The notes below the pieces were generated by a model. That model had not been told where the DNA came from, did no database searches, and worked only from the letters and a program-made list of their open reading frames with translations. The translations under genes and the position numbers were made by a program. A DNA stretch of 14,395 bases from a virus (taxonomy: Duplodnaviria > Heunggongvirae > Uroviricota > Caudoviricetes): IMG/VR virus record IMGVR_UViG_2671180986_000005, one strand, 5' to 3'. Numbering within the stretch: position 1 is the first letter of the stretch; the number at the start of each line of letters is the position of its first letter. This document shows, piece after piece, positions 1 through 14,395 of this stretch.

Positions 1-2353
1 CATCGCCTGCTTCAGAAAAATCTCTGTCAGCATGGACAGCACAGAACGGGTGAAACCACGCCAGTTCTGTTCGCTGCCGATCAGCATCGCTGCCATATTC
101 TGTGCAATACCGTCAAAGGTCTGCGTGGCCGCGTTTTTAACCTGCGAAAAACTGTCCGTCGCACTTTCCGCCCACTCGCCCCAGCCGGACTTCATCCCGG
201 CCATCCAGCTTCCACGAAGCTGCTCCTCCGCAGACCAGGTGTTCTTCAGTGCAGATGTGGCCTTCGCCAGCGCAGCCGGATTATCACCGTACACCTCACG
301 AAGGCGCTGCTCTTCCGACTCCCGCTGCGCCTGACGGTCGGTGAGTCCGCGGGCTTTTGCGCTGATTGCCGCCTGCTTCGCGCTCTGCTGCTGTTCAAAC
401 CGCGCCGCCTGCTGTGCCAGCTCATTCAGCCGTTTCTGGTGTTCAATCTTGTCGCCCAGCTCAGCCAGCTGGCGTTTGTACTCCAGCGTTTCTTTCTCAT
501 GGGCCAGCAGGGATTTTTCCTGCTCAGATAACTGCCGTTTCGTGGCGGCCTCTTTCAGGACCACATACTGATTTTCCGCTTTCCATAAATCACGGCGCTG
601 CTGGCTGATTTTTTCATTCGCACCGCTGTGCTTCTCCAGCGTCCTGAGCTCAGTTTCAAGCGCCAGCAGGGCTGCATGCGCCTGGTCTTCCTGGCGCTCA
701 CCGGCAGACACCTTCACACCGGACGGCTTTTTCTGCGTCGACTCATAATCCTTTTTTGNNNNNNNNNNNNNNNNNNNNNNNNNNNNNNNNNNNNNNNNNN
801 NNNNNNNNNNNNNNNNNNNNNNNNNNNNNNNNNNNNNNNNNNNNNNNNNNNNNNNNNNNNNNNNNNNNNNNNNNNNNNNNNNNNNNNNNNNNNNNNNNNN
901 NNNNNNNNNNNNNNNNNNNNNNNNNNNNNNNNNNNNNNNNNNNNNNNNNNNNNNNNNNNNNNNNNNNNNNNNNNNNNNNNNNNNNNNNNNNNNNNNNNNN
1001 NNNNNNNNNNNNNNNNNNNNNNNNNNNNNNNNNNNNNNNNNNNNNNNNNNNNNNNNNNNNNNNNNNNNNNNNNNNNNNNNNNNNNNNNNNNNNNNNNNNN
1101 NNNNNNNNNNNNNNNNNNNNNNNNNNNNNNNNNNNNNNNNNNNNNNNNNNNNNNNNNNNNNNNNNNNNNNNNNNNNNNNNNNNNNNNNNNNNNNNNNNNN
1201 NNNNNNNAGCATATCCGCTGAGGATTCCGGACGACCGATATCCAGAATGGCATNNNNNNNNNNNNNNNNNNNNNNNNNNNNNNNNNNNNNNNNNNNNNNN
1301 NNNNNNNNNNNNNNNNNNNNNNNNNNNNNNNNNNNNNNNNNNNNNNNNNNNNNNNNNNNNNNNNNNNNNNNNNNNNNNNNNNNNNNNNNNNNNNNNNNNN
1401 NNNNNNNNNNNNNNNNNNNNNNNNNNNNNNNNNNNNNNNNNNNNNNNNNNNNNNNNNNNNNNNNNNNNNNNNNNNNNNNNNNNNNNNNNNNNNNNNNNNN
1501 NNNNNNNNNNNNNNNNNNNNNNNNNNNNNNNNNNNNNNNNNNNNNNNNNNNNNNNNNNNNNNNNNNNNNNNNNNNNNNNNNNNNNNNNNNNNNNNNNNNN
1601 NNNNNNNNNNNNNNNNNNNNNNNNNNCGGCATTCACCANNNNNNNNNNNNNNNNNNNNNNNNNNNNNNNNNNNNNNNNNNNNNNNNNNNNNNNNNNNNNN
1701 NNNNNNNNNNNNNNNNNNNNNNNNNNNNNNNNNNNNNNNNNNNNNNNNNNNNNNNNNNNNNNNNNNNNNNNNNNNNNNNNNNNNNNNNNNNNNNNNNNNN
1801 NNNNNNNNNNNNNNNNNNNNNNNNNNNNNNNNNNNNNNNNNNACAGGACCAGCATACGATCTGCCGTCAGTCCCGCCTGATTACCGGAAAGGACCAGCGT
1901 TTTGTTGAAATCGGACAGGGTTGAGTTGCCCTGATACCAGGCATACGCCAGCGCACCGGTCGCCACCGCCAGCGAGGTGGCCCCCACCATCGGCAGGGTG
2001 ATCGCGCCGGCAAGCCCCCTGAACATGGGGATCATCCCGCCGAAGGAGTCCTTAACCTGACCACCCTGTTGCAGCAGGATCAGCCAGGGATTCTGCCCCC
2101 CTGCAAGCTGCGTGGCCACGTCGGTGAACTGTGCAGGCAGCATACGCATGGCGGCTTTATACTGCCCGACGGAAATCCCCGCTTTCTGTGCAGCCAGCGC
2201 CTGTCGGCTCAGCGACTGTTCAACGACTGCCGCTGTTTTTTTCGCATCACTTTCCGTACCGGAAAAATGACGCCTGACTCTGGCCATCTGCTCGTCAAAT
2301 CTGGCCGCATCCAGACTCAAATCAACGACCAGATCGCCTACCGGTTCAGCCAT
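1..2353 (-). CDS. H: tail tape measure protein (lambda gpH-like); C-terminus beyond window start, interior masked
   Basis: ATG at 2353-2351; the unmasked first 170 aa (MAEPVGDLVVDLSLDAARFDEQ...LTADRMLVL) match my memory of lambda gpH. The start overlaps the end of the T frame by 8 nt as in lambda. Coiled-coil-like coding continues in unmasked 1-758 (e.g. KKDYESTQKKPSGVKVSAGERQ) but in a different absolute frame than the N-terminus, so frame continuity through the masked blocks is unverified. Confidence 0.8.
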
Positions 2354-2780
2354 ACCGGACTCCTCCTGCGATCCCTTCTGATACTGTCATCAGCATTACG
2401 TCATCCTCCGTCATGTCCGCCACATCCGGGGAAGCGGGGATAACTTCATTCCCGTCCGGGCCAAAGCGGACACCTCCGGCAAGCCCTGCCGCTTTCTGCA
2501 TCAGCACATCATCTTCAGGCTCTTCGTCAGCCTCGCGCCGGTTCAGCAGACTGAAATCCAGCGGATGCATCTCCGGATCGCTGAAAAACAGGCTGAGCAC
2601 GGTGTACGTCAGCCCGGAAAAGTGCATATCCAGCAGAACATCATGAAAATAATGGGTACTGTAAAAGCGGTGCCAGTCGGCATACTCCGTGGATGACATC
2701 CCGGCAAGCATGGCGCGCCAGTCGGGTCGCCCCATCTCACGCGCCAGTTTCAGGGCAAAACTCAGCTCACCGTCGAACAC
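2346..2780 (-). CDS. T: tail assembly chaperone gpT segment, expressed only as a G-T fusion by -1 ribosomal frameshift
   Basis: Track ORF 2346..2780 (MFDGELSFALKLAREMGRPDW...) in the -1 frame relative to G; slippery heptamer immediately upstream; spacing to G start equals lambda G-T length (838 nt). Confidence 0.8.
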   Translation of the reverse strand: MFDGELSFALKLAREMGRPDWRAMLAGMSSTEYADWHRFYSTHYFHDVLLDMHFSGLTYTVLSLFFSDPEMHPLDFSLLNRREADEEPEDDVLMQKAAGLAGGVRFGPDGNEVIPASPDVADMTEDDVMLMTVSEGIAGGVRYG

Positions 2781-3184
2781 TTTCCCGCAGAAACAGGCTC
2801 TGCAGGCCCGGCGTCCTCTGCCTGTTCAGGAGCATCATTCACCACAAACTCATACATACCGGACAGCCGGTACACCACGTTTTCAGCATGAGAAATTGCC
2901 TCTGTGGGCCAGGTGGTAAGCACTTCCTGCTCAATCTGTTTAACGGCTTCATTCATGGACGGCATCTGCGTCTTCTTCGGATGGTTATGCCACAGGGACA
3001 TCGCAACCACAAAAGCGCCGGTTCTGATGGCGTCTTCCACAGTAAACTTCCGGTTGCTGTCTGACTCCGCCTGTTCTGCCTGCCGTTTCATCAGGTCGAG
3101 ATGCTCAATACGCTGCAGGGCTGACAGTTCAGAAAGCGTGACGGTCACACCGTTATGTTCAAATGATTCGGTTTTCAGGAACAT
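2762..3184 (-). CDS. G: tail assembly chaperone gpG
   Basis: 140-aa ORF, ATG at 3184-3182, ends ...SAGKCSTVS; same length as lambda G; 15-nt gap after the V stop as in lambda. Confidence 0.9.
   Translation of the reverse strand: MFLKTESFEHNGVTVTLSELSALQRIEHLDLMKRQAEQAESDSNRKFTVEDAIRTGAFVVAMSLWHNHPKKTQMPSMNEAVKQIEQEVLTTWPTEAISHAENVVYRLSGMYEFVVNDAPEQAEDAGPAEPVSAGKCSTVS
2780..2786 (-). promoter_or_regulatory. programmed -1 frameshift slippery heptamer G_GGA_AAG for G-T fusion
   Basis: Minus-strand sequence tct gcg gga aag tgt tcg acg gtg agc tga: GGGAAAG sits 6 codons before the G stop (2762-2764), and the -1 frame continues into the T ORF. Confidence 0.8.
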
Positions 3185-3199
3185 CGCTGACTCTCCGGA

Positions 3200-3940
3200 T
3201 TAACTGGCGGTGACGTTGATTTCTGCAACCGCAGCAAACTCACCATTACCAGATACGACCGGAATGTTGACCTTGCCTGCAGCAACACCTTTCACGGTGA
3301 TGGTCATACCACTGACCGACACGGTGGCTTTTGTTTTATCCGCAGACACCGCACGGAAGCTCTTGTCGGTTGCGCCATCCGGCTGGAATGCCACGGTCAG
3401 CGTGGTGCTCTGCCCTTTCACTACGGAAGCACTGGCGGGTGTCACCGTCATGCCGGTCGTCGCCGTCACCGTGCTGCGATCTTCTGCCATCGACGGACGT
3501 CCCACATTGGTGACCTTCACCGTGCGGGTAATCACCTCCTTCGCCGTCACCGCCTTACCGATACTGCTGACCCAGCCACGGAACACATCGACCGTGCCGT
3601 TCGGGAAGCGGATTTTATAGGCACGGGTATCACCTTCATTAAACCACGCCAGCAGCGCCTGCTGCCCCTGCTCTCCGGGCATCCACGCCAGCGTGAAGCT
3701 GGTATCTCCGGCAGATTTCTGCCCCTGCCCGGTCGCAGTCCAGTCTGCATCTTCATCATCGAGATAGCTGTCGTCATAGGACTCAGCGGTCAGTTCGCCG
3801 GGCGTCAGGTCTTTAACTTTTGCCAGACGCGACCAGTCAACGTCTGAAAGCGGGTTCGCATAAGGGTCACCGCTCCCCTTATAAACCCACAGGGTGGTCC
3901 CGGCACCTTTCACCGGCATTGTAGGATTTGGTACAGGCAT
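3200..3940 (-). CDS. V: major tail tube protein gpV with C-terminal Ig-like domain
   Basis: 246 aa from the ATG at 3940 ([22 protein letters not shown]...); the track ORF starts 10 codons earlier at an upstream ATG inside U. C-terminal region ([21 protein letters not shown]...) looks like a Big_2/Ig-like domain. 7-nt gap after the U stop as in lambda. Confidence 0.9.
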
Positions 3941-3947
3941 AGCGTCC

Positions 3948-4343
3948 TCACATTTCATAGATAATGACATAAGTCAGATCGGCTGAACTCCACAGGCCCG
4001 CATCATCGTCGCGCCGGTAGTCATAGCCGCTGGCCACCATACTGGTGATCAAATCTGACAGTGCCGGGATATCGCTCATCACCGGATAAATCCGGGACTC
4101 CATCCACGAATCCAGCTCTGAATCCGGCACCTGAGCAGGCAGGAAAACTTCAATATGCAGCTCCGCCTGCCAGGTATCGCTGTCCAGCTCTTCGCCCGTG
4201 TATTCAGCGCCGGTGAGATAAACGGCAATTGCCGGAAAATCTTCCTCATCAAAAACAGCGGGGCGACCATCAAAAAGCGTCGCCCCGGTGTCATGCTTCT
4301 CCAGTGCATCCAGTACGGCTGCACGGAGTTCAGTATGTTTCAT
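3948..4343 (-). CDS. U: tail terminator protein gpU
   Basis: 131-aa [23 protein letters not shown]...; start codon overlaps the Z stop (ATGA) as in lambda. Confidence 0.92.
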
Positions 4344-4918
4344 CGCTTTATTACCATTCTCAGTTGATGCTGCAGCGCATAGCCCAGCTCTTTCGGAAGA
4401 CGTTCACGCCGTATCCGTTCAATATTCTGTTTAAACGCCGTGGTCAGCGGCACCGCCATCGGGATTTTCACCACATCAATGGGGTAACGGTTTTTCCCGG
4501 CCACACGCTGCATAACATGCCACCGGCCGTTTTTCAGTTGCTGAATAAACGCGCCGGGAATACGACGGTTACCCACCACAAGCACGCTGCCGCCNNNNNN
4601 NNNNNNNNNNNNNNNNNNNNNNNNNNNNNNNNNNNNNNNNNNNNNNNNNNNNNNNNNNNNNNNNNNNNNNNNNNNNNNNNNNNNNNNNNNNNNNNNNNNN
4701 NNNNNNNNNNNNNNNNNNNNNNNNNNNNNNNNNNNNNNNNNNNNNNNNNNNNNNNNNNNNNNNNNNNNNNNNNNNNNNNNNNNNNNNNNNNNNNNNNNNN
4801 NNNNNNNNNNNNNNNNNNNNNNNNNNNNNNNNNNNNNNNNNNNNNNNNNNNNNNNNNNNNNNNNNNNNNNNNNNNNNNNNNNNNNNNNNNNNNNNNNNNN
4901 NNNNNNNNNNNNNNNNNN
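4340..4918 (-). CDS. Z: tail completion protein gpZ; start lies in masked block, start coordinate estimated from lambda length (192 aa)
   Basis: Unmasked C-terminal ~84 aa (...[80 protein letters not shown]); stop at 4340-4342 overlaps the U start. Confidence 0.75.
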   Translation of the reverse strand, partial: XXXXXXXXXXXXXXXXXXXXXXXXXXXXXXXXXXXXXXXXXXXXXXXXXXXXXXXXXXXXXXXXXXXXXXXXXXXXXXXXXXXXXXXXXXXXXXXXXXXXXXXXXXXXGGSVLVVGNRRIPGAFIQQLKNGRWHVMQRVAGKNRYPIDVVKIPMAVPLTTAFKQNIERIRRERLPKELGYALQHQLRMVIKR

Positions 4919-5070
4919 NNNNNNNNNNNNNNNNNNNNNNNNNNNNNNNNNNNNNNNNNNNNNNNNNNNNNNNNNNNNNNNNNNNNNNNNNNNNNNNNNN
5001 NNNNNNNNNNNNNNNNNNNNNNNNNNNNNNNNNNNNNNNNNNNNNNNNNNNNNNNNNNNNNNNNNNNNNN

Positions 5071-5424
5071 NNNNNNNNNNNNNNNNNNNNNNNNNNNNNN
5101 NNNNNNNNNNNNNNNNNNNNNNNAACTTCCGCCATCATCCGGCGAAACCCGATCTACCCAGAAATTTTCCTCACCGATGGTCAGCGTGTCTCCACGCCGC
5201 AGCTGCCGCACCTCATCAGTCCGGACAAACAGGGACGGGCTGGAGCCTTCAACGCGCACGCCCTGTCCGGCATAGCTGATATTTTCAGGGTCATCAAAAA
5301 CACCACGTATCACCGCACCTGACTGCTCACCGGATGTCATGGTGGCTGACGTTCCCATGTACCCGCGTATCGTTTCATCGGCGCGGGCAATGGCAGCATC
5401 GAACAGGTTATCGAAATCAGCCAC
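5071..5424 (-). CDS. FII: head-tail joining protein gpFII; 3' end lies in masked block, end coordinate estimated from lambda length (117 aa)
   Basis: Unmasked N-terminal 100 aa MADFDNLFDAAIARADETIRGYMGTSA...VDRVSPDDGGS; ATG at 5424, 11 nt after the FI stop as in lambda. Confidence 0.8.
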
Positions 5425-5435
5425 AGCGCCTCCCG

Positions 5436-5834
5436 TTATTGCATTCTGGCCAGGCCGCGCTCTGTCATTTCGGCTGCCACACCGGCAGAGACACGAAACG
5501 CCGTTCCCGGCAGCACAAATGCCACAGGTTTATCCCGCGTGGCGTGAAGTGCATCAGTATGCAGCGTCACCAGTGCCACGACCGTGACCAGTTCAGCCGT
5601 ATCCTGAATCACGGTATCCGGCTGCGCTGATACCACCTCATTTTCATGCCCGGTCAGCACATTTTCCCGGCTGAGAGGGGTGTCCTGACCGGCAGTTTCA
5701 TCCGTGTCATCAAGCTCTTCTTCCAGCTCTGCCACACGAAGCGCCAGTTCTTCTTTCGTTCCCGTCAAACTGACATCGCGGTTCAATTGCTCACCCAGCT
5801 CCTGAAGACGGGCAATCAGTTCATCTTTCGTCAT
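5436..5834 (-). CDS. FI: DNA packaging / head assembly protein gpFI
   Basis: 132 aa from the ATG at 5834 (MTKDELIARLQELGEQLNRDVSLTGTKEELALRVAELEEEL...); the track ORF starts earlier at a non-ATG codon. GGAGG Shine-Dalgarno upstream. Confidence 0.9.
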   Translation of the reverse strand: MTKDELIARLQELGEQLNRDVSLTGTKEELALRVAELEEELDDTDETAGQDTPLSRENVLTGHENEVVSAQPDTVIQDTAELVTVVALVTLHTDALHATRDKPVAFVLPGTAFRVSAGVAAEMTERGLARMQ

Positions 5835-5846
5835 GAACTCCTCCAC

Positions 5847-5871
5847 AGAGAGAAAATGGCCCCGAAGGGCC
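5847..5871 (-). terminator. terminator-like hairpin in E-FI intergenic region (GGCCC-UUCG-GGGCC followed by U-rich tract)
   Basis: Minus-strand sequence after the E stop: tcatggcccttcggggccattttctctct; 5-bp GC stem with UUCG tetraloop and a U-rich tail. Likely an attenuator or mRNA-stability element in the late operon. Confidence 0.45.
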
Positions 5872-5875
5872 ATGA

Positions 5876-6901
5876 TTACGCCAGTTGAACGGACACGAAC
5901 TCATCAGGATCAGCCAGCAGCATCAGCGGTGCTGACTGAATCATGGTGAACTCACGCGCCGGATCGCCGGTGGTCACCCAGTTTTTCGGGTAACGGGCAG
6001 AGGCGTTAATGCCTTCGCGCTGTGCGTCCGCATCCTGAATGCAGCCATAGGTGCGCAGACCGCGAGCCTGAGTGTTCCCCAGCACCATCGTGTTGTCCGG
6101 CAGGAAGTTCTTTTTGACGCCGTTTTCCACGTACTGTCCGGAATACACGACGATGGCCACATCGCCATACATTCCCTTATAGGACACCGCTTTGCCCAGG
6201 TCTTTTACCGCTGTCTCCAGCTCGGAATGAGAGCCGCGACGGGTATCCAGCTTCTCCTTGACGGCTTTGAAGGAACGGAACAGCGCCCAGCCTTTCGGGT
6301 CAAACACGATGATATTCACCACACCGCTGGCGTTCAGCGCGTAGGCTTCGATATCGTCGGTCGGGTCATACGTGGACTTGTCACGCTTGCTCCACTCCGT
6401 GACGCCGGACTGTGTGATGTTGTTCGCCGCACTGCGGCCCATATCCACCTCAACCGGATCGAAGGCTTCACCGGTCATGGTGTATTTGCCCTTGAGCACG
6501 GCAGAAACTGCCTGCATCTCTTCGACCTGAGCAATGGCCAGCTCTTCGTCACGCATGTTCTGCATGATGATGCGACGGCGGCGGTAAGCCGGGTCCGCCA
6601 GATTCTGCGGATCTTCATCCGGCAGGCGACGCAGGGTCATCTGCGGATTCACCTCATGCTTGGGTTTGACATATCCCGGCGTAAATTCAGAGGTGGAGCC
6701 GCCACGGGAACGGATAACCTCACCGGAAACAATCGGCGAAACGTACAGCGCCATGTTTACCAGTCCCGGAATTTGTGAGAGATAGACTTTCTCCGTAGTG
6801 AAGGGATAGCTCTCACGGAAAAAGAGACGCAGAAACAGCGGATCAAACTTAAATTTCTGCTCATTTGCCGCCAGCAGCTGGGCGGTTGTGTACATCGACA
6901 T
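5876..6901 (-). CDS. E: major capsid protein gpE (HK97-fold)
   Basis: 341 aa from the ATG at 6901 (MSMYTTAQLLAANEQKFKFDPLFLRLFFRESYPF...SAPLMLLADPDEFVSVQLA); the track ORF is extended upstream by a non-ATG start. Confidence 0.93.
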   Translation of the reverse strand: MSMYTTAQLLAANEQKFKFDPLFLRLFFRESYPFTTEKVYLSQIPGLVNMALYVSPIVSGEVIRSRGGSTSEFTPGYVKPKHEVNPQMTLRRLPDEDPQNLADPAYRRRRIIMQNMRDEELAIAQVEEMQAVSAVLKGKYTMTGEAFDPVEVDMGRSAANNITQSGVTEWSKRDKSTYDPTDDIEAYALNASGVVNIIVFDPKGWALFRSFKAVKEKLDTRRGSHSELETAVKDLGKAVSYKGMYGDVAIVVYSGQYVENGVKKNFLPDNTMVLGNTQARGLRTYGCIQDADAQREGINASARYPKNWVTTGDPAREFTMIQSAPLMLLADPDEFVSVQLA

Positions 6902-6913
6902 AAAAAAATCCCG

Positions 6914-6936
6914 TAAAAAAAGCCGCACAGGCGGCC
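6914..6936 (-). terminator. terminator-like hairpin in D-E intergenic region
   Basis: Minus-strand ggccgcctgtgcggc followed by ttttttt, then acgggattttttt and the E ATG; 5-bp GC stem, 4-nt loop, T7 run. Confidence 0.45.
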
Positions 6937-6956
6937 TTTAGTGATGAAGGGTAAAG

Positions 6957-7289
6957 TTAAACGATGCTGATTGCCGTTCCGGCAAACGCGGTCCGTTTTT
7001 TCGTCTCGTCGCTGGCAGCCTCCGGCCAGAGCACATCCTCATAACGGAACGTGCCGGACTTGTAGAACGTCAGTGTGGTGCTGGTCTGGTCAGCAGCAAC
7101 CGCAAGAATGCCAACGGCAGCACCGTCGGTGGTGCCATCCCACGCAACCAGCTTACGGGTGGAGGTGTCCAGCATCAGCGGGGTCATTGCAGGCGCTTTC
7201 GCACTCAATCCGCCGGGCGCGGTTGCGGTATGAGCCGGGTCACTATTGCCCAGCGGCTGGTAATGGGNNNNNNNNNNNNNNNNNNNNNN
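6957..7289 (-). CDS. D: head decoration protein gpD; first ~7 codons lie in masked block, start estimated from 110-aa lambda length
   Basis: Unmasked portion reads ...[82 protein letters not shown]; stop at 6957-6959; 56-nt gap to the E start as in lambda. Confidence 0.85.
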
Positions 7290-7298
7290 NNNNNNNNN

Positions 7299-7941
7299 NN
7301 NNNNNNNNNNNNNNNNNNNNNNNNNNNNNNNNNNNNNNNNNNNNNNNNNNNNNNNNNNNNNNNNNNNNNNNNNNNNNNNNNNNNNNNNNNNNNNNNNNNN
7401 NNNNNNNNNNNNNNNNNNNNNNNNNNNNNNNNNNNNNNNNNNNNNNNNNNNNNNNNNNNNNNNNNNNNNNNNNNNNNNNNNNNNNNNNNNNNNNNNNNNN
7501 NNNNNNNNNNNNNNNNNNNNNNNNNNNNNNNNNNNNNNNNNNNNNNNNNNNNNNNNNNNNNNNNNNNNNNNNNNNNNNNNNNNNNNNNNNNNNNNNNNNN
7601 NNNNNNNNNNNNNNNNNNNNNNNNNNNNNNNNNNNNNNNNNNNNNNNNNNNNNCGTCGCTTGCACCACGCCAGTAACGTCAGCCTGCGAAGCAGTGGCTG
7701 AAACAGTTGTTGATTGAGTCTCTTTGGTCATTCGCCCTCCTGAGAGACGGGATTTACGTGCATCCAGTGCATCACGCATGACGGTGATCGCATCGGTACT
7801 GTTAACAAGTTCATCAGCCAGTCCGGCATCAATGGCCTCCTGACCGCTGTACACTGCAGCCTCGGTATCCAGCACAGCCTGCACGGACAGGCCGGTATAT
7901 GCCGACACCTTCTGTGCAAACATCCGGCGGGTTGCATCCAT
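7299..7941 (-). CDS. nu3: scaffolding protein Nu3, internal in-frame start within the C reading frame (position inferred from lambda Nu3 offset)
   Basis: In-frame Met (MDATRRMFAQKVSAYTGLSV...) at the position corresponding to the lambda Nu3 start as I recall it; the C-terminal part is masked. Confidence 0.45.
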
Positions 7942-8346
7942 CCGGGACTGCAATGTTTCCCGGACATCATCCGGTAGATGGCTGTAGGGGTTGCCATCCA
8001 CCTTATGGCTGCCGCTGTAAATCAGCGTGATTTCCACGCCCTGTTTCTCCAGTGCAGCGCCGTAATTACTGTGAGCCATCATGACGCCGATGGAGCCTGT
8101 CCGGGCGGTCTGCGTGACCAGACGCCGGGAGGCGGCACTGGCAAGCAGCTGACCTGCGCTGCAGTTCATGTCATTGGCCAGCGCCCATACCGGCTTTATG
8201 TCACGCACACGGGCGATGATGTCAGCGCAGTCAAATGCTCCCGCCACCATTCCGCCCGGTGTGTCCATATCGAGCAGAATGCCGTCCACCATCGGGTCGC
8301 TGGCAGCCTGTTGCAGACGGGCGATAATGCCGTTGTAACCGGTCAT
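7299..8346 (-). CDS. C: head maturation protease gpC (S49/ClpP-like), C-terminal fragment downstream of a frameshift; 3' end masked and estimated
   Basis: ORF starting at the ATG at 8346 (MTGYNGIIARLQQAASDPMVDGILLDMDTPGGMVAGAFDCADIIARVRD...TGSIGVMMAHSNYGAALEKQGVEITLIYSGSHKVDG...), an S49-like protease core; continues into masked block 7268-7653. Confidence 0.75.
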
Positions 8347-8616
8347 CCCCGAGTACGGCTGACCAGCGTGCCGGACACCGGCAGCACGGCGATGCCGTTC
8401 ATTACCTGATAACTGCGGGCCTGTCGTGGTCCGTCATCATCACCGGATAACGCCAGCGCCGCGGGTGCCTCTCCGGCAGTCAGGCTGTCGCCGGATACTG
8501 CATCCGTCAGGCAGCTGATCCCAAGCTGGCCTGCAAGCGCACAAAAGAAAACCCGCGCATAGGCGGGTTCAAGCATCAGCGGCTCATTAAAAGCCNNNNN
8601 NNNNNNNNNNNNNNNN

Positions 8617-8636
<20 letters not shown>
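8343..8636 (-). CDS. C: gpC N-terminal fragment upstream of the frameshift; start in masked block, estimated
   Basis: Unmasked ...AFNEPLMLEPAYARVFFCALAGQLGISCLTDAVSGDSLTAGEAPAALALSGDDDGPRQARSYQVMNGIAVLPVSGTLVSRTRG then TGA at 8343-8345, overlapping the ATG of the downstream fragment (ATGA). Confidence 0.7.
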
Positions 8637-12380
<3,744 letters not shown>

Positions 12381-12406
<26 letters not shown>

Positions 12407-12926
12407 TCAGCAACCCCGGTATCAGTTCATCCAGCGCGGCTGCTTTGTTCATGGCTTTGATGATATCCCGTTTCAGGAAATCAACATGTCGGTTTTCCAG
12501 TTCCGGAAAACGCCGCTGCACCGACAGGGGGATCCCGTCGAGAATACTGGCAATTTCACCTGCGATCCGCGACAGCACGAAAGTACAGAATGCGGTTTCC
12601 ACCACTTCAGCGGAGTCTCTGGCATTTTTCAGCTCCTGTGCGTCGGCCTGCGCACGCGTAAGTCGATGGCGTTCGTACTCAATAGTCCCTGGCTGGAGAT
12701 CTGTCTCGCTGGCCTGCCGCAGTTCTTCAACTTCCCGGCGCAGCTTTTCGTTCTCAATTTCAGCATCCCTTTCGGCATACCATCTTATAACGGCGGCAGA
12801 GTCATAAAGCACCTCATTACCCTTGCCACCGCCTCGCAGAACGGGCATTCCCTGTTCCTGCCAGTTCTGAATGGTACGGATACTCGCACCGAAAATGTCA
12901 GCCAGCTGCTTTTTGTTGACTTCCAT
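12381..12926 (-). CDS. nu1: terminase small subunit gpNu1 (winged-HTH cosB-binding)
   Basis: 181-aa ORF MEVNKKQLADIFGASIRTIQNWQEQGMPVLRGGGKGNEVLYDSAAVIRWYAERDAEIENEKL...; N-terminal HTH; located directly downstream of cosB. Confidence 0.95.
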
Positions 12927-13103
12927 TGTTCATTCCACGGACAAAAACAGAGAAAGGAAACGACAGAGGCCAAAAAGCCCGTTTTCAGCACCTGTCGTTT
13001 CCTTTCTTTTCAGGGGGTGTTTTAAATAAAAACATTAGGTTACGGCGAAGAAGAACGGAAACGCCTTAAACCGGAAAATTGTCATAAATAGCGAAAACCC
13101 GCG
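12927..13103 (-). promoter_or_regulatory. cosB: terminase Nu1-binding region with three R elements (core CGTTTCC), two in one orientation and one inverted
   Basis: Core GGAAACG/CGTTTCC occurs three times between cosN and the Nu1 ATG: about 12952-12966 (aggaaacgacag), about 12991-13006 (ctgtcgtttcctttc, inverted) and about 13053-13065 (gaacggaaacgcc). Arrangement as lambda R1, R2, R3. Confidence 0.65.
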
Positions 13104-13115
13104 CGCCTTCCGCCC
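13104..13115 (-). other. cosN (terminase nicking site, 12-nt cohesive-end sequence) with cosQ-side flank to about 13150
   Basis: Minus strand reads ...gatccgacaggttac GGGGCGGAAGGCG CGCGGGTTTTCGCTATTTATGA...; flanks on both sides match the lambda right end / left end junction as I recall it. Coordinates are within 1-2 nt. Confidence 0.7.
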
Positions 13116-13150
13116 CGTAACCTGTCGGATCGCCGGAAAGGACCCGCAAA

Positions 13151-13253
13151 ATGATAATAATTATCATCTACATGTCACAACGTGCATCTACGCCATCAAA
13201 CCACGTCAAATAATCAATTATGACGCAGGTATCGTATTAATTGATCTGCATCA
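13151..13253. repeat. cos-flank element copy 1 (~105 bp), begins with 17-bp palindrome ATGATAATAATTATCAT; runs into masked block
   Basis: Direct repeat with copy 2; last ~60 bp nearly identical (cgccatcaaaccacg..aaataatcaattatgacgcaggtatcgtattaattgatctgcatca). Reverse complement resembles the last ~110 bp of the lambda genome as I recall it. Confidence 0.7.
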
Positions 13254-13376
13254 NNNNNNNNNNNNNNNNNNNNNNNNNNNNNNNNNNNNNNNNNNNNNNN
13301 NNNNNNNNNNNNNNNNNNNNNNNNNNNNNNNNNNNNNNNNNNNNNNNNNNNNNNNNNNNNNNNNNNNNNNNACGAA

Positions 13377-13486
13377 ATGATAATTATTATCATCTATATA
13401 AGGTTTATCACAACATGTGTGTACGCCATCAAACCACGAGAAATAATCAATTATGACGCAGGTATCGTATTAATTGATCTGCATCA
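13377..13486. repeat. cos-flank element copy 2, begins with palindrome ATGATAATTATTATCAT
   Basis: About 85 percent identical to copy 1 with small indels in the middle; preceded by masked block 13254-13371. Confidence 0.7.
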
Positions 13487-13547
13487 ACTTAACGTAAAAA
13501 CAACTTCAGACAATACAAATCAGCGACACTGAATACAGGGCAACCTC

Positions 13548-13733
13548 ATGTCAACGAAGAACAGAACCCGCAGAACAACAACCCGCAACATCCGATTTCC
13601 AAACCAGATGATTGAACAAATTAACATCGCTCTTGATCTGAAAGGTTCAGGAAACTTTTCAGCGTGGGTTATTGAAGCCTGCAGAAGAAGGCTGTCAACA
13701 GAGAGTTCGGGTATGAATTACATAATTAAGTAA
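13548..13733 (+). CDS. small basic protein (61 aa) with ribbon-helix-helix-like pattern; possibly a YlcI/YnfO-type (DUF3950-like) cos-adjacent prophage protein
   Basis: ATG with AGGG 7 nt upstream; MSTKNRTRRTTTRNIRFPNQMIEQINIALDLKGSGNFSAWVIEACRRRLSTESSGMNYIIK: basic N-tail, then RNIRFP (beta strand), NQMIEQINIAL (helix), glycine turn, AWVIEACRRRL (helix), as in Arc/CopG-type proteins. Family assignment is from memory, not a search. Confidence 0.55.
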   Translation: MSTKNRTRRTTTRNIRFPNQMIEQINIALDLKGSGNFSAWVIEACRRRLSTESSGMNYIIK

Positions 13734-13847
13734 CATGGTGTTCACAGAACACGCAGTTACCGGACACATCAGTTTTCCATTCGCTCCCTGGCAGTACAGG
13801 CTTCCCCTCTGACGGGATAGCCTGAAAAAATAACACAGAAAATTATT

Positions 13848-13856
13848 TGTTATAAT
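13848..13856 (+). promoter_or_regulatory. candidate extended -10 promoter (TGtTATAAT) without a clear -35
   Basis: tgt tataat at 13848-13856 within the AT-rich ORF-poor region; a transcript from about 13863 would be antisense to the small minus-strand ORF at 13866-13997. Confidence 0.25.
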
Positions 13857-14395
13857 TAATATAACTTACTCAAAAAAAAGCGACGAGAAAATCAGCATCA
13901 ACGAACAATAAGCGCCAATACGTGATAACAAATGGCAGCCATATTTATCTGCAGTATAAGCAATGGACAGGATAACCACACCAGAAACCGTCAGCATAAA
14001 ATCCATTTGAACTTCCCCGGACAAAATCGACTCATCTAAAGATTTACAGCTCTTTTTATTATTAATATGTTAAAAGCAAAATAAACAGATGTTCAATAAC
14101 ACGAATACAAAAACGTGCTGAAATTCAATGAATCCATTTCTGTGTCATCAATTAATAGTGATAAACATCCGGCTTCTTCCACCATCGCACCGGACAGGCG
14201 ACTATGAGGGGACAACGCCGCGCTCCGTTAACGCGGTAAACCCCGGTGTGTATCGTTTTTGATTATCCCCGCACACTCGCGCAGAGGAGTCTCCCTGTCG
14301 GGCTGCGGTCTCTGTTAATGAGGGAATACAGCGACGATACGGCGCATTGAGGTGTACTGGCAATAGCGGACACTACCATTTGTTCTTTTTTTAAG

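What the first reader, a model, noticed from the sequence alone, without database searches (positions are those of the whole stretch)
8330..8365. Head protease gene C is split by a frameshift into two ORFs with an ATGA junction
The N-terminal C frame ends ...VSGTLVSRTRG then TGA at 8343-8345, and the protease core restarts in another frame at the ATG at 8346 (MTGYNGII...). The residues just upstream in that second frame (..QPYSG) are what lambda gpC has before MTGY as I recall it (..SRTRALQPYSGMTGY), so the window looks like lambda with 19 bp removed between two copies of CAGCCGTAC. This either inactivates C, marking a defective prophage, or gives a two-gene arrangement coupled through the ATGA overlap.
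Basis: partly seen in the sequence, partly recalled or inferred. Interest (0 to 1): 0.5.

Follow-up and report, generated by a model that had tools for sequence, protein, structure and literature searches.

The report
Frameshifted head protease gene in prophage
A lambda-like prophage of Shigella sonnei has lost 19 bases from its head-maturation protease gene C, which splits the gene in two; this is a real but recent and rare mutation, most likely an ordinary young pseudogene in a decaying prophage.

Summary
On the minus strand, gene C (the lambda gpC head-maturation protease) stops at TGA 8345-8343 after ...VSGTLVSRTRG. It restarts one base out of frame at ATG 8346-8344 (MTGYNGII...).

Alignment with lambda and E. 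coli prophages shows exactly 19 bp missing. The flanking copies are imperfect, CAGCCGgAC and CAGCCGtAC, so only 6 bp repeat exactly.

The deletion is not a sequencing error. The same junction and the same 97-aa and 336-aa products occur in several independent Shigella sonnei assemblies, two of them Logan assemblies of public sequencing runs.

It is a derived, minority allele. The intact 439-aa protein, identical except for the 7 missing residues, is indexed about 200 times more often in S. sonnei. Complete S. sonnei genomes match the C segment of the window exactly apart from the 19-bp gap. No phage record and no complete E. coli genome examined carries it.

The split separates a conserved N-terminal region and the first strand of the SppA-like protease fold from the catalytic Ser/Lys core. 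The downstream ATG has no usable ribosome-binding site. The ATGA already exists in intact genes.

The prophage also carries IS insertions in its late region. Verdict: an ordinary, recent loss-of-function deletion. Function was inferred, not tested.

The parts
8343..8595 (-). Readable part of the N-terminal fragment of gene C (residues 15-97 plus the TGA stop). The first 14 codons and the GTG start lie in the N-run 8596-9070.
   Evidence: Translation ends ...NGIAVLPVSGTLVSRTRG*. Gap-free identical contigs give a 97-aa product. It matches PHROG 53 'head maturation protease' profile positions 1-91. It has no Pfam or NCBIfam domain of its own.
8353..8361 (-). Deletion junction: the single remaining copy, CAGCCGTAC. 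Intact alleles read CAGCCGGACGCGGGCGCTGCAGCCGTAC here, which is 19 nt longer.
   Evidence: Alignment with lambda and E. coli. Regex comparison of 21 loci: all S. sonnei split contigs have the 9-mer and all intact loci have the 28-mer.
8343..8346 (-). ATGA overlap: ATG (native Met104 codon of gpC) at 8346-8344 and TGA (stop of the shifted upstream frame) at 8345-8343.
   Evidence: Sequence. In intact alleles the same ATGA is present, and the frame holding the TGA is open for only 72 nt upstream.
7654..8346 (-). Readable part (231 of 336 codons) of the C-terminal fragment. It holds the S49/SppA-like core, with catalytic Ser (lambda S166, codon 8160-8158) and Lys (lambda K218, codon 8004-8002). 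The true stop lies inside the N-run 7268-7653.
   Evidence: Translation. Pfam Peptidase_S49 at fragment residues 47-194, E 6e-44. TIGR00706 SppA_dom covers only model positions 20-204 of 208. S166 and K218 are invariant in 24 homologues. The residue mapping comes from the alignment with B. subtilis SppA 3RST.
7654..7941 (-). Start of the nested scaffold gene Nu3. This is an in-frame internal ATG at 7941-7939, equal to gpC Met239. It is untouched by the deletion.
   Evidence: Lambda annotation has nu3 at 5132-5737 inside C at 4418-5737. The ATG was found at the equivalent position. PHROG 8940 'capsid assembly protein' matches residues 239-439.
9071..10281 (-). Portal gene B (readable part), directly upstream of C and overlapping its start. 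It is context showing the lambda gene order Nu1-A-W-B-C/Nu3-D-E.
   Evidence: 98% identity to lambda nt 13-4046. Gene tables of identical S. sonnei contigs.

Best explanation
The window comes from a lambda-like prophage of Shigella sonnei. In one sub-lineage, 19 bp were lost from gene C. The most likely cause is slipped-strand mispairing during replication between the short direct repeats CAGCCG(G)AC and CAGCCG(T)AC.

The loss shifts the reading frame after Arg96. Translation adds one Gly and stops at the TGA that overlaps the native Met104 codon. The result is a 97-residue N-terminal peptide. The rest of C forms a 336-codon ORF with no ribosome-binding site of its own.

The nested scaffold gene Nu3 keeps its own start and should still be made. 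Full-length gpC cannot be made by normal translation. It is the protease that processes the portal, the scaffold and other head proteins in lambda, and it is essential there. The prophage should therefore be unable to mature heads by itself.

Shown here:
- The deletion and its frame consequences.
- That it is real, derived, rare and confined to S. sonnei.
- That the cut falls in conserved sequence, between the first strand of the SppA-like fold and the rest.
- That the prophage already carries IS elements in its late region.

Inferred:
- The slippage mechanism.
- Loss of protease activity.
- That the mutation was neutral because the prophage was already compromised.
For: (1) The 19-nt gap is the only difference. 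The C segment of the window has 0 mismatches to three complete S. sonnei genomes apart from the gap. Split contig L007 differs from CP029794 by 1 mismatch plus 20 gap positions over 15,065 nt.

(2) The allele is derived and rare.
- The reconstructed intact protein exists exactly as 'S49 family peptidase [Shigella sonnei]'. It is on at least 1000 contigs (counter capped) and in 7802 index blocks.
- The split products are on 26 and 34 contigs and in 40 blocks.

(3) The deletion is real. The identical junction is in 6 NCBI S. sonnei assemblies, two Logan assemblies of public sequencing runs (ERR5979253, SRR19126783) and one IMG/VR contig.

(4) It was found nowhere else.
- In the 496-nt search the best E. 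coli identity was 96.1%, no record reached 99%, and 39 of the 40 listed hits span 515 nt. The exception, H47 at 503 nt, has a different 12-nt in-frame deletion.
- In the 70-nt junction search all 15 listed best hits are two pieces spanning 89 nt, which is 70 plus 19.
- None of 50,697 phage records reaches 95% identity.
- The junction 26-mer had 0 hits in genome contigs and 0 in metagenome contigs.

(5) The cut falls in constrained sequence.
- gpC residues 81-298 align with solved B. subtilis SppA from its residue 4 (E 4e-22).
- The intact protein covers SppA_dom model positions 2-204, while the C-fragment covers only 20-204.
- In 24 homologues at 74-88% identity, residues 1-45 are 93% conserved, 80-96 are 95% conserved, and 5 of the 7 deleted residues are invariant.
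- All homologues at 73-87% identity are single 441-447-aa proteins.

(6) C is essential in lambda (PMC10695390 Table 1: EOP below 2e-7, and the literature it cites).

(7) There is no independent start signal. Only GGGG sits directly against the ATG (spacing 0, -4.5 kcal/mol). The real C start has GAGGAGGAG at spacing 5 (-12 kcal/mol).

(8) The prophage is already decaying. IS1 lies between the porin gene and the holin gene. An IS3-family element lies between the lysis block and nu1. Both are present with intact and with split C.
Against: - No functional test was possible. All other head and tail genes of the split-allele contigs are intact, so the prophage is not visibly degraded beyond the IS insertions and this deletion.
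- The C-fragment keeps the whole Pfam S49 domain and both catalytic residues. The ATGA overlap could allow some termination-reinitiation.
- The downstream frame is the -1 frame. The last sense codon lies in the run C GGG GA before a UGA stop, so a low level of tRNA-Gly slippage cannot be excluded (reasoning from sequence only).
- A co-resident lambdoid prophage might supply protease in trans. A second Z-U-V set at 79% identity is present in L007.
- The structure model was too poor (pLDDT 39.9) to show how much of the fold the N-fragment contributes.
Confidence: 0.88

Rival explanations
1. Functional two-gene arrangement. Ribosomes that terminate at the TGA reinitiate at the overlapping ATG. 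They make a 336-residue protease-scaffold protein that lacks the first 103 residues. That protein is active either alone or together with the 97-residue N-terminal peptide.
For: There is an ATGA stop/start overlap. The C-fragment keeps the Pfam S49 domain and the invariant Ser166 and Lys218. The split falls in a segment aligned with a loop-like, gapped stretch of SppA.
Against: - The ATGA pre-exists in all intact alleles and is simply the first stop in that frame.
- There is no Shine-Dalgarno sequence at a usable distance.
- The arrangement is a rare derived allele of one species, with no diverged relative sharing it.
- The severed N-terminal region, the first strand and the deleted residues are among the most conserved parts of the protein.
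- The SppA domain model loses its first ~18 positions.
Confidence: 0.05
2. Leaky frame restoration. A -1 slip of the P-site tRNA-Gly on G-GGA next to the slow UGA-C stop puts some ribosomes into the downstream frame. This yields a near full-length gpC lacking six residues (ALQPYS). Because only a few gpC copies are needed per procapsid, that could be enough.
For: The downstream frame is the -1 frame of the upstream one, and the last sense codon GGA is preceded by G (sequence). A natural E. coli allele, annotated as an intact S49 peptidase, has a 4-residue in-frame deletion right beside the site. Small deletions here therefore do occur in alleles that remain open; whether that allele is functional is unknown.
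Against: - There is no canonical X XXY YYZ slippery heptamer (sequence).
- The 81 nt after the stop fold no better than shuffles (z +0.85).
- Five of the seven residues that the deletion removes from the encoded protein are invariant in homologues. Five of the six that would be missing from a slipped product (L98, Q99, P100, Y101, S102) are invariant or at least 90% conserved.
- Such slippage is typically around a percent or less (general knowledge, not tested).
Confidence: 0.03
3. Sequencing or assembly artefact. The true genome keeps the 19 bp.
For: The window is a gapped or masked draft sequence whose N-runs have the wrong lengths. Its far ends look like they come from another prophage type.
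Against: - The identical junction occurs in at least 8 separate records, including two Logan assemblies of public sequencing runs.
- A 19-nt loss between 6-bp repeats is not a homopolymer-type error, and the repeat is far shorter than assembler k-mers (inference).
Confidence: 0.02

Closest known systems
Bacteriophage lambda gpC (head-maturation protease, S49 family) with the nested scaffold gene Nu3
   Same: The gene order is the same (Nu1-A-W-B-C/Nu3-D-E), with 94-98% nucleotide identity. The intact S. sonnei allele is 98% identical in protein. It has the same S49 domain, the same Ser166 and Lys218, and the same internal Nu3 start.
   Different: 19 nt are missing, so C is read as a 97-aa peptide plus a separate 336-codon ORF, and seven residues (ALQPYSG) are lost.
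Signal peptide peptidase SppA of Bacillus subtilis (PDB 3RST/4KWB), the solved relative of the protease domain
   Same: gpC residues 81-298 align with SppA chain residues 4-226 (E 4e-22). The catalytic Ser aligns. gpC Lys218 aligns with the position that carries Ala in the crystallised chain. From memory, not checked here, that chain is the K199A mutant.
   Different: gpC has an extra conserved 80-residue N-terminal region and a C-terminal scaffold domain. In the window the first strand of the shared fold is encoded on a separate ORF.
The stf frameshift of laboratory lambda compared with Ur-lambda (a structural gene broken by a frameshift)
   Same: A frameshift in a lambda structural gene, present in one lineage and absent from the ancestral form (PMC12617516 introduction: a frameshift mutation prevents synthesis and assembly of the side fibres).
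   Different: stf is dispensable for plaque formation, whereas C is essential in lambda (PMC10695390 Table 1). The stf change is a laboratory-strain mutation, whereas this one sits in a natural S. sonnei sub-lineage.
Cryptic lambdoid prophages of E. coli and Shigella, such as DLP12-type elements with IS insertions
   Same: The upstream region has the DLP12-type gene set (rusA, ylcG, quuD, porin, essD, rrrD, rzpD, nohD) in E. coli relatives. In S. sonnei it carries IS1 and IS3-family insertions. Other degenerate C alleles are common in databases.
   Different: Here the whole head and tail module is still present and otherwise intact, so decay is at an early stage.

Membership tests
Lambda-type S49 head-maturation protease (gpC; PHROG 53; Pfam PF01343) | Significant match to the Peptidase_S49 / head maturation protease profiles | tested here: met
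   The C-fragment matches PF01343 at E 6e-44. PHROG 53 matches at E 5e-143 for the C-fragment and 1e-30 for the N-fragment.
Lambda-type S49 head-maturation protease (gpC; PHROG 53; Pfam PF01343) | Catalytic Ser/Lys pair, equivalent to SppA Ser147/Lys199 | tested here: met
   Ser166 and Lys218 (lambda numbering) are present in the readable window sequence and invariant in 24 homologues. The SppA residue numbers are from memory.
Lambda-type S49 head-maturation protease (gpC; PHROG 53; Pfam PF01343) | Position between the portal and decoration/major capsid genes, with the in-frame nested scaffold gene Nu3 | tested here: met
   Gene order from lambda annotation and from identical gap-free contigs. 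The Nu3 ATG is at window 7941.
Lambda-type S49 head-maturation protease (gpC; PHROG 53; Pfam PF01343) | One uninterrupted ORF of about 439-447 codons covering the N-terminal region, the protease and the scaffold domain | tested here: not met
   A stop follows codon 97 and the remainder is in the -1 frame. All diverged homologues are single proteins. The locus is therefore a disrupted copy of a family member, not a functional member.
Pseudogene formed by a short deletion between direct repeats | An intact ancestral allele exists that is otherwise identical | tested here: met
   The exact intact protein is in S. sonnei. There are 0 mismatches in the C segment apart from the gap.
Pseudogene formed by a short deletion between direct repeats | Short direct repeats flank the lost segment | tested here: met
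   CAGCCGGAC ... CAGCCGTAC in all intact loci, with one copy left in all split loci.
Pseudogene formed by a short deletion between direct repeats | Restricted to one lineage and in the minority | tested here: met
   40 versus 7802 index blocks. Named only from S. sonnei. Not found in the E. coli complete genomes, phage records, genome contigs or metagenome contigs searched. Monophyly of the carriers was not tested.
Pseudogene formed by a short deletion between direct repeats | Loss of the gene's function | not testable with these tools
   Inferred from the frameshift, from conservation and from the essentiality of C in lambda (PMC10695390). It needs induction or complementation experiments.
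Translationally coupled gene pair (ATGA overlap) | Stop and start codons overlap | tested here: met
   ATGA at 8346-8343.
Translationally coupled gene pair (ATGA overlap) | The arrangement is conserved in diverged relatives | tested here: not met
   No split in the phage records, in the E. coli genomes searched, or in the 73-87% identical homologues. The ATGA is a by-product of the ancestral sequence.
Translationally coupled gene pair (ATGA overlap) | Ribosome-binding sequence at a workable distance from the downstream start | tested here: not met
   Only GGGG at spacing 0, -4.5 kcal/mol.
Programmed -1 ribosomal frameshift (as in lambda G/GT) | Slippery heptamer X XXY YYZ | tested here: not met
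   The sequence is U CGG GGA UGA, where only the Gly codon can re-pair in the -1 frame.
Programmed -1 ribosomal frameshift (as in lambda G/GT) | Stimulatory RNA structure downstream | tested here: not met
   The 81 nt downstream fold at -21.2 kcal/mol against a shuffle mean of -23.9 (z +0.85).

The most novel reading that the evidence does not exclude
The split allele is not dead. One possibility is that reinitiation at the ATGA or -1 slippage at G-GGA-UGA supplies enough working protease for the prophage to stay viable. That would show that the conserved first 103 residues, or the covalent link to them, are dispensable for lambda head maturation. A second possibility is that the free 97-residue N-terminal peptide interferes with head assembly of superinfecting lambdoid phages. 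None of this was tested, and nothing in the data points to it beyond the intact state of the other morphogenesis genes.
Probability: 0.06. Interest if true: 0.35.

Novelty: already known. Interest (0 to 1): 0.1.

Why it matters
It matters little beyond annotation. The two ORFs should be labelled as one frameshifted pseudogene of the gpC head protease, not as two 'minor capsid protein C' genes. The 19-bp deletion could serve as a simple marker for one S. sonnei sub-lineage.

It is also a clean, nearly isogenic example of an early step in prophage decay. There is a single lesion in an essential head gene, and every other head and tail gene is still open. The pair of alleles would be convenient material for anyone asking what the conserved N-terminal region of gpC does.

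Tried and rejected
- Junction 26-mer scans: 0 matches in genome contigs and 0 in metagenome contigs. Only one IMG/VR contig matched. This is probably because genome contigs holds one genome per species.
- The lambda gpC protease paper (Medina et al. 2010, PubMed 20620152) is not held. One literature query was malformed. What is said about gpC comes from papers that cite it.
- CP032523 is not in the annotated collections. Its species name comes from the protein record AYE47802.1.
- An AlphaFold2 model of the intact protein, built from 24 close homologues, gave mean pLDDT 39.9 and pTM 0.38. It is too poor to use. Its secondary-structure pattern (strand 82-88, coil 89-106, helix 107-119) agrees with the SppA alignment but carries no weight, and no fold search was run on it.
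- Programmed frameshifting was considered and rejected: there is no slippery heptamer and no downstream structure.
- A designed ATGA coupling was rejected because the ATGA pre-exists and is the first stop in that frame.
- The mechanical ORF lengths across the N-runs were rejected as artefacts.
- A search for papers on S. sonnei lambda-type prophage pseudogenes returned nothing specific to this locus.

Full report
**What is in the window**

The window is the left arm of a lambda-like prophage, with the genes on the minus strand. Its reverse complement matches lambda nucleotides 13-11052 at 94-98% identity, in the order Nu1, A, W, B, C/Nu3, D, E and onward to H.

Seven runs of N interrupt it. 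These runs are not length-faithful. The 475 N at 8596-9070 stand for 412 nt in lambda and in gap-free relatives, and the 386 N at 7268-7653 stand for 349 nt. The ORFs that the ORF listing reports across them (258 aa and 367 aa) are therefore artefacts.

**The observation**

Read on the minus strand, the C frame ends ...NGIAVLPVSGTLVSRTRG then TGA at 8345-8343. An ORF in the -1 frame begins at ATG 8346-8344 with MTGYNGIIARLQQAASDP....

A three-way alignment with lambda and an E. coli prophage shows a single 19-nt gap:
- Intact: GGT CAGCCGGAC GCGGGCGCTG CAGCCGTAC TCGG
- Window: GGT CAGCCGTAC TCGG

The flanking repeat is 6 bp exact and 8 of 9 overall, not a perfect 9-mer. On gap-free contigs that are 100% identical to the readable parts of the window, the two products are 97 and 336 residues.

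**Source, and whether the deletion is real**

The junction 26-mer was absent from genome contigs and metagenome contigs. It was present in one IMG/VR contig.

Both exact products are in NCBI as 'minor capsid protein C [Shigella sonnei]', on 26 and 34 contigs. The 336-residue product is indexed in 40 blocks. The places shown come from six NCBI S. sonnei assemblies and two Logan assemblies of public sequencing runs. All of them carry the same junction.

This rules out a one-off sequencing or assembly error.

**A derived, rare allele**

I rebuilt the ancestral protein as N-fragment through SRTR, plus ALQPYSG, plus the C-fragment. It exists exactly, named 'S49 family peptidase [Shigella sonnei]' and 'MULTISPECIES [Shigella]'. 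It is on at least 1000 contigs (the counter is capped) and in 7802 index blocks, 85 of them with contigs above 1 Mb.

Three complete S. sonnei genomes (CP104423, CP029794, CP035008) match the C segment of the window with no mismatch other than the 19-nt gap. Split contig L007 differs from CP029794 by 1 mismatch and 20 gap positions in 15,065 nt.

The deletion was not found elsewhere:
- In the 496-nt search of 5,426 complete E. coli genomes, the best identity is 96.1% and no record reaches 99%. Of the 40 listed hits, 39 span 515 nt against the 496-nt query. The exception, H47 at 503 nt, has a different 12-nt in-frame deletion beside the site.
- In the 70-nt junction search, all 15 listed best hits are two pieces spanning 89 nt.
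- None of 50,697 phage records reaches 95% identity.

The deletion therefore arose recently inside S. sonnei, on a prophage that is otherwise unchanged.

**What the deletion does to the protein**

Lambda gpC residues 81-298 align with the solved B. subtilis SppA protease starting at chain residue 4 (E 4e-22). The NCBIfam SppA domain model is covered from position 2 by the intact protein but only from position 20 by the C-fragment.

The first strand of the shared fold (IAVLPVSGTL) therefore stays on the 97-residue peptide. The catalytic Ser166 and Lys218 stay on the downstream ORF.

In 24 homologues at 74-88% identity from Citrobacter, Enterobacter, Leclercia and Hafnia:
- Residues 1-45 are 93% conserved.
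- Residues 80-96 are 95% conserved.
- Five of the seven deleted residues are invariant.
- The segment 46-79 and the linker 299-350 vary freely.

All of these homologues are single proteins of 441-447 residues. C is essential for lambda growth (PMC10695390 Table 1, EOP below 2e-7). gpC is described as the protease that processes gpE, gpB and gpFII and cleaves itself (PMC12617516, citing Medina et al. 2010).

An AlphaFold2 model built from these close homologues was too poor to add anything (pLDDT 39.9).

**Is the ATGA junction a designed coupling?**

No. The ATGA (Met104 followed by Thr ACC) is present in every intact allele. In the intact gene, the frame that contains this TGA is open for only 72 nt upstream, so any shift into that frame within that stretch must end there.

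The downstream ATG has only GGGG directly against it (spacing 0, -4.5 kcal/mol). The true C start has GAGGAGGAG at spacing 5 (-12 kcal/mol). Some termination-reinitiation is possible in principle but is not supported by conservation.

A programmed -1 frameshift is also unsupported. There is no X XXY YYZ heptamer, and the downstream 81 nt fold no better than shuffles (z +0.85). A low level of P-site slippage of tRNA-Gly on G-GGA before the UGA cannot be excluded from sequence alone.

**State of the prophage**

On the split-allele contigs every other morphogenesis gene is called at full length: Nu1, A, W, B, D, E, FI, FII, Z, U, V, G, T, H, M, L, K, I and J. The nested Nu3 start is untouched.

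The S. sonnei version of the prophage carries two insertions, with either C allele:
- An IS1 (768 bp, InsA/InsB) between the porin gene and the holin gene.
- An IS3-family element (424-residue transposase) between the lysis block and DUF1398/nu1.

The split-allele contigs break inside the second element. Some complete S. sonnei genomes lack a portal or terminase call, or have a split H, although these may be sequencing errors. The picture is a prophage in early decay, and the C deletion is one more step in one sub-lineage.

**Verdict**

This is a real 19-bp deletion between short direct repeats, most plausibly from replication slippage. It frameshifts the gpC head-maturation protease gene of a lambda-like S. 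sonnei prophage.

It is a recent, rare, lineage-restricted loss-of-function allele: an ordinary young pseudogene. The two-gene reading and the leaky-frameshift reading remain formally possible at a few percent each. Functional loss is inferred, not shown.

Interest is low. The main uses are correct annotation, a possible lineage marker, and a ready-made near-isogenic pair for probing the N-terminal region of gpC.

Noticed in passing
window 759-1207, 1254-1626, 1639-1842, 4595-5123, 7268-7653, 8596-9070, 13254-13371: Seven N-runs whose lengths do not equal the sequence they replace (for example 475 N for 412 nt, 386 N for 349 nt and 529 N for 388 nt). They behave like scaffold gaps of estimated size or like masks. 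ORFs called across them are artefacts.
   Followed up: partly
window 1-756 (minus strand, 3' part of tape-measure gene H): This stretch is only 77% identical to the H gene of the other S. sonnei contigs and of lambda. It is 97.6% identical to H of Escherichia phage PhiR5_1. The window's H is therefore either a mosaic or a scaffold join between two different lambdoid prophages.
   Followed up: partly
window 13375-13682 (upstream of nu1; DUF3950-type ORF at 13548-13733 +): This region matches most S. sonnei contigs at only 91% and in a position that overlaps the next segment. One contig matches a nearby stretch at 100%. L005 has two DUF3950 genes. This suggests a local duplication or variable copy upstream of cos/nu1.
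   Followed up: no
L013 (CP032523.1) 3388-4155 and 6938-8211; L022 1-393; L004 1-131: The S. sonnei form of the prophage has an IS1 between the nmpC-like porin gene and the holin gene. It also has an IS3-family element between the KilA-N/lysis block and DUF1398-nu1. Both lie inside the late region. Draft contigs break at the second one.
   Followed up: partly
L025 (E. coli 99_0288, NZ_CP074769.1) gene C codons 90-93: An in-frame 12-nt deletion removes TLVS right next to the 19-nt deletion site. The gene is annotated as an intact S49 peptidase. This GC-rich stretch with many short repeats may be a local deletion hot spot.
   Followed up: partly
P0104, P0097, P0099 (database relatives of gpC): Other degenerate C alleles are common. 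These include a 359-residue form truncated at both ends with 4297 member sequences, a form with a frameshifted C-terminus, and one with the linker deleted. PHROG families phrog_24209 (begins exactly at Met104), phrog_20963 and phrog_4759 also look like fragments of gpC from broken genes in phage records.
   Followed up: no
L007 (CXDM01000046.1) 14511-16819; L006 15235-16450: In some split-allele contigs the tail module is rearranged. In L007 a shortened L (190 aa) is followed by a second Z-U-V set that is only 79% identical to the first. In L006 there are two L-like genes. This could be recombination between two resident lambdoid prophages or a mis-assembly.
   Followed up: no
L023 (CP029794.1) 8423-10001; L024 (CP035008.1) 6321-8216 and 16125-18684: Complete S. 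sonnei genomes with an intact C show other missing or split calls. CP029794 has no portal call. CP035008 has no terminase A call and has H in two pieces. These go with 1-2 nt indels relative to the window. They could be independent decay or long-read sequencing errors.
   Followed up: no

Follow-up and report, generated by a model that had tools for sequence, protein, structure and literature searches.

The stretch of viral DNA analysed here (IMG/VR record IMGVR_UViG_2671180986_000005, 14,395 nucleotides; hereafter the window) raises the question of whether a cos site with five substitutions in its cohesive end is a natural variant of the lambda site or a damaged one. On the minus strand, upstream of Nu1, the site reads ...GGGTCCTTTCCGGCGATCCGACAGGTTACG–GGGCGGAAGGCG–CGCGGGTTTTCGCTATTTATG..., where the central segment is the cosN 12-mer. 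Direct reading and alignment with lambda/DE3, 2H10, Turner, PhiR70_1 and an Stx1 phage gave GGGCGGCGACCT as its lambda counterpart. With G1 at 13115 and G12 at 13104, the changes relative to lambda are 7 C>A, 8 G>A, 9 A>G, 10 C>G and 12 T>G. The left half (GGGCGG) and C11 are the same in both, and the right half reads AAGGCG as compared with CGACCT in lambda. The first-pass annotation had placed this difference within 13098–13120, an interval that contains the 12-mer, and had described it as affecting the 3′ half of cosN between conserved flanks. This description holds, all five changes lying in positions 7–12 with the flanks unchanged. Its lambda sequence also proved right: the DE3/lambda phage records carry GGGCGGCGACCT between flanks identical to those of the window. 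The raw minus strand was checked again for an exact match to the lambda allele, and the five differences stood.

The surroundings of cosN follow the lambda plan (Table 1). We take the heptamer GGGTCCT to be cosQ, which in lambda reads GGGTCCT at about bp 48473–48479. Two 16-mers (12993–13008 and 12950–12965) are presumably R2 and R1, as in lambda. The alignment of the window with lambda/DE3 is gap-free from cosQ to Nu1, and the distance from cosN to the Nu1 start codon is unchanged. The 12-bp segment is bounded by CG steps on both sides (ACG–GGGCGGAAGGCG–CGC), positions 1–6 are identical to lambda, and cosQ lies at the lambda spacing. R3 falls at bp 50–65 counted from the first cohesive-end base, with the cosN–cosB spacing of lambda, and this position matches its published definition (PMC9026076). 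The GC content of the overhang, 10 of 12, equals that of lambda. In the 16-bp core, 8 of 16 bp show twofold symmetry, fewer than the 10 of 16 in lambda cosN, where the flanking CG steps are conserved (PMC9026076, PMC4669245). The nicks are placed by homology with lambda and would fall at these CG steps. A further substitution, A>C at 13081 (bp 35 of the phage left end, between cosN and R3; ATGACAATTTTCC vs ATGAAAATTTTCC), was absent from the other cos sites displayed and leaves the cosN-to-R3 spacing unaffected.

Table 1. Features of the cos region and the adjoining terminase genes in the window.
Feature	Position	Strand	Basis or remark
cosN cohesive-end 12-mer GGGCGGAAGGCG	13104..13115	-	direct reading; alignment; same 12-mer in PhiR46_1, YDC107_1 and E. 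coli loci
16-bp cosN core with CG dinucleotides flanking both presumed nick sites (ACG^GGG..., ...GCG^CGC)	13102..13117	-	
Presumed cosQ heptamer GGGTCCT, packaging termination signal	13139..13145	-	distance to cosN as in lambda
cosB R3, critical TerS binding site AGGCGTTTCCGTTCTT	13051..13066	-	identical to lambda
Remainder of cosB	12950..13008	-	presumed R2 12993–13008 and R1 12950–12965; both identical to lambda in alignment
Nu1/TerS	12381..12926	-	181 aa, full length; Pfam Phage_Nu1, E 2.4e-101
gpA/TerL	10481..12406	-	641 aa, full length; Pfam GpA_ATPase and GpA_nuclease (ATPase and endonuclease domains)

The minus strand of the window encodes a lambda-like head and tail block. Next to cos lie the genes of a Nu1-family TerS and a gpA-family TerL, of the same Pfam families as those of lambda, and the block also includes W, the portal, an S49 protease, D (decoration), E (major capsid), FI, U, the tail tube V, G, T and part of the tape measure gene. 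By every criterion that can be tested on sequence, the site is a lambda-type cos. We consider it highly probable that it is functional and carries a naturally occurring alternative cohesive-end allele. Nicking at the homologous positions with normal efficiency would be expected under this reading.

The allele recurs far beyond the window. The exact 32-mer in the lambda flank context was found in 14 IMG/VR contigs, and the variant 12-mer occupied 27 of the 187 cos sites tabulated (among the matches listed), a table shaped by the search patterns and showing which alleles exist, not their frequencies. Allele frequencies were taken from probes of complete E. coli genomes. A 44-mer variant probe, in which every 28-base seed must span variant bases, matched 166 places in 155 of the 5426 genomes; the matching lambda-allele probe matched 8144 places in 4288 genomes. 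The variant therefore makes up about 2% of the lambda-type cos sites in E. coli. The species-representative genomes yielded one match, in Escherichia sp. E1V33. The homology of that locus to the window (L206, NZ_RHJI01000023.1, ~2702–2760) spans TerL, TerS, cosB and cosN and ends exactly at cosQ; the sequence upstream of cosQ is unrelated to the window, marking cos as a module boundary.

Plasmids are a preferred location of the allele. In PLSDB it was present in 23 plasmid records, of ~46 kb and non-mobilizable, whose hosts are E. coli, E. fergusonii, E. albertii and Shigella sonnei. Plasmids accounted for 16 of the 166 variant places as compared with 20 of the 8144 lambda-allele places (odds ratio 43, p = 1.6e-18). 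Among the variant-bearing plasmids, those inspected or of matching size belong to the N15-like phage-plasmids and have lambda-type head genes. The variant cosN is also carried by two deposited phage genomes, PhiR46_1 (PV340565) and YDC107_1 (CP025712). Both are N15-like phage-plasmids, and YDC107_1 is classified in Ravinvirus. In these phages and in plasmids such as pEC21Z151-46K, the cosN 12-mer and the cosB side are identical to the window. The PhiR46_1 genome, examined in full, contains telL/telR, ParAB and a primase, along with complete lambda-type lysis, terminase, head, tail and fibre genes. Its record belongs to the PhiR/PV3405xx series and gives E. coli ECOR13 as the host. The PhiR phages are a lambda-related temperate panel used in plaque assays, attributed to Brenes & Laub 2025. 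PhiR46_1 as an infectious phage rests on its GenBank record, with the ECOR13 host and the complete gene set, and on the use of the panel in plaque assays. The Nature 2026 paper in which the panel was used does not mention PhiR46_1, and a literature search by PhiR phage name and accession returned nothing relevant. The allele itself is present unremarked in GenBank phage records and has no description that we found in the searchable literature, where a full text search with GGGCGGAAGGCG and its reverse complement returned only unrelated plant and Streptomyces papers.

Tolerance of the cosN right half to mutation is documented. According to Feiss et al. 2015 (PMC4669245), which summarises Xu & Feiss 1991 and Hang et al. 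2001, mutations at bp 7–12 have a minimal effect, with no measurable change in cos cleavage. The G2C mutation cuts the yield ~10-fold, and the symmetric C11G has no effect. This asymmetry is attributed there to the closeness of the right half to cosB: TerL is anchored through the TerS–R3 contact, which makes bottom-strand nicking insensitive to sequence (PMC4669245). According to the authors, cosQ and the left half are under selection and positions 7–12 are not (PMC4669245). The premise of the first-pass annotation, that nicking depends on cosN sequence and symmetry, is thus contradicted for positions 7–12.

Natural right-half variants are also known, namely N15 and phiD326 (positions 9 and 12) and Gifsy-1 (positions 8, 9 and 11) (PMC4669245). 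The comparison with other lambdoid cos sites that the first-pass annotation had suggested places the window allele among such variants. Its differences are likewise confined to positions 7–12, with the CG steps and the left half unchanged, and comparative sequence points to no need for a matched terminase. The N15/phiD326 cosN, read as GGGCGGCGTCCG, shares G12 and the unchanged left half with the window allele, and lambda TerL uses the N15 site equally well (PMC4669245). The precedent for G12, in N15, is thus validated by experiment. A7 has a counterpart in PhiR70_1, for which the host is given as E. coli C. The N15 cosN has two differences from lambda beside a single-R cosB (CGCAGATTCTCGC...), whereas the window has five beside a lambda-type cosB and differs from the N15 allele at positions 7, 8, 9 and 10. 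Gifsy-1, a Salmonella phage, is set apart by its published description, with other positions and another host genus. The window allele is neither that of lambda nor that of N15, and is more divergent than the described variants (five differences vs two or three). The published tests span one to three changes, not five together, and 10 C>G is without a tested precedent.

With these data, a mechanism can be proposed. TerS (Nu1) would bind cosB through R3 and the other R sites, as in lambda, and the bound TerS would position TerL (gpA), so that the two strands are nicked 12 bp apart at the conserved CG steps. The resulting virion DNA would have GGGCGGAAGGCG and CGCCTTCCGCCC as its 5′ overhangs. 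All five changes lie in the cosB-proximal half, where bottom-strand nicking would be driven by cosB anchoring and not by the local sequence; positions 7–12 would therefore be weakly constrained and free to drift. The loss of symmetry would fall on the side where the sequence matters least. Because the two ends of the packaged chromosome come from the same duplex site, they would be complementary whatever the 12-mer, and cyclisation would be unaffected. The allele is probably old and divergent, and recombination at cos or beside it may have carried it from one cos background to another.

The distribution of alleles and flanks bears on this last step. The variant was found on four cosQ-side haplotypes (13116–13126 in the window) that differ 3–9 bases from the nick (GACAGGTTACG, GGCAGGCTACG, GGCAGGTTACG and GACAGACTACG, among the matches listed). 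The window has GACAGGTTACG, which is typical of integrated lambda-like prophages, in contrast to the GGCAGGCTACG flank of the linear or plasmid N15-like prophages of the PhiR46_1 and YDC107_1 type. The two main haplotypes carry the lambda allele too, and all four combinations of allele and haplotype exist within ~20 bp. The nearest relative by flanking sequence and closest complete genome, E. coli OkiPb01680 (L193), carries the lambda allele, and was 98.95% identical to 9071–13253 of the window over 4183 ungapped bases. Five of its 44 mismatches sit within 6 bases at cosN, a clustering far beyond chance: when the 44 mismatches were placed at random 20,000 times, five in six never occurred. The haplotype combinations suggest recurrent allele exchange at cos itself. 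Such exchange near the nick sites matches a route demonstrated by Feiss et al. for a 2-base mismatch: after cutting at two different cos alleles, the chromosome closes into a circle whose 12 cohesive-end bases form a heteroduplex, and both types appear among the progeny (PMC4669245). The same route may have moved the present allele.

An N15-type cosB context was considered as the origin of the allele and found no direct support: of 11 such contexts, 10 had GGGCGGCGTCCG and one had the lambda allele. The allele is connected to N15-like elements through phage-plasmids with a lambda-type cosB. One IMG/VR contig (L204, IMGVR_UViG_2166559024_000004, cos ~10167) combines an N15-like cosB and cosQ-side flank with the lambda allele GGGCGGCGACCT, and appears to be another case of a cosN allele swapped between backgrounds.

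Free neutrality of positions 7–12 would predict many intermediates; the alleles seen are few and discrete, with the lambda allele at ~98%, which counts against it. In the lambda flank context, IMG/VR contained no other allele with a non-A base at position 9 and no stepwise intermediates, and the variant is not a single step away from the lambda allele. Related alleles among the cos sites tabulated are GGGCGTCAGGCG and GGGCGTCAGACG, one of which lies in the cos of a satellite-like island. They suggest a small divergent group with the endings ...AGGCG or ...AGACG. In the loci with these two alleles (L167, L184, L183 and L138), and in L090 with GGGCGACGACCT, position 6 is also changed (G>T or G>A); this position belongs to the left half, which is reported as under selection (PMC4669245).

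The absence of a continuum would fit an explanation in which right-half alleles are selected compatibility types, kept as mutually non-annealing ends that penalise hybrid chromosomes from mixed concatemers or tandem polylysogens. A 2-base end mismatch lowers the yield of viable phage about fourfold (PMC4669245), and five mismatches should be much worse. Each cosB family has its dominant allele, and E. coli genomes with several lambdoid cos sites are common, the maximum being 8 places in one genome. If this explanation were true, gene flow between co-resident lambdoid phages would be limited. However, drift in long-separated lineages with occasional transfer gives the same pattern, the existence of all allele and flank-haplotype combinations means that any barrier is leaky, and the allele is rare (~2%). 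We regard selection of this kind as improbable. A broader version gives the right half a role beyond neutrality, with discrete non-annealing types forming compatibility groups among lambdoid phages, phage-plasmids and cos satellites and spreading by cos-specific exchange. This is an outside chance in our estimation; the types would be lambda CGACCT, N15 CGTCCG, and the AAGGCG type with its CAGGCG and CAGACG relatives. In such a scheme, a chromosome cut at two cos alleles would form a heteroduplex in exactly the 12 bases, from which both alleles would segregate.

The first-pass annotation had left two options, a variant cohesive end or a damaged cos in a prophage that cannot package. The former is supported: the allele recurs in hundreds of independent elements whose terminase genes are intact, and deposited phage genomes carry it too. 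The latter found no support. It would imply a right half decayed in a defective prophage, which the terminase could no longer cut. Five substitutions in six bases of an essential site and a symmetry down to 8/16 bp could be read in this way. The window, moreover, is a gapped draft from which the integrity of the prophage is not demonstrable, and the phage collection, searched for records beginning at the variant 12-mer as a sign of the physical ends, contained none. Decay would scatter, though, and cosQ, the CG steps, the left half, R3, R2, R1 and the terminase genes are all untouched around the five changes, a pattern that looks unlike mutational decay. The identical 12-mer in at least 155 complete E. 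coli genomes, 23 plasmids and two deposited phages speaks against damage, as does the published tolerance of right-half changes (PMC4669245). Among loci with enough downstream sequence, the terminase genes were intact more often beside the variant than beside the lambda-type site (TerS in 22/23 vs 105/129, TerL in 17/18 vs 58/84). Damage is thus very unlikely.

A co-evolved switch of specificity, in which the variant cosN needs a matching TerL nuclease and the lambda-type terminase cannot use it, would agree with the premise of sequence-dependent nicking and with discrete alleles lacking intermediates. Suppressors of cosN G2C are said to map in gpA, in work ascribed to Arens et al. 1999, and this was also counted in its favor. 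We compared 137 TerS and 79 TerL proteins from the 187 cos sites in the fetched loci (among the matches listed). Identical TerS proteins adjoin both alleles, one TerS sequence pairing with seven lambda-type and five variant sites. All 16 variant-linked TerLs are within 1–5 residues of some lambda-allele-linked TerL, and the TerL of the window differs from that of a locus with a lambda-type cosN (L033) by one residue, I459V. The TerLs of the window and PhiR46_1 are 99.4% identical, and their four differences (residues 9, 21, 151 and 185) all lie outside the nuclease domain (322–600), which is identical in the two. No TerL alignment column was diagnostic of the allele, the best-associated one reaching 81% vs 23%. 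Co-variation of the terminase with the cosN allele was rejected on these grounds. Its absence speaks against a nuclease specificity that evolved together with cosN and is consistent with the anchoring model. Lambda and lambda–N15 hybrid terminases give the same burst on cosN-lambda and cosN-N15, without cosN specificity (PMC4669245). A specificity switch is accordingly rated as hardly credible.

An artefact of the draft assembly, with a stretch mis-joined or mis-called by a scaffold gap, could be suspected from the seven N-runs and from a gap 140 bases away flanked by overlapping, non-identical contig ends, but is refuted as practically impossible, because many independent assemblies share the exact sequence together with long identical flanks, among them long-read complete genomes, plasmids and phage records of unrelated origin.

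The functional reading with an alternative allele has several consequences. The phenomenon and its mechanism are already explained by published work, to which the allele adds a divergent case of known variation. It is the most divergent natural right-half allele found (five of six bases), and its terminase is essentially that found beside the lambda allele. This pairing amounts to a natural experiment in support of the model of Feiss et al., in which cosB anchoring and not the local sequence directs bottom-strand nicking. Annotation of cos by the exact 12-mer GGGCGGCGACCT misses ~2% of lambda-type sites in E. coli and a far larger share on N15-like phage-plasmids. In cloning, cos vectors or cosmids with one allele should not anneal to the ends of the other. 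The sharp allele boundaries, and the occurrence of the allele on several flank haplotypes, are a hint that alleles are exchanged at cos itself, which would be of some interest for phage evolution if confirmed.

The state of the assembly deserves separate mention. N-runs occupy 759–1207, 1254–1626, 1639–1842, 4595–5123, 7268–7653, 8596–9070 and 13254–13371. The window is a scaffolded draft, since the N-run lengths disagree with a related complete genome (386 N vs 349 bases, 475 vs 412 and 529 vs 390). Open reading frames across the gaps, such as a '564 aa' portal and a split S49 protease, are artefacts and were excluded from the analysis. The stretches 13149–13253 and 13375–13486 form a direct repeat, 92% identical, on the two sides of the N-run 13254–13371. 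The repeated sequence lies just upstream of cosQ and is single copy in related complete genomes. It looks like the overlapping contig ends of two different lambdoid prophages, and the upstream region to which the scaffold connects cos may be the wrong one. A second cos hidden in this N-run was considered; a scaffold gap with overlapping contig ends is the simpler reading, as complete genomes of relatives show collinearity and one copy. A true duplication, or a partial second cos beneath the Ns, would be less likely.

A last observation concerns E. coli APEC E14033 (L138, NZ_CP126948.1, locus 26146–38447). Its prophage carries the variant cosN, and an island of ~11 kb interrupts the major capsid gene of this prophage. 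This island has genes for an integrase, a primase, and major capsid and decoration proteins of its own, as well as its own cos at about 35560, where the allele GGGCGTCAGGCG lies beside an N15-resembling cosB side (CGCAGATTCTTGC). It looks like a capsid-encoding, PICI-like satellite inside its potential helper.

Follow-up and report, generated by a model that had tools for sequence, protein, structure and literature searches.

Lambda-type cos sites, such as those of phages lambda, 21 and N15 and of Gifsy-1, share a common order and spacing of elements, in which the terminase small-subunit gene Nu1 is followed by cosB, a 12-nt cosN, a highly conserved 7-bp cosQ and the flank of the right chromosome end (Feiss et al. 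2015, PMC4669245). The overhang half of cosN, which contains positions 7-12, varies naturally and tolerates change, and the cohesive ends of N15, phiD326 and Gifsy-1 carry two to three changes from those of lambda (PMC4669245). Two direct cos sites within one molecule have been described in helper-packaging dilysogens, which are engineered or selected cos duplications whose sites lie approximately one genome length apart (PMC4669245). The region upstream of Nu1 homologues has also been linked to iron regulation. Strong predicted Fur clusters lie upstream of the Escherichia coli K-12 genes nohB (in DLP12; 25.3 bits) and nohA (in Qin; 22.3 bits, at -233). Purified Fur shifts the nohA site in gels, and work cited in the same paper (Vassinova and Kozyrev 2000) places this site on a fragment that an in vivo selection for Fur binding had recovered (Chen et al. 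2007, PMC2189734). A single-copy element consisting of a lambda-type cos and a Fur palindrome 233 bp upstream of Nu1 is thus already known. Also known are false duplications that flank gaps in short-read scaffolds, in which uncollapsed alleles or paralogues are placed in series.

Here, we describe the cos region of a lambda-like prophage contained in a 14,395-nt IMG/VR virus record (hereafter, the window), in which the flank of cos appears twice on either side of a run of Ns. An earlier note on this DNA had proposed a tandem duplication. We present evidence that the two copies are different natural alleles and that their tandem arrangement is probably an artefact of assembly or scaffolding. 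The features on which the analysis depends are as follows.

12381-12926, minus strand: Nu1, terminase small subunit, 181 aa, first gene to the left of cos (Pfam PF07471 Phage_Nu1, E = 2.4e-101; DNA 100% identical in Shigella sonnei 53G).
12930-13103, no strand: predicted cosB region, for binding of the terminase small subunit and IHF (from position and lambda homology; collinear with the region upstream of nohA in K-12 Qin).
13104-13115, no strand: 12-nt cohesive-end region of cosN, variant CGCCTTCCGCCC (regular-expression comparison of 28 loci).
13139-13145, no strand: cosQ, AGGACCC, packaging termination signal (GGACCC-bearing flanking block in 28 of 28 loci matching the pattern).
13146-13253, plus strand: copy 1, 'A' allele, end of the left contig (within a 4,183-nt block 100% identical to S. 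sonnei 53G, CP044151 and L052).
13151-13167, no strand: predicted Fur box 1, ATGATAAT-A-ATTATCAT (centre at 13159, 233 nt upstream of the Nu1 start at 12926).
13151-13178, minus strand: sigma-70-like promoter match, leftward toward cos and Nu1, -35 GTGACA, 16-nt spacer, -10 TATCAT (consensus scan, 10 of 12 positions; overlaps Fur box 1).
13254-13371, no strand: scaffold gap, 118 N (also N in the public record itself).
13372-13441, plus strand: start of the right contig, 5' part of copy 2, 'B' allele (no mismatch in 70 nt to B-type loci).
13377-13393, no strand: predicted Fur box 2, ATGATAAT-T-ATTATCAT (same allele single-copy in 13 other locus entries).
13442-13595, plus strand: shared segment S1, comprising the 3' part of copy 2, the leader and the first ylcI codons (equal to the S. 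sonnei sequence that follows copy 1).
13548-13733, plus strand: gene of the ylcI/ynfO family, DUF3950, 61 aa (Pfam PF13132, E = 9.2e-19; RefSeq homologues named 'YlcI/YnfO family protein').
14348-14395, plus strand: IS600 end closing the scaffold (matches lie under an annotated IS3-like element IS600 family transposase; prophage homology ends at 14347).

The minus strand of the window carries lambda-like morphogenesis genes from the tape-measure gene H to gpA, whose 641-aa product matches the Pfam families GpA_ATPase and GpA_nuclease, and Nu1. Beyond Nu1, the locus has the constituents of a lambda-type cos, with a conserved 7-bp cosQ upstream of cosN, then cosB, and then Nu1 and gpA, and it aligns collinearly with K-12 Qin and many other prophages. 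We take the AGGACCC at 13139-13145 to be cosQ, as the reverse complement of lambda GGGTCCT; it lies 24 nt from the cosN region, and copy 1 of the flank begins directly after it. Read on the lambda strand, cosN is GGGCGGAAGGCG, which differs from the canonical GGGCGGCGACCT at positions 7, 8, 9, 10 and 12, while the left half (GGGCGG) and the CG on both flanks are intact, as in cosN sites of the lambda type. These five overhang changes exceed the two to three of N15, phiD326 and Gifsy-1. The variant is common only to loci of the S. sonnei type (L014, L017, L020, L033 and L052) and lies within a stretch that is 100% identical to S. sonnei 53G. Ends cut at this cosN would not anneal with canonical lambda ends. 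The idea that the variant marks a dead site was considered and withdrawn, since positions 7-12 vary naturally (PMC4669245). Between the Nu1 start and cosB there is an inverted repeat (12951-13007) with 26-nt arms that are 85% complementary and a 5-nt loop; it is kept in K-12 Qin and in other aligned relatives, and terminator-like matches fall at 12967-12980 and 12996-13019.

What sets the window record apart from any known cos is the second copy of the flank after the gap. Copy 1 (13146-13253, 108 nt) and copy 2 (13372-13486, 115 nt) are in direct orientation; aligned globally, they agree at 98 positions and differ by 10 mismatches and one 7-nt indel. The copies are offset by 226 nt up to the indel and by 233 nt beyond it. 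The last 46 nt of copy 1 (13208-13253) are found exactly in copy 2. The earlier note had correctly read two direct copies at these positions, each carrying a perfect 8-1-8 palindrome (ATGATAATAATTATCAT at 13151-13167 and ATGATAATTATTATCAT at 13377-13393). The repeats and palindromes are real letters of the record; the intervening block is no mask, and the physical tandem is without contiguous sequence. The left contig ends (13253) 46 nt past the last base that distinguishes the copies (13207), and the right contig starts (13372) at the first allele-variable base after cosQ.

The block between the copies, positions 13254-13371, had been described as masked. It is one of seven N runs in the window, and it is N too in the public record CXDQ01000102.1 (GCA_001252575.1), of which the window is the complete scaffold. 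That record, reached through an exact match to the 61-aa protein, has the same length of 14,395 nt, and its compared part is identical to window positions 3548-14395, including the four N runs in that interval. Because the public record has the same Ns, the N runs are scaffold gaps of a draft assembly, not masks over known sequence, and there are no bases behind them to unmask. The lengths of the runs are also inexact. The closest relative, L052 (IMGVR_UViG_2693429733_000004, in IMG/VR), is 100.000% identical to the window over 2200-4594, 5124-7267, 7654-8595 and 9071-13253 (9,664 nt), and its segments at three of the window's N runs measure 388, 349 and 412 nt, as against 529, 386 and 475 N. 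At the left end, a tape-measure allele of the E. coli STEC005 type, which also gives the placement of two small sequence islands (46 and 12 nt), predicts 371 and 345 nt for runs of 449 and 373 N. All six checkable N runs other than the one between the copies are too long, by 28-144 nt. The notion that the Ns hide lambda-identical or otherwise content-defined sequence was rejected, as L052 and L033 show these segments in letters, and the runs of N do not have the true lengths of the segments they replace. Across the junction between the two copies, where a true tandem would be read through, the source record has no contiguous sequence, only the 118-N gap.

The origin of the left contig can be traced closely. 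Window positions 9071-13253 (4,183 nt), which end with copy 1, are 100% identical to S. sonnei 53G (HE616528.1; strain identity from PMC5447701) and to CP044151. In 53G and L052 the sequence continues uninterrupted from copy 1 through the leader to a ylcI homologue of 77 aa and then a DUF1398 gene, up to what appears to be an IS2 end, with a single copy of the flank. By these identities, the left contig is an S. sonnei-type defective lambda-like prophage with Nu1, cosB, the variant cosN, cosQ and the 'A' flank allele. PMC5447701 lists S. sonnei drafts from the collection of Holt et al. 2012 whose accession prefixes (CXBN, CXBR and CXBV) are close to CXDQ, and the prefixes indicate that the CXDQ record is probably an S. 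sonnei short-read draft of the same batch.

Relative to S. sonnei 53G and to E. coli relatives, the window has a 19-bp deletion at 8355/8356, between CGGCTG direct repeats in the prohead protease gene (C/Nu3, minus strand). This deletion is private to the window and L052, which was found as the closest relative by a scan of IMG/VR for the deletion junction; a scan of metagenomes for the same junction gave no match. The deletion splits the protease reading frame into 7243-8346 and 8343-9119, and the prophage is therefore probably defective.

The right contig begins with a different allele. Positions 13372-13441 match twelve B-type loci (L005, L023-L030, L046, L048 and L054) without a mismatch in 70 nt. 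In ten carriers compared, among them L005, L023-L028 and L030, this head is directly preceded by GGACCC, the cosQ core, and a canonical cosN, AGGTCGCCGCCC. The 'acgaa' that the earlier note had singled out in front of the second palindrome, where it suspected a further cos-like junction, is indeed what follows cosQ and cosN in the compared phages with the B allele. The two copies thus appear, from these comparisons, to be two natural extant alleles of one locus, each of which normally occurs singly and directly after cos. The next segment, S1 (13442-13595), is identical over 153 nt to the S. sonnei-type loci (L014, L017, L020, L033 and L052); of the twelve B-type loci that are perfect over 13372-13441, ten differ from it by 12-15 mismatches and the other two, L005 and L054, by 5. 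From 13596 onward the window is nearest to the B type once more, differing by 2 mismatches over 752 nt. By this pattern of matches, the right contig is itself a mosaic, passing from the B allele through 154 nt of S. sonnei type back to the B type. A 51-aa open reading frame that spans the join of the head and S1 occurs in no other record of a 153-billion-gene collection.

Some mosaicism is general in this interval. Compared among the loci collected here (L001-L063), the approximately 450 bp from cosQ to ylcI (13146-13595) form a fine-scale mosaic across lambdoid prophages, in which the flank head, S1 and the body of ylcI assort almost independently and the arms of the Fur box are invariant. 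Elsewhere in the window, the left scaffold end (1-758) and two islands at 1208-1253 (46 nt) and 1627-1638 (12 nt) carry a different allele of the tape-measure gene H. Positions 1-758 are 99.3% identical to the STEC005-type tape-measure gene and only 77% identical to the S. sonnei type, and relative to the H start at 2353 the reading frame of this allele is shifted by one base. The comparison indicates that the scaffold switches allele at N runs at its left end too. The end of the left contig, the start of the right contig and the 46- and 12-nt islands would fit node boundaries of a de Bruijn graph at a repeat, which we offer as a suggestion. A specific rule with k = 47 fits the left-contig end and the 46-nt island; at the boundary at 1843, with the alleles available, it was not borne out, and it too stands only as a suggestion.

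The arrangement was sought in other genomes. A single copy of the flank is present in the approximately 48 independent loci compared, the exceptions being the source itself and SQGE01000155.1. Among 5,426 complete E. coli genomes, the ten best-covered records, those with 80% or more of the 901-nt query, all extend over 660-675 nt, as expected of one copy, and the best-ranked matches among 50,697 phage records are likewise single-copy. The closest relative, L052, and S. sonnei 53G have one copy rather than the tandem arrangement, as do lambda and its relatives, in agreement with the earlier note, which did not expect the duplication in lambda. Pattern scans, which used exact anchors at fixed spacing and are therefore only partly sensitive, found the end of copy 1 followed by the copy 2 palindrome at this spacing in none of 185,579 species genomes, nor in IMG/VR or JGI metagenomes. 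The pattern of the copy 2 head gave no match in the species genomes and seven in IMG/VR viral contigs, all of them single-copy. A literature search found no natural duplication of cosQ or cosN. The region as a whole is present at several places in E. coli genomes (median 2, up to 13 per genome), and paralogous alleles are therefore to be expected within one read set. The exact 61-aa YlcI protein occurs in only 56 blocks of the collection; exact-protein look-ups for gpA and a 46-aa protein were also tried as guides to relatives, and both proteins proved too common to inform.

SQGE01000155.1 (L003/L053, positions ~900-3000) is a draft scaffold with 10-N linkers and a 147-N gap, in which two copies of the cos flank lie 1,862 nt apart beside a fragment of Nu1. 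It constitutes a second case in which flanks of cos are repeated around gaps in an assembly.

Taken together, these observations make it likely that the apparent tandem duplication is an artefact of assembly or scaffolding; we infer that the two contigs are not truly in tandem in the source genome. The proposal of a tandem duplication has as its sole basis a scaffold join over an unsequenced gap, while the copies are different extant alleles and the closest relative is single-copy; the evidence favours the caution, also voiced in the earlier note, that the repeat might arise from assembly. Each copy represents a different allele that is single elsewhere, so that neither is derived from the other, and a difference of 10 substitutions and a 7-nt indel between extant alleles is not what a duplication event produces. 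The case resembles known false duplications around gaps in that an N run separates alleles of ~91% identity, the contigs break where repeats begin or end, gap sizes are only approximate and alleles switch at other N runs. Under an artefact, the left contig would stop inside a stretch of ~150 nt that other lambdoid prophages carry too. The right contig would start with the B allele, which is found in nature after the cosQ and cosN of a different prophage lineage, and then pass through the shared stretch into ylcI, and the scaffolder would have placed the two contigs in series with an estimated gap. Two routes could lead to this outcome. The contigs may come from two paralogous lambdoid prophages and have been put in series, or they may truly overlap, with the B-allele head misthreaded into the shared repeat and the ends left unmerged. 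The size of the gap estimate weighs against an artefact: the scaffolder linked the contigs with a positive estimate of 118 N, larger than expected of a false duplication by simple overlap, and a single-copy overlap would require an over-estimate of 233 nt, as compared with 28-144 nt at the six other checkable N runs.

This gap estimate is also the main argument for a real tandem of unlike alleles, in which the A flank would be followed, within approximately 0-90 nt, by a second, B-type cosN and cosQ core and the B flank. Correcting the 118-N estimate by 28-144 nt leaves approximately -26 to +90 nt of hidden sequence, as opposed to the 115-nt overlap that a single copy demands. Moreover, GGACCC and a canonical cosN precede 'ACGAA' in the compared B-type relatives, and a cos core therefore very probably lies upstream of position 13372 in the genome, an order that a real tandem would render as S1, cos core and ACGAAATGATAATTATT. 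We nevertheless regard a real tandem as unlikely. Contiguous sequence for it is absent, the closest relative is single-copy and the arrangement was found nowhere else in the searches described above. Since the copies are distinct extant alleles, the tandem would need a non-homologous join of two phage lineages, and not a simple duplication; its origin would be illegitimate recombination between two lambdoid phages. In addition, what follows copy 2 is an S1 of the S. sonnei type, which would be expected behind copy 1; this fits one real S1 better than two. It is, correspondingly, quite doubtful that, ~226 bp downstream of its S. sonnei-type cos, the source isolate has an inserted cosN-cosQ core and flank of the B type, with cohesive ends GGGCGGAAGGCG and presumably GGGCGGCGACCT and two Fur boxes. 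Were this so, the locus would be the trace of a natural event in which the genomes of two lambdoid phages were joined illegitimately by their ends at cos, and the prophage would have two termination signals (cosQ-cosN) as well as a pair of Fur boxes spaced 226 bp apart. Coming from the ylcI side, terminase would reach the B-type cosQ and cosN first, and the prophage would offer an unusual natural substrate for the choice of cos by terminase and for recombination of phage ends. As in the helper-packaging dilysogens, two direct cos sites would serve as upstream and downstream cos; unlike in those constructs, the ~226 bp between them would be far too short for a packageable unit. With an artefact as the favoured reading, the locus instead carries a caution: repeats flanking N gaps in genomes with several prophages should not be counted as biology.

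The palindrome at the head of each copy is independent of the duplication. The Fur box has the 7-1-7 motif TGATAAT-N-ATTATCA and the 19-bp consensus GATAATGATAATCATTATC. Both palindromes are perfect matches to the 7-1-7 motif, and that of copy 1 agrees with the classical 19-mer at 16 of 19 positions. The core TGATAATNATTATCA occurs twice in the window against 0.01 occurrences expected by chance. Over the approximately 48 loci the arms of the palindrome are invariant, and the central base is A in 21, G in 17 and T in 13. In K-12 MG1655 the corresponding palindrome, GTGATAATGATTATCAT (L063, 2093-2109), is centred 233 nt upstream of the nohA start (1868) and aligns column for column with copy 1 of the window. 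Judged by its perfect motif and its homology to nohA, the 17-bp palindrome is a known, here predicted, Fur site, the homologue of the validated K-12 nohA site. It resembles the K-12 Fur site at nohA (Qin) in its perfect 7-1-7 motif and in occupying the nohA position, at -233 from Nu1; it differs from the nohA site in the central base and one flanking base, and it is for the nohA sequence that Fur binding is established. The suggestion in the earlier note of a binding site for a dimeric protein is borne out by the perfect Fur-box palindrome and by the binding of Fur to the nohA homologue. Its candidate binder, the adjacent 61-aa protein, which it had called ribbon-helix-helix-like, fares less well. 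On that proposal, the palindrome would be the operator of YlcI/DUF3950, instead of or besides Fur, and two copies would allow cooperative autoregulation. The palindrome does lie upstream of ylcI, by ~390 nt (copy 1) or ~165 nt (copy 2), invariant arms around a variable centre are as expected of a dimer site, and the N-terminal region of YlcI looks ribbon-helix-helix-like, though by eye only. However, Pfam assigns the protein to DUF3950 alone, with no match to a DNA-binding family, and the promoter-like match over the palindrome points away from ylcI. The site has the perfect 7-1-7 and 16-of-19 agreement with the Fur box noted above, and its K-12 homologue is bound by Fur in gel shifts and, as cited in the same paper, was recovered by in vivo Fur titration (PMC2189734). 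We therefore consider a YlcI operator very improbable and retain Fur as the predicted binder. The Fur-box palindrome beside cosQ is conserved across lambdoid phages, including lambda, and its role in the phage has been little discussed.

Downstream of ylcI, homology to other prophages is interrupted by insertion sequences. The scaffold ends in a terminus of IS600 (14348-14395), inserted after ...CGACGATACGGCGCAT, and a pattern scan for this junction gave no match. In L052, positions 1-45 are another insertion-sequence end (TGGATTTGCCCC...), which we take to be that of IS2, located ~10 bp earlier in the homologous stretch. Homology in the 53G-type loci also breaks ~10 bp earlier, beside transposase genes of the IS3 family. 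The insertions at nearly the same spot look like events independent of each other.

Follow-up and report, generated by a model that had tools for sequence, protein, structure and literature searches.

The closest described relatives of the gene studied here are ylcI and ynfO, located in the DLP12 and Qin prophages of Escherichia coli K-12, and an unnamed 64-aa ORF of phage lambda. They belong to the same family (PF13132/NF041551) and occupy the same place, beside a Nu1 homologue and in the same opposite-strand orientation. The lambda ORF lies between cos and the ybcW-like gene lambdap79, and a recent annotation of the phage lists it there, between Nu1/cos and the ybcW-like gene, as a 64-aa 'hypothetical protein'. 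Genes of this type are among the few conserved genes of phage lambda without an assigned function. Most E. coli genomes carry them, frequently more than once, Stx-converting phages included: of 5,426 complete E. coli genomes, 4,176 had the locus, at up to 12 places per genome. The ylcI gene of K-12 is transcribed according to RNA-seq compilations. A CRISPRi essentiality paper included lambdap79 and left out the 64-aa ORF; the effect described at lambdap79 conflicts with earlier data that ranked this gene as non-essential, and we read it as a polar block of late transcription.

The lambda morons bor and lom are also alike in their location, which is between the lysis genes and cos, and in being oriented against late transcription. 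The first-pass annotation of the sequence analyzed here had pointed to this moron-like orientation, and the likeness holds for both place and direction. However, the protein is neither an envelope nor a virulence protein, and the DUF3950 gene is far more widely conserved than bor and lom, with occurrences in lambda, Stx phages and HK97-like packaging backgrounds.

A conserved coding gene beside cos

We have analyzed a window of 14,395 nucleotides, the whole of which is a lambda-like prophage in reverse orientation. The gene (13548-13733, + strand, ATG start, stop codon included) codes for 61 aa and is transcribed away from cos and opposite to the structural genes, as had been noticed before. 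The Nu1 terminase small subunit gene (12381-12926), divergent from it across cos, and the terminase A gene (10481-12406) are both on the - strand. Nu1 was 98.9-100% identical to Nu1/NohA-type proteins of E. coli and Shigella loci, and related records name it accordingly. The same arrangement beside Nu1 homologues, also anticipated by the first-pass annotation, is found in lambda and in RefSeq genomes of E. coli, where the order is DNA-packaging protein, YlcI/YnfO protein on the other strand, small hypothetical protein and lysis protein.

The suspected likeness to the DUF3950-type YlcI/YnfO proteins was borne out by profile searches. The protein matched Pfam PF13132 (DUF3950) over residues 21-49 with 67.5 bits (E 9e-19; the gathering cut-off is 25 bits), NCBIfam NF041551 (YlcI_YnfO_N) with 35.2 bits (cut-off 30) and PHROG 949 with an E of 6e-32. 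An identical 61-aa protein, named 'YlcI/YnfO family protein', was found in NCBI on 56 contigs, its 90% cluster has 753 members, and the near-identical RefSeq protein WP_001329960.1 carries the same name. The gene is not new: its product is already catalogued in a family without assigned function that is also present in phage lambda, and since the protein is identical to catalogued sequences, nothing new is encoded in the window itself. What the analysis adds is a mechanistic hypothesis, that of a ribbon-helix-helix (RHH) repressor whose operator specificity would be set by its N-terminal arm, together with the identification of a Fur box.

Residues 1-50 are 83-98% identical to those of YlcI, YnfO and the lambda ORF. 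The full domain is intact, and in the comparison with lambda only the tail after residue ~50 differs: it reads STESSGMNYIIK here and TSEKRAYTSIKSDEE in lambda and YlcI, and is 27 residues long in a 77-aa form. Over the first 50 codons the comparison with lambda gave a pN of 0.035 and a pS of 0.49, with 18 of the 25 variable sites at third codon positions, and the ORF was intact in all 47 related loci inspected (47/47). The purifying selection and the intact ORFs indicate that the gene is protein-coding and under strong purifying selection, and that it is neither a chance ORF nor the remnant of a longer disrupted gene, a possibility that the first-pass annotation had raised against its own reading. 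Conserved columns were compared in two alignments, A1 (21 sequences) and A3 (48 sequences). The protein has the DUF3950 motif IRF(P)..L(I/L)..I ... NFSAWV..AC, including all the positions invariant in A3 (I15, R16, F17, F37, S38, W40, V41 and C45), and conservation of this core reaches down to ~35-40% identity across genera.

These data bear on a reading in which the transcript itself would matter, acting as an antisense or excludon barrier against the late operon with the protein secondary, or in which the ORF would be a decaying remnant. The K-12 ylcI gene reportedly overlaps ybcW convergently, and the 3' end of the gene is replaced here relative to lambda, both of which would suit such a role. 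We nevertheless hold it to be very improbable: selection acts on the amino-acid sequence, the core is conserved across genera over an intact domain, and the mRNA fold of the 61-codon gene is unremarkable (z -1.5).

The replacement of the 3' end could be delimited. A segment of ~450 bp (~13690 to 14145) takes the place of the lambda-type 3' end, which persists, displaced, as the remnant CATCAATTAATAGTGATAAACATCC at ~14145. The segment carries a convergent, hydrophobic ORF of 45 aa (13866-14003, - strand) in the position held by ybcW in lambda. The exact protein is present in NCBI and labelled hypothetical in RefSeq; Pfam, NCBIfam and PADLOC gave no match for it. Only 5 bp past the stop codon of the 61-aa gene, terminator scanning of the - strand and RNA folding detected a perfect hairpin, GTGTTCACAGAACAC (13738-13752), that is a possible bidirectional terminator between the two convergent genes.

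A predicted ribbon-helix-helix protein

In the AF2 model the N-terminus is extended and is followed by helix A (residues 19-32), a GSGNFS turn and helix B (37-55), the turn sequence KGSGNFS providing an N/S cap ahead of helix B. This corresponds to a basic N-terminal arm with a putative beta-strand, TTTRNIRF (codons 1-17, 13548-13598), and to the conserved core IRFP..LIE.I..NFSAWV..AC (codons 19-55, 13602-13712), the latter supported by the secondary structure of the model and by the invariant columns of A1 and A3. The order strand, helix, G-x-S/T/N turn and helix over ~45 residues is that of the RHH topology, with the strand not scorable in a monomer model. Searching with the model by Foldseek retrieved almost only RHH proteins, with Arc as the best, none of them at a statistically significant level. 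The RHH-type pattern that had been read from the sequence alone thus agrees with the model.

Arc and Mnt of phage P22 and CopG are of the same size and have the same predicted strand-helix-helix order, a likeness that extends to the phased promoter repeats of the satellite relatives described below. They differ in that no significant sequence or profile similarity joins them to the 61-aa protein, in that DNA binding is a prediction for the latter, and in that its gene lies outside the phage immunity region. In agreement, hhalign of the family profile against Arc and CopG found no significant similarity. The alignment with Arc places T12, N14 and R16 on Arc Q9, N11 and R13, with a score that is not significant, and by this analogy we propose residues 12, 14 and 16 as the DNA-reading positions. 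Neither the protein nor the family profile retrieved anything useful when searched against PDB sequences.

The type II antitoxins of the RHH class (ParD, VapB, MazE9 and the C-terminal domain of HicB) share the predicted fold class and are related by weak profile matches. Many small RHH proteins are antitoxins, the 61-aa protein has weak HicB-like profile matches, and VapB, ParD and MazE are among the structural neighbours of the model, so that an orphan antitoxin or an anti-toxin decoy could be imagined. The gene, however, is without a toxin gene. As the first-pass annotation had remarked, no toxin-sized partner follows it: the ORF listing has no same-strand partner after the gene, the sole downstream + ORF being of 25 aa, and no toxin partner adjoins DUF3950 genes in lambdoid prophages, satellites or chromosomes, the three contexts in which we found them. 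Unlike the toxin-binding C-terminal segments of antitoxins, the tail after residue ~50 is a short, unconserved stretch of 5-30 aa, and PADLOC gave no match for the 61-aa ORF. We consider an antitoxin role highly unlikely.

The most likely reading is that of a small RHH DNA-binding repressor. Specifically, we favor a small RHH DNA-binding protein that is probably a local, autoregulated repressor acting in the prophage state, to which we would give a probability of about 0.6. In this reading the protein would have the RHH fold, dimerize, bind DNA, repress transcription and be expressed in the lysogen. The N-terminal strands of two subunits (residues ~11-17, TTRNIRF) would form a beta-ribbon reading the major groove through residues 12, 14 and 16, while the two-helix core (IRFP..LIE.I / NFSAWV..AC) would form the dimer. 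The dimers would bind short repeated sites and repress transcription. Here, the gene runs counter to the late operon at the lysis/packaging boundary, and its product would act locally and on its own gene. If the RHH assignment is right, it would add a prophage-state regulator at this boundary.

Operator-like repeats in the satellite relatives

The DUF3950 family was found in three contexts, namely lambdoid prophages, satellites and chromosomal orphans. In the satellites, the genes for integrase, AlpA and AntA come first, then the DUF3950 gene in opposite orientation, and finally an Icd-like gene and a primase of the D5 type, in agreement with the published layout of Gram-negative PICIs (PMC10111431). 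That literature describes a Bro zone and immunity RNAs, not a DUF3950 protein (PMC10111431); one report lists YlcI/YnfO in Enterobacter cf-PICIs. The findings on the satellite DUF3950 genes presented here, i.e., their PICI/P4-like location, the phased repeats and the co-variation with the arm, are new.

In 17 satellite loci, the 100-160 bp between the DUF3950 gene and the leftward operon contain two to four copies of a 12-mer, GTG-N6-CAC. With respect to the ATG, the copies are located near -99, -76 and -30, sometimes also near -123, with a phasing of 23 bp. After the -76 copy there is invariably a GTCAA, the -35 element (TTGACG) of a leftward promoter; the promoter scan of locus L050 gave TTGACG-18-TATGGT in the leftward direction. 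The -30 copy comes after the TATAGT-like -10 of the DUF3950 gene itself. These 12-mers are element-specific and, in loci of 12 kb, essentially restricted to the DUF3950 upstream region. A second group of satellites has GGTA-NN-TACC palindromes at -44 and -10 instead, and the Pasteurella PICI has an equivalent operator-like layout.

We compared the divergence of the repeats with that of the proteins. Operator distance was correlated with distance over the first 14 residues of the proteins (Mantel r 0.74, p 2e-4), and the value with residues 12 and 14 only was 0.76, figures to be read with linkage in mind, the arm codons lying 30-100 bp from the repeats. There was no correlation with the protein core (r 0.11), the partial r being 0.73, and satellite proteins with near-identical cores and unlike arms had unlike repeats. 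Repeats that co-vary with the arm and not with the core point to a sequence-specific repressor of the divergent promoters, with the arm/beta-strand as the part that would read the repeats. That the arm sets operator specificity is well supported for the satellite relatives, and we infer its extension to this prophage. The co-variation amounts to a directly testable recognition code.

The sites of the satellite protein would then be the 12-bp GTG-N6-CAC repeats phased by 23 bp. They overlap the promoter of the leftward icd-primase operon and the -10 region of the gene itself, so that the protein would repress the replication operon and regulate its own expression. In this the satellite homologues resemble the master repressors of other satellites and related systems (Stl of SaPI, the CI RNA of P4, the immI c4-icd-ant system of P1): they are divergent from an icd-headed replication operon and have operator-like repeats over the promoters. 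DUF3950, however, is another class of protein (RHH, ~60 aa). If the RHH reading is correct, the satellite relatives would supply a missing piece in the silencing of the replication operon of Gram-negative PICIs.

Other features of these loci can be mentioned. Just upstream of the operator-like repeats, all satellite loci have a hairpin with a T-tract (for example 5810-5881, + strand, in L050 and 4680-4720 in L088) that lies antisense to the start codon and RBS of the icd-like gene, the first one leftward. Over its full length, but below the threshold, it matched the SymR antisense RNA of Rfam (37.8 bits, E 2.5e-5), and it is probably a cis-antisense regulatory RNA; at gathering score, Rfam had nothing relevant in the window and six satellite loci. 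Long ORFs antisense to the satellite DUF3950 genes, designated C0 (L044, L061, L069, L079 and others, and L088 of the Pasteurella phage Pmp7), were judged to be shadow ORFs: they use the frame in which third codon positions coincide and are fused to the real Icd-like gene. The one in Pmp7 (L088 4435-5109, - strand) is annotated as 'transcriptional repressor' and is antisense to an unannotated DUF3950 gene of 59 aa.

The upstream region in the prophage

The promoter scan detected no consensus + strand promoter upstream of the 61-aa ORF. The best candidate for an operator in the cos/Nu1-type phages is an inverted repeat, ATCAATTATGACG / CGTATTAATTGAT (13446-13478, with a second copy at 13213-13245), located 70-102 bp upstream of the ATG and including a -10-like TATTAAT. 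The motif was counted five times, for an expected 0.42, and the repeat is almost invariant across 32 distinct upstream sequences of the cos/Nu1 type. Between this class and lambda there were 3 differences over the 115 bp upstream, compared to 21 over the first 150 bp of the ORF. However, in a second class of lambdoid prophages, the HNH type (class 2), the 14 distinct upstream sequences were without the inverted repeat despite coding for the same TTRN (or TIRN) arm, and for this reason the repeat is kept as a candidate.

Other sequences were considered as operators and rejected. The 17-bp palindrome ATGATAATTATTATCAT (13377-13393), repeated nearer to cos at 13151-13167, has the structure ATGATAAT-N-ATTATCAT and was discarded as an RHH operator since it is a published Fur box. 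A third ATCAATTAATA at 14147, taken for a distal operator, turned out to be the displaced remnant of the lambda-type 3' end. The sequence CACGTCAA, common to lambda and satellites, is not conserved in the repeat copy beside the 61-aa ORF. Finally, a TAACGTA at ~-58/-62, common to the two non-homologous lambdoid upstream classes, was suggestive but is gone in 3 of the 14 class-2 sequences.

The 13377-13393 copy of the Fur box lies about 155-170 bp upstream of the ATG of the 61-aa gene, and the cos-proximal one is next to cosQ with its centre 233 bp upstream of the Nu1 ATG. Fur sites have been published at nohA -233 and nohB -133, the former confirmed by gel shift (PMC2189734). A promoter-like sequence on the - strand, GTGACA-16-TATCAT (13178 to 13151), overlaps the cos-proximal copy. 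This layout suggests that either a promoter responsive to iron reads into cos and Nu1, or the ylcI-type gene is under the control of Fur.

Genomic contexts and other possible roles

In the lambdoid context the gene is located at the lysis/packaging boundary, on the opposite strand and beside a cos/Nu1 of two allele types. In class 2 the packaging module is HK97-like, and the gene is divergent from its HNH endonuclease at ~50 bp. This constant position at the start of the packaging module, over the two Nu1 allele types and the HK97-like HNH modules, would fit a packaging accessory that binds DNA near cos and there assists or modulates terminase, or prevents the packaging of competitors, and in one satellite homologue DUF3950 is joined to a weak Terminase_2-like HTH. 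Most of the divergent homologues, on the other hand, are distant from terminase, either beside the replication operon of satellites or as chromosomal orphans. The gene is also on the strand opposite to the late operon and would not be co-expressed with terminase, and a cos fragment of ~200 bp is enough for lambda packaging. We regard a packaging role as unlikely.

Two fusions were seen among the homologues. The satellite one just mentioned (L083 4714-5103, P0193) joins DUF3950 and the HTH, and the other joins DUF3950 and DUF1398 (YbcV-like) adjoining Nu1 (L084 1274-1975, P0258; a cluster of 761 sequences). The latter may be partly artefactual, since an exact translation of the locus does not give the query.

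The coexistence of the family in phages and satellites raises the idea of cross-talk between helper and satellite, in which the phage copy would enter mixed dimers and inactivate, or else reinforce, the satellite repressor. Lambda-type and satellite proteins have almost the same core, IRFP..LIE.I..NFSAWV..AC, but differ in their arms, and a common core with a different DNA-reading arm would make such mixed dimers possible. Lambdoid phages are known helpers of Gram-negative PICIs (PMC10111431). The case is purely inferential, though, and leaves unexplained the chromosomal orphans and the prophages of genomes that may have no satellites; we give it little credence. Equally doubtful is its most general version, in which DUF3950 proteins are the hitherto unrecognized replication-operon repressors of Gram-negative PICI/P4-like satellites with a simple arm-operator code, and the lambdoid copy poisons or mimics the satellite repressor. 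If this were true, the lambdoid copy would determine satellite induction or the resistance of the helper to satellites.

These chromosomal orphans were detected in Pantoea (L060, L063-L065), Tatumella (L047, L052, L056 and L078), Salmonella arizonae/diarizonae (L042 and L043), Citrobacter (L068) and Rouxiella (L040). Their position is constant within each genus, beside housekeeping-type genes, and no phage or satellite genes were found inside 4 kb. The Pantoea orphans lie beside a conserved gene pair that we take to be cydDC, and the neighbours of the Rouxiella orphan look like cytochrome bd genes. The Salmonella and Citrobacter orphans have GTAAC/GTTAC palindromes immediately upstream.

The cos region and the masked stretch

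The cos region (13030-13145: cosB side, cosN-equivalent and cosQ) was located by direct reading and by homology to the lambda ends, with the cosN-equivalent at ~13104-13115 and cosQ (AGGACCC) at 13139-13145, coordinates that are predicted from lambda homology. By alignment only, the equivalent of the 12-nt cohesive end on the late strand reads GGGCGGAAGGCG here and GGGCGGCGACCT in lambda, and this may be a cos variant with a different cohesive end.

Between cos and the 61-aa ORF there is a masked run of 118 N (13254-13371), flanked by a direct repeat of ~105 bp (13149-13253 and 13375-13486; 92% identity, with a 7-bp indel). The masked run and the repeat account for a distance between Nu1 and the ORF of 622 bp, compared to 389 bp in reference genomes. 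The ORF-proximal copy of the repeat matches prophages with a different TerS allele, and in these the cos site is immediately to the left, so that the masked stretch may hide a second cos. The alternatives are a genuine duplication, which might include this second cos, and the joining of two prophages in the assembly. Six further runs of N are present in the window (759-1207, 1254-1626, 1639-1842, 4595-5123, 7268-7653 and 8596-9070).

Family size and contaminant copies

The family is small. Out of 1.84 billion cluster representatives scanned, 107 had an E of 1e-3 or lower, and many of these were error-ridden copies of lambda. Genuine members, counted with one genome per species, belong to the Enterobacterales, plus a single Pasteurella element. 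Near-identical copies of the lambda region appeared in assemblies of Streptomyces, Pseudomonas, Bacillales, Cohnella, Flavobacterium, Staphylococcus, a spider and others (L006-L039, L054, L062 and many ENA proteins). Many of these copies outside the true range are on contigs of 3.5 kb, which is presumably the size of the nanopore lambda control fragment. They are contamination by lambda control or spike-in DNA and do not reflect a real distribution. Many of the translated variants are frameshifts due to sequencing errors.

What the first reader, a model, noticed from the sequence alone, without database searches (positions are those of the whole stretch)
13734..14395. About 660 bp with no ORF of 60 aa or more next to cos, in an otherwise gene-dense phage
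Downstream of the RHH-like gene there is no ORF of 60 aa or more on either strand, and none runs off the right edge (the longest open stretch entering from the edge is about 130 nt). The region is AT-rich from about 13820 to 14160 and then GC-richer with several short GC stems (e.g. ccgcg-9nt-cgcgg near 14217-14235). It contains a perfect extended -10 element on the plus strand (TGtTATAAT, 13848-13856) and two mutually antisense short ORFs: a 43-aa hydrophobic peptide on the minus strand (13866-13997, MLTVSGVVILSIAYTADKYGCHLLSRIGAYCSLMLIFSSLFFE, poor RBS) and a 35-aa ORF on the plus strand (13932-14039). The position between the lysis genes and cos is a known moron site in lambdoid prophages (bor in lambda). 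The layout would fit a small-RNA locus or a type I toxin-antitoxin-like pair, but that is speculation.
Basis: partly seen in the sequence, partly recalled or inferred. Interest (0 to 1): 0.6.

Follow-up and report, generated by a model that had tools for sequence, protein, structure and literature searches.

The report
Conserved phage RNA fold plus moron
The "empty" 660 bp is a patchwork of an IS600 tip, a ~185-base element shared by nearly all lambda-like phages that behaves like a folded RNA inside the late transcript, and a small inserted cassette with an unproven 46-codon membrane-peptide gene; I found no support for the proposed small-RNA or toxin-antitoxin pair.

Summary

The region has three unrelated parts.
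1. 14348-14395 is the end of an IS600 copy.
2. 14161-14347 is a sharply bounded module of about 185 nt. It occurs in lambda itself, 434, Stx phages, Salmonella SPN3UB and K-12 DLP12, always between the lysis and packaging genes.
   - Across 61 distinct versions, 97% of cells in 35 proposed base pairs stay paired, and 12 pairs show changes on both sides.
   - G·U substitutions fit only the late-gene strand.
   - It matches no Rfam family.
   - It is most likely a structured RNA within the late transcript. Its function is unknown, and the lambda interval that holds it is reported to be nonessential.
3. About 13704-14160 is a variable moron slot. Sibling prophages carry the Hfq sRNA HnrS there. 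This window carries an unrelated AT-rich cassette with a positionally conserved promoter-like site and a PGAP-annotated orphan 46-aa hydrophobic ORF. The evidence that this ORF is coding is weak.

No sRNA signature or antisense partner supports a type I toxin-antitoxin reading. Interest is moderate and rests mainly on the RNA module.

The parts
13548..13733 (+). YlcI/YnfO-family (DUF3950) gene, 61 aa. It forms the left flank of the finding. Its last ~10 codons (from about 13704) already belong to the variable cassette.
   Evidence: Pfam PF13132 at 9e-19 and NCBIfam NF041551. Similarity to Sakai ECs_1967 and to lambda ends at about 13682-13703.
13704..14160 (.). Variable 'moron slot' cassette: AT-rich, specific to E. 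coli prophages.
   Evidence: Present in 734 of 5426 complete E. coli genomes at 97% identity or more, plus one clade at 80.5%; only 2 phage records hold it. Other phages have different content at this position. GC is 0.27-0.41.
14067..14096 (-). Predicted sigma-70 promoter for ORF46 (TTGAAC, 18-nt spacer, TAACAT).
   Evidence: It is the top-scoring site on this strand in my PWM scan of the window, and it sits at the same position in the 80%-identical clade as TTGAAT-18-TAACAT. This is a prediction only.
13866..14006 (-). ORF46 (MDFMLTVSGVVILSIAYTADKYGCHLLSRIGAYCSLMLIFSSLFFE): orphan ORF with two hydrophobic segments, same orientation as the late genes.
   Evidence: PGAP annotates it as WP_000347013.1. 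The frame is kept in the diverged clade, with dN/dS 0.32, but the randomisation test gives P=0.18. Shine-Dalgarno pairing is -5.7 kcal/mol, equal to the large terminase gene's. No homologues outside E. coli and no family match.
13848..13856 (+).
   Evidence: Present, but at chance level, and it becomes TGcTATAGT in the diverged clade. No downstream terminator.
14043..14071 (+). Promoter-like TTTACA-17-TATGTT.
   Evidence: Found by the scan tool and by my PWM scan. It is not among the top sites in the diverged clade, and no terminator or sRNA signature follows it.
14161..14347 (-). Conserved module read on the late-gene strand: candidate structured RNA. Helices in window coordinates: H1 14340-14334 with 14256-14250; H2 14328-14318 with 14274-14264; H3 14307-14303 with 14284-14280; H4 14295-14293 with 14288-14286; H5 14195-14189 with 14173-14167.
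   Evidence: The covariance model gives a single hit in the window, 14167-14347 (-), 194.6 bits. 97% of cells pair, and 12 of 35 pairs show changes on both sides, against 6.6-8.6 in shuffles (0 of 500) and at most 5 in slid controls. 118 G·U cells against 13 A·C cells; sign test p=0.0007. No Rfam match.
14216..14238 (-).
   Evidence: A hairpin is predicted at this position with at least six unrelated stem sequences across phages (CCGCG/CGCGG, CUGUG/CGCAG, CUCAU/AUGGG, GCAGC/GCUG, CGGCGA/UCGCUG, ACGCG/CGCG). It is absent from lambda-type versions.
14348..14395 (-). Terminal 48 nt of an IS600 (IS3 family) copy, inserted exactly at the 5' boundary of the module.
   Evidence: The same junction in three complete genomes is annotated 'IS3-like element IS600 family transposase'. 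IS-free relatives continue into the Rz stop codon 9 nt further on.

Best explanation
The gap has three independent pieces.

(1) 14348-14395 is the end of an IS600 that landed between the spanin gene Rz and the next element.

(2) 14161-14347 is an ancient, sharply bounded module of about 185 nt that lambdoid phages keep between the lysis cassette and the packaging genes. Read on the late-gene strand, it folds into a nested two-helix domain (H1/H2) enclosing two small hairpins, followed by a variable hairpin and a 3' hairpin with a conserved purine-rich loop. I infer that it works as RNA within the Q-antiterminated late transcript. The most likely role is a processing or stability signal, or the precursor of a processed regulatory RNA. 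It is an accessory element, not an essential one.

(3) About 13704-14160 is a moron slot. Here it holds an AT-rich cassette with its own sigma-70-like promoter and a 46-codon ORF for a small peptide with two hydrophobic segments, oriented with the late genes.

Shown: the anatomy, the distribution, the pairing statistics, and the absence of homology. Inferred: transcription, the RNA role, and translation of ORF46.
For: IS600.

Module distribution. It is in 398 phage records, including 434, Stx phages and Salmonella SPN3UB. It is in lambda at 46867-47033 and in K-12 DLP12 between borD and ybcV. Its two boundaries are sharp and the flanks on both sides are unrelated: Rz, bor/iss, Rha, KilA-N, DUF6979 or IS600 upstream; ynfO, DUF1398, hnrS, terS or cos downstream.

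Module structure. In 25 diverse sequences, 97.1% of cells pair, against 30-60% when partners are slid, and 12 pairs change on both sides against 6.6±1.5 in shuffles (0 of 500). The figures are the same for 61 distinct covariance-model hits. The Salmonella versions swap 3 base pairs in H2 and up to 5 in H5. 118 G·U cells in 20 pairs against 13 A·C cells in 6 pairs (p=0.0007); only 85% of cells pair on the other strand. RNAalifold gives -28.5 against -7.1 kcal/mol for the two strands. Frameshifting indels within the module argue against a coding sequence.

Cassette. for distribution; for the conserved promoter-like site; for the Shine-Dalgarno pairing; for the PGAP calls in both clades.
Against: Module. 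The single-sequence folding energy is not better than shuffles on either strand (z -0.47 and +0.42). On the window's own sequence the consensus fold is -42 kcal/mol (-52.5 at best when those pairs are enforced) against an MFE of -64.4 for a different fold. Six of 63 versions break pair 160-182 of H5. Diversity is limited to Escherichia, Shigella and Salmonella phages, and recombination blurs how independent the changes are. I saw no expression data for the module. The title of Hernandez et al. [quoted passage not shown]

ORF46. It is an orphan. Substitutions are spread 8/6/10 over the three codon positions, and amino-acid conservation is not beyond chance (P=0.18). The ORF region is no better conserved than its flanks. 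No convincing terminator follows it.
Confidence: 0.6

Rival explanations
1. Type I toxin-antitoxin pair. ORF46 would be a membrane toxin, and an antisense RNA started from TGtTATAAT (13848-13856, plus strand) would overlap its 3' end and control it.
For: A small hydrophobic ORF (GRAVY 1.11). A perfect extended -10 placed so as to transcribe antisense across the ORF. The predicted 5' leader pairs over the Shine-Dalgarno sequence.
Against: The extended -10 is at chance level and is altered in the diverged clade. No plus-strand terminator. The antisense RNA has no unusual fold (z -0.17). No match to any toxin family in Pfam, NCBIfam, PHROGs or 1.8 billion representative proteins. PADLOC was not searched. 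Typically one copy per genome (median 1, at most 3), unlike most E. coli type I families, which is my own knowledge.
Confidence: 0.08
2. The AT-rich cassette encodes an HnrS-like trans-acting Hfq sRNA on the plus strand.
For: The same slot in Sakai Sp9/10/12 encodes HnrS, with its terminator abutting the module. There is a plus-strand promoter-like site at 14043-14071.
Against: No similarity to hnrS. No Rho-independent terminator before or within the module on the plus strand. That promoter-like site is not kept in the diverged clade. No Rfam hit.
Confidence: 0.05
3. Nothing functional. The cassette is decaying filler with a spurious ORF, and the module is conserved only because it is young DNA spread by recombination, serving at most as a homology 'linker' for module exchange.
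For: ORF46 is an orphan with weak coding signal. The cassette is 97-100% identical in most carriers. The lambda interval is reported as nonessential. MFE z-scores are not significant.
Against: The module persists at 75-100% identity across E. coli, Shigella and Salmonella phages while both flanks are replaced repeatedly at fixed boundaries. Compensatory and strand-biased substitutions are not expected of neutral DNA. The cassette keeps its ORF and promoter-like site at 80% identity.
Confidence: 0.2
4. The module acts on the other strand or as DNA. It would be an insulator or terminator for the leftward, lysogen-expressed genes (ynfO, hnrS, DUF1398 upstream; bor downstream), or a single-stranded DNA structure.
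For: All known slot genes are transcribed antisense to the late genes and towards the module. The plus strand of the module begins C-rich. G·T wobble is also tolerated in DNA hairpins, which is my own knowledge.
Against: Only 85% of cells pair on the plus strand, against 97% on the late strand, and the alifold energy is -7.1 against -28.5 kcal/mol. No hairpin followed by a T-run on the plus strand. HnrS carries its own terminator. bor has its own 115-183 bp upstream region outside the module.
Confidence: 0.07

Closest known systems
hnrS locus (HnrS, formerly EcOnc10/11/12) of E. coli O157:H7 Sakai prophages Sp9, Sp10 and Sp12 (PMC13502914; PMC4104026 Table S2)
   Same: It occupies exactly the same slot, between the DUF3950 (ynfO-like) gene and the conserved module, in sibling lambdoid prophages, and it is an AT-rich accessory insert.
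   Different: HnrS is a 66-nt Hfq sRNA on the strand antisense to the late genes, with a clear promoter and Rho-independent terminator. The window's cassette shares no sequence with it, has no such terminator, and its only coherent feature is an ORF on the late strand.
Lambdoid morons such as bor/iss and the lambda DUF1398 gene (ybcV family) in the Rz-cos interval
   Same: Presence or absence between conserved flanks, deviant base composition, and a predicted promoter of its own.
   Different: Those genes are transcribed leftward in lysogens and have recognisable protein families. ORF46 has no family, points the same way as the late operon, and is not shown to be expressed.
Type I toxin-antitoxin systems (hok/sok, ldr/rdl, ibs/sib, zor/orz)
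   Same: A short hydrophobic ORF with a possible antisense promoter.
   Different: No homology, no defined antisense RNA gene, and typically one copy per genome.
Structured processing and stability signals in phage polycistronic mRNAs (T7 RNase III sites, lambda sib); named from my own knowledge
   Same: An irregular long-range helix (H1+H2, about 18-20 bp with internal loops) embedded between functional blocks of a long phage transcript, with conserved structure and variable sequence.
   Different: No cleavage or stability data exist for it. It has extra hairpins and conserved loops. No sequence or Rfam relation. It lies in a lambda interval reported to be dispensable.
Prophage sRNAs PasA-D, AgvB, AsxR and STnc100
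   Same: Non-coding RNAs carried by the late regions of lambdoid prophages.
   Different: They lie elsewhere: at the PR' moron site, or between tail genes I and J for PasB. None matches this window.

Membership tests
Type I toxin-antitoxin system | Small hydrophobic toxin ORF | tested here: met
   46 aa, GRAVY 1.11, two hydrophobic segments.
Type I toxin-antitoxin system | Dedicated antisense RNA gene (promoter plus 3' end) overlapping the toxin mRNA | tested here: not met
   There is only a chance-level TGnTATAAT, which is not conserved. No plus-strand terminator. Antisense RNA fold z -0.17.
Type I toxin-antitoxin system | Homology to a known toxin family | tested here: not met
   No match in Pfam, NCBIfam or PHROGs, and no remote homologues. 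PADLOC was not searched.
Type I toxin-antitoxin system | Toxicity on overexpression, neutralised by the RNA | not testable with these tools
   Needs an induction experiment.
HnrS / Hfq-dependent prophage sRNA | Sequence or covariance-model similarity to hnrS or to any Rfam sRNA | tested here: not met
   No match to the hnrS core with up to 3 mismatches; blast aligns only ynfO and the module; Rfam gives nothing at E<=10.
HnrS / Hfq-dependent prophage sRNA | Promoter followed within about 50-250 nt by a Rho-independent terminator | tested here: not met
   No terminator-like site on the plus strand in 13734-14395.
HnrS / Hfq-dependent prophage sRNA | Hfq binding and a discrete transcript | not testable with these tools
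   I did not locate this cassette in the Sakai record, so I could not check it against the Sakai Hfq-CRAC peak list.
Moron (Hendrix/Juhala sense) | Present or absent between conserved flanks in related phages | tested here: met
   Slot census across 118 loci; the cassette was found in 16 of them.
Moron (Hendrix/Juhala sense) | Base composition unlike its neighbours | tested here: met
   GC 0.27-0.41 against 0.47-0.61 in the terminase genes to the left.
Moron (Hendrix/Juhala sense) | Own promoter and terminator | tested here: inconclusive
   A promoter-like site is conserved in both clades. Only weak AT-rich hairpins follow the ORF.
IS600 (IS3 family) | Terminal sequence identical to annotated IS600 copies | tested here: met
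   Window 14348-14395 aligns into loci annotated as IS600 transposase. The IS body lies outside the window.
YlcI/YnfO (DUF3950) | Pfam and NCBIfam profile match above the curated cut-offs | tested here: met
   PF13132 at 67.5 bits (cut-off 25); NF041551 at 35.2 bits (cut-off 30).
Any Rfam RNA family (for the 14161-14347 module) | Covariance-model match | tested here: not met
   No hit over the module in the window, lambda, SPN3UB or P13374, even at E<=1 to 10.
Conserved structured RNA (generic criterion) | Base pairs kept through compensatory change beyond controls, with strand bias | tested here: met
   12 of 35 pairs change on both sides (0 of 500 shuffles reach this; slid controls at most 5). 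97% of cells pair. G·U to A·C is 118:13.
Conserved structured RNA (generic criterion) | Thermodynamic stability beyond shuffled sequence | tested here: not met
   z -0.47; the consensus fold is 12-22 kcal/mol above the MFE on the window sequence.

The most novel reading that the evidence does not exclude
Lambda and most of its relatives (434, Stx phages, Salmonella SPN3UB, K-12 DLP12) would carry a previously undescribed structured RNA domain of about 185 nt inside the late transcript, between the lysis and packaging genes. It would be dispensable for plaque formation yet kept through repeated replacement of both flanks. It would act as a processed regulatory RNA or as a processing or stability switch. 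An alternative pairing of the central GGGRAUA segment with a downstream UCCC segment would let it adopt two states.
Probability: 0.4. Interest if true: 0.65.

Novelty: new member of a known kind. Interest (0 to 1): 0.5.

Why it matters
If the module is a functional RNA, then the best-studied phage carries an unnoticed conserved RNA element in a region long written off as nonessential, and thousands of E. coli prophages share it, including Shiga-toxin phages. It would give a handle on how the 25-kb late transcript is partitioned or stabilised, or on a new phage-derived regulatory RNA. The fixed boundaries of the module also mark two insertion points where virulence-related cargo (bor/iss, hnrS) enters these phages. 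The ORF46 cassette is in about 13% of complete E. coli genomes, including O157:H7, so a membrane peptide expressed from it would be a widespread accessory factor with no assigned function. The negative result also matters: this gap should not be catalogued as an sRNA or toxin-antitoxin locus on present evidence.

Tried and rejected
1. PasB, the Storz-lab prophage sRNA that is widespread in ExPEC. Its probe is absent from the window, and its gene lies between tail genes I and J in E2348/69.
2. AgvB, AsxR and the E2348C_1409/1408 sRNA candidate. All lie at the PR' moron site upstream of the holin gene.
3. I first mapped EcOnc11/12 onto the invariant core of the module. This was an artefact. The Table S2 coordinates are about 137 nt lower than NC_002695.2, as shown by the Rfam AgvB position and by requiring the three copies to be identical. 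The true locus is hnrS, in the adjacent slot.
4. I looked for the ORF46 cassette in Sakai Sp15 and Sp4, to compare it with the Hfq-CRAC peaks. Neither prophage has it.
5. A decayed remnant of DUF1398, a TonB-like gene, bor or the 74-aa ORF. tblastn found nothing.
6. Remote homologues of ORF46. The word-indexed search found only near-identical E. coli copies; the exhaustive HMMER search added only partial matches to short stretches of much longer, unrelated proteins.
7. A mini-ORF at the start of the module (ATG CGC ... TAA). It is broken in lambda-type versions.
8. The module as the bor promoter. bor brings its own 115-183 bp upstream region, and phages without bor keep the module.
9. An alternative helix between the central GGGRAUAAU and the downstream GUUGUCCCC, which the window's MFE fold uses. 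It pairs in 79.5% of cells and is not clearly above controls.
10. Literature searches for the peptide, the protein accession, the module core sequence, ybcV/borD with sRNA, and ybcV with Hfq. Nothing relevant turned up.

Full report
**Setting.** The window is a lambdoid prophage read with its late genes on the minus strand. The terminase genes are at 12381-12926 and 10481-12406. Window 13116-13253 matches the right end of lambda (48502-48365), so cos lies near 13105-13116. The 61-aa ORF at 13548-13733 (+) is a YlcI/YnfO (DUF3950) gene. The finding covers everything to its right.

**The observation.** It holds.
- There is no ORF of 60 aa or more, and nothing longer than 129 nt is open at the right edge.
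- GC is 0.27-0.41 from 13800 to 14150, then 0.55-0.58.
- TGtTATAAT is at 13848-13856, but a match to that pattern is expected 0.16 times per window by chance, and 30 of 200 shuffles have one.
- Both short ORFs exist. The minus-strand one extends to an ATG at 14006 (46 aa).

**Piece 1, IS600.** The last 48 nt (14348-14395) align into loci annotated as an IS3-family IS600 transposase. IS-free relatives continue from 14347 into the stop codon of the spanin gene Rz 9 nt further on.

**Piece 2, the GC-richer 14161-14347.**
- Distribution. Similarity searches show that this part is far more widespread than the rest. It is in 398 phage records, including 434, Stx1 and Stx2 phages, Shigella phages and Salmonella phage SPN3UB. 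It is in lambda itself at 46867-47033, and in K-12 DLP12 between borD and ybcV.
- Boundaries. Its two edges fall at the same nucleotides everywhere, while the flanks are unrelated. Upstream one finds Rz, bor/iss, a Rha-like gene, KilA-N, DUF6979, a 74-aa ORF, or here IS600. Downstream one finds ynfO, DUF1398, a TonB-like gene, hnrS, terS or cos.
- Not coding. It carries frameshifting indels, and its one mini-ORF is broken in lambda.
- Not bor's promoter. bor brings 115-183 bp of its own upstream sequence.
- Predicted fold. RNAalifold on 63 unique versions gives a coherent fold on the late-gene strand (-28.5 kcal/mol) and almost none on the other strand (-7.1).
- Covariation. I added Salmonella-type versions found with a second pattern scan. 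For 25 diverse sequences this gives 35 pairs, with 97.1% of cells paired against 30-60% when partners are slid. Twelve pairs change on both sides, against 6.6±1.5 in column shuffles (0 of 500) and at most 5 in slid controls. A covariance model built from this alignment hits the window once, on the minus strand (194.6 bits). An alignment of 61 distinct hits gives the same figures.
- Strand. Substitutions that keep pairing only as G·U on the late strand fill 118 cells in 20 pairs. The mirror class (A·C) fills 13 cells in 6 pairs (sign test p=0.0007). On the other strand only 85% of cells pair.
The ccgcg-9-cgcgg stem is a hairpin realised by at least six unrelated stem sequences in different phages.
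- No Rfam family matches the module in the window, lambda, SPN3UB or P13374.

**Caveats on the module.**
- Single-sequence folding energies are no better than shuffles.
- On the window's own sequence the consensus fold is 12-22 kcal/mol above the MFE. The MFE uses an alternative pairing that is not clearly supported across phages.
- Some versions break a pair of H5.
- The title of Hernandez et al. [quoted passage not shown]
- I saw no expression data.

I therefore read the module as a structured RNA within the late transcript, with an accessory role: a processing or stability signal, or the precursor of a processed regulatory RNA. I rate the RNA reading as probable and the specific role as a guess.

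**Piece 3, about 13704-14160.**
- This is a variable slot. Similarity of the DUF3950 gene to its relatives stops at about 13682-13703. The module begins at 14161.
- In Sakai prophages Sp9, Sp10 and Sp12 the slot holds EcOnc12, EcOnc11 and EcOnc10. I first mis-mapped these onto the module, because the published coordinates are about 137 nt lower than the current record. They are now characterised as HnrS, a 66-nt Hfq sRNA that represses hha (PMC13502914). Its terminator abuts the module.
- The window's slot holds something else: no similarity to hnrS, no plus-strand terminator, and no Rfam hit.
- The cassette is in 734 of 5426 complete E. coli genomes, including O157:H7, at 97% identity or more, plus one clade at 80.5%.
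- PGAP annotates a 46-aa (45-aa in the diverged clade) hypothetical protein on the late strand in both clades.
- The frame is kept and dN/dS is 0.32. But differences are spread 8/6/10 over the codon positions, and a randomisation test gives P=0.18. The ORF is no better conserved than its flanks.
- It has no homologue outside E. coli and no family.
- In its favour: the best sigma-70-like site on that strand (TTGAAC-18-TAACAT, 14096-14067) is kept at the same position in the diverged clade. Its Shine-Dalgarno pairing equals that of the large terminase gene.
- The cassette is not a remnant of DUF1398, a TonB-like gene or bor.
- I read it as a moron that may express a small membrane peptide, with about even odds that the peptide is real.

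The moron-site idea is right, and an sRNA in this slot has a direct precedent. For this window, however, neither an sRNA nor a type I toxin-antitoxin pair has support beyond a hydrophobic ORF and a chance-level -10 element that is not conserved.

**Verdict.**
- The gap is explained anatomically.
- Part of it is ordinary: the IS end and an accessory slot.
- Part is an unresolved orphan cassette.
- Part is a good candidate for an undescribed conserved RNA structure in lambdoid late transcripts.
- Overall: new member of a known kind, moderate interest.

Noticed in passing
window 13110-13490 (N-run 13255-13371): The N-run is flanked by two diverged copies of the cos-proximal sequence. 13110-13253 is 100% identical to a DLP12-like prophage and 93% to lambda. 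13375-13682 is 98% identical to the JE86 prophage, which has a single copy. This could be a tandem partial duplication, or a masked or scaffold join between two prophage types.
   Followed up: partly
window 14347/14348: IS600 sits exactly at the 5' boundary of the conserved module. This is the same nucleotide where other phages carry bor, Rha, KilA-N, DUF6979 or a 74-aa ORF. The identical module/IS600 junction recurs in three complete genomes at 95% identity.
   Followed up: partly
window 14007-14031 (-) and 12927-12950 (-): The translation-initiation region of ORF46 (TTTTGTCCGGGGAAGTTCAAATGGA) resembles that of the small terminase gene Nu1 (TTTTGTCCGTGGAATGAACAATGGA), by my count about 19 of 27 positions. 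The resemblance is not statistically significant.
   Followed up: partly
window 12946-13012: A long near-perfect inverted repeat between cos and Nu1 draws spurious microRNA-family hits in Rfam (E 0.07-0.4, far below the gathering scores).
   Followed up: no
L148, L149, L150, L151 (Sakai NC_002695.2): The coordinates in Table S2 of Tree et al. 2014 are about 137 nt lower than in the current Sakai record. Used as they stand, they put EcOnc11/12 on the module core by coincidence.
   Followed up: yes
L156 1535-1738, L009 2315-2726, phage 434 and 1W records: Several records annotate 'Rz-like spanin' or hypothetical-protein ORFs over the module. Given its indels and RNA-type covariation, these are probably over-calls.
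   Followed up: no
L010 2441-2602 (plasmid carrying iss): In plasmids that carry iss, blastn aligns only about 95 nt of the module (window 14247-14340), upstream of iss, next to a partial spanin pseudogene. The covariance model still scores it 90 bits.
   Followed up: no
L035 5056-5235 and 6006-6185; L062 10747-10855: One viral contig carries two full copies of the module about 950 nt apart, and another carries an extra partial copy.
   Followed up: no
window 14264-14274 with 14201-14211 (minus strand): The window's MFE fold pairs GGGGAUAAU with GUUGUCCCC, in competition with helix H2. The 5' and 3' partner segments both contain CCCUCAU. Support across phages is weak (79.5% of cells paired), so a two-state switch remains only a possibility.
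   Followed up: partly
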